A DNA stretch of 64,000 nucleotides from Nanobdellota archaeon (GTDB lineage Archaea; Nanobdellota; Nanobdellia; Woesearchaeales; UBA9642), in the NCBI GenBank assembly GCA_021813435.1, contig JAKAKR010000004.1:120972-184971 (forward strand), written 5' to 3'. Shown piece by piece: positions 1 through 64,000 of this stretch. The position numbers and the translations under genes are program-made. Below the pieces are notes generated by a model, which saw nothing but the letters and a program-made list of their open reading frames with translations, had not been told where the DNA came from and did no database searches. How positions within the stretch are numbered: the stretch's first letter is position 1; every line of letters begins with the position of its first letter.

Positions 1-194
1 TCGTCAAGCGGGGTGTGCGTAATCTCCGTAAAAAGCGTGTTACAGGCCACAAGACTATCGGCGGCGTCAGCAGCATTATAGTCAAACCCTTTTCTTGTGG
101 TATGCATTGTTTATAAACCTCTTATCTATATTACATGTATTCTATCGCCAAAACGGTCTTATTACCGCAGTGCTTTCTTCATCATGGTGATACC

Positions 195-389
195 ATGAAT
201 AAAAAAATCGTACTGACCATTTTGATTTTGGCATTGCTTGTCTTTGCCATCGGAACAACCATCGAAGTTCTTGCGGGAAGAAACGCCGAAAAAGGTACAT
301 TCAGCGTTCTGCCGTCAGTGAGCGCAGATTATCCTCCAAACGATCCCTGTAATCTTAATAACCCAAATAGGCCACTGGATTGTCAGTAA
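195..389 (+). CDS. small secreted or membrane-anchored hypothetical protein
   Basis: ORF track 135..389; likely true start at internal Met (MNKKIVLTILILALLVFAIG hydrophobic N-terminus, signal/anchor-like); no recognisable family. Confidence 0.4.
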   Translation: MNKKIVLTILILALLVFAIGTTIEVLAGRNAEKGTFSVLPSVSADYPPNDPCNLNNPNRPLDCQ

Positions 390-412
390 ACGGCAATGAT
401 ATCTGTGCTGTT

Positions 413-2923
413 TTAGTCATTTTTTGTATTTTTTTTATATTTCTCAAGCATTTTCAATGCGAAATAATTGCTGCAATACCAACTGGTATTTGAAACATCG
501 TTTATAAAAATATACGCATGAGGCATTAACCCAGGATAATTGCCGTCAGTGTTGAGCCGTTGTATCGCGGATATAACAACTGAGTCATAAATCTTGTTCG
601 GAATATTAATACCTTGCGACTTCGCTTCATTAAGATTGTCAAGCAGTACCAATAGCGCAAGATTATTTTCGCGGATAGAAGATCCATCGTTATGCGTGGT
701 TACGAATGCTGATTTTTCTGGATTATCTGCGTTTTTTCGTATTCCAATTTCTTCAGGAATCTGTTGCGTATAGGTAAACACGTTAAGCGAGAAATCAATC
801 ATTCTTTTTGCAACGGTCTTTAACCGTGTATCAGTCTTTGCATACATGAGTACGGCAGAAGTCATCAACGTATGCGTAAACATATTAGTAGAATATAATG
901 AGAGCGTATCTTGAAGGCCGCGATTAAATTTTGGCGAGGAATTTGCGTTGTAGTATGCGGTGTGTTCAAATGAGCTATCACTATACACCCAATCTCTTGT
1001 TCCACCATCGGCAAAAAGTGCATTTTTCTCAAAGAATTTAAAGTGGTTTTGCATGCGGATCGTATCAAACTGTGGCTGTAAGAGGAGTGATTCAACAACA
1101 AAACTCGAATAGGGTTGGAAGATATGTCCTACAAATGATTTTGTTGCGCCGGTAATTCTATTTGTAGTATTTGAAAAACAATAAAATCCCTGCAACGATG
1201 TACCGGTGTATTCGTTTGCAAGCGCAGCGACTAACTTCGGAATGATCTGCACCAACCGCGTGTACTGTATCGTATTGATGTGAGAGGATAAATTGCTCTT
1301 CTCAATAACCTGATGCGCATAGATTATTCTAAATGGATTTGCGCGGGTAGTATCAGAAGACGAAGTGTTAAGCAAAAGGATATCTGCATCGATTCGCGAT
1401 AGGAGAGAAGAATCGCCTGTTAATTTTAACAGTTGAGTGTGATATGCGATTGCATATGCATCCATCGCGTAAGTATTTCCCGTTGTTGATAAGCTGAAAC
1501 TATTTTTTCCTCCCGTGGTGACACTCTGGATGAATGCGTTCTGCGGATATGCAGTCACAAAATGCACTTTCTCGCGGGCAAGGCGATAAAGGAGCGTTGA
1601 TACGTCTTTTGCATCAATGGTTTTTTGCTGTTCATACTTTGTGATGATCGCGTTTTTGGTGTAGGCTGCACTATTGAGATAGGTGACCTGGTTATATGCA
1701 AGTAGTCCTGCGGCAAAAAGTCCGATGACTGCGGCAGCATATTTTGAACTGTTCACCAGGCGCTGAAATTTTTCATCTGCAAAATACGCGCGTTCTAACT
1801 GTTTGAATCGCGGTCTTGCTTTAGGGTCAGGCGCAATGGTTTTTGCCAGCGTTGCAGACAGGAATGGATAACGCCAGTGCTTCGGGAAAATTCCTGCAGG
1901 ATGATTTTTAAAAAATAAGTCCTGCGCAATCATGATCGCCCACACATCATCGAAGTATACGCGAAGATCGCGGTATGTTGGAAGATAGGGGTGGCCATGC
2001 TGCGCGGCCGCAACCGTCACCCCAAAGGAGAACACATCGCTTGCGCTCTGCGGTTTTTGCCAGTGGTCAGGTTTATCCTGAAATGCCGAAACCCGCGCGT
2101 GGATGTCATCGATCATATGCATCAACATGCCTTTCGGGAGCGCAAGTCGCTCTTCAAGGGTTTTTTGTTGCGGCAACCCAATAATCGGCTTTTCCGGCGA
2201 GTACATTGCCGCATATAATTGCAATTCTTCAGGCGCCATATACGCAAGCGTCCCAAAAAGTCGATGCGTTATATCTCTTGGAGGAGCGGTTGCAGTATAG
2301 CTTGCTCCGCGATCAAGTACGAACGGATACTGCAGAGAGTATTCTTCAGCCCGCCGGAGGACAAGGAGGATATTTGCAGGTTTGATGTCGTTGATGATGC
2401 ATCCTGCGTGCGCATATGCCTGTTGATAGCGATGCGCCATCTCACCTGAAAATCTGAGCAGTTCTTCAGCAGCGAACTGTTTTTTCTTGAGAAGCGCGTC
2501 CAGTGTTTGTATCCTGCCGCGAAAATCTTCCTGCGTATCGACTGCACGATTGGGGATTGCAGGTATCTCCATGCTGAAGAATGATGCGAGCGTATTTTCG
2601 ATATACAATCGATCGATGATTGCAGGAAAGATGCGCATGTTGTCCCGCGTCATGATCGGGTCAAGCTCTTTTGAACGCTCGATTTCCCAGCGTATACTGT
2701 CCCGGGTATCTGCAGTGTGAATAATAGTTGAAGTCATGACCGTATCATCAAGACGCGTTCCATAATCTTCAAGATCATGATCTAATGCTGAGCCTTTGAG
2801 AATTTCCAGACGATCAACAGGATTATTCTTGACAAGAGAAACGACTGCGCCCAACTGTTCCATGAATGTGTATTGCGGAGAAATTCCCCTCATATATTCG
2901 CCACCAGAAGCGTACTTAGACAA
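413..2923 (-). CDS. membrane-spanning eukaryotic-like Ser/Thr protein kinase with large C-terminal extracytoplasmic domain
   Basis: Hanks motifs seen in translation: DIKPANILL (catalytic loop), GTLAYMAPE (activation segment), DVFSFGV (subdomain IX); one predicted TM helix (AAAVIGLFAAGLLAY) followed by ~420-aa domain of unknown fold. Confidence 0.65.
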   Translation of the reverse strand: MSKYASGGEYMRGISPQYTFMEQLGAVVSLVKNNPVDRLEILKGSALDHDLEDYGTRLDDTVMTSTIIHTADTRDSIRWEIERSKELDPIMTRDNMRIFPAIIDRLYIENTLASFFSMEIPAIPNRAVDTQEDFRGRIQTLDALLKKKQFAAEELLRFSGEMAHRYQQAYAHAGCIINDIKPANILLVLRRAEEYSLQYPFVLDRGASYTATAPPRDITHRLFGTLAYMAPEELQLYAAMYSPEKPIIGLPQQKTLEERLALPKGMLMHMIDDIHARVSAFQDKPDHWQKPQSASDVFSFGVTVAAAQHGHPYLPTYRDLRVYFDDVWAIMIAQDLFFKNHPAGIFPKHWRYPFLSATLAKTIAPDPKARPRFKQLERAYFADEKFQRLVNSSKYAAAVIGLFAAGLLAYNQVTYLNSAAYTKNAIITKYEQQKTIDAKDVSTLLYRLAREKVHFVTAYPQNAFIQSVTTGGKNSFSLSTTGNTYAMDAYAIAYHTQLLKLTGDSSLLSRIDADILLLNTSSSDTTRANPFRIIYAHQVIEKSNLSSHINTIQYTRLVQIIPKLVAALANEYTGTSLQGFYCFSNTTNRITGATKSFVGHIFQPYSSFVVESLLLQPQFDTIRMQNHFKFFEKNALFADGGTRDWVYSDSSFEHTAYYNANSSPKFNRGLQDTLSLYSTNMFTHTLMTSAVLMYAKTDTRLKTVAKRMIDFSLNVFTYTQQIPEEIGIRKNADNPEKSAFVTTHNDGSSIRENNLALLVLLDNLNEAKSQGINIPNKIYDSVVISAIQRLNTDGNYPGLMPHAYIFINDVSNTSWYCSNYFALKMLEKYKKNTKND

Positions 2924-3795
2924 TCCATCAATTTTTTCGTGATGGCAAAATATTCGCGTGTAAGGATTGGATTATCCAAATCAATGGTTTTCCAGTCCGG
3001 ACCGGAATCGATGATTTCCTGCACTTTTGCAATCTCGAATTTCTTGAACAGATTGAAAAACATGATGAGCAGATCACTGATGCTGCGGAATGCCGCGACC
3101 TTTCGCTTGTCAATCGCAAGTTTTTGCGCTGACACGGTTTTGAATACCCGCTTGTACGAGTCTCCAATATTTTCGAGTGAATCCACAAAAACATAGAGTG
3201 AGGTGCTGGTGCCGTCTTTGGGGTTGATGTTGATGATCCGGCGGCAAATGTCGGCAAGATCATTGATGCGTTTGTCGCGCTGCACGAGTCCTGCAATCTT
3301 TTCCCATTCCTTTTTCTGCCAGAGTTGCACAAAATCATCGTTGAGACAGTAGATCTCTTTCATGAGCGCAATGATCTGCTCACTCAATTTCGATTCAGAA
3401 ACAGTTCCTGGAACAACGAGTGTTATTTTTGCAGGGAATTCCTGCCTTTCAAAAAAGATATGTTCAGTCTTTTCATAGAGATCGAGCTTTTTTTCAGAGA
3501 TGATGCGCTGGATTTCATCATATTGGGTCTGATTCTCACACTCGAGGATAATCAGTTCATATCCTTTCTTATAGCATCCGCCGATGATCTTATCAATCAT
3601 TGCAGGATTGATTCCGCGCAGGTTGAGATAGCATTCCTGTAATTTGATCTGACTATTTGCTTTGATGATGAGCGAATCGCCGTATTCGACTACAGAAATC
3701 TTGTCTCCTTTTCTGAGACCGTATTTTGTGATCCAATTCTTCGGGAGCGTCACACACCAACTTGCATTTCCAAACATGACAATACTCCGCTCCAT
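2890..3795 (-). CDS. AbrB/SpoVT-type swapped-hairpin domain fused to PhoU-like domain (archaeal phosphate-uptake-regulator-like)
   Basis: ORF 2890..3915; probable start at MERSIVMFGNASWCVTLPKNWITKYGLRKGDKISV (AbrB-like N-terminal barrel); helical C-terminal region typical of PhoU-like archaeal regulators. Confidence 0.5.
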   Translation of the reverse strand: MERSIVMFGNASWCVTLPKNWITKYGLRKGDKISVVEYGDSLIIKANSQIKLQECYLNLRGINPAMIDKIIGGCYKKGYELIILECENQTQYDEIQRIISEKKLDLYEKTEHIFFERQEFPAKITLVVPGTVSESKLSEQIIALMKEIYCLNDDFVQLWQKKEWEKIAGLVQRDKRINDLADICRRIININPKDGTSTSLYVFVDSLENIGDSYKRVFKTVSAQKLAIDKRKVAAFRSISDLLIMFFNLFKKFEIAKVQEIIDSGPDWKTIDLDNPILTREYFAITKKLMDCLSTLLVANI

Positions 3796-4043
3796 AGTAC
3801 CCCTCTCGCGTAGGTATTTATATAGTTTTCTACAAGTGTTTTCCCTGCGAGAATCTTTGCGTATACCATTGGAATACATATCCTTTTGTAAATCGGTTGG
3901 TCTGAAGAAATGCATCCATACTGATTGATGCTGGCATTAAGCAGTCTGGTTCCAATCCCCTAAGGCGCTTTTAGACGATTAACTTTTTAAATCATACCCT
4001 GTTCTGCGCATTGTTGCTTGGGGTTTACTGTCGATAATACTAT

Positions 4044-4115
4044 GCGGGTATAGCCAAGCGGTAAGGCAGCCGCCTGCAGAGCGGCCATTCCAGGGTTCAA
4101 ATCCCTGTACCCGCT
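4044..4115 (+). tRNA. tRNA-Cys: tRNA-Cys (anticodon GCA), CCA not encoded
   Basis: Cloverleaf read directly: acceptor GCGGGTA/TACCCGC, D arm GCC-AAGCGGTAA-GGC, anticodon stem GCCGC/GCGGC with loop CTGCAGA (GCA at 4076-4078), variable CATTC, T arm CAGGG-TTCAAAT-CCCTG, discriminator T. Confidence 0.9.
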
Positions 4116-4116
4116 T

Positions 4117-4350
4117 ATGACTCTTATTATTCCGGGGAGATACCGGCATTTCAAGGGCAAAGAATATGAAGTTCTCGGTGTAGGACGTCATTCTGAAACA
4201 CTCGAGGAATTTGTCATCTACCGTGCGTTATATGAATCTGCGGAATTCGGAAAGCATGCATTATGGGTCCGCCCGCTCAAGATGTTTACGCAGCACGTTG
4301 AGAAAGAAGGATACTCAGGACCAAGATTTTTCCTAATCAGCAAAGATTGA
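4117..4350 (+). CDS. DUF1653-family small protein
   Basis: YRHFKGKEYEVLGV...VIYRALY...LWVRPLKMF matches DUF1653 consensus; starts 2 nt after tRNA-Cys. Confidence 0.75.
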   Translation: MTLIIPGRYRHFKGKEYEVLGVGRHSETLEEFVIYRALYESAEFGKHALWVRPLKMFTQHVEKEGYSGPRFFLISKD

Positions 4351-5108
4351 CTCTCATTGACGATGCGATACTATTCGAGTGAGGATTTCCAGCCCATGCC
4401 GTCAATAAATCCGATTGTTTTCATCGATCAGTTCTGGAACTGCCGTTATAACAATGTCTTGGAATTATAGTTGCGGACATAACTACGCTATGATTTAGCG
4501 TCTTCTCGCTCTCATCGAAGTGTAAGCGGAGTATTGTCATCTCCGAAGGAGCCAACCCTCTGACAATGTTCTAAAATTGTCGGATATTCGCTCGCCTTAG
4601 GACGCTAAATGATAAGAAACTTTTGTCTACAACTATTACTTGCCTGTATCCTTTGCGTATTGATCTGTAAATTTTGTTGAAGAAAATTTTTCCCTGTATA
4701 CCACCAATAGTTGAATCTGCTTGATGGCGCATCGATCATGACTCTTTTGGCTTCAAAAAGTGCAGCAGATGTGCCTTTTTCAGTTTTAATTTGTATTAAG
4801 TAATCCCCTTGGTTATCGTAAGAACTTTTTTGAACGCCGGTGTATACTGCAAGTATAGTGACTGTTGCGAGTTTTCCCCAATGTTTTTTAAGAAGTGTAG
4901 AGAGACTCAGTTATATCCACTTAGAAGTGGTATTCTATTTATACATTTTATTTCAATTATTGTTTTAATCGTAGTTTCTTCTTACAATCGATAGCTTTAA
5001 ATATAACTTAATCTGATAATCAGAATTTTATTCAGTAATGAATAAGTTGATTCAAATTATCAAATAAAGAAATCTTATATCAGCAGTTTTTACTGATTTT
5101 CAGATAAA

Positions 5109-5399
5109 ATGAAGAAATTTGCTCGGCTTGTACAATGCGACTCGCGTGGGCAGATTGTTATACCAAAAGAGGTCAGACAGGAGCTAGGTATTGAAGAGGG
5201 GGCGGGGTTTTACCTTTATGTTATTGAAAATGAAGGGATACTTCTCAAGACAATACCATCTAAAGAGTTCTCAGAGCACACTCATATGATCAAGGAGATA
5301 GAAGTCAATGCAGAGAAAATATCTGTCTCGAAAAAGAATCTTGACGCAAGTGTCCAGAATTACAAGAAAAAAGAGCGAGGTAACCTCCAAAGAATCTAG
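5109..5399 (+). CDS. AbrB/MazE/SpoVT-family DNA-binding protein
   Basis: N-terminus VQCDSRGQIVIPKEVRQELGIEEG = swapped-hairpin motif (SRGxIxIPKEIR). Confidence 0.65.
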   Translation: MKKFARLVQCDSRGQIVIPKEVRQELGIEEGAGFYLYVIENEGILLKTIPSKEFSEHTHMIKEIEVNAEKISVSKKNLDASVQNYKKKERGNLQRI

Positions 5400-5504
5400 A
5401 CTTCACGATCAGTGTGGTGGCGTGTACCGGATGGGAACTTATTCTTTTTAAAACCCCCAACAACTTAAAAAGAACCATTCGGTAACCCCCACTGATATTT
5501 TTTT

Positions 5505-6113
5505 CTATTCTGCAATATCTGCAAGTTCTTCGATAAGTTCAAGATGTTTTATCCGAAGTGTCGGTTCACCGCAATAACTCCTGTTTCCTACTCTGAATAA
5601 TTGGGGTTGCGCATGGAATAGCAATTGCAGCGGTGTTTGGGGTCCATTGATATACTGGCTGTCTATGAATGCTTCGTGATCCGCATGCCTGTCATATGTC
5701 CCGGTGATAATGATTCCAGGAATGCTGTCGCGCAGGTGGTCATAGATGTTGAATCGTGTGTGATCGATATGTTTTCCATGGATATGGGTGATGTCCTCTA
5801 TAGTCACATGGTCGATAATCCCTAAAGTTCTGCTGTTGTTAAACATGCCTCGCACACTTTGCTGTCGGGTATGCGCGAGATACTCTCCAAAATCCTCCAT
5901 TGTACCGCCGGTGTATATCGTTGCGCGTAGGGCATCAAGTCCTGTCATGAACCGGGGTAGTCGGTGAGGTATACTGATTTTATCGTATACTTCTTTTATC
6001 TCTGCAATATTTTGAAACAGCAGCACGTGGTCATAAGGATAATATCGCTGTGCCATAACCATAAGAATATCGCCGGGACGTTGTGCATAATACTCTGCAG
6101 TGATGTTTTCCAT
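5505..6113 (-). CDS. hypothetical protein, possibly metallophosphoesterase-like
   Basis: His/Asp-rich stretches (ITHIHGKHIDH, GTYDRHADHE) reminiscent of calcineurin-like phosphoesterase motifs but motif order not canonical. Confidence 0.3.
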   Translation of the reverse strand: MENITAEYYAQRPGDILMVMAQRYYPYDHVLLFQNIAEIKEVYDKISIPHRLPRFMTGLDALRATIYTGGTMEDFGEYLAHTRQQSVRGMFNNSRTLGIIDHVTIEDITHIHGKHIDHTRFNIYDHLRDSIPGIIITGTYDRHADHEAFIDSQYINGPQTPLQLLFHAQPQLFRVGNRSYCGEPTLRIKHLELIEELADIAE

Positions 6114-6248
6114 GGCGTCTGATTTCTTGCAGTCTTTAAAAATATTTTTATTACTGTAATCCTGAAGTGATTACACTTCAATGTTCTGCTATTGCTGTCC
6201 GATTCTCAAAACCAATACACATATATACGAATCATTATTTCTTTGATC

Positions 6249-7028
6249 ATGATCCAGCGCGTCCTTATTGGAAAGGCAAAGACAGTGCAGCTTGATGACA
6301 AGCGCAAGCCAACAGTTCTTGCAGGCGAAGTGACGTATTTTGTTGAGGATATTTCGAAAGATTATCATTGCAGCGATGGCGTCTTTAGAAAAGAGGACCT
6401 CTTGCAAACCAGCGGGGTCATCACGACTAATAAGGGCAGGGACTTTCAGATCTTTGCTGCAGGTTTTATTGATTCGTATAAAGGCATCAAGAAATATGCG
6501 CAGACAATCCCGTTGAAAGATTTAGGATTCATCCTTGCAGAAACCGGGATCAACAGCGATTCAATCGTCGTCGATGCAGGTGCCGGCAGTGGCGCGAGCG
6601 CGATCTTTTTTGCGCGATACGCTAAGCATGTCTACACGTACGATATTAATGATAATAGCCTGGAGCAGACCAAAACAAACATTGCATATTATGCTATCAA
6701 AAACATCACGCTTGAAAAAGCCGATATTTATGATCATATTCCCGTCAAAGATGTGGATATGATGCTCATTGATGTCCCAGAACCCCGGAGAGCGATTGAG
6801 TCCATCAATAATTCACTCAAAGTCGGAGGATTTCTTGTAATCTATTGCCCACAGATCACACAGGCGCATGAATTTGTCAACGCCTTAGCGCAGAGAGGAA
6901 ATTATCTCCACCTTAAGACAGTGGAGATGGTCGAGCGAGGCTGGAAGATTGAAGGCAATATTGTCAGGCCAAAATCACTCTCGAATATTCATTCTGCATT
7001 CTTGACTATTGTACGGAAGATTAATTAA
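6249..7028 (+). CDS. trmI: tRNA (adenine-N1)-methyltransferase TrmI/Gcd14 family
   Basis: SAM-binding motif IVVDAGAGSGASAIFFA, overall TrmI-like layout; start moved to Met of MIQRVLIGKAK. Confidence 0.75.
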   Translation: MIQRVLIGKAKTVQLDDKRKPTVLAGEVTYFVEDISKDYHCSDGVFRKEDLLQTSGVITTNKGRDFQIFAAGFIDSYKGIKKYAQTIPLKDLGFILAETGINSDSIVVDAGAGSGASAIFFARYAKHVYTYDINDNSLEQTKTNIAYYAIKNITLEKADIYDHIPVKDVDMMLIDVPEPRRAIESINNSLKVGGFLVIYCPQITQAHEFVNALAQRGNYLHLKTVEMVERGWKIEGNIVRPKSLSNIHSAFLTIVRKIN

Positions 7029-7053
7029 ACAATAACTCAAAAAATAATTTTTC

Positions 7054-7539
7054 TTATTTAGTATTAACTGAGTCGATTATATTCGAGATGTCGCTAGTCA
7101 CACGAGTGATCTGTATTTCTAATGAGCGAAGTATTGGGTTATATTTTTCTTTTAATGGCGAAAGATACTGTGCAACACCATCAGGATCGTATTGACTTAT
7201 TCCTGTCCCTGTAGCGCCGTTAGATATCCATTCTCTTCGCCAATTTCTTTCTTTGAGTAAGTATTCTTCGCGCACTTTTTTATATTCTTGTTCTAGACTA
7301 TCTTTTTGATTGTTTAGTCGCATGTAATGTGGGATATGCTGCAACTGTTTTTGATTGTGTTGTTCTTCTAGCAGGAGCTGTGTATTGTATTTATTTTTCC
7401 ATTGAGTCAATTCTGTTTCTAGTTTTGCATTGTTGTAATATTGTAGTCCAATCGTCAATGCCTCTGCTGCCATGATTCCGCCAATGATTATTGCTTTTCC
7501 GTATGTCTTGATTTTATCAGTTATGTTTTGTGCATTCAT
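7054..7539 (-). CDS. hypothetical N-terminally anchored coiled-coil protein
   Basis: N-terminal hydrophobic helix (AIIIGGIMAAEALTIGL) then Q/E/K-rich coiled-coil-like sequence. Confidence 0.4.
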   Translation of the reverse strand: MNAQNITDKIKTYGKAIIIGGIMAAEALTIGLQYYNNAKLETELTQWKNKYNTQLLLEEQHNQKQLQHIPHYMRLNNQKDSLEQEYKKVREEYLLKERNWRREWISNGATGTGISQYDPDGVAQYLSPLKEKYNPILRSLEIQITRVTSDISNIIDSVNTK

Positions 7540-7596
7540 TTGAACACCTCTTTTTTATTTCTACTCTGTAGTGGCATATTAAATATATAAATATTA

Positions 7597-7639
7597 TTTC
7601 CCTAACGGGGGGAATGGCATATTTCCCTTTAGGGGGTTA
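7597..7639 (+). promoter_or_regulatory. two adjacent operator-like sites TTTCCCT-N3-GGGG upstream of TrmB paralog 1, followed by TATA-like TTTTTATACT (7651-7660)
   Basis: TTTCCCTAACGGGGGGAA (7597-7614) and TTTCCCTTTAGGGGGTT (7623-7639), each an imperfect palindrome CCCT-N-AGGG. Confidence 0.5.
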
Positions 7640-7680
7640 AAATAGAAATATTTTTATACTCGTCGGTATGTTGAGTGTTT

Positions 7681-8436
7681 ATGGACATCGAACCACTCCG
7701 CGAATTAGGGCTTACTGAGGGCGAAATCAAGGTCTATACTGCACTCGTCTCTCTGGGAGAAACAACGACTGGGCCAATCGCCGCTGAATCAGAGGTTACT
7801 GTCTCAAAAGTGTACGATATCCTTAATCGCCTTGCAAAAAAAGGACTGGTATCACACATCATCAAGAACCAGACAAAATATTTCAAGGCCTCTGACCCGC
7901 AGCGCTTACTGGTCTATCTTAAAGAGAAGCAGGATGCACTGCAAGAACAGGAATCAAAGCTTAAGACAATCATTCCTGAACTTGAAATCCAGCAGCAGCT
8001 TCGAATCTCTGAAGAGACTGCCCAGGTCTATGACGGACTCAAAGGGGTGCAGACTGCACGTGAGCGAAGCCTGCGTATACTCAAAAGCGGGGATGAGATG
8101 TGGATTATTGGGATTGCAAAGACCCCGTATGACCGGCTGACTGCATATTTCAAGGAATTTCATACGCGCAGATCAAAACAGGGCATCACATGCAATTATC
8201 TTTACAATGAATATGCGCGCAAACCATTCGGGGAGTCATCTGCGCAATTCCCGCACAGCGAGGTAAGATACATGCCTGAAGGCATCATCACCCATGCGTG
8301 GATGGAGATCTATGGAGATACTGTAACTATCGGAATCAACAAGGGAAAATCATTCTCAGTTGTCATTCAAAACCAAGATGTTGCAAATTCATTTAAAATT
8401 TATGCACAATTATTATGGGGAATGGCAAAGAAATAA
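7681..8436 (+). CDS. TrmB-family transcriptional regulator (paralog 1)
   Basis: N-terminal wHTH LGLTEGEIKVYTALVSLGETTTGPIAAESEVTVSKVYDILNRLAKKGLV typical of TrmB; ORF track start 7675 is GTG, ATG at 7681. Confidence 0.8.
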   Translation: MDIEPLRELGLTEGEIKVYTALVSLGETTTGPIAAESEVTVSKVYDILNRLAKKGLVSHIIKNQTKYFKASDPQRLLVYLKEKQDALQEQESKLKTIIPELEIQQQLRISEETAQVYDGLKGVQTARERSLRILKSGDEMWIIGIAKTPYDRLTAYFKEFHTRRSKQGITCNYLYNEYARKPFGESSAQFPHSEVRYMPEGIITHAWMEIYGDTVTIGINKGKSFSVVIQNQDVANSFKIYAQLLWGMAKK

Positions 8437-8441
8437 CCATA

Positions 8442-9011
8442 TCAATTGTGACTGTTCGCTATTTTTCTACAGTTTTCTCCAAGAAATATTTTTAATAACG
8501 GATTATCTGCGATTTGTTTTGGATTTGCTTTATTGTCGAATTCTATTGTTTTTGCTTTGATACTCTGTGCAATTTTATAGTCAAGAAAATTGTTTTCTTT
8601 TTTTAATTTGTTTACTAAATCCATAACTAATATTTTCTCAGTTATGCCATCATGATATTTTTCTAATTTGGAAATTATTTCACTGATCTTGTAGATAAAA
8701 CCAAGGATGACTTGTTTATATTCTTCAGAGTCGTTTATTGCTAAAGTGATCCAGAAGGTTCCTATCTCTTCAGTATGAAATTTGAATTGCATGTGCGGTT
8801 TAGAATGTTTTTCCTGTTTGCTGTGATGCTCTATTGCATAATTTCTATGAATTATTTTTTCTTCGTAATGTCTCGTCTCAATTCTCAATGAGTAATCTTC
8901 TTCAGTAACATCTAAGCTCGGTGTTTCTTTGACGCTAATACGTATATTATTATCTGAATCTTCAAAAAGCGTTGTATTAAAGTAAATTTTTGTGAAATGG
9001 AATGGTTTCAT
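8442..9011 (-). CDS. hypothetical protein (AT-rich island, partner of 9008..9664)
   Basis: 189-aa ORF, 4-nt overlap with upstream ORF (operon-like); no recognisable domain; very AT-rich coding sequence. Confidence 0.45.
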   Translation of the reverse strand: MKPFHFTKIYFNTTLFEDSDNNIRISVKETPSLDVTEEDYSLRIETRHYEEKIIHRNYAIEHHSKQEKHSKPHMQFKFHTEEIGTFWITLAINDSEEYKQVILGFIYKISEIISKLEKYHDGITEKILVMDLVNKLKKENNFLDYKIAQSIKAKTIEFDNKANPKQIADNPLLKIFLGENCRKIANSHN

Positions 9012-9664
9012 TTATGTAGTCCAATTAAATTACATGTTGATTCACTCATGTTTTTTTGCTGATCCATGGTTGGTTTTTCTTCTTCACTTAAGGCAAGAAC
9101 ATCTTCGATATCGTTACTAAATGAATCCATACTCAGATAATAGGTGGAGTATAATTTCTTCCAGTAAACAATATTGAAAAGATTGTTGTTTACCCATGAC
9201 TCAGTAATACCAAATTCCTTTTTTAACACTTGAAGAATGCATCTAAAATATATCTCGAGATATTTTTCGCTTATGTGTTTATGTTCGTGATCAACACCAA
9301 AAAATATTGAAGGGTTGTATCCTCTTTTTCCATAAAATATTTTTTTAATGCGAAGATCTATTGTAAATTTTTCCTTTTCACTTTTAATATCATTATATTC
9401 AAACTCTATGCCTAGATATCGACCGCTTGTTTGTATATTAATATTTTCTTCTAACTCTATGAATGCAGTTTTCCTCCGATATCTTATTAATCCGAAATTT
9501 TCAGTGGATGCGTTTTGTGTTCTTTGATTAAGCAACTTTTGTAAAACATCATCAAATGATTCGTTCCCTTTTTTAATATCGTTTAATTGTGTCCACGTTC
9601 GTGCATCGACTTTTATTGTTTTATTATGCTTTGGTAATTCGCTAGTTCCGCTTATTAATGCCAT
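9008..9664 (-). CDS. fusion protein with N-terminal archaeal VapB-like (COG1753/PF02697-type) antitoxin domain and unknown C-terminal domain
   Basis: N-terminus IKVDARTWTQLNDIKKGNESFDDVLQKLL matches the small archaeal putative-antitoxin family pattern (I-x-V-seetw..L..lK...eSFsdvi..LL); ~170 extra residues of unknown function. Confidence 0.5.
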   Translation of the reverse strand: MALISGTSELPKHNKTIKVDARTWTQLNDIKKGNESFDDVLQKLLNQRTQNASTENFGLIRYRRKTAFIELEENINIQTSGRYLGIEFEYNDIKSEKEKFTIDLRIKKIFYGKRGYNPSIFFGVDHEHKHISEKYLEIYFRCILQVLKKEFGITESWVNNNLFNIVYWKKLYSTYYLSMDSFSNDIEDVLALSEEEKPTMDQQKNMSESTCNLIGLHK

Positions 9665-9787
9665 TGTTCACCTGATATATTAAGTATACTTAGTAGAAAT
9701 GGTTTACTGATATATAAATATTGCGTTTTTATAATTTATTTTCTTCTGCTATGTTAGATGCAAAACATCACCGCAAGATTTATATAT

Positions 9788-9930
9788 CCCGCACCCTTTC
9801 CCATAGATAGGTATGGGGGACTAATCAAACCCTATACGTTCAGCCCGACACTGAGAGTACCTTCGGGAGCCTACGGCAAAGCCAAGCGTTGAACGCGGGG
9901 GTTAGTGGTGCGGGCGACAAACCTTTATAC
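9788..9930 (+). ncRNA. candidate structured small RNA (family unknown)
   Basis: GC-rich island in an AT-rich intergenic region. Long-range helix CCCGCACC (9788-9795) with GGTGCGGG (9908-9915); internal hairpins CCCATA-GATAGG-TATGGG, CC-UUCG-GG, GGC-AAA-GCC. TATA-like ATTTATATAT at 9778-9787. No long ORF. Strand and ends uncertain. Confidence 0.35.
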
Positions 9931-10154
9931 TCAAGGTTTGGATTCATTAGACCATTAAAAGAACAGGATTATCATATTCATCCATTCACGTAAAAAAGTT
10001 GGTGAAGTGTTTAGAGAGAATATCAGTTCTTGTTCTTTTAAGCGAAAAATTATATTCAACTATTCATTTACAAAAATGAGCACTATCACACGGTAAGGCG
10101 CGTTTTGTTGAAATAATTCTAGCCAGCGGTTTAATGGATTTATAATAACAACAG

Positions 10155-11546
10155 GTGATAGCAATGGGAAAGATAAATCCAGTAAGCTCAAAATATATTG
10201 TCCACACCTCAATCCAGATTGATGGTGTTGTTGATAAGCCCGATGTCATCGGTGCAATATTCGGCCAGACTGAAGGCCTATTAGGCGCAGATCTTGAACT
10301 GCGTGAATTGCAGCGTTCAGGAAAAATCGGCCGTATCGAAGTCAATCTTGACACCCGTGGCGGTAAGACCAAGGGAGAGATTGTACTTCCCAGTTCGCTT
10401 GACAAGGCAGAGACTGCAATTGTCGGCGCAGCGCTCGAGATTATCCAGCGTATCGGTCCATGTAATTCTAAGGTCCGTGTGGAAAGTATTGAAGATGTCC
10501 GTATCAGCAAGCGTCAATTCGTCATTGAGCGTGCAAAAGAGCTTCTCAAGTCACTCACTGATAGCGTCCTTCCGAACTCGCAAGAGATCGCTGAGGAAGT
10601 CGCAGCATCAGTACGTGTCATGGAAATCACTGAATATGGCAGGGATCGCCTTCCTGCAGGACCTGAAGTTGCTGATTCTCCAGAGATTATTGTTGTTGAG
10701 GGACGCGCTGATGTCGTGAACCTCTTGAAGAACGGATTCAAGAACGCAATTGCAGTCAATGGGACAAGTATCCCTGCAACGATTGTTGAACTCTGCAAGC
10801 AGAAGACCGTTACTGTCTTTGTTGATGGAGACCGTGGGGGAAGCCTTATTATCCAGGAACTCCTCTCAGTCACTGACATTGACTTTGTGACTCGTGCTCC
10901 TGACGGCAAGGAACTTGAAGAACTCACCAAGAAAGAGATCCACAAATGTCTACGCGCACGCATCGCAGCTGAACAGGTAAAGCTCGAAATCGGAATCAAG
11001 GACGGCGCCCCTGCAGGAACTGTTGATCCGACTATTCAGCAAGCAGTTGCAGAAAATGATAAGTTGACGGGTGAATCATTCTCAGTCATGAAAAAGACAA
11101 TGTCACGGCCAACTATTCCTGTTCAAGGACAGGGACAATCACCGCGACCGCAGTATCAAAACCAAGGGCAGCATGGACAGCCGCGACCAATGCAGAATTC
11201 GCAGCAGCGACCACAACAGCAACCGCAACAGCAGCCACAGACGCCGCGAAAACCTACACCGCAGGAAATAGAGCATTTCGGCGACATGATGGAAGATCTC
11301 ATCGGTACCCGCGCTGCATTCATGCTTGATGAAAAGTTGAGCATTTTAGGAAAGATCCCGGTCTCTGAACTCATCACGACCATCAAGAGCCTGAACGGCG
11401 GGATCTATGCAGTCGTGCTTGATGATATCATCGATCCGGATCTCGTCACTGCTGCAGAACGTGCAGGAGTAAAATTCCTGGTCGCAATGGATACCAAAGT
11501 CAAGGGATCAAATAAGTTGACACTCTTGACGACCGAAGACCTGTAA
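10155..11546 (+). CDS. dnaG: archaeal DnaG-type primase / exosome-associated TOPRIM protein
   Basis: Archaeal DnaG N-terminal region (IQIDGVVDKPDVIGAIFGQTEGLLG), TOPRIM with EGRADV and VDGDRGG motifs; Q/P-rich low-complexity insert near residues 318-365. Confidence 0.9.
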   Translation: MIAMGKINPVSSKYIVHTSIQIDGVVDKPDVIGAIFGQTEGLLGADLELRELQRSGKIGRIEVNLDTRGGKTKGEIVLPSSLDKAETAIVGAALEIIQRIGPCNSKVRVESIEDVRISKRQFVIERAKELLKSLTDSVLPNSQEIAEEVAASVRVMEITEYGRDRLPAGPEVADSPEIIVVEGRADVVNLLKNGFKNAIAVNGTSIPATIVELCKQKTVTVFVDGDRGGSLIIQELLSVTDIDFVTRAPDGKELEELTKKEIHKCLRARIAAEQVKLEIGIKDGAPAGTVDPTIQQAVAENDKLTGESFSVMKKTMSRPTIPVQGQGQSPRPQYQNQGQHGQPRPMQNSQQRPQQQPQQQPQTPRKPTPQEIEHFGDMMEDLIGTRAAFMLDEKLSILGKIPVSELITTIKSLNGGIYAVVLDDIIDPDLVTAAERAGVKFLVAMDTKVKGSNKLTLLTTEDL

Positions 11547-11665
11547 ACAGTTTTCATTCATTTTATTTTTTTTATCATTTTTTATCTTATTCTTCAGAAT
11601 CTTTATATATCTCGGCGCTTCTCTACAGTGGTTATTATAAAATTATTATTGATCGTGGGGGTTTT

Positions 11666-13507
11666 ATGCATATTCACGATTCATTAGAAGGCTTAGTCTC
11701 TACATTCAAAACAGTACAGGATCAATGGATTGATACGTATACATATACTATTCTCCCTTATCATCAAGGGAAGTTATCAGATTTTTTAAATTCCTCATCA
11801 TCTATCATTGCTGCATCAACACTTGCAGGGTTGGGATTTGGCGCATTCGCAGAATCTATGCATCCTTCATTCGATTTAAAGCATTTCTTAATGTTCTCTG
11901 CAGTTGCGAGCACGTATAATGCCGCCATCGGTTTTATCATGAAAAAGCTCTATGCTGAAAAGTATTTGAGTGAACAGAAAAACAGTGCACTGTCCAACTT
12001 TCATGATAATCTTATCGGATTGACGAGCGCTGTGCTTACAAGCGAAAAGAAGTATCATACACTCTTTCAGCATATGCCTGGTTTTGGGATATACTATTCT
12101 CAGGATGGCCGCATTATCGAGGTAAATGCGCTGACTCGTGACACATTCGGTTTTGATTCAATTTATCCTGTAGGGATCACTATCTTTGATATCATCTCTC
12201 CCCAATCACTTCCACTCGTACGTACGAATCTTGAAAAGCGATTGCGCGGAGAGTTTGTTGCACCGTACGAGATTGAACTTGTAACACAGCAGGGCAAATC
12301 ACGAACTGCACTTGTAGATGCAACATTCTCCACAGAGAATAATTTTCTTGCATTCCTCACTGACATCACTGAGCTGAAACAGGTGCAGCAATACGCATCG
12401 CTATTCATGCATTTTGCAAATAAAAGCCCGATGATGTTTAATTATTCTAAGGTGGTTGTTAATCCGATGGATGGGGCGAAGAAAGAAATTGTCCAATGGA
12501 CAAATGATGCATTCATCAAGGGAATGGGCTATGCGTCCGAAGAGATTGTCGGAATAGAAGTTGATAGATCACCGATACGCTCAAAAAAAAATGATCCTGC
12601 AATCTATGCAGAGATCGCGCGGCAGACGCATGAGCATGGCGGATTCCAGGGAGTGATATGGAACAAGAAGAAAAATGGTACAGAAATCAAGATTTATCTT
12701 GAGACATTTGAATTCCTGTTCGGTGGAGAGACCTATTATGGGAGCAGCGCGCAGGACATTACCGCTGATGAGAAACTTAAGGCAGAATTACGGCAGGCTA
12801 TAAGTTCCCGTGATGATTTTATGAGGGTCATTCGTCACGATCTCCGGACACCGTTTAACGCCATCTACAACTTTGCAGAATTCCTCCTTGATCCAGAGAT
12901 TACCCCTGCAGAGACTGCAGAGTATGCGCGGATCATATTTGAATCCTCAAAAGCAGCAGTCGGGCTTATCAAGAATCTTGAAGCGCTATCAGCGATAGAA
13001 TCAGGAATGAAAAGTTACCTGCCCGAATATTTCTCCCTGAAGCACATTGTCAATGAAAAGATAGATAATTATAAGACTATTGCTTCCGGAAAGAATATCT
13101 GCATCACCAACTGCATTGATGAAACAGTATGCGCATACGCTGACAGCGATGTGTTCGCGGTGGTCACCAACAACCTTATTGCGAATGCGGTTAAATTTGC
13201 GAAAAAGGATATTTCTATTAAAACAGAACCGGTCAATGATACCATGCTTAAGGTGATGATCATAGACGATGGTGTCGGGATGCCGCAAGAAACCATCGAA
13301 ACTATCATGACTACTGATAAACGCATAACTACTCCCGGGACTGCCGGAGAGCTTGGTTCAGGGTTCGGAACAAAAATCTGTAAAAAATATGCATTATTTA
13401 ATAAGGGCATATTCGGCCTTGAGAGTGAGGGCATTGGCAAGGGCACGACTGCATATTTTACTGTTCCAAAAGGTGTATGTCCTGAGACAGATAATTATAA
13501 AAAGTGA
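11666..13507 (+). CDS. sensor histidine kinase with PAS domains
   Basis: N-terminal hydrophobic segments, PAS-like repeats, H-box HDLRTPFNAI, HATPase_c motifs (IDDGVGMP, GSGFGTKIC). Confidence 0.85.
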   Translation: MHIHDSLEGLVSTFKTVQDQWIDTYTYTILPYHQGKLSDFLNSSSSIIAASTLAGLGFGAFAESMHPSFDLKHFLMFSAVASTYNAAIGFIMKKLYAEKYLSEQKNSALSNFHDNLIGLTSAVLTSEKKYHTLFQHMPGFGIYYSQDGRIIEVNALTRDTFGFDSIYPVGITIFDIISPQSLPLVRTNLEKRLRGEFVAPYEIELVTQQGKSRTALVDATFSTENNFLAFLTDITELKQVQQYASLFMHFANKSPMMFNYSKVVVNPMDGAKKEIVQWTNDAFIKGMGYASEEIVGIEVDRSPIRSKKNDPAIYAEIARQTHEHGGFQGVIWNKKKNGTEIKIYLETFEFLFGGETYYGSSAQDITADEKLKAELRQAISSRDDFMRVIRHDLRTPFNAIYNFAEFLLDPEITPAETAEYARIIFESSKAAVGLIKNLEALSAIESGMKSYLPEYFSLKHIVNEKIDNYKTIASGKNICITNCIDETVCAYADSDVFAVVTNNLIANAVKFAKKDISIKTEPVNDTMLKVMIIDDGVGMPQETIETIMTTDKRITTPGTAGELGSGFGTKICKKYALFNKGIFGLESEGIGKGTTAYFTVPKGVCPETDNYKK

Positions 13508-13549
13508 TTTTGATTAAACAAACTATATAAAACCTTTCTTATTTCTCTG

Positions 13550-14668
13550 ATGATGATATCGGTTATCGGCGCAGGTCCTGCAGGTTCGTTCTATGCGCAG
13601 CAGGCAATGCGACTGCACAAAAAAAACCATCAGGATACTGACATCCATCTTTTTGAGGAACACCGGATTGTCGGGCATCCAGTGGCATGCACGGGAATCC
13701 TGACTGACAGCGTAAAATCAGTACTTCCCCGAATCCCAAAGGATCTGGTGGTCTCAAAGATCAATCGGTTTAAGATTGTTGCGCCGAACGGGAAATCAAT
13801 CTATATTGATCTGAACAAGACCAATCTCGTTCTTGATCGCGCGCGATTCGACCAATACCTCTATGAAAAGGCCGTTGATGCAGGAGCGCGAGTGCATCTC
13901 GGTGAGAAATTTCTTGGGTATAAAAAAATTGGCAAGAATCAGTATCTCTTGAAGACAAATAAGCAATCCTATACGACAGACATGATTGTGGGTGCTGATG
14001 GCCCACAGAGCAGCGTTGCAAAAGCCGCAGGAATAGCCAGCAATCGTAAGTTCATCCTCGGACTGCAGGTACGCACAAAATATCCTGATCTTGAAGAAGG
14101 AACAACAATCATCCATTTGAATCGCGGAGAATTCTCCTGGATTGTCCCGGAATCACGAACTGTCGCGCGCGTCGGAGTGGTCGGAGTGAACAACAAGAAA
14201 TTGCATGCAGACTACCGCGCGCTAGTCGGCAACGCAAAAATCATTGCGCACCAATCAGGAATCATCCCGGTCTATAATCCGAAACAGTTATTGCGTAAAC
14301 CACGCGAGGATATCTTTCTTCTCGGTGATGCGGCGACCATGGTCAAGGCATCAACCTATGGGGGAATCATCTATGGTCTGCTCGCAGGGAGCTATCTTGC
14401 AGAAGATAAGGAAACCTATGTCAAGCGCTTCAATGAGAAACTTGGGAGGGATCTCTGGATCAGCCTTAAAATGCGCGAGTACATGAATGCAATGACAACA
14501 AAGCAGGCTGATGAACTCATCGCAATCTTTGAAAAACAGGAGAACGCAAAAGTACTTGCAGCGCATGACCGTGATTTTCCCAGCAAATTCATCGTGCAGC
14601 TCCTCATGAAGGAAGCAAAGCTCTGGAAATTAGGATTCCAGATATTTGGAGAGAAACTGAAGAAATAA
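13550..14668 (+). CDS. geranylgeranyl reductase family FAD-dependent oxidoreductase (digeranylgeranylglycerophospholipid reductase-like)
   Basis: N-terminal GxGxxG (VIGAGPAGS), conserved GGR-family regions (ACTGILT, VGADGPQS, LLGDAA). Confidence 0.8.
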   Translation: MMISVIGAGPAGSFYAQQAMRLHKKNHQDTDIHLFEEHRIVGHPVACTGILTDSVKSVLPRIPKDLVVSKINRFKIVAPNGKSIYIDLNKTNLVLDRARFDQYLYEKAVDAGARVHLGEKFLGYKKIGKNQYLLKTNKQSYTTDMIVGADGPQSSVAKAAGIASNRKFILGLQVRTKYPDLEEGTTIIHLNRGEFSWIVPESRTVARVGVVGVNNKKLHADYRALVGNAKIIAHQSGIIPVYNPKQLLRKPREDIFLLGDAATMVKASTYGGIIYGLLAGSYLAEDKETYVKRFNEKLGRDLWISLKMREYMNAMTTKQADELIAIFEKQENAKVLAAHDRDFPSKFIVQLLMKEAKLWKLGFQIFGEKLKK

Positions 14669-14751
14669 TATTATCTCTATTTTTCCATACCTTTATAATT
14701 TTCTCAATACCTTTATAATCCCCTGCCCTTTCTTGACTATCACGAATTACT

Positions 14752-15462
14752 ATGAAATCCAAGGAAGAGTGGAAGGTGTATGGGAATGTGTTCAGCAAGC
14801 ACTCTCTTGATATCCTCTTCCATATGTCGAGCCAGGGATATTTTGAGGAGCTGGAAAGCACGATCTCTGTCGGCAAGGAAGCAAATATCTTTACTGCAGT
14901 GCATAAGCAGGACAAGCGGATCATTGTCAAGATCTATCGCCTGGAAAACTGCAATTTCAACAAGATGTATGATTATCTCTCCGGCGATCCCCGTTATGTC
15001 GGGACCAAGAAACGTCAGCGCCTCATTATATTCTCTTGGGTACAACGCGAATACAAGAACCTGCTGATCGCGCGCAAGGTCATCAAAGTTCCCAAACCGA
15101 TTGCATTCAAGGACAACATTATACTGATGGAATTCATCGGCCACAACTCTGCAGCGCCAGAACTCAAGGACTGCAAACCCAAGGATCCGAAAAAATTCTT
15201 TGAAAAGATACTTAAGAACATCAAAAAATTATTTGAGGGAGGGCTCGTCCATGCAGATCTCTCGGCATTCAACATCCTCAACCATGATGAGGAGCCTATC
15301 TTTATTGATTTCTCGCAGTCAGTTCCTATCGAGGCCGAGAGCGCGCGGGAGTTTCTCACACGCGATATCCACAATATCTGCACCTATTTTCGGAAATTCT
15401 TTGCAATCAGCGAAGAGGAAGAAAAAGCGATAGTTGCAAATATTATTGAAAGAAAAAAATAA
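14752..15462 (+). CDS. rio1: RIO-type serine kinase (Rio1-like)
   Basis: RIO motifs: ISVGKEANIF (ATP-binding), LVHADLSAFNIL (catalytic loop), IFIDFSQSV (metal-binding); no N-terminal wHTH so Rio1-like. Confidence 0.85.
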   Translation: MKSKEEWKVYGNVFSKHSLDILFHMSSQGYFEELESTISVGKEANIFTAVHKQDKRIIVKIYRLENCNFNKMYDYLSGDPRYVGTKKRQRLIIFSWVQREYKNLLIARKVIKVPKPIAFKDNIILMEFIGHNSAAPELKDCKPKDPKKFFEKILKNIKKLFEGGLVHADLSAFNILNHDEEPIFIDFSQSVPIEAESAREFLTRDIHNICTYFRKFFAISEEEEKAIVANIIERKK

Positions 15463-15514
15463 TCTTCTTTAATCAAACCATCTACTTTAAAAACCGTTTC
15501 TGATTCCGGTTAGC

Positions 15515-16069
15515 ATGCCTGAGCCCGAGCTATCCTATGATTTGAAGATTACGAAGGATCGTATCGCAGTACTTATCGGACCAAAAGGCCAGACTAAGGT
15601 CGAATTGGAAAAAGAGACCAGTTGCAGGATCCAGGTTGATTCTGAAGAGGGCGATGTGACCATCACCGGCAAGGATGCGGTGATCCTGTTTGCGCTTCGC
15701 GAGGTTATCAAGGCAATCAGTCGAGGGTTCAATCCTGACCTTGCAAAACAACTCCTCAAGCAGGATGCAGTCCTTGAAGTCATCTCACTCAATGATTATT
15801 CCAAACAGAAAAACCAGCAGCAACGGCTCAAAGGAAGAGTGATTGGTCTTGAGGGAAAATCACGCAACACCATCGAATCGCTCACCGGCTGTTATATCTC
15901 AGTCTATGGAAAGACGATATCACTTATCGGCAGTATGGACACTATCGGCACTGCAAAACGTGCAGTCGAGATGCTTCTTGCGGGATCCCAGCATGCTGCG
16001 GTCTACAAGTGGCTTGAACGCCAGCGGAAAAACATGCGCAAGGCAGAATTAGGCGTTGAAGGATTCTAG
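15515..16069 (+). CDS. KH-domain RNA-binding protein (Dim2/Pno1-like, two KH modules)
   Basis: Two type-I KH GxxG signatures (IGPKGQTK; IGLEGKSR); conserved Rio-KH gene pair as in many archaea. Confidence 0.75.
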   Translation: MPEPELSYDLKITKDRIAVLIGPKGQTKVELEKETSCRIQVDSEEGDVTITGKDAVILFALREVIKAISRGFNPDLAKQLLKQDAVLEVISLNDYSKQKNQQQRLKGRVIGLEGKSRNTIESLTGCYISVYGKTISLIGSMDTIGTAKRAVEMLLAGSQHAAVYKWLERQRKNMRKAELGVEGF

Positions 16070-16307
16070 AACATTAATGAGCGTAGGATTTTTTTCTATC
16101 TACGTGAAGTCAGATTAATTGTACCGGTGTAAATAGTCGCGCTCACATCGCATATGATCCTGATTATCATTCGAGTTATTTGTTATGGTTCTGTTTATCC
16201 GCAGGTTCGCTGGGCGACAAATTTCCAACTTAACCTGACTTTATCTTCTATCCGAAATTATCTTTTATCCGAAATATTTATTAATATCCTCTATCCCCGA
16301 ATAGGCT

Positions 16308-18017
16308 ATGGGTAAAAGTGTGGATACGCGTGAGGGTGAATCAAAGACAGGAAAATCCGCAAAATCAGCAGCTACGCAGGTGACTGCTGAGGACTTAGCG
16401 AAAAAGCAGCGTGAGATCTCCGTCGCAGAGTTCTTTGAGAAGAACCGCCACCTTCTCGGTTTTGATAATCCCCGCAAAGCGCTCTTGACTGCAATCAAGG
16501 AAGCTGTCGATAATTCACTTGATGCATGCGAGGAAGCAAAAATCCTTCCTGAGATCAGTGTCGAGATCATTGAGATGTCCGAGAACCGGTATCGCATCAT
16601 TGTAGAAGATAATGGTCCGGGCATCGTGAAGGAGCAGATCCCGAAGATCTTTGCAAAACTGCTCTATGGTTCAAAATTCCATCGTCTGCGCCAGAGCCGC
16701 GGGCAGCAGGGTATTGGTATCAGTGCAGCGGTCATGTTCTCGCAATTGACGACCGGCAGGCCTACAAAAATCCTTTCCAAGACCGGCCCGAATAAACAGG
16801 CGCATTATATGGAGCTGCATCTCAACACGCAAAACAATAGTCCTGAGATCATGACTGATGAGGTGCGCGATTGGGATAAGGACCGCGGTACACGCATCGA
16901 GATGGACCTTGAAGGGTCTTATATGAAAGGAAACCAGTCAGTCGATGAGTACATCCGGCAGACTGCAATCGTCAATCCGCATGCAACATTTATCTATACC
17001 AATCCTAAGGCAGAGCAATTCATCTATGCACGTGCCACCGATGCCCTTCCCAAAGAGCCCCTTGAGATAAAACCGCATCCGTATGGTCTGGAACTGGGGA
17101 TACTTGTCAAACTTCTCAAGACAACCGAATCACGGACACTCCAATCGTTTCTTGTCAATGATCTGAGCAGGGTCGGTTCAGGCACTGCAAAAGAGATCTG
17201 TGATACTGCGCTGCTCGACCCTAAACGCAGGCCTGGAGAGATTTCAATGCAGGAAGCAGAGAAACTCATCGCTGCAATAAAGAATACAAAGATCATGGCT
17301 CCGACGACTGATTGTCTCAGTCCGATCGGCGATGAACTGCTCGAGAAAAGCCTCAAAAAGGAGATCAATGCAGAATTCTATGTCACGATCACACGGCCAA
17401 TCTTTGTCTACCGTGGAAACCCTTTCCAGGTCGAGGTCGGGCTTGCGTATGGTGGAACTCAGCCGAGGGACGGGGCAGTGAGTCTTTTGCGCTTTGCAAA
17501 CCGGGTCCCGCTCCTCTACCAACAGGGCGCCTGCGCATTCACAAAGTCAGTTGTGACCACGAATTGGAAAGCGTATGGACTTTCCCAATCCAATGGCGCG
17601 CTCCCAGTCGGTCCGCTCACTATCATCATCCACATGGTTTCAGTCTGGGTCCCGTTCACATCAGAATCCAAGGAAGCACTTGCACATTACCCTGAGATCA
17701 TCAAGGAAATAAAACTGGCACTGCAGGAAGCAGGCCGTAAGTTGCAGACGTATGTGCATAAGAAACATCGCGTCCAAAACCAGCTTGAACGCGCAAATCT
17801 CTTCGAGCGCTACATCCCTGAAGTTGCAGATTCACTCTCAAGACTCACCGGAGACAATAAGCTTGTGATCGAGCAGAAATTGAAAGAGATGATCAATAAG
17901 GAAGATATCAAGGCACAGATCTTCGAGATGGAATCGCTCAAGGGCGAGGGCAAGGATGATACCAGTGATGATAGCGAAGAGGATGCTGATGAGTCCCTGC
18001 AAGAGATAGAAGAGTGA
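16308..18017 (+). CDS. top6B: DNA topoisomerase VI subunit B
   Basis: GHKL/Bergerat ATPase motifs ([23 protein letters not shown]), transducer region; acidic C-terminal tail. Confidence 0.95.
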
Positions 18018-18080
18018 ATGAAAGATAAAATTGAATGTGAAATAAATAACTGCGCCTGAAGATAGGAAATAACAATCAAA

Positions 18081-19277
18081 ATGGCAAAGAAAAAACCAGA
18101 TGAAAGGAAAAGTGAAGTTCAGATGACATTCCCTGAATCCGGTGCTACTGCAGGACCTGCAGCAAAAAAATCCGTTGATGACACCAAAAAACCTGCAGAA
18201 GCATCGACTGCACGCACAGAACTTGTAGCGCTGGGAAAATCCATCGTTAAAAATATTACTGCCGGGGAGAATCCGAAGATTGAGCTCTCGGTTCGCGGAC
18301 TCTCCAACGTCATCTATGACAAGGATTCAAAGACCCTGACCCTTGGCGACAAGACTGCACAGCGTTTCTTTTTCAATGCTGCGCACTCCAAGAAATTCCT
18401 GCAAACAGTCGAGGTCGCTGCAATCTGCAAGACGCTTCTTGACGTGCAGAAACATGCAAGCCTCAGGGACGTTTTCTATATGGCAAAACGCACAATCCCG
18501 AATACCAAGATAAACCTTGTCGATGAGCAGAAGGAATCAGACAAGGCAATAGAGGATCTTGAGATCATCACTGGATTTTCCCGCGAGAATCTGAATGTGA
18601 ACGCAAATAAGATGGGTAGTGTCGCAGGAAAAGTGGTCATCGAGGATTCAGGAGACACTATTGATTGGTCAAAATTGGGAAGTGGTGGGTGGTCGATCCC
18701 CTCGAATGTCGAGAATATCAAGTTCAAGAAGGTCGATGCAAAATATGTCATCTACATGGAAAAGGCAGCAGTCTGGGAACGCCTGCATGAGGACCGGTTC
18801 TGGGAAAAACAGAATTGCATCATCATGTCCTCGCAGGGACAGACGACGCGCGGAATCAGGAGATTGCTCCAGCGGCTAAACACCGAACATAAACTCCCCA
18901 TCCTAGTGCTCACTGACGGGGATATCTACGGATTTTATATCTACAGCGTCATCAAATTCGGAAGCATCAGTCTTGCACATATGGCTGAAGAAATGGCGAT
19001 TCCGGATGTTAAATTCCTTGGTGTCACCATGGATGACATCATCAAGTATGACCTCAAGCGGCATTTCATCAAGCTCACTGATCAGGACCGCTCGCGCATC
19101 AAGCAGATGCAGAATTATGAATGGTTTGCAAAACACAAGGACTGGCAGCGCCAGTTCAAGATGATGAAGGAGTTTGATGCAAAAGTGGAAATCCAGTCTC
19201 TCTCGTCGAAAGGCATCAGTTTTATCTCTGAAAAATATCTTCCTGAAAAGATCCAGAATAAGGAATGGCTCGATTAA
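18081..19277 (+). CDS. top6A: DNA topoisomerase VI subunit A (Spo11-like)
   Basis: Spo11/Top6A 5Y-CAP region and TOPRIM (ILVLTDGDIYGFYIY); immediately downstream of top6B. Confidence 0.95.
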   Translation: MAKKKPDERKSEVQMTFPESGATAGPAAKKSVDDTKKPAEASTARTELVALGKSIVKNITAGENPKIELSVRGLSNVIYDKDSKTLTLGDKTAQRFFFNAAHSKKFLQTVEVAAICKTLLDVQKHASLRDVFYMAKRTIPNTKINLVDEQKESDKAIEDLEIITGFSRENLNVNANKMGSVAGKVVIEDSGDTIDWSKLGSGGWSIPSNVENIKFKKVDAKYVIYMEKAAVWERLHEDRFWEKQNCIIMSSQGQTTRGIRRLLQRLNTEHKLPILVLTDGDIYGFYIYSVIKFGSISLAHMAEEMAIPDVKFLGVTMDDIIKYDLKRHFIKLTDQDRSRIKQMQNYEWFAKHKDWQRQFKMMKEFDAKVEIQSLSSKGISFISEKYLPEKIQNKEWLD

Positions 19278-19357
19278 AATTCTTGTACTTCTCTCCATTT
19301 CCTGCTGTTCCAAAAACTTAATAAATAGGCTCGACGAAAGACGGAGTATCATCTCTC

Positions 19358-21046
19358 ATGCGCAGTCGCGCGCGATCAGATGTGCAATCGGTTTCGACGG
19401 GTATGAGCATCGAACAATCCAATCAACCATCGACTTCTCCGTCCAGTGATACGACTCAACGCAGCACGAATGCAAAGAACCTGACATCCTATTATTCCGA
19501 GGAAAACAAAAAAATCCGAAACTTGATGGAGCTCAAGAAAATAAAATCAAACATCAAGAAATCACAGAGCGATTTCCATGCGGTCAAGGAGATCAGCAAG
19601 TTCCTGCGCGATATTGAGGATATCAAGAAATCGCAAAAAATTATCTATTTTAGCCGCATCATGCATATGCAGGTGTTTGATGTTACTGGCATGCGTGTCG
19701 GACGCATCAAGGATCTTGCGATATCCGGAGGAGACCGGTTCCCGGAAGTGTCGCATCTCCTTCTTCATCGACGCCGCAAGGACATAGTCATCCCCTGGAA
19801 GCAGGTCAAGACATTCAATACCTGCATTATTCTGGACAGGCCTTTTAGTAGTGTCGAGAAGCGCGCTGCAAAGGATGATGATATCTTCCTGAACGACCAC
19901 ATCATGGATAAGCAAGTCGTCGATGTCAATGGACTCAAGGTTATCCGGGTGAATGATATCTCACTCACGCACGTCCAGAATAGATTGTCTGTCATCAGTA
20001 TTGATATCGGATCGCGGGCAATATTCCGCAGGCTTGGCATTGAAAAAATACTCTCTATCATCCCTTTCAAGGTATCTGACCGCCCAGTACCGTGGGATAC
20101 CGTCGAACCATTGACACATTCTCTTGAGAAAATCCATCTCAAGGTTCCCTGCCCGCGCGTTTCAGACCTGCACCCTGCTGATGTCGCGCAATTATTCGAT
20201 GAATTGAGCACTATTGAACGTGACACACTCCTCAAACCAATGCGAAGCGATCGTGCCGCGCGAATCCTACTTGAATGTGATCCTGAAGTCCAGGAATCAA
20301 TCATCAAGAATCTCAAACATAAGCGTCTGGCGTTGATCCTTGAAAAGATGTCGCCGAATGATGCGGCAAACCTCATCACTGACCACTGCAAGGACAGGAT
20401 TGATATACTCCTCAAGGCAATGAACAAGAATCGCGCATCACAAATCCAGGAGATGTTTCTCTACGCGAAGGGAAGCGTTGCACGGTATATGGATAGTGAA
20501 TTCATTGCGCTCCCCCAGGGCATGACTATTGAGGAGGCGCTCGCGCACATCCGATCGCTTCCCACGCATCCAAAGCTCTTTGATGGCATCTATGTGGTTG
20601 ATGATGATTATGTCTTTGTGGGCATTCTTTCACTCAAGAATTTCATCCTTGCAAGCCCCCAGGAAACACTGGGCAGCGCAATGATCCCCGGAACATTATC
20701 CGTCGAAGTCAATTATCCCATTGAACTTGTCGAAGAGATCATCACAAAATACGATCTGCTCTCCATTCCAGTCATTGACGGCAATGGCAGAATCCGCGGC
20801 ATTATCCATATCGAAGAGATTCTTGACGTTGTTCTGGATCGCAACCAGAAGAACGAGTCGTTTGAGGCGACTGCAGAGCAGAAAGAGGAATTGCGCGAGA
20901 ATACGCGACTCAAGCGGTATTATACGACACTTTCAAAGGATATCAATAAACTGATGCGGGAACTCGAGTCAGTCAAACCACGAAAGTCCGAGTATATCGG
21001 AAGTGTGGATGCAGTCAAAAAAGATCTCGCGCAAGCACCTGAATAA
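19358..21046 (+). CDS. soluble PRC-barrel x2 + MgtE N-terminal domain + CBS-pair protein (no membrane domain)
   Basis: Two PRC-barrel-like segments (MQVFDVTGMRVGRIKDL; VVDVNGLKVIRVNDIS), MgtE_N-like helical region, two CBS motifs; no hydrophobic C-terminal transporter domain. Confidence 0.7.
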   Translation: MRSRARSDVQSVSTGMSIEQSNQPSTSPSSDTTQRSTNAKNLTSYYSEENKKIRNLMELKKIKSNIKKSQSDFHAVKEISKFLRDIEDIKKSQKIIYFSRIMHMQVFDVTGMRVGRIKDLAISGGDRFPEVSHLLLHRRRKDIVIPWKQVKTFNTCIILDRPFSSVEKRAAKDDDIFLNDHIMDKQVVDVNGLKVIRVNDISLTHVQNRLSVISIDIGSRAIFRRLGIEKILSIIPFKVSDRPVPWDTVEPLTHSLEKIHLKVPCPRVSDLHPADVAQLFDELSTIERDTLLKPMRSDRAARILLECDPEVQESIIKNLKHKRLALILEKMSPNDAANLITDHCKDRIDILLKAMNKNRASQIQEMFLYAKGSVARYMDSEFIALPQGMTIEEALAHIRSLPTHPKLFDGIYVVDDDYVFVGILSLKNFILASPQETLGSAMIPGTLSVEVNYPIELVEEIITKYDLLSIPVIDGNGRIRGIIHIEEILDVVLDRNQKNESFEATAEQKEELRENTRLKRYYTTLSKDINKLMRELESVKPRKSEYIGSVDAVKKDLAQAPE

Positions 21047-21064
21047 AGAATGAGGACATAACTT

Positions 21065-22351
21065 ATGGCAGATAGTGTGATGAAATGGATCAGGGGAATC
21101 AGGGAAAAATTCGACAAGACACAATTCTTCATGCTCCTCAGCATCATTGGGCCGGGGATTATCACTGCCGCAGTCGATAATGATCCGGGTGGCATCACGA
21201 CATACAGTGTCGCCGGATCCCATTATGGCTTTCTTCTGCTCTGGACCATTATTCCGATCCTTATCGCGCTTGTCCTCATCCAGGAGATGGCTGCACGTAT
21301 GGGCATTGTGACTGGTAAAGGGCTTGCAGATCTTATCAGGGAAAATTATGGACTGCGCGTCACATTCTATCTCATGCTGCTTCTCATCATTGTCAATTTC
21401 GGAAATGTCCTCTCGGAATTTGCAGGTATCGCCGCTGCAGGAGACATTTTTGGCATCAGCAAATACATCCTCATCCCTATCTGCGCCATCGGCATATGGT
21501 TCCTTGTCGTCTATGGAAGTTATAAGGTCGTTGAGCGGGTATTTCTTGCTGCATCACTGTTCTATATCGCCTATATCGTTTCAGGAATCCTTGCAAAGCC
21601 GGTATGGAATACAGTGCTCTTACAGATTGTGACGCCGCACCTTGTCATGCGTTCAGATTATTTTGTGATCATCATGGGACTCATCGGAACGACTATTGCG
21701 CCCTGGATGATGTTCTACCTGCAGAGTTCCATTGTCGAGAAAGGACTCAAGCCCGCGGATCTCAAATATTCGCGTGCCGATGTTATCAGCGGAAGCATTG
21801 TAACTGCAATTGTTGCATTCTTCATCATTGTCGCATGTGCAGTCACCTTGTATGCCAATGGGATAACCGTCGACACTGCAGGGGAAGCCGCAAAGGCTTT
21901 ACTCCCGCTTGCAGGAACCTATGCCGCGCTCCTCTTTGCGTTCGGACTCTTCAATGCCGGAGTCTTTAGTGCAGCGATCCTTCCACTCTCGACTGCATAT
22001 TCTGTCTGCGAAGGTATGGGTTGGGAGTCAGGCGTCAACAAGAAGTTTCGCGAGGCGCCGCAATTCTATTTTCTCATCACGGGACTCATTGTCTTTGGCG
22101 CAGCAATCATCCTTATCCCGCGCATCCCGCTTCTTGACATCATGATCATCTCACAGGTATTAAATGGGATACTCCTCCCGGTCATACTTGTCTATATGCT
22201 GCGCTTGAGCAATAACCGCAAGATCATGGGAGAGTACAAGAATTCGCGCACATTCAATATCACCACATGGGGGATAACAGTTATCATTATTGTCCTCACA
22301 GTATTTTTGACACTCTCCTACTTTTCGCCAAACATGTTCATCTTTGCATAG
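21065..22351 (+). CDS. mntH: NRAMP-family divalent metal (Mn2+/Fe2+) transporter
   Basis: AAVDNDPGGITTYS (DPGN metal-site motif), ~11 hydrophobic segments, MPGH-like region (WMMFYLQSSIV). Confidence 0.9.
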   Translation: MADSVMKWIRGIREKFDKTQFFMLLSIIGPGIITAAVDNDPGGITTYSVAGSHYGFLLLWTIIPILIALVLIQEMAARMGIVTGKGLADLIRENYGLRVTFYLMLLLIIVNFGNVLSEFAGIAAAGDIFGISKYILIPICAIGIWFLVVYGSYKVVERVFLAASLFYIAYIVSGILAKPVWNTVLLQIVTPHLVMRSDYFVIIMGLIGTTIAPWMMFYLQSSIVEKGLKPADLKYSRADVISGSIVTAIVAFFIIVACAVTLYANGITVDTAGEAAKALLPLAGTYAALLFAFGLFNAGVFSAAILPLSTAYSVCEGMGWESGVNKKFREAPQFYFLITGLIVFGAAIILIPRIPLLDIMIISQVLNGILLPVILVYMLRLSNNRKIMGEYKNSRTFNITTWGITVIIIVLTVFLTLSYFSPNMFIFA

Positions 22352-22420
22352 TATGTTCTACGATTACTTTTGGGATAGCAGGCATCACTTTTTTAAATAT
22401 CACATTATTTTCTCAGGGGC

Positions 22421-23122
22421 ATGAGACCGCTCAAGGCAGAACTGCATGCACATGCGAAAGGTGATCCTGCGCACGCACTCTCTTATACAGTCAAAGATCT
22501 CATTGATGCAGCGCATAAACATCATTATCAGGTTCTTGCAGTCACATTCCATGACAAGGTATTTGAAGGTCCGAAATTCCGCAGGATGCAGGCCTATGCG
22601 AAGAAAAAGAATATCCTGCTTATCCCTGGATGTGAGGCGACTATTGAGAAGCGGCACACCCTCATCTATAATATCACTGAACGCGAGCGCAAGCGCATCA
22701 AGACATTTCGTGACCTGCGCAGATTGCGCAAGGAAAAGATGCAGCGCGGCGAGGAAATGCTGGTGATCGCTCCCCATCCCTTCTTTTCAACGCCGCTTAT
22801 CGCGCGGCATTGCCTGGGCCGAAAACTTATCGGAAACATTGATATTTTTGACGCTATTGAGTATAGTTTTTTTTATCTGAAGCGCTACAACAAGAACAAA
22901 CGCGCGATGCGCATCGCAAAACGATACCTCAAGCCTGTTGTCGGCAATGCGGATATCCATGTCCTGGAAAACCTGAACTTTACCTACACCATGATCAATT
23001 CTGAAAAGACAGTTGAAGGAGTTATCCGCGCAATTAAGCAGGGAGATATCACTCTTGTCACCAAGCCATTGAAAGTGCGGCATCTTGCAAAGCTTGCATA
23101 CTTCTACTCCTACAAGAGCTGA
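22421..23122 (+). CDS. PHP-domain (polymerase/histidinol phosphatase-like) metal-dependent phosphoesterase
   Basis: ELHAHAKGD, VTFHDKV, IAPHPF, NADIHV His/Asp-rich motifs consistent with PHP fold. Confidence 0.55.
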   Translation: MRPLKAELHAHAKGDPAHALSYTVKDLIDAAHKHHYQVLAVTFHDKVFEGPKFRRMQAYAKKKNILLIPGCEATIEKRHTLIYNITERERKRIKTFRDLRRLRKEKMQRGEEMLVIAPHPFFSTPLIARHCLGRKLIGNIDIFDAIEYSFFYLKRYNKNKRAMRIAKRYLKPVVGNADIHVLENLNFTYTMINSEKTVEGVIRAIKQGDITLVTKPLKVRHLAKLAYFYSYKS

Positions 23123-23193
23123 GACTCGCATTACCACAGCGCACTGTAGAAACTGTTAGTCGCCTTTAGATGAACATCTTTAATGTATTGGTC

Positions 23194-23228
23194 TAAAAAT
23201 GTTCACAGAATCGCAAATAGTGAACATT
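23194..23228 (+). promoter_or_regulatory. 11-bp perfect inverted repeat AAAATGTTCAC-N13-GTGAACATTTT between PHP gene and downstream hypothetical gene
   Basis: read directly; 70 nt downstream of PHP stop and ~25 nt upstream of next start; operator or terminator. Confidence 0.4.
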
Positions 23229-23249
23229 TTCCTGAGGTGAATCTGAAAT

Positions 23250-23924
23250 GTGAATGGCGACTACGAGCAAAGCGAGAATTTCTACAGCGCCAATAACAAC
23301 CAAAAGTTTTTAAATAAGAAATACTCGGATACTCCTATGGCGTTCAAATTTGAAGGTGAGGGAACCCACAATATTCTCGTAGCGCAGCTTGAGATAGAGA
23401 ACGAAGAGACGTTCCATATGAAGAATCTCTACAAGCTCATCTATAACTGGCTTTCTGAGGAGGGATTCGCCGATGTCTATGGTGGGGATTACCCTGAAGT
23501 ATTCTATCTTGAACGCATTCTCGGCAGCGGATCCAAGGAGCATCGTATCTGGTGGAGATGCCTGCGCACGCCAGAAAAGAGCCAGTATTACCGCTATTTT
23601 CTCAAGATCGATTATATGACGCTGAACATGAAAGCAATCGAGGTCATGCACCAAGGCCACAAGATGAAGACTGATCGTGGTGATGTCATCATCAGGATAT
23701 GGGCATATCTGCAATTGGATTATACGAAGAGATGGAGAAGTTCACCATTCATGATGCGCTTTGACAAATTGTTCAGGAACAGGATCTATAAAGCGCAGAT
23801 CGAGGCATACAAGGTCGACCTCTACAAGACTTCCTATCGTCTCCAGAATGTCATCAAGCAATACCTGAAACTCAAGACACTCTACGAGATGCCAAAGCCA
23901 TTCCATCCCGAAAAGGGATTATAA
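23250..23924 (+). CDS. hypothetical protein
   Basis: 224-aa ORF (GTG start in track; first ATG codes MAFKFEGEG at 23334); no recognisable family. Confidence 0.4.
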   Translation: MNGDYEQSENFYSANNNQKFLNKKYSDTPMAFKFEGEGTHNILVAQLEIENEETFHMKNLYKLIYNWLSEEGFADVYGGDYPEVFYLERILGSGSKEHRIWWRCLRTPEKSQYYRYFLKIDYMTLNMKAIEVMHQGHKMKTDRGDVIIRIWAYLQLDYTKRWRSSPFMMRFDKLFRNRIYKAQIEAYKVDLYKTSYRLQNVIKQYLKLKTLYEMPKPFHPEKGL

Positions 23925-24122
23925 TTATTTTTTTCTTCATAGGCAACAGTACTGTCATGACGCAAGAATCCCTGTCGGTCTCTGTCTGTAGGTATCATAA
24001 ATAAATTTTTATGGAATTACAAATAATAACAATTTAAATGATAAAAATTTCCTTTGCATGATGCTGCCTGATGCGAGCGATAGGTACTGTAACAGTAACT
24101 TTTTATACCCTGCCCTGTTCTT

Positions 24123-25139
24123 TTGATGATGGATGAACTCATCGCATCAGTCAGGGCATTGATAAAAGAAGAGACTTCAACACCCGCAGATGATACGGTG
24201 ATCATGGGCAGGCAATACCTACCGCTTTGCATTGCTACTGCGAATTTTTGCGCAATCAATGCCGCGCAAACACCTCTTTCTTATACCGTGCTTTTTGTTG
24301 ATGGGGGAAACAGCATCCTCTTTTCCGGCGCAGGATTATGCATTGGCTTTATCAGGACCGCAGCAGTCCTATACACAGACAATACGCGGGTAAAGCGCGA
24401 AGTCAAGGAATTCTTTATTGTGGTTGCGGAAAAAGAAGGATTGTTCACGGTCAAGACATTCCCGAAAACATCATTTGACGGAATGCTGTTCAATCCTGAG
24501 GATGAATCATTGCGTGATGGGATTGCACGCTCACTCTCGACACGCATTGTGCCTGTTGTGCGAAGATTCGCTGAACTCGAGTTTGCCGCGGCAATGAACA
24601 CTGCATGGAATCCTGCAGCAATCATCCTTGATGGAACTCTCGAATCACGTTACCCTTATGAGTCAGAATTTCTTGAGACACTCTTGCAGTCAAAGCGTGC
24701 GTGCGCTCTCGCCAAGACCTGCAGCATCACGACAAAAAACGGTTTTCCCGTCACTACGCAATTGCGCAAATTAGGGCCAGTAGGCGCATGGTATTATTAT
24801 CCACTCGTCGAAAACCCTAACCCACTCCATGCTGCAGAGATTTATTTCATACGACTGCATGAACGATCATCATATGTGTTTCGTTTTGAAACGCAAATAG
24901 GATTTGACGGGGATGTAAACGCGCTGCTTTCTGCGCTTGCGCAAAACAGCACTGATCCGGTATTCTACGGATATCCCTACGGGCTCATTGACGTCGATGC
25001 AGTCGCGCGCATCAGCGATGAAGAAAAACAGATGCTCCAGACAACATTCTCAGTAAAGCTCGGCAAGGAATGGCAGGAATTCTCAAAGCGGCTTTCCAGC
25101 ATGGACGCGCACGAGATACTCGATAAGATACGATTCTAA
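24123..25139 (+). CDS. NurA-like 5'-3' nuclease domain protein (orphan, no adjacent HerA)
   Basis: LFVDGGNS (DGS-type motif), ILDGTLE, DAHEILD arranged as in NurA RNase-H-like nucleases. Confidence 0.45.
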   Translation: MMMDELIASVRALIKEETSTPADDTVIMGRQYLPLCIATANFCAINAAQTPLSYTVLFVDGGNSILFSGAGLCIGFIRTAAVLYTDNTRVKREVKEFFIVVAEKEGLFTVKTFPKTSFDGMLFNPEDESLRDGIARSLSTRIVPVVRRFAELEFAAAMNTAWNPAAIILDGTLESRYPYESEFLETLLQSKRACALAKTCSITTKNGFPVTTQLRKLGPVGAWYYYPLVENPNPLHAAEIYFIRLHERSSYVFRFETQIGFDGDVNALLSALAQNSTDPVFYGYPYGLIDVDAVARISDEEKQMLQTTFSVKLGKEWQEFSKRLSSMDAHEILDKIRF

Positions 25140-25145
25140 ACAGTC

Positions 25146-25796
25146 TTATTTTTTTACGAGTCGTTTGTATGAAATATACAACGTCAATCCGATCCCTAGC
25201 GGAATTATTGATCCGAATAATAATGTTCCTCCCACAAGTTCCGAGACTAATTCTCCTATTGTTATTTCTTCGATTTGTTGGAGTTGTGTATTGATTGGTT
25301 TTCGAGAATAATCGGTTTCTTTTTCAAGATCTCTTTTAATAGTATTCATTTCGTTTGCAATAGCGCAGTCTTTCTGTTCTATGTTATTTAATCGCTCGAC
25401 CAGTGAATGATTTTTAAAATAGTTGGATTCTTTAGGCGCAATCCATCGGTTGTTTGCAGAAATGTTCTCAAAATCCGATTTGTTCATATAGCTCGGAGGA
25501 TCTACTTCTCCGTTATATTCCTCTTGCGGTAGGCCATTCATAAGATACAGAAATCGTTCATACATTTCTTTTTTTTCTTTATAGTGTGTATATTCTTTAG
25601 CGTAGATTGTATCTAATTCAGTCTTTATTTTTATCTTTTCATACTGGCGAACAGCATAATACGAGAATATTATTATTCCCGGAATGATGAATGCTTTTGC
25701 AATTTTTAGATAATATTCTGCCGCTGTTTTCTTCCATTTTATCTCTCTTTCGTTAGCTATTGGTGTCACGACTGGTTTATTCTCATTTGTTTCCAT
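25146..25796 (-). CDS. hypothetical membrane protein with coiled-coil region
   Basis: hydrophobic helices near both termini; no family recognised. Confidence 0.4.
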   Translation of the reverse strand: METNENKPVVTPIANEREIKWKKTAAEYYLKIAKAFIIPGIIIFSYYAVRQYEKIKIKTELDTIYAKEYTHYKEKKEMYERFLYLMNGLPQEEYNGEVDPPSYMNKSDFENISANNRWIAPKESNYFKNHSLVERLNNIEQKDCAIANEMNTIKRDLEKETDYSRKPINTQLQQIEEITIGELVSELVGGTLLFGSIIPLGIGLTLYISYKRLVKK

Positions 25797-25831
25797 TACT
25801 CGAGGAATGTCTCGGTCTATTTTAATTATTG

Positions 25832-25849
25832 TCGGATGATTTCATCCGA
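25832..25849 (+). promoter_or_regulatory. palindrome TCGGATGA-TT-TCATCCGA in divergent promoter region upstream of TrmB paralog 2
   Basis: 8-bp perfect inverted arms immediately followed by AAATATTTAAATA TATA-like element. Confidence 0.4.
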
Positions 25850-25882
25850 AATATTTAAATACTGTTTGAGCAAGATGGCATT

Positions 25883-26605
25883 ATGGATACGACGGTCATC
25901 AAAAATCTTGGACTCACTGATTACGAGACTACGCTGTTTCTTTGCCTGTTGAAGAATGGTCCGCTCTCGGTATACGAACTTGCAACAAAGACCGGTCTTT
26001 ATCGACAGGCGTGCTATGATGCACTGAACCGATTGCAAGAGAAGGGATTTGTGAGTTATGTTCTGCAGAACGGGCGAAAGATATTTACGGCAATTAATCC
26101 TGCGCAGATATCGCTCCTCTTAGAGCAACAGAAGTCCTCTTTTGATGCCCTGCTTCCTGAACTTCTTGCTCTCAAAACTCTCGGCGGAGAAGATATCACT
26201 GTTTCAGTCTTTAAGGGAAAAACCGTCATCCCCACTGCGCTGCGTGATATCATATCGACGCTTCCAAAGAACGGGGAAGTGCTTTGCACTGCGGTCGATG
26301 AACTGTTCGCTCTTGAAACAAATAAGACTATTGTCGAGCAATATGAACGCGACATACTCCTCAAAAAAATTCATGAACGGGTGATTATCAAAAAAGGTAC
26401 ACGCGGGTTTTTGCAGAAAGGAAATACGCAATACCGCTATATTGATGCGCAGTACTTTAATGCGAATCCTGTTCTTATCTACGGAGATACAGTCGAAATT
26501 ATTATGTGGGGCAGTCCGAACCATCTTATTCAAATCAAAAGCAAACCAATCGCTGAGAGTTTCAGAAAGCAATTTGAGTTCATGTGGTTGCACGCCAAAA
26601 AATAA
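25883..26605 (+). CDS. TrmB-family transcriptional regulator (paralog 2)
   Basis: N-terminal wHTH LGLTDYETTLFLCLLKNGPLSVYELATKTGLYRQACYDALNRLQEKGFV + TrmB-like C-terminal region. Confidence 0.75.
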   Translation: MDTTVIKNLGLTDYETTLFLCLLKNGPLSVYELATKTGLYRQACYDALNRLQEKGFVSYVLQNGRKIFTAINPAQISLLLEQQKSSFDALLPELLALKTLGGEDITVSVFKGKTVIPTALRDIISTLPKNGEVLCTAVDELFALETNKTIVEQYERDILLKKIHERVIIKKGTRGFLQKGNTQYRYIDAQYFNANPVLIYGDTVEIIMWGSPNHLIQIKSKPIAESFRKQFEFMWLHAKK

Positions 26606-26678
26606 CTGGACACATACACTGCGATTGTTTAGTTTGAACCTAAGCAAAATTTATAAATCCCCTTTCCTGAGGTTGATC

Positions 26679-27677
26679 ATGCCACAATCCTTTGATATCA
26701 TCACCATTGGTTCTGCAACAGTCGATGTGTTTATGCATACTGATCCGCAGCATGCGCATCTCACGCACACGCACCATGAAAAAGATGTTTGTTATCCACT
26801 GGGCGCAAAGATACTGGTCAAAGAATTGGAATTCTTCATCGGCGGCGGCGGAACAAACACTGCAGTAGGGTTCTCACGCCTCGGATTCCGGACCGCGTAC
26901 CTGGGGAAGATCGGCAATGATGAGAATGGATCGCGGATCCTCAAATGCCTCAAGGATGAATCAGTCGCATTCATCGGCGCGACTGCAAAAAAAGGGTATT
27001 CCGGATATTCAGTGATACTGGACTCAGTTGCTGAGGACAGGACAATCTTTGCCTACAAGGGATCCAATGACCAACTCGCAGCAGCAGATATTGACTTCAA
27101 AAAACTCAATGCGCAGTGGTTCTATTTCTCGTCCATGATGCAGAAAAGTTTTGAGACGCAGAAACGCATTGTGGCGCATGCAGCAGCGCGCAAGATCAAG
27201 ATTGCATTCAACCCGAGCCTGTATATCGCTGCTCTGGGCGCGCATCATATTGCACGCATCCTTGCACATACGGAGATACTCATCTTCAATAAGGAAGAGG
27301 CGCAGGCGCTCCTTGGCGACACTGATTCTAATATACAGAACCTCTGCATGAAGGTCGCAAAATTCGGGCCAAAGATCATTGTCATCACTGACGGCAGGAA
27401 CGGCGCGCATTGCTATAACACGCATGAGCACCTCTTTTACATCGTTATGCCTGCAAAAGTAAAGATTATTGAGACAACCGGCGCAGGCGATGCATTCAGT
27501 GTCGGATTTGTCGCAGGAATCATGAATGATAAGCCGACTGAGACTGCGCTCAAGATGGGTATGCTCAACGCAGAATCAGTCATTGCGCATCGCGGCGCAA
27601 AAAATATCCTTTTGGGCAAGGGACTGTTCCGGACGGCGGAAAAGGACCGACGGAAGGTTGAAAAGAAAAAAATCTGA
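26679..27677 (+). CDS. PfkB-family carbohydrate kinase (ribokinase-like)
   Basis: ITIGSATVDVF N-terminus, GGGGTN, C-terminal TTGAGDAFSVGFVAG anion-hole motif; start moved to ATG at 26679 (track start is upstream alternative). Confidence 0.85.
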   Translation: MPQSFDIITIGSATVDVFMHTDPQHAHLTHTHHEKDVCYPLGAKILVKELEFFIGGGGTNTAVGFSRLGFRTAYLGKIGNDENGSRILKCLKDESVAFIGATAKKGYSGYSVILDSVAEDRTIFAYKGSNDQLAAADIDFKKLNAQWFYFSSMMQKSFETQKRIVAHAAARKIKIAFNPSLYIAALGAHHIARILAHTEILIFNKEEAQALLGDTDSNIQNLCMKVAKFGPKIIVITDGRNGAHCYNTHEHLFYIVMPAKVKIIETTGAGDAFSVGFVAGIMNDKPTETALKMGMLNAESVIAHRGAKNILLGKGLFRTAEKDRRKVEKKKI

Positions 27678-27690
27678 GCAACCCTGAAAA

Positions 27691-28128
27691 TTATAGCAGC
27701 GGCCAAAACGCTTTGGCAAATGATTCGTTTGCCTTTTTCTGATATTTGCTATAGTCCTTGTTCTTTTGCAATTCTATACCTATCTCATCATCTAACTGTT
27801 CAATGATCTTATACCTGCGGTCCAGTTGCGGTTCGATATCTTCCAATGGATGATAGCCGTCTTCTATTTTGAAATAGAGTTTATCCAACTGGGGGTATTT
27901 TTTATGTACATTTGATAACGGGAATAATTCGCTAAACTGTATTGCTGTGGATTTGCGTACGTTGAGTAATGAGTCCAATCTGCTGTTTTTTTCTGCTTCT
28001 TTGTTGAATTCGATCCGTGCCTTCCCGTAATAGGTATCTGCCTGATATCCATAATAACCCATGCGTATAATTGCGCCAGCACACAGCGCAATTGCAGCAT
28101 ATGTGATGCGCTTGGATATTTGTTTCAT
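27691..28128 (-). CDS. hypothetical N-terminally anchored protein
   Basis: N-terminal TM helix (ITYAAIALCAGAIIRMGYYGY); rest hydrophilic, unknown. Confidence 0.4.
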   Translation of the reverse strand: MKQISKRITYAAIALCAGAIIRMGYYGYQADTYYGKARIEFNKEAEKNSRLDSLLNVRKSTAIQFSELFPLSNVHKKYPQLDKLYFKIEDGYHPLEDIEPQLDRRYKIIEQLDDEIGIELQKNKDYSKYQKKANESFAKAFWPLL

Positions 28129-28244
28129 GATGCACCTCGTTTGTTCATTTTTTGCGTAACAGCTCTGGCAATAGTGTCGATCTCCATTGAACGATAACGC
28201 CTAATAGATATCACTGCTAAGTGAATAGTAATATAAATATTCGC

Positions 28245-28275
28245 TTTCCCTTAAGGGGAAGAAAAATTTATATAT
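28245..28275 (+). promoter_or_regulatory. operator-like palindrome TTTCCCTTAAGGGGAA abutting BRE/TATA (GAAAAATTTATATAT) of TrmB paralog 3
   Basis: same TTTCCCT-N3-GGGG motif as at 7597/7623; TATA at 28266-28275, start codon 28297. Confidence 0.5.
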
Positions 28276-28296
28276 CTTGAATGCTCTTGCAGCACC

Positions 28297-29055
28297 ATGA
28301 CACTGGAATATGGTCTTGAGCAACTCGGTCTGACCCGAAATGAGGTCAAAGTATATCTTGCGCTCGTGGACATTGGTCAGACCACCACATCTGCAATAAT
28401 AAAAAACACCGGGATTAACACGTCAAAGGTCTACGAGAGTCTTGAACGCCTGCTCAGAAAAGGCATTGTATCCTATACTATCATCAAGAATAAGAAGCAC
28501 TGGCAGGCAGAGGACCCCGCACGCATCCGTGATTATATCACCGCGGAAAAACAGGCGATTCGCAAGAAAGAGGATTTTGCATCGGCGATCATCGCGGATT
28601 TAACCATACGAAAAAACATCCATCACGACACCACCACCTACAAAATCTACGAGGGAATAAAAGGAGTCAAAACTGCACGCGAGAATGTACTCAATGTTCT
28701 TCACAAAGGAGATACATTCTACCTTATTCTTGCGAATTATCCACAGGATGAACGGCTTGAATCATTTTGGGTGGAGTTTCAAAAGAAACGGGCACAGCAG
28801 GGAATTCATGTAAAATACATCATCAACGATACACTTACCAAAGCAGCACATATCAGAAAACCGTTACCCCTTACCACGGTAAAATATGTCAACCCCGATA
28901 TCCTCTCGCCGACCTGGACAGAAATCTACGGTGATTATGTTAGCATTGGCGTCCTTGGCGAAAACCCCTCGGTCTTTGTCATCCATAATGCTGCGGTTGC
29001 TAAAGGATTTTTGAATTATTTCAATTTTTTATGGACACTGGGAAAGAAACGATAA
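28297..29055 (+). CDS. TrmB-family transcriptional regulator (paralog 3)
   Basis: LGLTRNEVKVYLALVDIGQTTTSAIIKNTGINTSKVYESLERLLRKGIV wHTH; overall collinear with paralog 1. Confidence 0.8.
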   Translation: MTLEYGLEQLGLTRNEVKVYLALVDIGQTTTSAIIKNTGINTSKVYESLERLLRKGIVSYTIIKNKKHWQAEDPARIRDYITAEKQAIRKKEDFASAIIADLTIRKNIHHDTTTYKIYEGIKGVKTARENVLNVLHKGDTFYLILANYPQDERLESFWVEFQKKRAQQGIHVKYIINDTLTKAAHIRKPLPLTTVKYVNPDILSPTWTEIYGDYVSIGVLGENPSVFVIHNAAVAKGFLNYFNFLWTLGKKR

Positions 29056-29109
29056 CAAAACAATACACAAACTATATAAATACACTTTACGATGATCGAT
29101 GAATAAGAG

Positions 29110-29925
29110 GTGTTGAGCATGACTATTAACGTGAATAAGATTCTTCGCAATAATAAATCACTGCTGCTCGCGTATGACCAGGGGCTTGAGCATGGTCCGC
29201 GGGATCTTGACAATAAATCAGTCGATCCCAAATACATCTTTGACATCGCGCTTGAGGGCATGTATGACGGTATCATTGTCCAGCACGGGATTGCAGAGAA
29301 ATATTATGGGTCCTATTTCAAGGAGATCCCGCTCATCGTGAAATTGAACGGCAAGACAAGCCTTACGAATATCGCTCCTTTATCGCGGCAACTCTGCTCA
29401 GTCGAGCGCGCAATCAAACTCGGCGCAAGCGCAGTCGGCTACACTGTTTATGTAGGAAGTCCCATGGAGCCAGAGATTCTCCACGAATTCTCCAAAGTCG
29501 TCGAGGTAGCGCATGATTATGGACTGCCGGTCATCGGATGGATGTATGCACGCGGTCCGACCATAAAAAATGATCTTGACAAGGACATTCTTGCCTATGG
29601 CGCCCGCATGGGACTTGAGCTTGGCGCTGATTTTCTCAAACTCAAATACAATCATGATCCCGAAAGCTACAAGTGGGTCGTGAAATGCGCAGGCAGGTCA
29701 CGCGTTCTTATTTCCGGCGGCGATAAGGTTGAGGAACTTGCATTCCTGAAAGAGGCTGAGGAAGTTATGAAGCTTGGTGTGAGCGGCATGGCAATCGGCA
29801 GAAATATCTGGCAGCATGAAAAACCGCTTGCACTCACCGCAGCACTCCACAAGATCATCCATGAAGGAAAAGCTGCGCAGGAAGCAATCAAAGTCTATGA
29901 GGACGAGGCAAAGAAGGGAAAATAG
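29110..29925 (+). CDS. fba: archaeal class I fructose-bisphosphate aldolase (DhnA/FbaB family)
   Basis: LAYDQGLEHGP, Schiff-base lysine region (GADFLKLKY), family-typical length. Confidence 0.8.
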   Translation: MLSMTINVNKILRNNKSLLLAYDQGLEHGPRDLDNKSVDPKYIFDIALEGMYDGIIVQHGIAEKYYGSYFKEIPLIVKLNGKTSLTNIAPLSRQLCSVERAIKLGASAVGYTVYVGSPMEPEILHEFSKVVEVAHDYGLPVIGWMYARGPTIKNDLDKDILAYGARMGLELGADFLKLKYNHDPESYKWVVKCAGRSRVLISGGDKVEELAFLKEAEEVMKLGVSGMAIGRNIWQHEKPLALTAALHKIIHEGKAAQEAIKVYEDEAKKGK

Positions 29926-29930
29926 AATTT

Positions 29931-30203
29931 TTATGCTGTTTCTTTCCTGATCCACTGCTCATAATCTTTATTTGCCGTAACATTCATCTTCATGATGCAC
30001 GGAGTTGTGTACGGATGGATCTTTTTTACCGCAGATTTTATCTTTGTCCAGTGTTCAGGTTTTGTTTTAACCAATGAGACAATCTCTCGCGAATTCTCAA
30101 TCTTTCCATTCCACCAGTATGCGCTCGTGATAGGAAAATAATTCACGCAGGCAATAAGTCTTCTCTTAAGAAGATGAGTGGCCACTTTTCTTGCCTCAGC
30201 CAT
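29931..30203 (-). CDS. cutA: CutA1 divalent-cation tolerance protein
   Basis: ACVNYFPITSAYWWNGKIE matches CutA core (aCvn..p..S.Y.WkG.i); start probably MAEARKV. Confidence 0.75.
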   Translation of the reverse strand: MAEARKVATHLLKRRLIACVNYFPITSAYWWNGKIENSREIVSLVKTKPEHWTKIKSAVKKIHPYTTPCIMKMNVTANKDYEQWIRKETA

Positions 30204-30345
30204 ATTCTTGTGCGTGATATAGATGATGATGAATGTCATGTTAAAATGGAGCGAAGGATGTTTATATAGTTAACGTAAATCGATTTATATCTTATTAACC
30301 CTACTTATTAACAACATTTTTAAATTTGTTATCTTCATAAAAATC

Positions 30346-30864
30346 ATGGCAAAAACAGACACACTTCATTTTATCATGACTGGTGGAACAATTGACTCGT
30401 ATTATGATGGTTCAAAAGATACCGCTGTTCCCCATGCACATTCTGCGATACCTAAATTTATCAATACATTAAAATTATATGAGACTTGCGAATTTACAGA
30501 AGTATGCATGAAGGATAGTCGGAATTTGACTGAGTCTGATAGAAAAAGTATTCTTAATGCAGTGATCGCGAGTAAATCTAAGAGAATTATTATTACCCAT
30601 GGAACATATACGCTGCCTGATACTGCAAGATATTTGAAGGCAAACCTTAAAAATAATGATAAAGTAATAATTTTTGTATGTTCGATGATACCGCTTGAAG
30701 GGTTCATACCGACTGATGCGGGATTCAACATCGGTTATGCAATCGCTCAATCCCAAGAATTATCTAAAGGAATTTATGTGTGTATGAATGGACGAATATT
30801 CACTCCTGAAGAAGTTGTTAAGATATTGTCTGAAGGGAGATTCGGATCCATTTATACACGATAA
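30346..30864 (+). CDS. stand-alone L-asparaginase N-terminal-domain-like protein
   Basis: MTGGTIDS (TGGTIA threonine motif) and ITHGTYTLPDTA (HGTDT motif); only 172 aa, lacks C-terminal asparaginase domain; AT-rich gene. Confidence 0.55.
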   Translation: MAKTDTLHFIMTGGTIDSYYDGSKDTAVPHAHSAIPKFINTLKLYETCEFTEVCMKDSRNLTESDRKSILNAVIASKSKRIIITHGTYTLPDTARYLKANLKNNDKVIIFVCSMIPLEGFIPTDAGFNIGYAIAQSQELSKGIYVCMNGRIFTPEEVVKILSEGRFGSIYTR

Positions 30865-30900
30865 TTTTATTTTAATGATTTTATTTTCACTTGTTGATTC

Positions 30901-31632
30901 TTATTGCGCGCTCTTCCACAATACTGCAAAAATTGTTCGTTTATCATCTGCAATGGTCTGATCATGGATGAGAACACTGATGACCTCGTTTTCTACGAGT
31001 TTGATGATGGCGACTTTATCTGCATAAATGAAGATCATTGAGTTAATATTGAATCCCTTGATTGAGCGTGTCTCCCGCGCCTGTTTCTCATCTGATTTTT
31101 TCAGTTCAAGTGTTTGTGGAGAATGCTCCTGAATGACACGTGCGTAGATCTTGAGTTCTGCGCGGCGTTTGATATAGAATGGGAAGTAATAATTCATGAT
31201 GTCAAAGATTTTGGAGGTCGAGATGACATCAGTCTGTTTCTTTGTTGCAAGAATATCTTCAAGAATTGTCTTGAAACCTTCTTTACCTTGGTATACTTCG
31301 ACTGTCGGCTTTTGGATCGTAAGCTCCTGTATGAGCTTTAGCTGTGGAAGGATAGTTTTGAGCTTCTCCTTCTTCTCTTCGAGTGATGCAATGAGCTTTT
31401 CAGGAGAGGCGACTTCGAAGTACGTTGTTTTTTCTTTAGTGATCTTTGAGGCGAGACCCTTTTCAAGAAATGATTTCAGGATATCGTATGTTGTTGATCT
31501 GTTCAGGTAGGATTTTTGTGCAATCGTATTTGCAGTTGCTGTCCCGAGTGCAAGGCAGGCCAGATAAATCTTTACTTCTTTGGTTGAGAGTCCGAACGAG
31601 ATAAGCGCTTCCTCTATGCTTATGTCTTCCAT
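30901..31632 (-). CDS. TrmB-family transcriptional regulator (paralog 4)
   Basis: FGLSTKEVKIYLACLALGTATANTIAQKSYLNRSTTYDILKSFLEKGL wHTH; start moved to MEDISIEE. Confidence 0.75.
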   Translation of the reverse strand: MEDISIEEALISFGLSTKEVKIYLACLALGTATANTIAQKSYLNRSTTYDILKSFLEKGLASKITKEKTTYFEVASPEKLIASLEEKKEKLKTILPQLKLIQELTIQKPTVEVYQGKEGFKTILEDILATKKQTDVISTSKIFDIMNYYFPFYIKRRAELKIYARVIQEHSPQTLELKKSDEKQARETRSIKGFNINSMIFIYADKVAIIKLVENEVISVLIHDQTIADDKRTIFAVLWKSAQ

Positions 31633-31734
31633 GTATTTCTCTACAGTGCGTGCATATTTAAATATGTTGGTTTTTTTAATCAACAAAAATTTATATATTA
31701 TAGTTACCACGTAAAAGTAGTTTAAAACAAAGAG

Positions 31735-32220
31735 GTGGTTTACATGAGTAAGATCAAAACTTTAGGCTTTATCGGCACAGCTGCTTTGGCTGCATGGTTT
31801 ACATTTAAGAGTCCAGTCCAATACGAAAAGCCCTATACTTCAGAATCGGTTATTGAAAAGATTGTAGGAATTACAAGAAAGGACACTGTTAAGTTGTATG
31901 CTGAGACCGCGCATTCTTCTCTAGCCTCTGCTCCGAAATATAATTTTTTCCTTGAATGGAAAGAGGGTGGTAAATCCGTCAGGTTTGGTTATTCTGACGA
32001 CAACGACTTAACAGACCCTTATTCTATAGGATTTCCGCATTCCCGTAATGCAAGAAGTTACTCTTCGTCTCCTATCAAATATGTCAATGACTCTTCATTT
32101 ATGGCAGACCACGGATTTAACAATGATGAACGAAAGGACATTATGTACAAATGGTTAATCTTTCAGGAGGATTTCAAAGATGATTATCACAAGCTTGCTG
32201 GTGATTTATATAAGAACTGA
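31735..32220 (+). CDS. hypothetical secreted/anchored protein
   Basis: N-terminal hydrophobic segment LGFIGTAALAAWFTF; no family. Confidence 0.4.
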   Translation: MVYMSKIKTLGFIGTAALAAWFTFKSPVQYEKPYTSESVIEKIVGITRKDTVKLYAETAHSSLASAPKYNFFLEWKEGGKSVRFGYSDDNDLTDPYSIGFPHSRNARSYSSSPIKYVNDSSFMADHGFNNDERKDIMYKWLIFQEDFKDDYHKLAGDLYKN

Positions 32221-32222
32221 GA

Positions 32223-33227
32223 TCAATTGATAAGCACGATCATCCGTGTCAAACTCTTATGCACATAATGGGGGATGAGTGCATTGATTGCAAGTTTTTT
32301 TGATAGATTTTTCTTTAATATCTTTTTGTAATCCACAAAGTCTGGCATAACTATGACTGCGCGGCCATTGATTTTTCGGATAAAGCGCGCATACAACGCC
32401 GTGATATCATCGCTCTTCTTTGAACTCTTCCCGTACGGAAGATCAGTCAAGACATTGGCATAGGACTTGATTGCAAGCGCGTCCTCTACGCGCAGCGTAT
32501 ATTGTTTTGGATCGATGTGGTAATGGTCAAGGTTAATCTTGCACCTGCGCAGCATTGCAGCATCAATATCATAACCTGTGCATGGAACACGCATGAGTCC
32601 TGCTTCGAGAAGTATCCCGCCGGCACCACAGAAGGGATCGATGAACCCTTTTTGGAGAGAAGGATTAAGGATGTTGACGAGTCCGCGCGCCATCTTGGGA
32701 TGCATTGCAGTCGGATGGAGTTCTGGTCTGAAGTGCGCGCGGCGATCATTGAAATGCTCATTATTTTCCCAAAACTGTAAGGCGACATATGCGCTTGCTC
32801 CTATGATGATCACTTCGATATGCGTTGCAGGATTATTGAGATCAACCTTTGGCGTGATGCTCTTTTCTGCGAGTTTTCTCCAGACATATGGTGCAAGATC
32901 CTGCTCCCGAAGATTATGTGCCGCAATATTTTTTTTATCTTCAGCATGGATACGTACACAGAAATCATCCCTGTAGATCTTTGACCAGTCAAATGACTCG
33001 AATCGTTTGATGAGTTCAACTGACTTGCATTCAAACACTAATTTGAGGACCTTGTGCGTATATGCGAGTCGCGGGATTTTTGCGTGATTATTTTTTTTGA
33101 TATGTGCGATGATTAAATGCCCCTTTTTTTCGTATGCTTTCAATCCGAGTAATTCTGCAGCCTCTAATTGCGCCAGTGCAATGTTCTCCTGTGAGAGGAT
33201 AAGGATATACTTTACTGGTGTCATCAT
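32223..33227 (-). CDS. trm11: tRNA (guanine10-N2)-methyltransferase Trm11-like (THUMP + class I MTase)
   Basis: N-terminal THUMP-like region, MTase motif I DPFCGAGGILLEAGL, motif IV-like LTDLPYG. Confidence 0.8.
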   Translation of the reverse strand: MMTPVKYILILSQENIALAQLEAAELLGLKAYEKKGHLIIAHIKKNNHAKIPRLAYTHKVLKLVFECKSVELIKRFESFDWSKIYRDDFCVRIHAEDKKNIAAHNLREQDLAPYVWRKLAEKSITPKVDLNNPATHIEVIIIGASAYVALQFWENNEHFNDRRAHFRPELHPTAMHPKMARGLVNILNPSLQKGFIDPFCGAGGILLEAGLMRVPCTGYDIDAAMLRRCKINLDHYHIDPKQYTLRVEDALAIKSYANVLTDLPYGKSSKKSDDITALYARFIRKINGRAVIVMPDFVDYKKILKKNLSKKLAINALIPHYVHKSLTRMIVLIN

Positions 33228-33254
33228 GCCATAACTATCACTAACTTTTTAAAG

Positions 33255-33602
33255 TTGATTATCGAAGATCGAATCTATATGGAAACTCTTGAACAGGTTT
33301 CTCGGCGTCGCCAGGGCAGGCCGCTCGGATCAAATGTGCGCCAGAACATCATTGAGATCCTTGCAGCACGTGGACCGCTTTACGGCTATGAAATCTACAA
33401 GATATACATCGATATCTTTCCTAAGATCACCCTGCGCTCAATCTATTATCATATGAAAAAAGGTGTTGCGCTCAAAGAATTTGTGGTGCATGAGATAAAA
33501 CATGTCGAAGGTGATTACTCCTGGGGTTCGCGAAGTGAGAACATCGTCTATACCTTAGGACCTCTTGCAGAGCCGCGCGGCGATAAGCGATTAACATCAT
33601 AG
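33255..33602 (+). CDS. small winged-helix transcriptional regulator (family uncertain)
   Basis: NVRQNIIEILAARGPLYGYEIYKIY wHTH-like segment. Confidence 0.4.
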   Translation: MIIEDRIYMETLEQVSRRRQGRPLGSNVRQNIIEILAARGPLYGYEIYKIYIDIFPKITLRSIYYHMKKGVALKEFVVHEIKHVEGDYSWGSRSENIVYTLGPLAEPRGDKRLTS

Positions 33603-33637
33603 TAGAAGAGATCGTCACTGCGTTTTCCTGCGTGTTC

Positions 33638-34084
33638 TTATATGCTGCGAAAATTAATATGAGTGGCTATCTCGTTATATTCGCACTTGTTTCCCGTATA
33701 CGCATAATGCGTCCCCCAGAACATTCCGATATTGAATGCGCTGTGCACTGCTTGGATGATATCCTTGACTTTCCCATCAAGATATTTAGGGGTCCTGTCT
33801 GCTACTTGATCGACATATTCGTCGATGATGCTCTCCTTATTCACGGGTTTGAGATACGTGGTCATATCTTCGATCGATGCTTTTGCAGCGATATTTTGTC
33901 CGAGTGTTTCTCCATTATTGAATGCGTATTCTAATATCTTATTGATATCTCTTGCAGTGATGTTCTTAAATCCATCTTTAGCAATACCTTGATGGATATC
34001 AATCTTTAACTGTTCGTCTGCAACAGTTATGACTTGCCGATATGCTTCGATATATGCACTATTGAGTGTATTGAGCTTTTCCAT
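33638..34084 (-). CDS. hypothetical protein
   Basis: 148-aa ORF, no recognisable motifs. Confidence 0.4.
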   Translation of the reverse strand: MEKLNTLNSAYIEAYRQVITVADEQLKIDIHQGIAKDGFKNITARDINKILEYAFNNGETLGQNIAAKASIEDMTTYLKPVNKESIIDEYVDQVADRTPKYLDGKVKDIIQAVHSAFNIGMFWGTHYAYTGNKCEYNEIATHINFRSI

Positions 34085-34234
34085 ACGCCACCCCGCAACT
34101 ATCTACTCAACAATAGTACTTATTTTATAAATCTTTTGTTGTATCGCATCATCGCGCGCATCAAGAGATATATTTGCAACGCGCCGGCAACCCTTGAAAA
34201 CAATATTTATAAACCTGCGCTTTATCTCTTAGTC

Positions 34235-35836
34235 ATGGAACCCGCGGAGCAGAATACTAAATCCTCGACAAAAATCTATGATGAACTTGTCGCATTTATG
34301 CAGCAGAAAGGATTTATCTGGGGTCCTGAACCTGAGATCTATGGCGGGCTTGCAGGATTCTACACCTACGCGCCCTTAGGTAAACTTCTCAAGAACAATG
34401 TGGAAAATGAGATACGCCGGTTATACATGAAAAACGGATTCTGGGAAGTAGAGTGCCCGACAGTCATGCAGAAAGAGGTCTGGCAGGCATCAGGACACCT
34501 TGGCGGATTCACTGATCCGGTCATCATTTGTTCGAAATGTAAAGGAAATTTTAGAGCTGATAAATTAATTGAGGATTATTTTTTTCAAAACAAAGAAGAT
34601 TACCATGAAGGATTAACCATAGGTTCGGTTACCCCTGAAAATTTATCAAATCTTTTTAATGTACATAAAGAAATTGCATGTCCGAATTGTAAAAATGTTT
34701 TTATAAATGTAAAACCAACAGATATTAAAGAGCATACTTTAATGATGAAAACCACCATTGGTCTTGATGTCGAGGCATACAATAGGCCTGAGACTGCGAC
34801 GACAACCTATCTCCCATTCCTGCGTTATACTGAATTCTTCAGGAAAAAACTCCCCTTCTCTGTATTCCAGATCGGAAAAGCATACCGCAATGAGATCAGC
34901 CCACGCCAGCATGTCATGCGCTGCAGGGAATTCACCCAGGCAGAGGCGCAGATATTCCTTTTCAAGGATCAGAAAACTGAATTCGAGAAATATGCTACAG
35001 TCCAGCATAACACCATGCCGCTTTGGCCCTGGCAATTCCAGGAAAACAATACTGCGCCAAAAATCATCACTGTCCATGAAGCACTCGAAAAAGGGTATTT
35101 CAAGAACAAGGCATACGCATGGGCAGTCCATCTTGCGTATAGCTTCTTCAAGGCAATCGGAATCCCCGATGAAAAAATCCGTCTGCGACAGCATTACCCT
35201 GATGAAAAGGCATTCTATGCGGATGATGCCTGGGATATCGAAGTCAAATTACACTCTTTTGGATGGTTTGAACTCTGCGGCGTCCATGACCGGACAAACT
35301 ATGATTTGACGCAGCACGGCAAAGCTTCCGGTAAATCACTCACTGCATTCAATGAGCAGTCAACTGCGACAGAAAAAAATGAGATCCCGAATATCATTGA
35401 GATCGCATTCGGGACTGACCGGCCAACATTTGCGCTCCTCGATCTCTTCTATGCAAAAATCGATGAGAAAGAGGGCAAGACAAAATTCATGATCCCTCGG
35501 CATATGGCGCCAGTCAAAGTTGCAGTATTTCCGCTTGTGAAAAAGAATGGACTCTCAGAGGCCGCACAAAAACTTTTCGATGAATTGCAGCAGGAATTCT
35601 CCGCGCGCTATGATGCCGCAGGAAGCATCGGCAAACGGTACCTGCGCGAAGACGAGAGCGGAACACCCTACTGCATCACCATAGATTATGATACTATCAA
35701 GACTGACTCACCGCATTATGGCACAGTCACGATCCGCGATCGCGACACCGAAGAACAGAAACGGATCAAATTAATCGATGTGAAAGAGACCATTAAAAAA
35801 CTACTGTCTTATGAACTGAAGTGGGAGAATCTCTAA
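34235..35836 (+). CDS. glyS: glycyl-tRNA synthetase (archaeal/eukaryal alpha2 type, class II)
   Basis: GFIWGPEPEIYGGLAGFYTYAPLG N-terminal signature, class II motifs, C-terminal anticodon-binding domain; Cys-containing insertion CSKC...CPNC; true start MEPAEQ at 34235. Confidence 0.9.
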   Translation: MEPAEQNTKSSTKIYDELVAFMQQKGFIWGPEPEIYGGLAGFYTYAPLGKLLKNNVENEIRRLYMKNGFWEVECPTVMQKEVWQASGHLGGFTDPVIICSKCKGNFRADKLIEDYFFQNKEDYHEGLTIGSVTPENLSNLFNVHKEIACPNCKNVFINVKPTDIKEHTLMMKTTIGLDVEAYNRPETATTTYLPFLRYTEFFRKKLPFSVFQIGKAYRNEISPRQHVMRCREFTQAEAQIFLFKDQKTEFEKYATVQHNTMPLWPWQFQENNTAPKIITVHEALEKGYFKNKAYAWAVHLAYSFFKAIGIPDEKIRLRQHYPDEKAFYADDAWDIEVKLHSFGWFELCGVHDRTNYDLTQHGKASGKSLTAFNEQSTATEKNEIPNIIEIAFGTDRPTFALLDLFYAKIDEKEGKTKFMIPRHMAPVKVAVFPLVKKNGLSEAAQKLFDELQQEFSARYDAAGSIGKRYLREDESGTPYCITIDYDTIKTDSPHYGTVTIRDRDTEEQKRIKLIDVKETIKKLLSYELKWENL

Positions 35837-35862
35837 TCTCTTATTGCTTTTCTCAATTTTTT

Positions 35863-36825
35863 TTAGAGTGATTCCGGGATATATCGATATGTATGTTCTT
35901 TAATGAATCGAAGAACAAACCACTCCTTGATGATTTTACCGTAATGCATTCGTGTTTCTTCTTCGAGTTTCTGCAATGCATCGGTTGACGAGAGATGTAT
36001 CTCTATCTCGAGATTTACTCCATTCAAATACTTAGTAAAATAGATGACCCCCGGATGTGTACTGAAAAATGCTTTAAGCGCAAGAAAGGATTTTGCATCA
36101 TAATGCTTGAGTGTGATAAAGATCTTGTAATAGGTATATCCGGTCTTTTCAGTATCGATGAACGGGCGATATCCTAAAATGACATTATTTTTTTCAAGTT
36201 TTTTTAATCGTTCTTTTACGGTATTAATACTGAGTTTCGATTTTTTTGCAAGCGCGATGATGCCGATATTGGCATTGCTTGCAAGGATGCGCAGGAGTGC
36301 ATAGTCCTTGATATCGATTGTTATCCCTGTTTTTTCAAATTTCCGCTCGACAAATGTCGAACGCTTTGTTGTTATGAAATATTCTTTCAAAAAATGTTCA
36401 AGTTGCATGAGCATTCCGATCTGTTCTTCTTCAATAATCCCATTGAATTGCATATGCAGCTGCTCCTGAAACTTTTCGAAATCAGGGATTGTTCTCCAAA
36501 CAGTCACTACATCGATGTCCCATCGTCCATCACATTCCATGAGCCACATTACTTCCTTAGTCGCGTTGATGTGACTGATGAGTTTTTCCCGTTCTTGGGC
36601 TGTATAATTGCTCAGTTTCAATAATGTGCGAAACGAATGATAACCGAGCTTCTTGATATCAATTTCTGTAAAATATCCCCTGATGATCTTTTCCTGTTCA
36701 AGCCGCCTGATACGGTATAATACGACATTACGATGTACTTTGAGTTTGCGTGCAAGCTGGCTGCTGCTTTGCCTACAGTCTGTATCAAGTGCGTACAAGA
36801 GCTTTTTATCAATCAAATCGAGCAT
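35863..36825 (-). CDS. tandem Lrp/AsnC-family regulator (two HTH+RAM modules fused)
   Basis: Two AsnC-type HTH segments (LDLIDKKLLYALDTDCRQSSSQLARKLKVHRNVVLYRIRRL; DYALLRILASNANIGIIALAKKSKLSINTVKERLKKL), each followed by RAM-like domain. Confidence 0.7.
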   Translation of the reverse strand: MLDLIDKKLLYALDTDCRQSSSQLARKLKVHRNVVLYRIRRLEQEKIIRGYFTEIDIKKLGYHSFRTLLKLSNYTAQEREKLISHINATKEVMWLMECDGRWDIDVVTVWRTIPDFEKFQEQLHMQFNGIIEEEQIGMLMQLEHFLKEYFITTKRSTFVERKFEKTGITIDIKDYALLRILASNANIGIIALAKKSKLSINTVKERLKKLEKNNVILGYRPFIDTEKTGYTYYKIFITLKHYDAKSFLALKAFFSTHPGVIYFTKYLNGVNLEIEIHLSSTDALQKLEEETRMHYGKIIKEWFVLRFIKEHTYRYIPESL

Positions 36826-36920
36826 AATATGTTAATAATGTTACTATTTTTATATTTTATGATAATATGCACAGAAAATAGATAAAAGATTTTATATATA
36901 AATTATCACTTTATAGTGGT

Positions 36921-37586
36921 ATGAACAACACTCAATTGACTACACAAGCATTAGATCCTGTCATTATGAATGAAACATTTTGGCAATATTTCCAAGAAGA
37001 AGGAAAATTAGTTACTGCGTTTATGAGCGGCTCAATACTTGATGTTGCATGCGGGCGCTGCCGTATAGTCCAGTATCTATCTCCTACTTGCAAACAATAT
37101 TCTGGATTAGACATCAATCTGGATCTTGATAAGATATTTGAAGACAATAAGAAATTAGCCCCGTGGAGCTATAAGCCATCATTATCTTATTATTATCATA
37201 AAGATGCACGTGAAATATCTTCCCTTTTCAAAGAGGATGAGTTCGATAATTCTTGCTGCTTATGGAATAGTCTTCCAATCATTGGAAATGAGCCTCAAAC
37301 ACTTGCAGACATTGCGAATGTCACAAAAAACAACATTCTCATCACCCTCGTTGCAAAAAATGAACAATCGCTTGCAGCACGCATAAAGTATTATGAAGGA
37401 ACAGGGATGTCATTTACAGTCGATAAGGAAAACCACATCATCTATTCAGATGTCTGGGGTGCGTCAAAGGGATATGACTCATCTATATTCGAAACTTGGG
37501 CAAAAGATGCAAATGTAAAATTAATTGAATCAGGACCAATCGGGATACTTGGAAATTATGGGAGATATACAGCAGTGAAACAATGA
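36921..37586 (+). CDS. class I SAM-dependent methyltransferase-like protein
   Basis: motif I ILDVACGRC, post-I YSGLDIN; AT-rich. Confidence 0.45.
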   Translation: MNNTQLTTQALDPVIMNETFWQYFQEEGKLVTAFMSGSILDVACGRCRIVQYLSPTCKQYSGLDINLDLDKIFEDNKKLAPWSYKPSLSYYYHKDAREISSLFKEDEFDNSCCLWNSLPIIGNEPQTLADIANVTKNNILITLVAKNEQSLAARIKYYEGTGMSFTVDKENHIIYSDVWGASKGYDSSIFETWAKDANVKLIESGPIGILGNYGRYTAVKQ

Positions 37587-37882
37587 AAATCTGGGAAGAA
37601 AAATGGAACGAGATATGGCAGATACCGCAAGGTATTACATACAATCCTGCGACTACGACACTTATTAATCGCATTGACTGTCTTGAACCATTGACAAAAG
37701 AGAATGATAAACCTATACCTACAATTTACACAGGCATATATTCATTATTTACGATAAAAAATCTTGAGCGATCACGCTACGATCACATAAGAAAATCCAC
37801 TGACCATACACGCAAATGTTTATTTCTCGAAAGCGCAGGCAAAAAAGACTTTACATCCAAATACCACTTATATATTCAATGA
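37583..37882 (+). CDS. hypothetical small protein
   Basis: 99-aa ORF overlapping upstream stop by 4 nt (ATGA); unknown. Confidence 0.35.
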   Translation: MKIWEEKWNEIWQIPQGITYNPATTTLINRIDCLEPLTKENDKPIPTIYTGIYSLFTIKNLERSRYDHIRKSTDHTRKCLFLESAGKKDFTSKYHLYIQ

Positions 37883-37898
37883 TTTTCCTCGGCCTTCG

Positions 37899-38198
37899 AT
37901 GTCTGCATTCACTAGTGAGGTTCAGATAAACAAATATGAACTATGCTGGGGATTATCGACTGATTACAGTATACGGCCATATTTTCATGATCCAGATTCT
38001 CCTTTGATCCTTCTATATAAAGGCAGCATTAATGTGGAGTCTGATTATAAGAAGAGATTAAAAGAATATCCAAAACACGGCTATGAAGCATCAGATATTA
38101 TTGTCCCAGACCAGACAATCTTTGACCAGGTTTTTAATCCAATAGAAGAGGTGTTATTACAATTGAGACCTGAGTTGATAGATACGTGTTATCGATAA
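37899..38198 (+). CDS. hypothetical small protein
   Basis: 99-aa ORF; unknown. Confidence 0.35.
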   Translation: MSAFTSEVQINKYELCWGLSTDYSIRPYFHDPDSPLILLYKGSINVESDYKKRLKEYPKHGYEASDIIVPDQTIFDQVFNPIEEVLLQLRPELIDTCYR

Positions 38199-38249
38199 TC
38201 ATTCCTTCAATTCCCAAACATTTTTAAAATCCCTCGTCATTCGATAGAT

Positions 38250-38984
38250 ATGCTTAAACTCTACAACACGCTTACGCGTACGAAAGAAGAATTCAAACCG
38301 ATTCATGCAGGAAAGGTCGGTATGTATACCTGCGGCCCGACCGTGTATTATTTTGCGCATATCGGAAATCTTCGCGCATATCTCTTTGAAGATATCCTTA
38401 AGCGTGTTCTTGAATATAATAAATATCAAGTCAATCATGTCATGAACATCACTGATGTCGGCCATCTTACAAGTGACGCTGATGAAGGCGAAGATAAGAT
38501 GCTGAAAGGCGCAAAGCGTGAGGGAAAGAGCGTCTGGGAGATTGCAAAATTCTATGAGGAAGCATTCTTTGCAGACCTACGGAAATTACACATCATTTAT
38601 CCATCAATTACATGCCGCGCAACAGAACATATTCCAGAAATGATTGCATTAATCAAACGCATTGAGCATAATGGTTACACCTACATTGCGAATGGTAATG
38701 TATATTTTGATATTGCTAAATTTAAGCATTATGGCGACCTTGCACGATTGAACCTTGACGAACTCAAAGCAGGAGCAAGAATTGCTGTCGATGAACATAA
38801 GCATAATCCACAGGACTTTGTCTTATGGTTCACTAAATCAAAATTTGATAATCAGGAGATGAAATGGGATGCCGTTTTTGAATTTACTCTTACAGATGAA
38901 GAATATGAGAAGCTAAAAGAGTTTGCAACCACAAGCAAAAACGTAGATATCATTCACACAGAAGAGGTTGAAAATGATATCTAA
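38250..38984 (+). CDS. cysS: cysteinyl-tRNA synthetase, N-terminal fragment (HIGH motif, catalytic domain first half)
   Basis: MYTCGPTVYYFAHIGNLRAY (CGPTVY + HIGH-type motif), FVLWFTKSKFDNQEMKWD region; CysRS homology stops at ~38870 (KWD), remaining 38 codons are insertion-derived. Confidence 0.85.
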   Translation: MLKLYNTLTRTKEEFKPIHAGKVGMYTCGPTVYYFAHIGNLRAYLFEDILKRVLEYNKYQVNHVMNITDVGHLTSDADEGEDKMLKGAKREGKSVWEIAKFYEEAFFADLRKLHIIYPSITCRATEHIPEMIALIKRIEHNGYTYIANGNVYFDIAKFKHYGDLARLNLDELKAGARIAVDEHKHNPQDFVLWFTKSKFDNQEMKWDAVFEFTLTDEEYEKLKEFATTSKNVDIIHTEEVENDI

Positions 38985-39901
38985 ACATTTATGCAAAGGT
39001 GGTTGCGGTAATCCTGCTTCTCATAAGGGATGGTGTAAGATTAAATGGAGATCTGGCAAAAAATTTGGTGTAGACTGTCCAGTAATTGAAGCAAAAAGAG
39101 CTAAATCACTTTCATCATTTAGAACTAGAGAAGCAAAATTAGGTAAAAATCCTATGCAAAATCCTAAAATATGTAAGAAAAATCATTCCTTGGCAAGAAA
39201 TAGAAAAGCTGCTGAAACTTTGAAACAATTAGGTGAAAAAGGCTTATTACCGCAGCAGACAGAAAACAAAGAGCTAAAAGAAAAAAGAAGACTTAAAAAC
39301 CAAAAGGCTCTTCAGAAGATGTGGAAAGAGGGCAGGCACCCTTTACAATCTAAATCTAAAGAAGAACTTAACATAATTAGGAAAAAAATATCCAACACAC
39401 TAAAGGATTTAGCAGACATGGGAGAGCTTCCTGTACAGAATTTTAGTCAAGAAAAGAAGAGATCAATTGCGAAAAAAGTCTCTGAAAAGTTAAGAGAAGG
39501 AATTAGAACTGGGAGAATTAAGCTGTCTCCCGGATGGAAGAAAGTCGCATATAAAGACAAAATTTTAAGATCTAATTGGGAAAAGGAAACAGCCCAATTT
39601 TTAGATGCTCATAAAATACATTGGGAATACGAATCTTTAATTTTGCCATATTACGATACTTCTAGAGATAGAGTGGCGTATACAATTCCCGATTTTTATT
39701 TACCGAAATATCATGTAGTTATTGAAGTTAAAAGCAATGGTTTAATAAATTCTGTACAGACTAAAGATAAGATGAGTGGAATAACTAATTTAGGCTATAG
39801 AACATTTCTGTTCGGTAAAAGACAAATCAAACTAATGAAGAATGAAAACATCACCATTATTAAGGCGATAAAAAATGAAAAAAGTTAAAGTAAAAATGAC
39901 T
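38871..39901 (+). mobile_element. ~1 kb insertion splitting cysS, carrying a PD-(D/E)xK nuclease gene (homing-endonuclease-like element)
   Basis: CysRS homology interrupted between KWD (38862-38870) and GYPGWH (from 39902); the three ORFs are in three different frames with short overlaps. Confidence 0.6.
38968..39888 (+). CDS. Zn-ribbon + Lys-rich linker + PD-(D/E)xK nuclease (free-standing homing-endonuclease-like)
   Basis: [16 protein letters not shown] Cys/His cluster; C-terminal IPDFYLP...VIEVKS = PD...ExK nuclease signature; Lys-rich and AT-rich. Confidence 0.6.
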
Positions 39902-40666
39902 GGATATCCGGGCTGGCATATTGAATGTTCAGCTATGAGCATGAAATATCTTGGCGAGCATTTTGATATCCATTGCGGCGGGATAGACCATATTCCAGTC
40001 CATCATACAAATGAGATTGCGCAATCAGAAGCTGCGACTGGAAAGAAATGGGTCAATTATTGGATGCATAATGAGTTCCTTGTCATGGACAAGGGAAAAA
40101 TGTCAAAGTCTGCAGGCGGGATATTGACTATTGCAACACTTGAAAAAGAGGGGTATGATCCAGTTGATTACCGCTATCTCACCCTCAATACACAATATCG
40201 CATACCCTTGACATTCAGTTATGAATCGCTTGCTGCAGCACAGAATGCGTTTAAGAACCTGAAGAATAAGATTGTTGAATACAAAAAAGATACTTCTGCA
40301 ATTGAGGATGGACATGTAAAAAATATGGATGAATACCGTGCTGATTTTCTCGAATCCATCAATGACGATCTCAACATGCCCAAAGCACTTGCAGTATTAT
40401 GGAATGTCATTACAGATAAGACATTAAATAATCATGAAAAATATGTGCTCGCACTAGAATTTGATAAAATCTTTGGATTAGGATTTGAACATCTCGTTGA
40501 GGAACAGATTGAAATCCCGAACGATATCCAGAAGATCATTGACGAACGCATACATGCACGAAAGGCTAAGGATTGGAAGAAATCCGACGAACTACGCGAT
40601 TTGTTGAAATCAAAAGGATACGCCGTCGATGATATTGCGCAAGGATCAAAGGTGAAAAAGATCTGA
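39875..40666 (+). CDS. cysS: cysteinyl-tRNA synthetase, C-terminal fragment (KMSKS motif, anticodon-binding domain)
   Basis: [42 protein letters not shown]; own ATG (MKKVKVKMT leader) overlapping nuclease stop. Confidence 0.85.
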
Positions 40667-40685
40667 ATATTTGTGCGTGACCCGC

Positions 40686-40823
40686 ATGACTACCTGCATC
40701 AATAAATCAAAAAACGAGAAAAACTGTCCCTGCAAGGATACCTCGTGCGAAAATCATGGCATCTGCTGTGAATGCATCGCCTACCATCGCTCGACCAGAA
40801 GCAAGCCTGCGTGCATGCGATAG
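40686..40823 (+). CDS. 45-aa cysteine-rich micro-protein (8 Cys)
   Basis: Not in the ORF track (<60 aa); manual translation MTTCINKSKNEKNCPCKDTSCENHGICCECIAYHRSTRSKPACMR; sits directly upstream of the hydrogenase operon. Confidence 0.4.
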   Translation: MTTCINKSKNEKNCPCKDTSCENHGICCECIAYHRSTRSKPACMR

Positions 40824-40948
40824 TGCAGTGCATCAATTATTTTCTTTTTAATACCTGCTTTCTTTTTTGCTACAGTGGAAATATTTATAAACAATAGTGC
40901 AGGCTAGATACTACTTTGTAAATCGCATGCAAATCAAAAAGAGGTCAT

Positions 40949-41413
40949 ATGCCTGCTGACGTGAATGATCTAAAGCTTGTTGAATCCATTCTCAAAAAAT
41001 ATTCGCGAAAAGAGGATACTGTTGCAGCACTGCAGGAATTGCAGCAGACATTCGGATATCTTGAAAGAGGCCATCTTGAACTCCTGGCAAAGCAACTTTC
41101 CCTGCCGCTCGTCCACATCACCGGCGTTGCCACATTCTACACCCAATTCAAGTTCACGCCTAAAGGAACATACCATATCAGCATCTGTCGGGGAACTGCC
41201 TGTCATGTCAAGAATTCAGAGACACTCCTCAAACATGTGGAAAGAAAATTGAACATCAAGGCCGGAGAGATCACGACAGACAAGAAGATCAGCCTAGAAT
41301 GCGTCAATTGCATCGGTGCATGCGCAAAAGCGCCGGCAATGATGATCAATGAAAAAGTCTACGGGAACCTTGACGAGAAAAAGATCGACATGATCATCCA
41401 TTCACTTGAATAA
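40949..41413 (+). CDS. hydC: [FeFe]-hydrogenase subunit HydC (NuoE-like thioredoxin-fold [2Fe-2S] protein)
   Basis: ISICRGTACHVKNSE ... CVNCIGACAKAP four-Cys NuoE pattern. Confidence 0.85.
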   Translation: MPADVNDLKLVESILKKYSRKEDTVAALQELQQTFGYLERGHLELLAKQLSLPLVHITGVATFYTQFKFTPKGTYHISICRGTACHVKNSETLLKHVERKLNIKAGEITTDKKISLECVNCIGACAKAPAMMINEKVYGNLDEKKIDMIIHSLE

Positions 41414-41460
41414 TTCATTCGAATAATACGCGATAGACTCATACATAAGACCATACTTCC

Positions 41461-43251
41461 ATGACACCCATCACTGCACTTGCAGACCTCAAAAAAGGGC
41501 ATGAAGCACTCACCTGTGATCGGATTACAGTCGGGCTTGCAACATGCGGGATATCTGCAGGAGCAGACAGGACACTTGCAGCATTCCAGGCAGCAAATCT
41601 TCCGCTCATCATCGAGAATGTCGGATGCCTGGGGAACTGTTATGCTGAACCCATTGTGACTGTCCGGCAGGACGGTAGCACCGCAATCTATGGTCACGTA
41701 ACCGAAGATAAAGTCCAGAAAATCCTTGATGCCATAAAAACTAAAACAATCTGCAAAGAATTATTCCTTGGACGCACTCTTGAAGAAATCGATTTCTATA
41801 AGATTCAGAAACGGTTGCTCCTTGCAAACTGCGGAAAAATAAACCCGCTTGACATTGACCAATACGTCGCAACCGGAGGGTACGACGGGCTTGCAAAGGC
41901 GCTTCGCAAGAAACCGCAGGAAATCATCGAAGATGTGCTTGCAAGCGGATTGCGTGGCAGGGGCGGCGCTGGATTTCCTACGGGACAGAAATGGAGACTT
42001 ATCGCAGTAAAGACCGGAAAAAAGATCCTTGTCTGCAATGGTGACGAGGGAGATCCCGGAGCATTCATGAACCGTACAGTCATGGAGTCTGATCCCTTCA
42101 AACTCATCGAGGGGATGACGATTGCAGCATATGCGATCGGCAGTGATGAAGGAATAATCTATACCCGCGCAGAATACCCGCTTGCAGTAAAGACCCTGCG
42201 CTCGGCAATCACCATCGCAGAATCGCACAACCTTCTTGGAAAAAATATTCTTGGCATTGAAGGATTCAATTTTAACCTGCGCATCGTCATGGGCGCAGGA
42301 GCGTTTGTGTGCGGTGAAGAGACTGCGCTCATGAATTCAGTCATGGGACTGCGCGGACAGCCGCATTACAAGCCGCCGTATCCAGCTGACAAGGGAATCT
42401 ATGGATACCCGACAAACATCAATAATGTAAGTACATTATCATTTGTCCCGCTTATCATGTCCATGGGCGCCAAGGAATTTGCAAAAATCGGAAGCGAAAA
42501 AAGCAAAGGCACTGCAGTACTCTGTCTGACAGGAAAAATAAACAGGACAGGAGTCATTGAAGTCCCTATGGGAACGCCACTGCGCGAGATCATCTTTGGA
42601 ATTGCCGGAGGACCACCGCAGGGAACAACATTCAAGGCAGTGCAATGCGGAGGCCCTGCGGGAGGATGCGTGAGCGAGAAATACCTTGACCTTCCCGTCG
42701 ATTATGAATCACTCCTCTCAATCGGGGCAATGATGGGATCCGGAGGACTTGTTGTCCTCAACAGCGATTCCTGCATGGTTGATGTCGCAAAATTCTTCAT
42801 GAGTTTCACCCGCAGTGAGAGTTGCGGCAAGTGCACACCCTGCCGTGAAGGAACAACACGGATATGGGAGATACTGGATAAGATCACCAAAGGCCTCGGG
42901 ACACCTAAAGATATTGAAACACTCAAATCATTGTCGCAGTATGTAAAAGAAAACAGCTTATGTGGCTTGGGGCAGGCTGCCCCAAACCCCATCCTTACGA
43001 CCCTAGCGCAATTTGCAGACGAATACCGTGTCCATATTGAACAGAAGGAATGTCCTAGTCACTCCTGCAGAAACCTCGTCCATTACCGTATCAATGAGAA
43101 ATGCACGGGTTGCGGGAATTGCGCAAGACATTGCCCGGTCCATTGCATTGCCGGACGATTAAAAGAAAAACACGTCATCGACCAATCAGTCTGTGTGCGC
43201 TGCGGCGCATGCTATGAGAATTGCGCATTTGACGCAATCGACAAAGGATAA
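41461..43251 (+). CDS. hydB: [FeFe]-hydrogenase subunit HydB (NuoF-like; FMN/NADH-binding, Fe-S)
   Basis: N-terminal [2Fe-2S] domain, GRGGAGFPTGQKW (FMN), GEETALMNS (NADH), CGKCTPCREG [4Fe-4S], C-terminal 2x[4Fe-4S] ferredoxin (CTGCGNCARHCP, CVRCGACYENC). Confidence 0.9.
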   Translation: MTPITALADLKKGHEALTCDRITVGLATCGISAGADRTLAAFQAANLPLIIENVGCLGNCYAEPIVTVRQDGSTAIYGHVTEDKVQKILDAIKTKTICKELFLGRTLEEIDFYKIQKRLLLANCGKINPLDIDQYVATGGYDGLAKALRKKPQEIIEDVLASGLRGRGGAGFPTGQKWRLIAVKTGKKILVCNGDEGDPGAFMNRTVMESDPFKLIEGMTIAAYAIGSDEGIIYTRAEYPLAVKTLRSAITIAESHNLLGKNILGIEGFNFNLRIVMGAGAFVCGEETALMNSVMGLRGQPHYKPPYPADKGIYGYPTNINNVSTLSFVPLIMSMGAKEFAKIGSEKSKGTAVLCLTGKINRTGVIEVPMGTPLREIIFGIAGGPPQGTTFKAVQCGGPAGGCVSEKYLDLPVDYESLLSIGAMMGSGGLVVLNSDSCMVDVAKFFMSFTRSESCGKCTPCREGTTRIWEILDKITKGLGTPKDIETLKSLSQYVKENSLCGLGQAAPNPILTTLAQFADEYRVHIEQKECPSHSCRNLVHYRINEKCTGCGNCARHCPVHCIAGRLKEKHVIDQSVCVRCGACYENCAFDAIDKG

Positions 43252-43285
43252 AAAATTGACGCTTTGAATACTGTCATAAGAAACT

Positions 43286-45028
43286 ATGGCATCCCCTGAA
43301 CATCCCCAAAAAGTGAAGATAACACTCAACGATGAAATCGTATGGTGCGATCCCAATGCGTATATCATAGATATCGCGCGAAACAATAACATCTATATCC
43401 CGCACTTTTGTTATCATGAACGATTGGAACGCACGGCAAACTGCCGGCTCTGCGTCGTCGAAATCGAGATCGGAGGGAAAAAACGCATCATGACATCCTG
43501 CAACCTCAAGCCGCAGGAAGGAATGATCGTCAACACCCATACCCCGAAAGTCCTTGAGGCGCGCAGGGTCAATATTGAACTGCTTCTTGCAAACCATGAC
43601 TTGAACTGTCCGACCTGCGCAAAGAACCTGCATTGCAAACTCCAACGCTACTCGGGCGAACTCATCGTCAAGGAAACGCCATTTACAGGCAAACGACGCA
43701 ATGTGCCTGTCGATGAATCAAGCCCCTCGATTCGCCGGGACAACAATAAATGCATCCTCTGCGGCAGGTGCATCAAGATGTGCGGTGATGTACAGACCGT
43801 GAATGCAATCCAGCAGCAGTTCCGCGGATTTGAGACGCTGGTCTCCTGCGCATTCAATGAAGGACTTGGCGAGAGCAGCTGCGTCAACTGCGGTCAATGC
43901 GTGATTGCCTGCCCGACCGGGGCATTGACTGAGCGCAGCGACATCCCGCATGTCATTGATGCATTGAATGATCCCCATAAGATTGTCATTGCGCAGACTG
44001 CGCCATCAATTCGCGCAACACTCGGAGAATGCTTTGGGATGAATCCCGGAACAAATGTTACCGGAAAAATGGTTGCTGCACTGAAAAAATTAGGATTTGA
44101 AAAAGTGTTTGATACTGACCTTGCTGCAGACATCACTATTGTCGAGGAAGCATCGGAATTCATCAAACGCCTGAATGCGAACGAGAACTTGCCGATGATC
44201 ACGACCTGCTGTCCGGCATGGATAAAATTCGGCGAGCAATTCTTCTATGATGAACTCAGCCACATGTCGACCTGCCGGAGCCCGCAGGCAATCATGGCAT
44301 CACTCATCAAGACGTATTATGCCGAAAAAGCAGACCTTGACCCTCAGCGGATAGTGCTGGTTGACATCATGCCCTGCACTGCAAAAAAATTCGAGATCCT
44401 CAGACCAGAATTCGCAGGAGAAGCAGATTATGTCTTAACGACTGTCGAACTCGGAAAACTCATCAAGGAGATGAATATCGACTTTGAACACCTCGAGCCT
44501 GCACGTTTTGACAATCCGCTCGGCGAGAGCACTGGCGCAGGAGCAATATTCGGACATACAGGTGGGGTTATGGAAGCAGCACTGCGTACAGTTGCAGACT
44601 GGCTTGAGAACAAGAACTTCAAACATATTGATTACCAAGCCATTCGGGGCATGGAGACACTCAAAGAAGCAACAGTTCACATCGATGGGATGGAGATCAA
44701 TCTTGCAGTCGTCCATACCTTGGGCGAAGCGCGCAAACTCATGGAACAGATCCGCAGTGGCACTTGCAAATACCACTTCATTGAGATCATGGCATGCTAC
44801 GGTGGATGCATCGGTGGCGGAGGGCAACCTGCACCAACTGAGCGGTTTGATGAAGTCTTAAAAAAACGCGTTCAGGCGCTCATCACTGAGGATCTGCACA
44901 AGGAGATCAGAAAATCACACAAGAACCCTGCAGTCAACAAACTCTACGACGAGTATCTCGGCGATATCGGTGGAGAGCGGGCGCATAAATTGTTGCATAC
45001 GAGCTATCAGAGAAGAGAGTTTAAGTAG
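43286..45028 (+). CDS. hydA: [FeFe]-hydrogenase catalytic subunit HydA (with N-terminal [2Fe-2S] and [4Fe-4S] domains)
   Basis: H-cluster signatures MITTCCPAWIKF (TSCCPxW), MPCTAKKFE (MPCxxKxxE), EIMACYGGCIGGGGQP (ExMACxxGCxxGG). Confidence 0.9.
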   Translation: MASPEHPQKVKITLNDEIVWCDPNAYIIDIARNNNIYIPHFCYHERLERTANCRLCVVEIEIGGKKRIMTSCNLKPQEGMIVNTHTPKVLEARRVNIELLLANHDLNCPTCAKNLHCKLQRYSGELIVKETPFTGKRRNVPVDESSPSIRRDNNKCILCGRCIKMCGDVQTVNAIQQQFRGFETLVSCAFNEGLGESSCVNCGQCVIACPTGALTERSDIPHVIDALNDPHKIVIAQTAPSIRATLGECFGMNPGTNVTGKMVAALKKLGFEKVFDTDLAADITIVEEASEFIKRLNANENLPMITTCCPAWIKFGEQFFYDELSHMSTCRSPQAIMASLIKTYYAEKADLDPQRIVLVDIMPCTAKKFEILRPEFAGEADYVLTTVELGKLIKEMNIDFEHLEPARFDNPLGESTGAGAIFGHTGGVMEAALRTVADWLENKNFKHIDYQAIRGMETLKEATVHIDGMEINLAVVHTLGEARKLMEQIRSGTCKYHFIEIMACYGGCIGGGGQPAPTERFDEVLKKRVQALITEDLHKEIRKSHKNPAVNKLYDEYLGDIGGERAHKLLHTSYQRREFK

Positions 45029-45055
45029 AAGCAGTAATTGTTCATGTTAGAGTAT

Positions 45056-46165
45056 TCATGATTTGATGGATTCAATATTTTTCTTTGAATGGTCTCTTAA
45101 ATATTTATTATATTCTTTTGTTGATAAATTATTAGAGAGAATGTCTGTGTATGGCGTTAAGATTCTCTGCCGTAGTTTGTAGCTGTTAGCGTGTTTTATG
45201 TGTGCTATCCATCCTTCGATGGTGTCGTAGACTTTATCGTATTCAATTTGTTTGTTTTGATATTTCGTAATGAGCAGTGATAATTTCTTTCTGAATTTTC
45301 TGCTGTTTCTTTTTGCAAGGAGTTTGTGATGTGGGTAGATTCTTATTCCTAAGAATCCTACGCCACGTTTTAGGAATGATATTTTTGTTTTTTCTGGATG
45401 AAGCTCTAGGTGCAGGTTTTCTTTAAGGAATTGATTAATTTGTGTTTTATAATCTTCGAGTTTTTCAAGGTGTTCGTCCATGATTACAAAATCATCAACA
45501 TATCTGATGTAATAGTTTACGCGGAGTTTGTGTTTGATAAACCAATCTAATTCATCAAGGTAAATATTTGCAAAAAATTGGCTTGTGAAATTTCCGAGCG
45601 GCATCCCTTTCCTTCTGTTTCTTGTTTGGTGGTTGCTTAGGATTATTCTTATGAGGTTGATGAGTTTTTTATCCTTAATCTTTCTTTGAAGTAAGGTTAT
45701 AAGAATATTGTGGTCTACATTGTCAAAGTAGTGTTTGATATCCGCTTTAAGTATATAACAATTTCTTGTGTTGTTTTGTGATGCTTTCTGTTTGAATTCT
45801 TCGAATCGTTTTATTGCTTTGAGTGTTCCTTTTCCTTTGCGGTTTGCGTAAGAATCGTGGATGAATGTTTTATCGAATAGTGGTTCGATAATATTGCAGA
45901 TTGCGTGGTGTACGATTCTGTCTCTAAAATCCGATTTACTGATTTTTCTGGTCTTTGGATCTCTAAGAATGAATGTTTCTAGAGGTCTTGGCTCGTATAG
46001 TTCGAGTTCTAACTCTTTTTGCAACTGAACAAGATTCTCTTTAAGATTGTTTTCAAATTCTATGACGTACGGTTTTAGTGTCTTATGTTTACGCGCCTTT
46101 TTATACGCAAGGTAGAGGTTATCTTTTGAACAGATTAACGGGTAGAGTTGTTTGTATCTCTTCAT
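45056..46165 (-). CDS. diversity-generating retroelement (DGR) reverse transcriptase
   Basis: RT motifs ILKADIKHYFDNVDH, GMPLGNFTSQFFANIYL (DGR-typical [I/L]GxxxSQ instead of QGxxxSP), YVDDFVI; N-terminal LYLAYKKARKHK...FRDRIVHHAI typical of DGR RTs; template repeat 22 nt upstream of its start. Confidence 0.9.
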   Translation of the reverse strand: MKRYKQLYPLICSKDNLYLAYKKARKHKTLKPYVIEFENNLKENLVQLQKELELELYEPRPLETFILRDPKTRKISKSDFRDRIVHHAICNIIEPLFDKTFIHDSYANRKGKGTLKAIKRFEEFKQKASQNNTRNCYILKADIKHYFDNVDHNILITLLQRKIKDKKLINLIRIILSNHQTRNRRKGMPLGNFTSQFFANIYLDELDWFIKHKLRVNYYIRYVDDFVIMDEHLEKLEDYKTQINQFLKENLHLELHPEKTKISFLKRGVGFLGIRIYPHHKLLAKRNSRKFRKKLSLLITKYQNKQIEYDKVYDTIEGWIAHIKHANSYKLRQRILTPYTDILSNNLSTKEYNKYLRDHSKKNIESIKS

Positions 46166-46187
46166 GAATATGATGCCTTGACAGGGG

Positions 46188-46279
46188 GTTATTCCAACGA
46201 AGCGGGCATTGTTATTGAGATTGTTGTTGCCATTAAGATTGCCGTTGTTGTTGCTGTTGTTGACAAAGAGGACCCGCCC
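46188..46279 (-). repeat. DGR template repeat (TR)
   Basis: 92-nt near-identical copy of 46758..46849; on coding (minus) strand rich in AAC/AAT codons (GRVLFVNNSNNNGNLNGNNNLNNNARFVGI in target frame). Confidence 0.9.
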
Positions 46280-46526
46280 CGATCTTTAGCCCTTTTGCTG
46301 TAACTCTTCACCATTGCTTCAAGATTTCGAAACTGATTCTACTCATTGTCGCAATTGTATGCTCAAAAATCGTAGATTTTTGGCACGCCAGAAATCCGCG
46401 ATTTCTCAGCGTTTTATGACGCTTAATAAGACGCCTTAGCAAAAGAGCGTGTAGCCCCGTACCCGCGCTTAATTCAGGTAAGTCAAGGCGGTGAGAAAAA
46501 TAAAAAGAATATTAAAAAGATTTCTA

Positions 46527-46568
46527 TTTTAGAAACAGTGGTTGCGTGTGCTTCGGCTGTTTCTAAAA
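46527..46568 (-). terminator. stem-loop (12-bp stem) followed by T-tract on minus strand, probable terminator of DGR target gene
   Basis: TTTTAGAAACAG ... CTGTTTCTAAAA inverted repeat with 18-nt loop ~45 nt downstream of target stop; T-rich tail on minus strand. Confidence 0.45.
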
Positions 46569-46612
46569 TTCAGAAGACAAAACACATATTATCTGAATAA
46601 TGTTGTCTTCTT

Positions 46613-47500
46613 TTATTTACGCGTTAGCATATTGTAAACCGTTGGTGATACTAGGTCCTGTCGGATAACCACAATTCCGTTACCTGCATCAATGCCTTTA
46701 CCGACTAGTGTTTCCAGTGGAGACTTGATTTTTTGCGCGCTGGCTACGCCAGACGACGGTACCCCAACGAAGCGGGCATTGTAATTGAGAAGGTTGTAGC
46801 CATTAAGATTGCCGTTGTCGTTGCTGTTGTCGACAAAGAGGACCCGCCCATAAGGTACGTCATGTAAATCAGTTGAGTGATATACTCCGATGTTTTTTCC
46901 TACAACTTTCTCGTGCTGTTCCAAATATTTTTCTGCGCGTTTTTCTCCACCAATAAATGGAATGACTTGTGGATGTTTCATTGCATCAGAGATGCTTATT
47001 GTTCCACTTGTAGAATTTTTCAATGAATCGTAATCAATGACAAAAACATTAACACCGTCTTCTTTATTTAGTAATTGCTGAAATAATTTTTTTGGATAAT
47101 ATCCTGCGCCGTTGATGAGCGGATTTTTCTTGTCAACTATTGCTTTCTGAATATTTTTTGGATCAGAAAAATAATTATCTATGTGCGCATAGACTACAAC
47201 TTTGCTTCCGCCTTTAGTTGTTCCAGTTACTCGAACACTTGGAGCGCTATACCCTTTATTCCAGATAAATGAATTCTTATCAGAAACACTGCGCATATCC
47301 ATTATCTTAGGAATAAATGCAGCACGATAACCTTCGTTTTGGCATTCAGCGAGTGCTACAGGCAAAGGATTTTGAAGACCATATTTTTCTACGTCTTCTT
47401 TTGATACTGAATCTCTATAAAAGATTTTACCCATTACAGTCATTGGAATTTGAATATCTTCAGTCATTTTGATCCTCCGTACGAGTTGTGCGTAAAACAA
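46613..47500 (-). CDS. DGR variable (target) protein, family unknown
   Basis: Contains VR (residues ~213-244 of 295: GRVLFVDNSNDNGNLNGYNLLNYNARFVGV); no signal peptide evident; 48-aa tail after VR. Confidence 0.8.
   Translation of the reverse strand: MFYAQLVRRIKMTEDIQIPMTVMGKIFYRDSVSKEDVEKYGLQNPLPVALAECQNEGYRAAFIPKIMDMRSVSDKNSFIWNKGYSAPSVRVTGTTKGGSKVVVYAHIDNYFSDPKNIQKAIVDKKNPLINGAGYYPKKLFQQLLNKEDGVNVFVIDYDSLKNSTSGTISISDAMKHPQVIPFIGGEKRAEKYLEQHEKVVGKNIGVYHSTDLHDVPYGRVLFVDNSNDNGNLNGYNLLNYNARFVGVPSSGVASAQKIKSPLETLVGKGIDAGNGIVVIRQDLVSPTVYNMLTRK
46758..46849 (-). repeat. DGR variable repeat (VR) inside target gene
   Basis: Differs from TR at 9 positions (TR 46189, 46192, 46193, 46213, 46221, 46222, 46228, 46249, 46261), every one a T in TR on the + strand = A on coding strand, replaced by G/C/A/T. 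Confidence 0.9.
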
Positions 47501-47620
47501 TCGTATTTACTAAGGTATATTTAGTCTTATTTAAATAGTTTACGATTTTATTGTTACTTGAAAGTGATAAATTAATCAATTTTCACAATATTTAAATAGT
47601 ATAACTGAGATATACTAATT

Positions 47621-48172
47621 ATGGCAAGCCCAAGCAAAGAGAATCAGGTATTAACACTCATCCTCGAGAGCAGCCCACTAAAGAAATGGCATTTTGAAGA
47701 GATCATGAAAGAGGCAAAAGTCACTCGGCTTGTTGCAAACAAGTGGCTCAAGAAATATCTTGCAGAAAAACTTATCATCCGCGTAAAAGAAAAAGGACGA
47801 TTCCCATATTACACTGTAGAGTCGAACAATCCAGTATATTACTCAGCAAAAAGAATATATATGCTCGAGCGATTGCACAGCAGCGGATTATTATCTCGAT
47901 TATTATCATTGACTGGCATAAAAACCATTATCTTGTTTGGAAGCGCAGTAAGAGGTGATTGGTATGCGGGTTCAGATATCGACATCTTCATGCTCGGAAA
48001 TCTTCCGGATTTTGATAAAAAAATTTATGAACAACAACTGCATACCCAGATAGAGTTGCATGTGTTCAAGGACAAAAGAGAGATACATGCAGTAAAAACA
48101 GGACTCATTGCAAACATCATCAACGGTTATGTCCTCAAGGGACAGATCCAAGACATCGTCGAGGTTGCATGA
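47621..48172 (+). CDS. minimal nucleotidyltransferase (MNT) with N-terminal wHTH-like region
   Basis: ILFGSAVRGDWYAGSDIDIF = GSxxRG...SDxDh nucleotidyltransferase motif. Confidence 0.75.
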   Translation: MASPSKENQVLTLILESSPLKKWHFEEIMKEAKVTRLVANKWLKKYLAEKLIIRVKEKGRFPYYTVESNNPVYYSAKRIYMLERLHSSGLLSRLLSLTGIKTIILFGSAVRGDWYAGSDIDIFMLGNLPDFDKKIYEQQLHTQIELHVFKDKREIHAVKTGLIANIINGYVLKGQIQDIVEVA

Positions 48173-48637
48173 ATGAAATTAATAATTGACAATCTTGACA
48201 GCACCTATAAATCATGCATGTCTAACGGCATGATCAAAGAGAAAACTATTGATATCGAACTCATCCGTTCACTTAAGCTTGTCGCAGAACAAGGAATACG
48301 ATTCATCAACAGCAAGTCAAAAGACATTCCAAAACACAGTACTGACTGGACATTTGTATTCAGGGATTATTATGAGGCATTACGCGGGCTTATCGAAGCA
48401 TATATACTTTTTGATGGGATCGTTGCAGACAATCACCAATGCAAGAACGCATATGTCTGCTTCAGGCATCCAGAACTTGAACTCGATTGGGCATTTCTTG
48501 AAACAATCAGATTAAAACGTAATGCGATAAATTATCGTGGGCAATTATTAAAATATGATGATTGGAAATTATTAAAATTAAAATTTGGATTGCATATCAA
48601 TGCGCTGAAAAATGAGATTGAGAAAAAATTAGGGTAG
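48173..48637 (+). CDS. HEPN-domain protein (partner of MNT; putative toxin)
   Basis: Start overlaps MNT stop (TGAATG); helical protein with RLKRNAINYRG resembling HEPN Rx4-6H motif (Y in place of H). Confidence 0.55.
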   Translation: MKLIIDNLDSTYKSCMSNGMIKEKTIDIELIRSLKLVAEQGIRFINSKSKDIPKHSTDWTFVFRDYYEALRGLIEAYILFDGIVADNHQCKNAYVCFRHPELELDWAFLETIRLKRNAINYRGQLLKYDDWKLLKLKFGLHINALKNEIEKKLG

Positions 48638-48773
48638 CATCGCGGATTGTGCGCAGGTGATGCTAGTGATATCGTTGGAGTAATAAGCAAGCAATAAATA
48701 ATCTTCATGTGTATCATACTTTCAGTATTACAGTAAACATATAAAGAATGTGAGTATTATTGTATGACTTGAG

Positions 48774-49343
48774 GTGAACATCATGCCAGAACATGAATAT
48801 GTTTATATCAGGAAATTATTTTATCAAAGTATATTTCAAGTGAAGAATCTTGAAGAGCATATCCAGATGATATTCTATTCAGTGCTTGCATTCTTCATCC
48901 CCTTTTTTCTTGGGCATCCCCAATGGGCTGTGGGCGTCATTGTAAATACGGCACTCATCCTTGGCGCTACATACCTACGCGGATATAAGGTATTGCCAGT
49001 CATTTTACTCCCCAGTATCGGCGTACTGATCGCAGGACTCATCTTTGGTCCATTGACAATGTATCTGGTGTATCTTATACCATTCATCTGGATCGGAAAC
49101 GCGCTCTACGTGTACTGCCATCGGCATTTCATGTTCAAGAAATGGAATAGTCTTGCGTCCATTGGCGTAACGTCAGTGATCAAATCCGTATTCATTGCAA
49201 TCGGCGCAATCATCCTCTATGTATTCGGCGTCATTCCTGCAGCACTCCTCATACCCATGAGCATCCTGCAACTCGGGACAGCGATTGGCGGCGGAATCAT
49301 TGCACTCGGGATTGTAAAAGGAAGGAATGCATTGCAGAATTAG
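48774..49343 (+). CDS. integral membrane protein (ECF-transporter S-component-like?)
   Basis: ~5-6 hydrophobic helices; no soluble domain; family assignment uncertain. Confidence 0.4.
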   Translation: MNIMPEHEYVYIRKLFYQSIFQVKNLEEHIQMIFYSVLAFFIPFFLGHPQWAVGVIVNTALILGATYLRGYKVLPVILLPSIGVLIAGLIFGPLTMYLVYLIPFIWIGNALYVYCHRHFMFKKWNSLASIGVTSVIKSVFIAIGAIILYVFGVIPAALLIPMSILQLGTAIGGGIIALGIVKGRNALQN

Positions 49344-49951
49344 TCTTTGAGCCACGCAGTGATCTCTCTGATTGTTCGCGCATTATTGCTGTGAAGGCAC
49401 ACATGCATCCCTAATGCTTCTGCAGTAGCGATATTTGCAGGATTATCGTCAACAAGCATGCACTCCTGCGGTTTTGCGCGGGTTTTCTTGAATGCAATCC
49501 TAAAGAACTTTGCATCAGGTTTTCCGATATGATACTGATGTGAACTGATAACATAATCTGCCCATGAACCAAAATCAAGCAGGGTCATATACTTATCTAT
49601 ATTTGTCTGGTAGTTGTTGGTGAATATGCATATGGTTGCGCGACCGCTGATCTTCTTAAAGAAATTGACGAGTTGAATATTATACGACTTGGAATCATAC
49701 ATGGTCGCATAATAATCTTTAATAGTTATCGGATGATAATCCTTGTTTTTGCGCTTCATTTGCGTATTTATGCGATCAATAGCATCCTGGAATGTTTTCT
49801 TGCCACTGTCCATTTCGGGAGCAATGCCCCATATTGCATGGTAACGTATTGTGGGATCGACGCCGAATCTTTTCTCAAGTCGTTTGATCCCCCGCCGGAG
49901 ATCCTGTTTTCTCATCAAGACTTCACCGATATCAAGAAAAATGCATTTCAT
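49340..49951 (-). CDS. HAD-superfamily hydrolase
   Basis: MKCIFLDIGEVLM (DxG motif I), LVDDN (motif IV-like); start moved to MKCIF (track ORF extends upstream through alternative start). Confidence 0.6.
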   Translation of the reverse strand: MKCIFLDIGEVLMRKQDLRRGIKRLEKRFGVDPTIRYHAIWGIAPEMDSGKKTFQDAIDRINTQMKRKNKDYHPITIKDYYATMYDSKSYNIQLVNFFKKISGRATICIFTNNYQTNIDKYMTLLDFGSWADYVISSHQYHIGKPDAKFFRIAFKKTRAKPQECMLVDDNPANIATAEALGMHVCLHSNNARTIREITAWLKD

Positions 49952-50006
49952 CGATTGTAGAGGAATGATTGCTATTAAAAATGTTTTGGATAGAAAGAAA
50001 GGGGCG

Positions 50007-50222
50007 TTATTTTTCCCCACGCATCTTTGCATCAATCTTGGTATTGTCCTGGATCTCCTGCTCGCGCAAGTGATCGATAGTCTTGAGCAAAACGTCAATC
50101 TCACAGATTGCGCCGTAAATCTGGTGCTGGCGCGCCGGGTCAAGCTTCGGGTTCTTTTCAAGAAGATCAATAAGATTCGCTTTCCGCTTTTCGTAGAGTG
50201 CGCGTAATTGTCTGAGTGGCAT
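50007..50222 (-). CDS. small hypothetical protein
   Basis: 71-aa helical ORF. Confidence 0.3.
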   Translation of the reverse strand: MPLRQLRALYEKRKANLIDLLEKNPKLDPARQHQIYGAICEIDVLLKTIDHLREQEIQDNTKIDAKMRGEK

Positions 50223-50223
50223 A

Positions 50224-50559
50224 TTAGTTCCCCGGAGGTACTGTTTTTTCCTTATCGATTGTTACTGTTTTTAATTTTTTCTGTTTTGTGATACTTTTCT
50301 TGATGAATCCTGCGATAAAATATTCGAGGCAGTCGATCCCGCAGAAATGCGCCTTCTTGCGGATTGCAGGTTCGCCCCAGACTAAAACAAAGCAATCCTC
50401 TTCGACGCTGTTCCCGCAAACTGGACATTGTTTGCCTTTGATTTTGTAAAACTCCTTCTTGCGATCAATATATTTCTGGACATATCCCTCCTTGAGATCC
50501 TTTTCGAATATGGCAACTTCATCTTCAGAGAGTCCGTCAATGAATTGAGTGTACTTCAT
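50224..50559 (-). CDS. hypothetical protein with Cys4 zinc-ribbon-like motif
   Basis: CPVCGN...CGIDC spacing. Confidence 0.4.
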   Translation of the reverse strand: MKYTQFIDGLSEDEVAIFEKDLKEGYVQKYIDRKKEFYKIKGKQCPVCGNSVEEDCFVLVWGEPAIRKKAHFCGIDCLEYFIAGFIKKSITKQKKLKTVTIDKEKTVPPGN

Positions 50560-51267
50560 CTATTTCACCAGCCGGTTCTTGATTGCAGCCATGATAAATT
50601 TAGGATCAGAGATGATTTGGCTGTTTTTGACCATGTCGATAAAATACTTGTCGTGCCGGTTCAGGCCGTCATTGATCTCGAATTCGTTATGTGTCCAGTT
50701 GATGATCTTCTTTGTCCTGCCGTTCAAGTCCTCGATGAAGAGATTGCTGAATTTTGCCCGTATCTCATCAACGTGGTCAGTGATGAGGAACAGCTCAATG
50801 CTGTCCCGAGTTGTCCGGGTGATGCTGATTGCCCGGCATTTTTTTACAATATCTTCATGCTTGATCATGAACGTGATCATCACCATGATATCCTCGGGGC
50901 TGAGCGCTGTGAGTAGGTTGAAAAACATGCTGTTTGTGGCATCAATGCTGATGGTCTTTTTTTCCGCTGCGCCATTACGTAGTATGGCCAGTTGCACTGC
51001 CTCAATATTTAATGCATATATCTGCTTGGGTTTTCCTGATTGTTTTTTCCCCAAGGGTATTTGTGCGGGGGTTCCGCCTGTAATCATCTCCCCTGTCTTG
51101 ATCCGCTTGATTGTCCCATACGCCTCAAGGAGTTTGAGCTGCTGGATGATATTGGAGATGCTCGTGCTGGTCTTTACTGCAAGTTCGCTTGCGGATTGTG
51201 GCCTTTTTGCAATCTCTGCTACAAGGCTCCACTTTGCATTTGCAAATATCTCGTCTGCATGATCCAT
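50560..51267 (-). CDS. winged-helix transcriptional regulator (ArsR-like N-terminus) with C-terminal domain of unknown function
   Basis: WSLVAEIAKRPQSASELAVKTSTSISNIIQQLKLLEAYGTIKRIK HTH. Confidence 0.55.
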   Translation of the reverse strand: MDHADEIFANAKWSLVAEIAKRPQSASELAVKTSTSISNIIQQLKLLEAYGTIKRIKTGEMITGGTPAQIPLGKKQSGKPKQIYALNIEAVQLAILRNGAAEKKTISIDATNSMFFNLLTALSPEDIMVMITFMIKHEDIVKKCRAISITRTTRDSIELFLITDHVDEIRAKFSNLFIEDLNGRTKKIINWTHNEFEINDGLNRHDKYFIDMVKNSQIISDPKFIMAAIKNRLVK

Positions 51268-51592
51268 GCTTTTTCTGGGAAGATTTATTATATAAATTTT
51301 TCGATTATTAATTATATACTAAAGTTAAATACTTATATTGTAAGTAAAGTTAATTAGTTTAGTAATAACTTAAACATTTTGTGCGTGTTTATAGAAAAAA
51401 ATGTTTTTTTTACTGTCTTATCTGATTTTTTTTGAGCAAAAAATGCCTTAAAAATCATAATATTTATAAACCTTGCTCGCAAGAATGGAAATAGTGTGTA
51501 TTAACGTGCACTACCAGCTAAAATAGTAGGTTTGTAAACAGAATGTATGTTTTAGGGTGTGGAGAAAAAAAGAGGCGTGTCAAGGTAGAGAG

Positions 51593-52870
51593 ATGAGTAA
51601 TCTTAAGGTATTAATGTTTGGATGGGAATTCCCACCGTTCTTCTCAGGCGGGCTCGGTACAGCTTGCTATGGGCTCACAAAGGGATTGCATGAACAGAAT
51701 GTGGATGTCACGTTCGTCATGCCGCAAGGACCAGAAAGCATGCATGCTGAGCATGTTAATCTTATCATCGCTTCAAACATGAAACAGTACCGCATCAAAT
51801 TGACTGCAGTCCCAAGCCTACTCCAACCATATCTTTCTGCAGCAGAGTACACTACAGCATATGAACGGCATGCGGAAAAATTGCAGAATGAATCATTCTC
51901 CGGAAAACTGTACGGGAAAAATATCTATGAGGAAGTCTACCGATTCTCAAAAATCGCAGGACGCATAGCGCAAAGCGAGGAATTCGACATCATCCACTGC
52001 CATGACTGGATGACATTTCCTGCAGGGATCGAGGCAAAACGCATGACCGGAAAACCGCTCATCGTCCATGTCCATGCAACTGAATTCGACAGAACCGGAG
52101 GCAATGGAGTCAACCAGTATGTCTATGACATCGAGCGATCTGGCATGGAATACGCTGATAAAATCATCGCGGTATCACAATTCACCAAAAACAAGATCAT
52201 GGAATGTTATGGCATCCCTGAAGAGAAAATCACTGTAGTGCATAACGCAGTCGATTTTCCCCATGTTGAGCCGCATCATATCAAGGCAAGTGAAAAAGTT
52301 GTGCTGTTTCTCGGGCGATTAACACTCCAGAAAGGACCTGATTATTTCATCGAGGCAGCAAAAAAAGTTCTGGATTTTGATCCGCATGTCACATTCATCA
52401 TTGCAGGTTCAGGGGATATGGAGGCGCGGCTCATTGATCGCGTCGCGCAGTTGGGTATCGGCAACAAGGTCTTGTTTGCAGGATTCCTCAAGGGCGCAGA
52501 TGTTGATCATGCGTATCGTATGGCAGACCTTTATGTCATGCCTTCTGTGAGTGAGCCATTCGGCATAACACCACTTGAGGCATTGCGCAACCGTGTTCCG
52601 GTCATTATCTCCAAACAATCCGGAGTCTCTGAAGTATTGAAGAACAGCCTGAAGGTCGATTTCTGGGATGTTGATGAACTTGCAAATAAGATCATTTCTG
52701 TCCTGAATTATCGCGCCTTGCATCACGAACTTACGACGCATGGCGCGCTTGAGGTGCAGACATTCAACTGGAATGTCCCTGCACAAAAATGTGTTGCAGT
52801 CTACAAGGATGTGCTTGCGCGTCCTCCAGCAACATCTGCGATGATGGAGGTGCTTGCACGCGCAAGATGA
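51593..52870 (+). CDS. GT4-family (GT-B, retaining) glycosyltransferase, glycogen-synthase-like
   Basis: KVLMFGWEFPPFFSGGLG N-terminal motif, FLGRLTLQKGPD and MPSVSEPFGITPLEAL (E-x7-E) motifs. Confidence 0.75.
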   Translation: MSNLKVLMFGWEFPPFFSGGLGTACYGLTKGLHEQNVDVTFVMPQGPESMHAEHVNLIIASNMKQYRIKLTAVPSLLQPYLSAAEYTTAYERHAEKLQNESFSGKLYGKNIYEEVYRFSKIAGRIAQSEEFDIIHCHDWMTFPAGIEAKRMTGKPLIVHVHATEFDRTGGNGVNQYVYDIERSGMEYADKIIAVSQFTKNKIMECYGIPEEKITVVHNAVDFPHVEPHHIKASEKVVLFLGRLTLQKGPDYFIEAAKKVLDFDPHVTFIIAGSGDMEARLIDRVAQLGIGNKVLFAGFLKGADVDHAYRMADLYVMPSVSEPFGITPLEALRNRVPVIISKQSGVSEVLKNSLKVDFWDVDELANKIISVLNYRALHHELTTHGALEVQTFNWNVPAQKCVAVYKDVLARPPATSAMMEVLARAR

Positions 52871-52876
52871 TACACC

Positions 52877-54148
52877 ATGGTCAATATCTGCCTCTACTTC
52901 CATGTCCACCAGCCGTACCGTATGAGAAAGTATTCTGTATTTGACATCGGACATAATTTGCACTATTTTGACGAGGAAAAAAACCGTGAGGTACTGCGCA
53001 AGGTCGCAACGAAATGTTATCTTCCGGCAAATAACATCATGCTTGAACTTATCAATAAATATAAGGACACTGACCGGAAATTCAAGGTATCTTATTCAAT
53101 CACTGGCGTCATCCTTGAACAATTCGAGAGATACGAACCTGCAGTCCTGGAGTCATTCAGGAAGCTTGCGGCAACAGGTTGCGTGGAATTTGTTTCAGAG
53201 ACTTATTATCACTCGCTTGCATTCCTCTATTCTAAGGATGAATTCAAATCACAGGTCGAGATGCATCGGCAAAAGATCAAATCACTTTTCGGGCAGGAGC
53301 CGACTGTCTTTCGCAACACGGAACTCATCTACAACAACGAGTTGGGCAAATTTCTTGAGTCTATGGGATTTACTGCAACACTCACTGAAGGCGCGGATCA
53401 CATCATGGTCTGGCGCAATCCCAATTATGTCCACCGGATACAGGATGGGACCATGCGGCTTCTTCTCAAGAATTACAAGCTCAGCGATGATATCGCATTC
53501 CGTTTCGGACAAAAATCCTGGAATGAATACCCTCTTAGCGTCGATAAATACGCCCAATGGATCCATGCAAGCGATGGGCATGCAGTGAACCTTTTTATGG
53601 ATTATGAGACATTCGGCGAGCACCAGTGGGAAGACACCGGGATATTCGAATTTCTCAGGTCACTTCCGGACGCGCTCTTCAAGAATCCTGGAACGACGTT
53701 TTTGACTGTCTCTGAACTTGCGCGATATGAGCCGGTCGGCGAGCTGGACATTCATAATTTTATTTCCTGGGCAGACATCGAACGCGACCTTTCTGCATGG
53801 AAGGGAAACCATATGCAGGACTCAGCGCTTAGTGAACTTTACGCCATTGAGACTGCGGTCAAGGAATCACGCAATGCTGCACTCCTCGAGGATTGGCGCA
53901 AGCTCACGACCAGCGATCACTTCTATTATATGTGCACAAAATACTTCAATGACGGCGATGTCCACAAATATTTCAATCCCTACGAGACGCCCTACGAATC
54001 CTATATCAATTTCATGAATATCCTCAATGATGTTGTTCACCGCCTGAATCGAATCAATCGGGAAAAACGGCTTGCAATAGAAATGCAGCAGGGCTACCAT
54101 GCCCCCCGGCCATCGATCACTGAAAAACCCGTCAATATCATCCAATGA
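52877..54148 (+). CDS. glycoside hydrolase family 57 enzyme (alpha-glucan acting: amylase / 4-alpha-glucanotransferase / branching-type)
   Basis: N-terminal LYFHVHQPYR GH57 signature, catalytic regions ETFGEHQWE. Confidence 0.8.
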   Translation: MVNICLYFHVHQPYRMRKYSVFDIGHNLHYFDEEKNREVLRKVATKCYLPANNIMLELINKYKDTDRKFKVSYSITGVILEQFERYEPAVLESFRKLAATGCVEFVSETYYHSLAFLYSKDEFKSQVEMHRQKIKSLFGQEPTVFRNTELIYNNELGKFLESMGFTATLTEGADHIMVWRNPNYVHRIQDGTMRLLLKNYKLSDDIAFRFGQKSWNEYPLSVDKYAQWIHASDGHAVNLFMDYETFGEHQWEDTGIFEFLRSLPDALFKNPGTTFLTVSELARYEPVGELDIHNFISWADIERDLSAWKGNHMQDSALSELYAIETAVKESRNAALLEDWRKLTTSDHFYYMCTKYFNDGDVHKYFNPYETPYESYINFMNILNDVVHRLNRINREKRLAIEMQQGYHAPRPSITEKPVNIIQ

Positions 54149-54245
54149 TTCCACTATAGATTATTCCACTATAATCCCGCTAACGATATTCCTGTTTTCA
54201 GGACAGCATTCAGAACTGTTTCAATAAAAAAAGAGGTGAGACGTC

Positions 54246-54767
54246 ATGCCACGTAAGAAAAACGTGCATGCTGCAGAGACATCGCAAGAGATTGCTGCAG
54301 CATCGCTTGAATCAAAGATCGGCAAAACTCCAGATGCTTCTGCGCATTCTGCAGGCGCAAAACGCCGCCGCAATGCAAATCCAAAGGATCCGATTATTTC
54401 TCCTGCAACTACTCCATCACGCAGTGAAAGCGCTATACCGCGTGATGTATCATCATTTCAAACGCAACTTCACGTGCTGCTCTATCCTCCTATCGCCGAG
54501 CAGCATTATTTCATCCTCTGCACTGGCGGGGTGATTGCGCACTATGGTGAACTAGCGGATTTGCTCTCCGGCATGGGTGATGATATATTCTGTTATCATG
54601 TCACCAGTGAACGCAATGATTTTGCGAATTGGATCCGTGATGTCTTCAATGAACAAGTCCTTGCTGACGAAATTGCAACAATGCATACCTGTGTGGAGAT
54701 GCGCGCAGCAATCTATGAGCATATCCTCAAAAAAGTCCGTGCACTACTCGCGCACAAAGAAGGATGA
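54246..54767 (+). CDS. hypothetical protein with basic disordered N-terminus and conserved 'NDFANWI' domain (paralog A)
   Basis: HYFILCTGGVIAHYGELADLLSGMGDDIFCYHVTSERNDFANWIRDVF aligns with N-terminal domain of 54871..55764. Confidence 0.45.
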   Translation: MPRKKNVHAAETSQEIAAASLESKIGKTPDASAHSAGAKRRRNANPKDPIISPATTPSRSESAIPRDVSSFQTQLHVLLYPPIAEQHYFILCTGGVIAHYGELADLLSGMGDDIFCYHVTSERNDFANWIRDVFNEQVLADEIATMHTCVEMRAAIYEHILKKVRALLAHKEG

Positions 54768-54870
54768 ATGCATGTATGTGAATGAGATAGAACCAGGGTT
54801 TGAAACGAGTATCATGATTTGAAAAGAATAAAACGGTTTGAAAAATAAAAGGGTTTGAAACGAATGGATA

Positions 54871-55764
54871 ATGGGGTGTAAAATGGTCGACGTTCCTTAT
54901 GAAAAGGAATTTGTATTCCATGATGGAAGACGTGCAAAAAGCCTGTCAGAATTATACCGGATACTGCAAACGCTTTCGCGCGACGAATTCCATACTTTTG
55001 TGGACGGATTCAAGAATGATTTTGCCAATTGGATTGCTTTTGTGCTTTCTGATACTGAGCTTGCAGCGCGGTTGCGTGTCGTCTACTCACAGGAACAGAC
55101 ACTGGCGGTCCTCCAGCAAAAACTTTCTGAGCTTGTCGCGCATGAATCCTTTATGCGTTTCACTAAAAAAGAAGCGCCAGAACCTGTTACACCGCCTCTT
55201 ACCGCAGCACGCATCGCGCGTACAGATACTCTGGCGCCTGCAGTACACACACAATCACTGCCCACGCAACCGTCAACAGTAACTGTACCATCTGCAGCAA
55301 GCGTATCCTTGCCGTCATCACAACTTTCGGAATCACCTGTCATTGCAAAAAAAACCAAATGGTACGAATTCTTTATCCGGAAGCGATCAGGAGAAGCAGC
55401 GCTTGCCGACATCAAGAACGCTGCGCTTGCATCAACTGCAAAAATTCCTGAACCCGCCTCATACACTGCAAATCCTGCAGCAGCATCTGTCGATCCAAAC
55501 ACTCCTGCAGCGCCTTCCCGTTCTGCGCAACACAAAGCGCAAAACAAATGGTATGAATTTTTTGTGCGCAAGCGCTCCACTGAACTTGCACTGGATGCTA
55601 TTAAGGCGCATGCAAAAGACGGTCCCATACGGGAGGAAGAGCATCACCGAAAAACACGCCACCCTGTCGACAAAGAGCGGCTCTTTTGGATTACGCTCTA
55701 CACGACGCTTGTGATCATCATCATCGGACTCCTCGGCTATATCCTCTTTTTTAAGAGATACTGA
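54871..55764 (+). CDS. tail-anchored hypothetical protein with 'NDFANWI' domain and tandem KWYEFFxRKRS repeats (paralog B)
   Basis: FVFHDGRRAKSLSELYRILQTLSRDEFHTFVDGFKNDFANWIAFVL; repeats KTKWYEFFIRKRSGEAALADIKNAALA / QNKWYEFFVRKRSTELALDAIKAHAKD; C-terminal TM helix LFWITLYTTLVIIIIGLLGYILFF. Confidence 0.45.
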   Translation: MGCKMVDVPYEKEFVFHDGRRAKSLSELYRILQTLSRDEFHTFVDGFKNDFANWIAFVLSDTELAARLRVVYSQEQTLAVLQQKLSELVAHESFMRFTKKEAPEPVTPPLTAARIARTDTLAPAVHTQSLPTQPSTVTVPSAASVSLPSSQLSESPVIAKKTKWYEFFIRKRSGEAALADIKNAALASTAKIPEPASYTANPAAASVDPNTPAAPSRSAQHKAQNKWYEFFVRKRSTELALDAIKAHAKDGPIREEEHHRKTRHPVDKERLFWITLYTTLVIIIIGLLGYILFFKRY

Positions 55765-55805
55765 ATCAAGAACTACTGAGTCAAGAAATACTAAAAAGAA
55801 AATAT

Positions 55806-57767
55806 GTGTTAATGTCCGCGAGAATAACCATGCAAACAACTGCCAACTATCTTTTTGAAGTGTCCTGGGAAGTCTGCAATAAAGTCGGCGGAATACATAC
55901 AGTCCTTGAGAGCAAGGCAGATCTCATGATGCGCGCATACGAAAACTATTTTCTCATCGGTCCCTATTTCGGAAATGCAGCGCGACTCGAATTTTTCTCC
56001 TGCGACATCCCGCAGGAATTCAAGGAAGTCATTGTTGAACTGGCACAGGAAGGGATCACTGTCCACTTCGGAAGATGGGACAGCGTCAAGGACAAGCCTT
56101 ATGTGTTCCTTATCGACTGCACTAACATATTCTCCCAGAAAAATACTATCAAACGCATGTATTGGGACGATTATCAGATCGATTCATTGCGCGGCGCATG
56201 GGATTTTGAGGAACCGCTCATCTGGGGTTATGCAGTCGGAATTCTCATCGAACGCCTGAAACGCAAAGCGCTCATGCAGCACACGGTTGTTGCGCATTTC
56301 CATGAATGGCTTGCAGGCGCTGCAGCGCTCTATCTCAAGAAGCATTGCCCTGCAGTGGCGTGCGTCATGACCACACATGCGACTGTTCTTGGACGATGTC
56401 TTGCAGGAAATGGGCGTGATTTCTATCACTCGCTCGAAACCATCGACCCTTTGCGCGAGGCATACCAGTATAGTGTCGAGGCAAAACATCTTCTCGAATC
56501 AGCCGCTGCGCGTAATGTCGATATATTCACGACGGTTTCTCCCATCACGGCATTGGAGTCAGAGAAGTTTCTTGGCAGAAAACCAGAAATCCTTGTTTTG
56601 AACGGGCTTGATGTCGCTGCGTTCCCTGATTATGAGGCACTTGCAGAAAAACATCATGCGACAAGTGAGAAGATTAAGGAATTTTTAGCATACTACTTCT
56701 TTCCCTACTACCCGTTTGATCTGGAATACAGCAAGATATTCTACACGCTGGGACGGTTTGAATATCGCAACAAGGGATACGATATTCTTATCGATGCACT
56801 TGCACAACTCAATGAACAGCTCAAAAAAGATGCGCGCGAAAAAAAACAATCCGCGCTAGCCGCAGCACGCACACTAGTGTTTATCTTCTGGGTCCCCCTG
56901 GCGACTGCAGGACACAATATTGATCTGCTCGAAAACAAGAATTATTATATGCATATCAAGAATCATCTCGAAACCAATGCGCCAGAGATCCTGAAACGAT
57001 TATTGTATGATCTTGTCTCGAGAAGTTCAGGAAACGCAACAAACACCACTGCAAATACTCCTGTCACAATCGCCGTAAAATCATCTGCAGCAAAAAACCC
57101 CAACGGCCCCGACGGCATAACGTCCGATGCTGTGCAGTATACTGCGCGTTTCATCCACGATATCACGCGTGATCTGCGCCTCTTCGAGCGTGCAGGCAAC
57201 CCGCCGCTGTCGACGCACAATATCCGTGATGCAGGACAAAATCCACTGATTACTGCGCTTGTTACACATGGATTGCTCAATCGCCCGGAGGACCGGGTCA
57301 AGGTGGTGGTCGAACCAGTCTATCTTGATGGAAGCGACGGGTTTATCGATCTTGGGTATTATGATGCAATGGCAGGATGCGATCTCGGGGTGTTTCCGAG
57401 CTATTATGAACCGTGGGGGTATACGCCGCTTGAGAGCGCTGCAGTGGGGGTGCCGGCAATCACCACAGATCTCTCAGGATTCGGGATGTATATGAAAGAT
57501 AAGATGCCCCTGCAGCAATCACCATCTTCTTTGTCAACTCCTCGCGGGATCACTATACTTGACCGATTCCAGAAAAGTGCTGCAGAATGCACCGCGCAAT
57601 TAGTGCATGAACTTCATGCGCATCTCTTTTATGATCATGCCCAGCAGATAGAATCGCGATTGGATGCAAAACGCGCAGTACTCGTCGCAGATTGGAAGGT
57701 ATTGATTGATAATTATATTGCCGCGCATAATCGCGCAGTGGATCAAGCAAAACGCATCTCTGCGTGA
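55806..57767 (+). CDS. eukaryotic-type glycogen synthase (GT3 family)
   Basis: LFEVSWEVCNKVGGIHTVL, VAHFHEWLAG, TTHATVLGR, GVFPSYYEPWGYTPLE - near-identical to conserved blocks of yeast/animal glycogen synthases; likely true start MQTTANY at 55830. Confidence 0.9.
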   Translation: MLMSARITMQTTANYLFEVSWEVCNKVGGIHTVLESKADLMMRAYENYFLIGPYFGNAARLEFFSCDIPQEFKEVIVELAQEGITVHFGRWDSVKDKPYVFLIDCTNIFSQKNTIKRMYWDDYQIDSLRGAWDFEEPLIWGYAVGILIERLKRKALMQHTVVAHFHEWLAGAAALYLKKHCPAVACVMTTHATVLGRCLAGNGRDFYHSLETIDPLREAYQYSVEAKHLLESAAARNVDIFTTVSPITALESEKFLGRKPEILVLNGLDVAAFPDYEALAEKHHATSEKIKEFLAYYFFPYYPFDLEYSKIFYTLGRFEYRNKGYDILIDALAQLNEQLKKDAREKKQSALAAARTLVFIFWVPLATAGHNIDLLENKNYYMHIKNHLETNAPEILKRLLYDLVSRSSGNATNTTANTPVTIAVKSSAAKNPNGPDGITSDAVQYTARFIHDITRDLRLFERAGNPPLSTHNIRDAGQNPLITALVTHGLLNRPEDRVKVVVEPVYLDGSDGFIDLGYYDAMAGCDLGVFPSYYEPWGYTPLESAAVGVPAITTDLSGFGMYMKDKMPLQQSPSSLSTPRGITILDRFQKSAAECTAQLVHELHAHLFYDHAQQIESRLDAKRAVLVADWKVLIDNYIAAHNRAVDQAKRISA

Positions 57768-57795
57768 CCAGCAGAAAAAAAATTAGGGATATGCT

Positions 57796-58752
57796 ATGGA
57801 ACTTCGCAAAGATTATGTCCTGAATCGTTATGTGATTGTCGCGCCCGTACGGGGCAGCAGACCGTATGATTTCAGCCAGAAGATTTTTGACGATCAATCT
57901 GAAAAAGTGTGCTATTTCTGTCCGGGCAATGAACAGCTCGCTTCAGCAGAAAAAGGACATATCGGCGAGCCTTGGAAGATCCGCTGGTTTGACAATAAAT
58001 ATCCCGCGCTTGAACCGACAGGAAAATCAGTCATCACAACTGACAATACGTTCTTCACGTTCTCTGATGCGTACGGGTACCACGAGGTTATCGTCGAGAC
58101 CAATGAGCATTGGAAACAGCTTTTTGATTTTAGCGAACGGGACATGAAGGAATTGCTCGAAGTCTACAAGCAGCGCATCGAGGATTTATCCGCAAAAGAG
58201 CATATCGCTTATGTCCATGTCTTCAAGAATCACGGACGGGAAGCAGGAACATCAATCCGGCACACGCACACGCAGATCATGGCACTCAATCATATCCCGC
58301 ATCTCATCGCTGAAGAGCTCGCGGCAGTCGCAGCGTATGAGCGTTGCCCGTATTGCGACATCCTCAATATCGAGAAGACATCGCATCGACGCTGTTTTGA
58401 GAATGCCGGTTTTGTCGCATTCACTCCCTATGCATCGCGATTCAATTATGAACTGTGGATCTTTCCCAAGAAACATTATCTTTCCATCACTGAACTTGAC
58501 GGTTATGAACTTTTTGAACTTGCAGATATCCTCAAGAAGGCGCTCCTCAAACTCCGCGACGTCAATGTCTCCTATAATCTTTTCATCCATAATTCTCCTC
58601 AACCTTACATTGGAAGCGGAAAACGGGGATTGCACTTCCATATCGAGATCACTCCTCGCATTGACTTATGGGGAGGATTTGAGCACGGTTCAGAAAGTTA
58701 TATCAACCGGATCACTCCTGAAGACGCTGCGCGATTCTACCGTGGAGAATAA
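57796..58752 (+). CDS. GalT-like HIT-family nucleotidyltransferase (hexose-1-phosphate uridylyltransferase or ADP-glucose phosphorylase type)
   Basis: CYFCPGNE Zn site, HTHTQIMAL (HxHxQ active site). Confidence 0.7.
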   Translation: MELRKDYVLNRYVIVAPVRGSRPYDFSQKIFDDQSEKVCYFCPGNEQLASAEKGHIGEPWKIRWFDNKYPALEPTGKSVITTDNTFFTFSDAYGYHEVIVETNEHWKQLFDFSERDMKELLEVYKQRIEDLSAKEHIAYVHVFKNHGREAGTSIRHTHTQIMALNHIPHLIAEELAAVAAYERCPYCDILNIEKTSHRRCFENAGFVAFTPYASRFNYELWIFPKKHYLSITELDGYELFELADILKKALLKLRDVNVSYNLFIHNSPQPYIGSGKRGLHFHIEITPRIDLWGGFEHGSESYINRITPEDAARFYRGE

Positions 58753-59013
58753 CACTATAGCATCATATTGCATCACTATTACATCGCTCCACTTTCGAAC
58801 GCGCATAACCGACTGTGTTGACATCATTTGAATACTAATGGTTTGCACGCTCACATTGCAAGTATGTTCGTGTTGTTATCCGAGTTATTATTACCCGTAA
58901 TGATGCCTAAAGGTTCGCTAGGTGCAAACGCAATCTGCTATGATGTCAACACAGCTCGCATAACCATAACTGTTTTAAACAAGAACACACCGCATATTGA
59001 ATGGTGATCACTC

Positions 59014-60006
59014 ATGAAGATTGTTATTCCCGTCGCCGGATTTGGGACGCGGTTAAAGCCGCATACATTCACAAAGCCAAAGCCGCTCTTGCATGTCGCA
59101 GGAAAGACAGTTCTCGAGCATGTCCTTGACAGCCTGAAAGAATTGGAATTTGATGAGGTGATATTCATCACCGGCCATCTGAAGGAGAAGATTGAGGCAT
59201 TCATGAAGGACCGCTATGCCTTCAAATGCACGTTCATCGAGCAGAAGGTGCGGGATGGCACTGCAGGCGCAATACGATTAACAGAATCCATCGTGAGTGG
59301 CGAGGAACTCCTCATTGTCTACGCTGATACGATATTCGAAGCGGATTTTGACATAGTAAAGAAAGCGCATGCGGATGCCGATGTCCAGGGGATCATCTGG
59401 GTAAAAGAAGTTGAGGATTATCAGCGATTCGGGGTCGCAGTGCTCGATGCGCAGGGATTCATGACAAAGTTTGTCGAGAAGCCCGACACGCCGATCTCAA
59501 AACTTGCAAATATCGGGGTCTATTATATCAAGGATTCAACATTGCTCTTTGCAGGAATAAATCATATCTATACCAGAAAGATCACCACCAAGGGCGAATT
59601 CTTTCTGACCGATGCAATCCAATACATGATCGACCACGGCGCAAAAATCAAGACCGCGCCGGTCAAGGGATGGTATGATTGCGGAGCATTCGGCACACTT
59701 CTTGAGACTAACCGGATACTGCTTGAAAAAAATCACCCGCATAAGTCAAAGCCGGAAAACAGCGTCATTGTCGATCCGGTATTTATCGACGATGATGTGG
59801 TGATCGATCATTCTATTATCGGACCGAACGTCTCCATTGCAAAAGGCTGCGAGATAAAAAATTCCATTGTGAGAAACTCGATCATCGACACTGATGCAAC
59901 GCTGGACAATATCAATATCATCAACTCGACCATCGGAGCGCATGCGGTTGCTGCCGGATCATCAAAGAAGATGAATATCGGTGATTCATCAGAGGTACGA
60001 CAATAG
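59014..60006 (+). CDS. sugar-1-phosphate nucleotidyltransferase (NDP-glucose pyrophosphorylase) with C-terminal left-handed beta-helix
   Basis: IPVAGFGTRLKPHTFTKPKPLLHVAGK signature; hexapeptide repeats in C-terminal third. Confidence 0.85.
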   Translation: MKIVIPVAGFGTRLKPHTFTKPKPLLHVAGKTVLEHVLDSLKELEFDEVIFITGHLKEKIEAFMKDRYAFKCTFIEQKVRDGTAGAIRLTESIVSGEELLIVYADTIFEADFDIVKKAHADADVQGIIWVKEVEDYQRFGVAVLDAQGFMTKFVEKPDTPISKLANIGVYYIKDSTLLFAGINHIYTRKITTKGEFFLTDAIQYMIDHGAKIKTAPVKGWYDCGAFGTLLETNRILLEKNHPHKSKPENSVIVDPVFIDDDVVIDHSIIGPNVSIAKGCEIKNSIVRNSIIDTDATLDNINIINSTIGAHAVAAGSSKKMNIGDSSEVRQ

Positions 60007-60122
60007 TTTTGCTATAGTTTTGCACTATTCGTATGACGGTACTGGAATATCCTGCACTGACATAACTTACTACCATACATTACTACCATAAATTATACTA
60101 TTCGATAACGTGTAGACGGCTC

Positions 60123-62129
60123 ATGAAACTCTCTTTTGAACTGGGAAAAAGCAGTCTCTCTGTCGCAAAAGACACTGCACTCCTGCAGGAACGTCATGCA
60201 CTGCTGTTTCTTGCGCATCCTGCCGGGCAGTATATTGCGCTTCCTTTTGCAGGAACAAGCGCAACCCAGTTTCAGGGATATCATACTGTCTGTTATACCC
60301 GCACTGCGCAGAACTATCTTCTCTATAAGACAGTCGAGGACCTGCATATCGATGCAGCGCTTACGAAAGTCGTGCATGGATTGGATTTCTTTGAACGGCA
60401 CTACACAAAAAAAATCTCTGAGCGATTCACCCTCACGAAGGATGCACTCCTCTACACACTCAAAAATTATTCAGGTATAATCACTGTCGAATTGGATTTT
60501 CGCAGGATATTTGATCATCCGGAATTCGGCCGCATCTATGCAGTGTATCCTGCAGAACACGAAGATGATTGTATCATCGTCGAATACACGCAGTACACTG
60601 GTGATGATCTTAAGGATGTTGCGCAAAAGATGTATCTTGCAATCAAGGGCGTAACGCAATTTACGCATAATCCTTCATGGATAAAAAAACAGTACTCTTA
60701 TGATGCATCGCGCGGTACGCAAAGCGAATTCTATGTCTACGATGGATTGCGCATCACCTGCAGGAAGAATCTCTTACTTGCATTCGGATGCGCTGATGAC
60801 AAATCCGAAGCGCAAAAGAAGGCTGCACGCGCCTTTGATGCATCAACACTGACCACCCGACAGCATAAAGAGTATGTTGAGACTGTGCTATCAAAGAAAC
60901 TCCGTATTGCGCAGTATGCCGGAACTCCTGTCGCATTCGCGTACGCCTCAAGTATTGCAACACTCACCAGTCTCTGGACAACGGTTCTTCTCGACGGGAA
61001 AAAGATCTCTGGCCTGTGGGCAGGGCTTCCGTGGTTTTTTCAGTATTGGTCGCGGGATGAATTGGTATCGCTCTACGCCCTGATGCTTGAAGGGCACTAT
61101 CATGACGCAAAACAGGTATTATTGCAGCAGCTGCAGCGCTTAGGAAAGGATGGGCGATTGCAGAATATCGCGCCAGGCGCAAATCTTGCAAGCACACTGG
61201 GCAGCGCTGATGCCGCAGGATGGCTCTTCAAGCGCATCGATGATTATCTTGGACTTCTTGAATCGCGCGATGAATTCGACAAGACATTCACACTTGCAGA
61301 GATAACCTACCTGCGCAATAATCTTTCCCATGCAATCGATGCGCTCCTGCGTGAACATGCGTCTGACGGGCTTATACAGAATGCGGCACTCGAGACATGG
61401 ATGGATACCTATTACCACAACGGCGATTATTCTGCGGATTTTCGTGATGGCGAGCGCATCGAGATCCAGGCATTGTTTCTTGCAATGCTCCGGTTGATGA
61501 ATAAACTCGAGTATCTGACTGCAAATAAGATGGTGAAAAAAAAGAATGTATTGGTAAAGATTATGCAATCACCGTACGCTGCACTGGAAGAGGAATTCCG
61601 GAACCGTGTCCGCAAGAGATTTCTTGCAACGCATGACAGCGCGCTCTATCTGCATGATGCCGCAGGAGGAGAATATTATGATGTGATGCGCCCCAATATT
61701 TTTCTTGCCTATTACCTGTATCCTGCGCTGTTGTCGGATACTGAATGGGAACAGGTCTTTGACCGCGCGCTTGAACGTTTATGGTGTGAATGGGATATCG
61801 GTGGCGGGATTTCGACAATCGACAAGTCGCATCCGCTCTACTCTGGACAGTATACTGGACAGGACAATAAGAGTTATCATCGCGGAGACAGCTGGTTCTA
61901 TACTAATAATATCGCAGCGCTATGCCTGCACCGATTGAATCAGAAAAAATACGCTGCCTTTATCAAGAAGATTCTTGCTGCATCAACTGAAGACATCCTT
62001 TACTCCGGATTTATCGGCGCAGCTTCAGAACTCAGCAGCTCTGCAGCGTACAAGCCCGGCGGATGCTTTGCACAGACCTGGAGCATTGCAACCTATATCG
62101 AACTTGTGCATGAAATGTTTATTGAATAA
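60123..62129 (+). CDS. glycogen debranching enzyme-like (amylo-alpha-1,6-glucosidase / GDE C-terminal (alpha/alpha)6 domain)
   Basis: GLPWFFQYWSRDELVSL, GDSWFYTNN motifs typical of GDE_C barrel. Confidence 0.75.
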   Translation: MKLSFELGKSSLSVAKDTALLQERHALLFLAHPAGQYIALPFAGTSATQFQGYHTVCYTRTAQNYLLYKTVEDLHIDAALTKVVHGLDFFERHYTKKISERFTLTKDALLYTLKNYSGIITVELDFRRIFDHPEFGRIYAVYPAEHEDDCIIVEYTQYTGDDLKDVAQKMYLAIKGVTQFTHNPSWIKKQYSYDASRGTQSEFYVYDGLRITCRKNLLLAFGCADDKSEAQKKAARAFDASTLTTRQHKEYVETVLSKKLRIAQYAGTPVAFAYASSIATLTSLWTTVLLDGKKISGLWAGLPWFFQYWSRDELVSLYALMLEGHYHDAKQVLLQQLQRLGKDGRLQNIAPGANLASTLGSADAAGWLFKRIDDYLGLLESRDEFDKTFTLAEITYLRNNLSHAIDALLREHASDGLIQNAALETWMDTYYHNGDYSADFRDGERIEIQALFLAMLRLMNKLEYLTANKMVKKKNVLVKIMQSPYAALEEEFRNRVRKRFLATHDSALYLHDAAGGEYYDVMRPNIFLAYYLYPALLSDTEWEQVFDRALERLWCEWDIGGGISTIDKSHPLYSGQYTGQDNKSYHRGDSWFYTNNIAALCLHRLNQKKYAAFIKKILAASTEDILYSGFIGAASELSSSAAYKPGGCFAQTWSIATYIELVHEMFIE

Positions 62130-62194
62130 TCATCTGTCGAATCTATTGAATAATGTAATATCGAATAATTTAAAAAACATCTTCTGTTTCTCTG

Positions 62195-63247
62195 GTGATG
62201 GAGCGTCCTATTGCCGATCCTCTTGATCCAAAATTACACTCTCTGCTTGAAGAGTCACAAAGAATATACCTGCAGCATTTCGATAATTCCTGTTCTTTTG
62301 AGCGTGCAATCTTTATCAGTTGGTACTGTTCAAAAGCTGACTGCAAGTTCTGCTACATGAGTACGCAAAAAGGGAAAATAAAGAATGTGCCGCTCGGTCT
62401 TGCAAAGCGTAGGCCTGAATCGCTCATCACTGAAGCACTGCTCTGCAGGGAGCTCGGATGGAATATTGAGTTCCTGAGCGGCGGATACGATGCCTACACT
62501 TCTGACGAACTCGTGGATCTTATCAAGAAGATTGCTGCAGCCTATGGAAAAAAATTGTGGCTCAATATCGGGATTCTGACTGATTCCCAGATGGATCGCG
62601 TGCAACCGTATGTTGAGGGTATCTGCGGCTCACTCGAGACGCTCAATCCTGTGTTGCATGACGAGATGTGCCCCAGTAAGCCCCTCGGGCCATTGATTGG
62701 TCTTCTGGAACGTGCACGAAAAAAAGGGTTCAAGACCGGGATAACGCTCATTGTAGGGTTGGGAGAGACCATTGATGATTTTGCGCTGCTTGAATCATTT
62801 GCCCAAACGCATCCCATTGATCGCGTCACTTTTTATCGGTTGAATCCTCATCCTGGAACACCATTTACCGCCGGCCCTTCGACTGCATATTATAGTGAAT
62901 GGATTGCACGGACAAGGATTGCATTTCCTCATCTGGAGATCATTGCCGGCTCATGGGTCGACAAAATCGAAGAGATCCATCTCTTATTGCGTGCAGGCGC
63001 AAATCATATCACTAAATTCCCTTCAACAGGGCTCTTTAATACCTCTTTTGCGCGTCGCATTGAAACAGAGATACAACAGGCAGGAAGAATATTTCACGGT
63101 ACGCTTACTGTCCTCCCTGCCAAGGATTGGGATGCGATAGCCCGCGATCTTGATCCTGCGCTATTTGATGAAAAACTCAAGAAAAAAATACTTCTCAAAG
63201 TGCAAAGTTATCTTGACATGATGCGTTCAAATGCCGCAGATTCCTGA
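62195..63247 (+). CDS. radical SAM protein, BioB/HydE-like
   Basis: CSKADCKFCYMS (Cx3Cx2C) near N-terminus, TIM-barrel-length protein. Confidence 0.65.
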   Translation: MMERPIADPLDPKLHSLLEESQRIYLQHFDNSCSFERAIFISWYCSKADCKFCYMSTQKGKIKNVPLGLAKRRPESLITEALLCRELGWNIEFLSGGYDAYTSDELVDLIKKIAAAYGKKLWLNIGILTDSQMDRVQPYVEGICGSLETLNPVLHDEMCPSKPLGPLIGLLERARKKGFKTGITLIVGLGETIDDFALLESFAQTHPIDRVTFYRLNPHPGTPFTAGPSTAYYSEWIARTRIAFPHLEIIAGSWVDKIEEIHLLLRAGANHITKFPSTGLFNTSFARRIETEIQQAGRIFHGTLTVLPAKDWDAIARDLDPALFDEKLKKKILLKVQSYLDMMRSNAADS

Positions 63248-63324
63248 TTACAGTCGTTGAATGATCTTCTGCGCTGCATATATGCATTGGCGCTACACCA
63301 TACACTGGTTTGCGCATTATTCTC

Positions 63325-63996
63325 CTAAAACTTCCATCCCTGGTTGAGGCTTTTGGTGTTTCCTTCATGCCATTCATGCTTTGGCGCAGTCTTTGTGGAT
63401 GTATTGCCGAGCGTCACCCGTTTGAATTGGGGATAGTATTCCTTGTGCGTGTTATACCCTTCACTTGCTTTACTCATCTGTATGAATTGCCAGATTGCAA
63501 GGGCGAGGAATCCGAATGCGATGCTGATGGTCCATGTCTGGAGATTGAGCAGGAACATTGCAAAGGGGAAGAGGAGTGCAATCCAGACCAGTACAAATCC
63601 GATGAATGCGCGGTTCATGATCTGCTTGCTCTCGAAGACGCTCTTGGTATTGGTCGTGTTTGATAGGATCTCGCTGAATGAGTGGATAATCCTGTGGAGT
63701 CGGAGGAGCATCATGAATATCAATAAGCCGATAGCTCCCAATATGGTGATGTATGCGATTTCATTTACGATGCTACTGGTGTATGCTGCGACAAATGGCG
63801 AGGCTGCCCTCCATCCGAAGATTGCAAGCAGTGTGAACAGTGCATAGAGCAGTGTTACGAGGACATTCTTTTTCAGGCCGCGACTGTACTTGCTCTCTAA
63901 GTCCATCTCTTCAGAGATTGTCTTGATATAGTTTGAAAAATTGTCGAATTTCTTTCTGATTGCAAAGGGAATGGTCTCCTTCGTCGGTTCATACAA
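63325..63996 (-). CDS. integral membrane protein (hypothetical)
   Basis: multiple hydrophobic helices; unknown family. Confidence 0.4.
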   Translation of the reverse strand: MYEPTKETIPFAIRKKFDNFSNYIKTISEEMDLESKYSRGLKKNVLVTLLYALFTLLAIFGWRAASPFVAAYTSSIVNEIAYITILGAIGLLIFMMLLRLHRIIHSFSEILSNTTNTKSVFESKQIMNRAFIGFVLVWIALLFPFAMFLLNLQTWTISIAFGFLALAIWQFIQMSKASEGYNTHKEYYPQFKRVTLGNTSTKTAPKHEWHEGNTKSLNQGWKF

Positions 63997-64000
63997 TCTG

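Follow-up and report, generated by a model that had tools for sequence, protein, structure and literature searches.

Two adjacent genes in the glycogen cluster of a DPANN archaeon (Nanobdellota, Woesearchaeales) encode paralogous proteins, here called A and B, that each carry one module of the Pfam family DUF5752 (PF19027). Since this family is the near-constant third gene behind the archaeal GT4/5-GH57 gene pair, A and B are regarded as accessory parts of alpha-glucan (glycogen) metabolism and not as enzymes, and the family probably organises or controls glycogen synthesis. As to how, we tentatively favour, at somewhat less than an even chance, that A and B are non-catalytic accessories which serve, at the membrane, as a scaffold or tether for the glycogen machinery or for the glycogen particle itself. 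The window analysed is the whole 64,000-nt stretch of contig JAKAKR010000004.1 (assembly GCA_021813435.1, positions 120,972 to 184,971), and all coordinates below refer to it.

The gene cluster and its two DUF5752 genes

On the forward strand, the cluster starts with a GT4/GT5-like alpha-glucosyltransferase gene (51557..52870) and a GH57 family gene (52877..54148), continues with ORF A and ORF B, and proceeds through a eukaryote-type GT3 glycogen synthase (55806..57767; PF05693, E=9e-125), a GalT/HIT-like uridylyltransferase (57796-58752), a sugar-1-P nucleotidyltransferase (59014-60006), and a GDE_C debranching-type enzyme (60123-62129). These Pfam matches agree with an earlier reading of the DNA, made from the sequence only, which had placed the pair between GH57 and the glycogen synthase. 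The glucosyltransferase is only distantly related to the characterised archaeal GlgA and GlgM, its matches among PDB sequences being distant throughout (GlgM, BshA, and P. abyssi GlgA, E ~1e-15), and the GH57 protein has no close relative among PDB sequences. Upstream, on the reverse strand, lie three divergent genes (50007..51267) coding for an HVO_A0114-like HTH protein (235 aa; Pfam HTH), a Cys-rich protein of 111 aa, and a protein of 71 aa; at many surveyed loci this unit keeps its synteny with the cluster, of which it is probably the regulator unit. Direct repeats lie in front of A and also in the stretch that separates it from B.

ORF A (54246..54767, + strand) codes for a single-module, soluble "A-type" member of the DUF5752/OrfY family of 173 aa, recognised by its PF19027 match and by BLASTP. 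Its ATG is preceded, six nt upstream, by a strong Shine-Dalgarno element read from the sequence (GAGGTGA, 54233..54239, +), and a protein identical to A (P0010) is found on public contigs. ORF B (54883..55764, + strand; 293 aa) codes for a single-module, tail-anchored "B-type" protein that likewise matches PF19027. An alternative upstream ATG at 54871 would yield a product of 297 aa (54871-55764, +) but is less likely to be used; the second ATG, at 54883 (MVDVPYEKEF...), is most likely the start of B, because it is preceded by GGGGTG, is chosen by the gene callers on an identical public contig, and corresponds to the start of all homologues.

Family membership and fold

A and B share a module of ~85 residues, with 28% identity over 83 residues in BLASTP (E=4e-8), and one Pfam model matches both; at the sequence level, this confirms the proposal, originally drawn from the common NDFANWI motif, that they are paralogues sharing one domain. 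B scores 29.0 bits against PF19027, above the Pfam gathering cutoff of 23, while A, at 22.5 bits, falls 0.5 under the cutoff, with orthologues that score 27-42 bits; moreover, a profile of the A-type and B-type modules finds DUF5752-annotated proteins with E-values down to 1e-37. The domain, which the sequence-only reading could not assign to a named family, hence has one: DUF5752 is a known Pfam family of uncharacterised function in which the structure of one member, OrfY of Thermoproteus tenax (PDB 4CSO), has been solved, and A and B are a variant layout within it. The searchable literature yielded no published function for DUF5752, PF19027, OrfY, or 4CSO.

F, G, L, V, NDFANWI, and LA are unchanged in every member of an alignment of 15 A-type and B-type sequences, and among 130 sequences the D, F, and W of NDFANWI are invariant. 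The family signature reads [KR]-N-D-F-[AS]-x-W-[IV], with OrfY having TNDFARWV and RNDFSRWL, and NDFANWI is present in both A and B, after a beta-hairpin and two helices. Specifically, the module of A (residues 80-173; 54483..54764, +), for which the AF2 model is very confident, consists of a beta-hairpin followed by five helices, and its NDFANWI (residues 124-130; 54615..54635, +) provides the N-cap and the opening turns of helix 125-134. The module of B (residues 1-96; 54883..55170, +) is modelled with pLDDT 93-98, carries NDFANWI at 55015-55035 (+), and finds 4cso_D as its top Foldseek match (probability 0.84). The module is a non-enzymatic unit of ~85 residues, made of a beta-hairpin and five helices, with the same fold as the solved member 4CSO.

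A and B share sequence family and signature with OrfY, a divergent member (~20% identity, and extra residues inserted ahead of the NDF motif) whose gene is presumably located in a sugar-metabolism operon of T. tenax, and canonical tandem members of PF19027 are, like A and B, also located in alpha-glucan clusters. In contrast to the Pfam model and OrfY, which describe soluble chains of ~210 residues with two modules, the canonical architecture, A and B, the products of two neighbouring genes, have one module apiece, which is extended in A by a basic disordered tail and in B by a linker, KWYEFF repeats, and a C-terminal membrane anchor. A aligns to positions 125-204 of the PF19027 model and B to positions 17-104, coordinates from which A could be taken as the C-module and B as the N-module of a split OrfY. 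This interpretation was rejected because HMMs of the tandem N and C modules fail to discriminate A-type from B-type; the assignment of A and B to model halves is arbitrary, and the A-type and B-type modules are distinct subfamilies.

Architectures across the family and the sensor hypothesis

With 4,916 representatives at 50% identity, the module is widespread, and 63 of the 150 best family representatives hold 2-3 copies per chain. It is fused to KaiC-like, HerA-like, and MoxR ATPases, to a TrxR-like oxidoreductase, to CheW, to coiled-coil proteins, and to the cytoplasmic tails of type-I membrane proteins (receptor tails), while none of the ~30 multidomain members examined carries it fused to a glycogen enzyme. 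An apparent fusion with a GT3 synthase at one locus (L025), which would have been a Rosetta-stone case, was discarded, as stop codons separate two adjacent genes. These many non-glycogen fusions, together with the 29 of 80 surveyed genome loci that have no glucan genes nearby, imply that the module is not glycogen-specific and that its intrinsic activity is generic. A parallel is offered by PilZ, a receptor domain with promiscuous fusions and frequent links to polysaccharide synthases, in that it is a small domain that occurs alone, in tandem, or fused to unrelated proteins beside polysaccharide-synthesis genes, although its fold and sequence are unrelated to those of DUF5752.

Such a distribution could also be that of a sensor for a small ligand (a sugar, a sugar phosphate, an NDP-sugar, or a second messenger) that allosterically couples metabolite levels to the attached or neighbouring protein. 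The very strong conservation of the polar signature K/R-N-D-F-x-x-W, often preceded by H-H-V, the promiscuous fusion to ATPases, CheW, and receptor tails, and the proximity to several unrelated alpha-glucan enzymes would all suit this role. However, within NDFANWI the F, W, I, and V share a single face of the helix and N-D occupies its N-cap, a periodicity that suggests a structural role in the core and in capping rather than in a pocket; moreover, the B-type consensus sequences do not keep the His pair, and the literature search turned up no ligand for 4CSO. A sensor function is, overall, quite unlikely.

Beyond DUF5752, A and B have no other match in Pfam, NCBIfam, or PADLOC and no meaningful match in PHROGs, and these searches lend no support to a CBM, defence-system, or phage origin. 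Specifically, no CBM Pfam model matches either protein, and the hairpin-and-helices module differs from the beta-sandwich of CBM20, CBM21, and CBM48, although a surface of another type could still bind glucan; likewise, no match was obtained to GT8 or another glycosyltransferase domain, or to HTH or another DNA-binding family.

Features of A and B outside the module

The N-terminal tail of A (residues 1-68; 54246..54449, +) is basic, Ser/Pro/Thr/Ala-rich, and disordered, with a pI of 10.3, 47% S+P+T+A, and a model devoid of secondary structure (pLDDT 51-67), in line with its first description from the sequence as a long basic Ser/Pro-rich extension. The MPRKK start is kept in A-type orthologues, whose basic tails hold 5 to 27 Lys/Arg residues, with 3 in one very short tail.

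In B, a low-complexity, predicted disordered linker of ~160 residues (residues 97-260; 55171..55662, +; pLDDT 46-65; 47% S+P+T+A), which differs in length and sequence between B-type members, connects the module to the C-terminal helix. The linker contains two KWYEFF[IV]RKRS repeats, KKTKWYEFFIRKRSGEAALADIK... (55348..55446, +) and AQNKWYEFFVRKRSTELALDAIK... (55537..55635, +), the second lying ~45 residues before the transmembrane helix; 16 of 33 residues are identical between them, and they are also repeats at the DNA level (37-nt repeat, 81% identity, spacing of 189 nt). Repeat 2, modelled as a low-confidence helix (residues 222-242), is the copy kept in related B-types, with conserved W and FF columns. 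The transmembrane helix (residues 261-290 of 293; 55663..55752, +; pLDDT 96-98) is followed by the three-residue tail KRY, and its consensus, EN.LW..LY..L..II.LL.YK, is conserved within the subclade of B. With a single predicted transmembrane helix near the C-terminus and a folded soluble module at the N-terminus, B has the tail-anchored layout already recognised, along with the N-terminal domain and the two repeats, in the sequence-only reading, and this layout is seen in at least 60 family representatives.

The KWYEFF repeat is limited to the B-type subclade of the window and absent from most B-types, and in the AF2 model of B the KWYEFF helices are not placed against the module with confidence; on both counts, KWYEFF was rejected as a general docking motif, for instance for the synthase. 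Its correlation with an adjacent GT3 gene is confounded by phylogeny, since the KWYEFF subclade is also the subclade with adjacent GT3. The Tyr within the repeat, the presence of a eukaryote-type GT3 synthase in the cluster, and a glycogenin equivalent that in DPANN is unresolved according to a review (PMC11046441) might together evoke a glycogenin-like protein primer for the GT3 synthase. That A or B has this function is nonetheless hardly credible: glycosyltransferase domains are missing from both proteins, the Tyr position alternates between Y and F among homologues, most B-types lack the motif, and the family is more tightly linked to GT4/5-GH57 than to GT3.

Conservation of gene order around the module

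The gene neighbourhood was examined in two surveys. The genome survey covered 80 species-representative loci with short module forms, and a locus was counted as glucan-linked when a GH57 and/or GT3 glycogen synthase gene lay within 10 kb. Glucan-linked loci numbered 51 of 80, a proportion of 64% that overstates the linkage family-wide because the surveys took glycogen-cluster members as seeds and ranked their hits by similarity. GH57 is present at 48 loci, and at every one of them it is immediately followed, on the same strand, by the first module gene, with a gap of at most 250 nt at 47 of the 48. This adjacency holds even where the GT3 synthase is absent or on the other strand and survives an extensive rearrangement of the rest of the cluster among loci; moreover, the cluster order is repeated in several divergent Woesearchaeota contigs. 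An independent metagenome survey of 80 loci, seeded with a four-sequence alignment of tandem-type members, found alpha-glucan genes at 40 of them, and at 22 of the 41 loci of at least 5 kb. In nine metagenome loci, a second arrangement is present, GT4/5-GH57-DUF5752-GH15, and individual tandem members are found beside a GT3 synthase and GDE, flanked by GH57 and GH15, or behind a GH13 amylase. The conserved core consists of GT4/5, GH57, and DUF5752, followed by either GT3 glycogen synthase or GH15 glucoamylase. The linkage of DUF5752 is tighter with the GT4/5-GH57 pair than with the GT3 synthase. As the linkage extends to non-homologous enzymes with a common substrate, it points to a pathway or polymer rather than to a single enzyme. 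Synteny with GH57 and glycogen-synthase genes, whose survey the sequence-only reading had proposed, is strongly conserved, and neither a loss of synteny nor a match to a characterised, unrelated family was encountered.

Conversely, the module could be a generic domain for protein interaction or oligomerisation that plays no specific part in glycogen metabolism and whose position in the cluster reflects an inherited DPANN gene order. The family is large, with many architectures and contexts, one superphylum supplies most of the genome-survey loci, and glucan genes are absent nearby not only from the 29 genome loci mentioned above but also from 40 of 80 metagenome loci. Even so, this explanation is distinctly improbable: the GH57 adjacency outlasts the rearrangement of the other cluster genes, the linkage recurs with other architectures and enzymes (GH15, GH13, and GT3 without GH57), and, by our estimate, a random 20-kb segment of a genome of ~1 Mb would hold the one glycogen cluster in only ~2% of cases.

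A soluble A-type gene followed by a tail-anchored B-type gene is the dominant DPANN arrangement, with strict AB pairs at 21 of the 51 glucan-linked loci and ~33 pairs when degenerate A-types are included, while B occurs alone, with no soluble partner, at eight loci. The pair could be imagined as regulating the transcription of the glycogen genes, the module or the basic tail of A binding DNA or a regulator, and membrane-anchored B, upon a signal, sequestering or releasing A or another DUF5752 protein, much as Mlc is sequestered by PtsG and sigma factors by anti-sigma factors. In accordance with this possibility, OrfY was labelled "transcription factor" by its PDB depositors, the A-type tails are strongly basic, the direct repeats flank A, and a regulator of alpha-glucan genes would likewise adjoin different enzyme families. 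A regulatory pair is, however, unlikely, given that A and B match no DNA-binding family, a conserved divergent HTH gene is already in the cluster, fusions to CheW, KaiC, MoxR, TrxR-like proteins, and receptor tails would be unusual for a DNA-binding domain, and the eight loci with B alone lack the soluble partner.

A possible role at the membrane

For the scaffold or tether that we tentatively favour, the following mechanism can be outlined. The C-terminal helix would insert B into the cytoplasmic membrane, with the flexible linker holding its module in the cytoplasm, and A would act as a soluble module carrying a basic disordered tail. The two modules may work together, as family modules are usually paired, either in one chain or in adjacent genes; an A-B heterodimer is suggested by analogy only, considering that the modules of A and B cannot be matched to the N and C modules of tandem proteins. 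Protein-protein and possibly protein-glucan contacts would then bring either the synthase/GH57 machinery or the nascent glycogen particle to the cytoplasmic side of the membrane. All-helical modules are atypical carbohydrate binders, which counts against the proposal. The original suggestion of glycogen-granule or membrane-tethering factors remains plausible: the conserved synteny with GH57 and synthase genes speaks for it, although the domain is not confined to glycogen loci.

In Sulfolobus acidocaldarius, amyA (GH57) and glgA are co-transcribed and both needed for glycogen accumulation, and in early-exponential cells about two thirds of the glycogen sediments together with the membrane fraction (PMC8158581). 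The amyA-glgA operon has adjacent GT and GH57 genes, as at the start of the cluster in the window, but, as described, it contains neither a DUF5752 gene nor a GT3 synthase, both of which are present in the window (PMC8158581).

The likeness of B to eukaryotic glycogen-targeting proteins is by analogy only. Stbd1, the PP1 glycogen-targeting subunits, and the C-terminal peptide of glycogenin are non-catalytic and place glycogen or the GT3 synthase at a defined site; B is non-catalytic as well and encoded next to a GT3 synthase, with its membrane anchor at the C-terminus, whereas Stbd1 is membrane-anchored at the N-terminus. The eukaryotic proteins rely on beta-sandwich domains (CBM20/CBM21) or on a defined peptide that binds the synthase, while the module of A and B is helical and unrelated to them in sequence and fold. 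A bolder and rather unlikely extension is that the DUF5752/OrfY modules are an unrecognised helical class of glycogen-targeting domains, with A and B, in DPANN archaea, as a membrane receptor pair that nucleates or tethers glycogen particles at the cell membrane together with the GT5-like, GH57, and GT3 enzymes. If this were true, A and B would be a prokaryotic counterpart of the eukaryotic glycogen-targeting and tethering proteins, the KaiC-like, CheW, MoxR, and receptor-tail fusions would connect the carbon store with signalling and remodelling machines, and it would be explained why archaeal glycogen synthesis needs GH57 "amylases" and how GT3 synthases work without glycogenin.

Significance

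Archaeal GT3 synthases are uncharacterised, the DPANN counterpart of glycogenin is an open question, and the role of archaeal GT4-like enzymes is unclear (PMC11046441), while in Sulfolobus a GH57 "amylase" is unexpectedly required for glycogen synthesis (PMC8158581). Across many archaeal lineages, an uncharacterised family now appears as the near-constant third partner of GT and GH57, often as a soluble and a tail-anchored pair. The practical value of this observation is modest until the binding partner is known; nevertheless, DUF5752 gains its first well-supported functional context and, with the crystal structure 4CSO available, becomes a candidate, open to direct testing, for the organising or regulatory factor that is missing from the picture.

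Gene pair A and B

ORF A (54246-54767, + strand, 173 aa) and ORF B (54871-55764, +) lie between a GH57 gene upstream of A (52877-54148, +) and a eukaryote-type GT3 glycogen synthase gene downstream of B (PF05693; 55806-57767, +), as the sequence-only reading had placed them. A canonical Shine-Dalgarno GAGGTGA stands six nt upstream of the ATG of A. For B, the second ATG, at 54883 (293 aa), is most likely the start, because it is preceded by GGGGTG, matches the start annotated by gene callers on the public contig of identical sequence (GCA_027347435.1, DAIEQV010000002.1), and agrees with the homologue starts, the N-terminus of every homologue being MV/MI..(P/S)YEKEF.

The proposed paralogy through one shared domain is borne out by an alignment of 83 residues at 28% identity (E=4e-8). 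Across 15 A-type (soluble, basic-tailed) and B-type (tail-anchored) sequences, the invariant columns of this ~85-residue module are F, G, L, V, N-D-F-A-N-W-I, and L-A. The N-terminus of A, described as long, basic, Ser/Pro-rich, and disordered, fits this description: residues 1-68 have a pI of 10.3 and 47% Ser+Pro+Thr+Ala, and are predicted to be disordered. B carries the two tandem repeats reported for it, KWYEFF[IV]RKRS.E.AL..IK, with 16/33 residues common to both and a 37-nt repeat of 81% identity at the DNA level, and it ends, in a tail-anchor layout, with the single TM helix also foreseen (residues 261-290 of 293), which AF2 models with very high confidence. The gene pair is real and conserved, and the sequence-only reading described it correctly. 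Both the KWYEFF motif and the conserved TM sequence occur only in the window's subclade of B-types, and in the AF2 model the motif is not docked against the module.

Intergenic direct repeats occur at 54145-54173 and 54795-54863: the TATA-like AT[GT]ATTCCACTATA is present in two copies immediately 5' of A, and AGGGTTTGAAACGA in two exact copies and one degenerate copy in the A-B gap. These repeats may be promoter or operator elements.

Family assignment and fold

A and B had been considered unassignable to a named family, a view overturned by the Pfam search, which gives DUF5752 (PF19027) for both. B scores 29.0 bits, exceeding the cutoff of 23, and A scores 22.5 bits, slightly under it; orthologues of A reach 27-42 bits, and several are already named 'DUF5752 family protein' by NCBI. 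Searches of NCBIfam, PADLOC, and PHROGs with A and B returned no meaningful match. The 208 positions of the PF19027 model comprise the module in tandem duplicate, with B aligning on the first half and A on the second. A 'split OrfY', in which A and B are the halves of a tandem protein, is rejected, since A- and B-type modules do not correspond to the N-terminal and C-terminal modules of tandem members; they form distinct subfamilies, scoring 117-130 bits with their own HMM versus 76-89 bits with the other's.

In the AF2 models, which are very confident for both modules (pLDDT 93-98), five helices come after a beta-hairpin, and NDFANWI makes up the N-cap and opening turns of the third of them. 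A single relative has a solved structure, OrfY of Thermoproteus tenax (PDB 4CSO), matched by Foldseek with a probability of 0.97 for A and 0.84 for B, and by profile searches (E=1.5e-3 and 2.7e-4) in which both of its motifs, TNDFARWV and RNDFSRWL, are aligned. Sequence, signature, and fold all place A and B in the DUF5752/OrfY family, as non-enzymatic members of its fold. The family is known but function-unknown; a literature search on DUF5752, PF19027, and OrfY found no paper in the library covered, and orfY presumably belongs to a T. tenax sugar-metabolism operon. The architecture of A and B departs from the canonical form: instead of one soluble two-module chain, each has one module, to which A adds a basic tail and B a linker, repeats, and a tail anchor.

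Family size and architectures

An exhaustive profile search, counting clusters at 50% identity, recovers 4,916 representatives at E≤1e-3 and 3,156 at E≤1e-10. They include A-types (a Lys/Arg-rich tail then a single module, 90-170 aa), at least 60 representatives of B-types (N-terminal module, variable linker, C-terminal TM helix), tandem OrfY-like proteins, and coiled-coil or acidic proteins of 400-460 aa with two C-terminal modules. The module is also fused to KaiC-like ATPases (recurrently), HerA/DUF87 or HerA/CarboxypepD_reg giant proteins, a MoxR AAA+ ATPase, a TrxR-like flavoenzyme (an oxidoreductase), and CheW, and forms the cytoplasmic C-terminus of signal-peptide-bearing type-I membrane proteins (fusion, coiled-coil, and membrane forms: L026, L049, L058, L069, L042, L064, L079, L041/L045/L085; P0132, P0150, P0158, P0162). 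Two or three modules are present in 63 of the 150 best matches. Given this diversity and the frequency of multi-module chains, the module is a promiscuous cytoplasmic adaptor with a tendency to work in pairs and is not intrinsically a 'glycogen domain'. That it is a small-ligand sensor seems improbable.

Genomic context

The cluster opens with a divergently transcribed trio and continues on the + strand with genes for a GT4/5-like glycosyltransferase, GH57, A, B, the GT3 synthase, a GalT-like protein, an NDP-sugar pyrophosphorylase, and GDE; this order is kept in several divergent Woesearchaeota contigs, one of which lacks A. The first glycosyltransferase (51557-52870) shows about the same distant similarity (E about 1e-15) to GlgM, a GT4 maltose-1-phosphate synthase, to BshA, and to the GT5 enzyme GlgA of P. 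abyssi. The window's GH57 has no relative in the PDB at E≤1e-5.

The divergent trio (50007-51267, - strand) encodes an HVO_A0114-like HTH protein of 235 aa, a Cys-rich protein of 111 aa (CPVCG...C..C), and a helical protein of 71 aa; many of the 80 genome loci keep it in synteny with the glycogen cluster, and it is probably the cluster's dedicated regulator unit. This separate conserved HTH gene, the lack of any recognised DNA-binding fold, and the module's odd fusion partners make it unlikely that A and B themselves regulate as a pair, with A sequestered by B, a reading for which the basic tail of A and the 4CSO depositors' label, 'transcription factor', nevertheless speak.

Farther upstream, an RT-16 RNA (RF03019; 46281-46488, -; 55.8 bits versus the Rfam gathering cutoff of 50) directly precedes, in the direction of that strand, an RVT_1 reverse-transcriptase ORF (about 45056-46165, -); together they are a unit of RT and cognate structured ncRNA in a DPANN archaeal MAG. 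At 47621-48637 (+), a 183-aa nucleotidyltransferase (PF01909/Polbeta) adjoins a 154-aa partner with no Pfam match, an arrangement resembling MNT/HEPN-type toxin-antitoxin pairs.

The genome scan, with one genome per species, kept 80 module-encoding loci, and co-occurrence with GH57 or glycogen synthase is found in 51 of them, a share that, like those from metagenomes, is too high for whole-family linkage because both surveys used cluster-member seeds and similarity ranking. GH57 is present in 48/80, nearly always alongside a GT4/5 gene, a GT3 synthase lies within 10 kb in 32/80, and neither occurs in 29/80. The first module gene is directly 3' of GH57 on the same strand in all 48 GH57 loci, with a gap of at most 250 nt in 47. 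This adjacency holds with GT3 on the opposite strand (L040, L047, L074, L084) or missing from the 10-kb flank (e.g. L023, L030, L035-37, L043, L044, L060, L061), so the tightest link is to the GT4/5-GH57 pair. The commonest arrangement in the 51 glucan-linked loci is a soluble basic-tailed A-type then a tail-anchored B-type, with 21 strict pairs (~33 counting degenerate-motif A-types), B alone in 8, and A alone in 4; the 29 loci without glucan genes mostly encode large multidomain forms.

In an Altiarchaeales MAG (L025, 7805-9952), a 111-aa A-type gene lies immediately 5' of a GT3 synthase and GDE, with no GH57 across 7.8 kb of upstream sequence; a module-synthase fusion was considered there and rejected, the genes being adjacent but separate. 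The full DPANN-type cluster also appears on contigs labelled 'uncultured Methanosarcinales', 'Alphaproteobacteria bacterium', 'Woesebacteria', and 'Binatia' (L015, L016, L018, L036, L037, and others), for which mislabelling or misbinning of MAG contigs is the probable cause, so that the family's taxon labels need caution.

Whether the glucan link exceeds inherited DPANN gene order was examined with tandem-type members of other lineages. P0144 is 3' of GDE and a GT3 synthase, P0175 is flanked by GH57 and a GH15 glucoamylase, P0170 is 3' of a GH13 alpha-amylase, and P0148 has an unrelated ParA-like context. Tandem members also served as seeds for a metagenome scan, which added 80 loci: 40 have alpha-glucan genes (22 of the 41 that are 5 kb or longer), 39 have GH57, and 32 have GT4/5. 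Nine of them (L123, L124, L134, L143, L147, L167, L171, L175, L176), and also L093, have a second recurrent arrangement, seen in other lineages: GT4/5-GH57-DUF5752-GH15 glucoamylase, without GT3 synthase. From both surveys, the conserved unit is GT4/5-GH57-DUF5752, with a GT3 synthase or a GH15 glucoamylase coming next. Alpha-glucan genes belonging to several non-homologous enzyme families thus have this family as a conserved companion. That the module is a generic interaction domain whose synteny has no functional meaning is improbable.

Proposed role

As the neighbours share a substrate and not ancestry, the role would concern the pathway or polymer rather than one enzyme, and, as two modules are the usual number, it is probable that A and B work jointly. 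B would be anchored in the cytoplasmic membrane, carrying its module on a flexible linker of ~160 residues, and A would be soluble, with a basic tail that might contact acidic lipids or nucleic acid; jointly, the two might recruit to the membrane either the GlgA-like/GH57/GT3 machinery or the nascent particle. This scaffold or tether is the favoured reading, which we infer tentatively. A precedent exists in S. acidocaldarius, in which amyA (GH57) and glgA are co-transcribed, cells need both to accumulate glycogen, and some two thirds of the glycogen in early-exponential phase sediments with the membrane fraction (PMC8158581). The nearest functional analogy may be with the glycogen-targeting and tethering proteins of eukaryotes, a likeness of role without homology.

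A review (PMC11046441) describes archaeal GT3 synthases as uncharacterised and treats a glycogenin equivalent in DPANN as unresolved. It is very improbable that A or B is itself a glycogenin-like primer, since both lack a GT8 domain and the Tyr of KWYEFF is not invariant and has no wide distribution. The DUF5752/OrfY family is a concrete candidate for a missing accessory factor.
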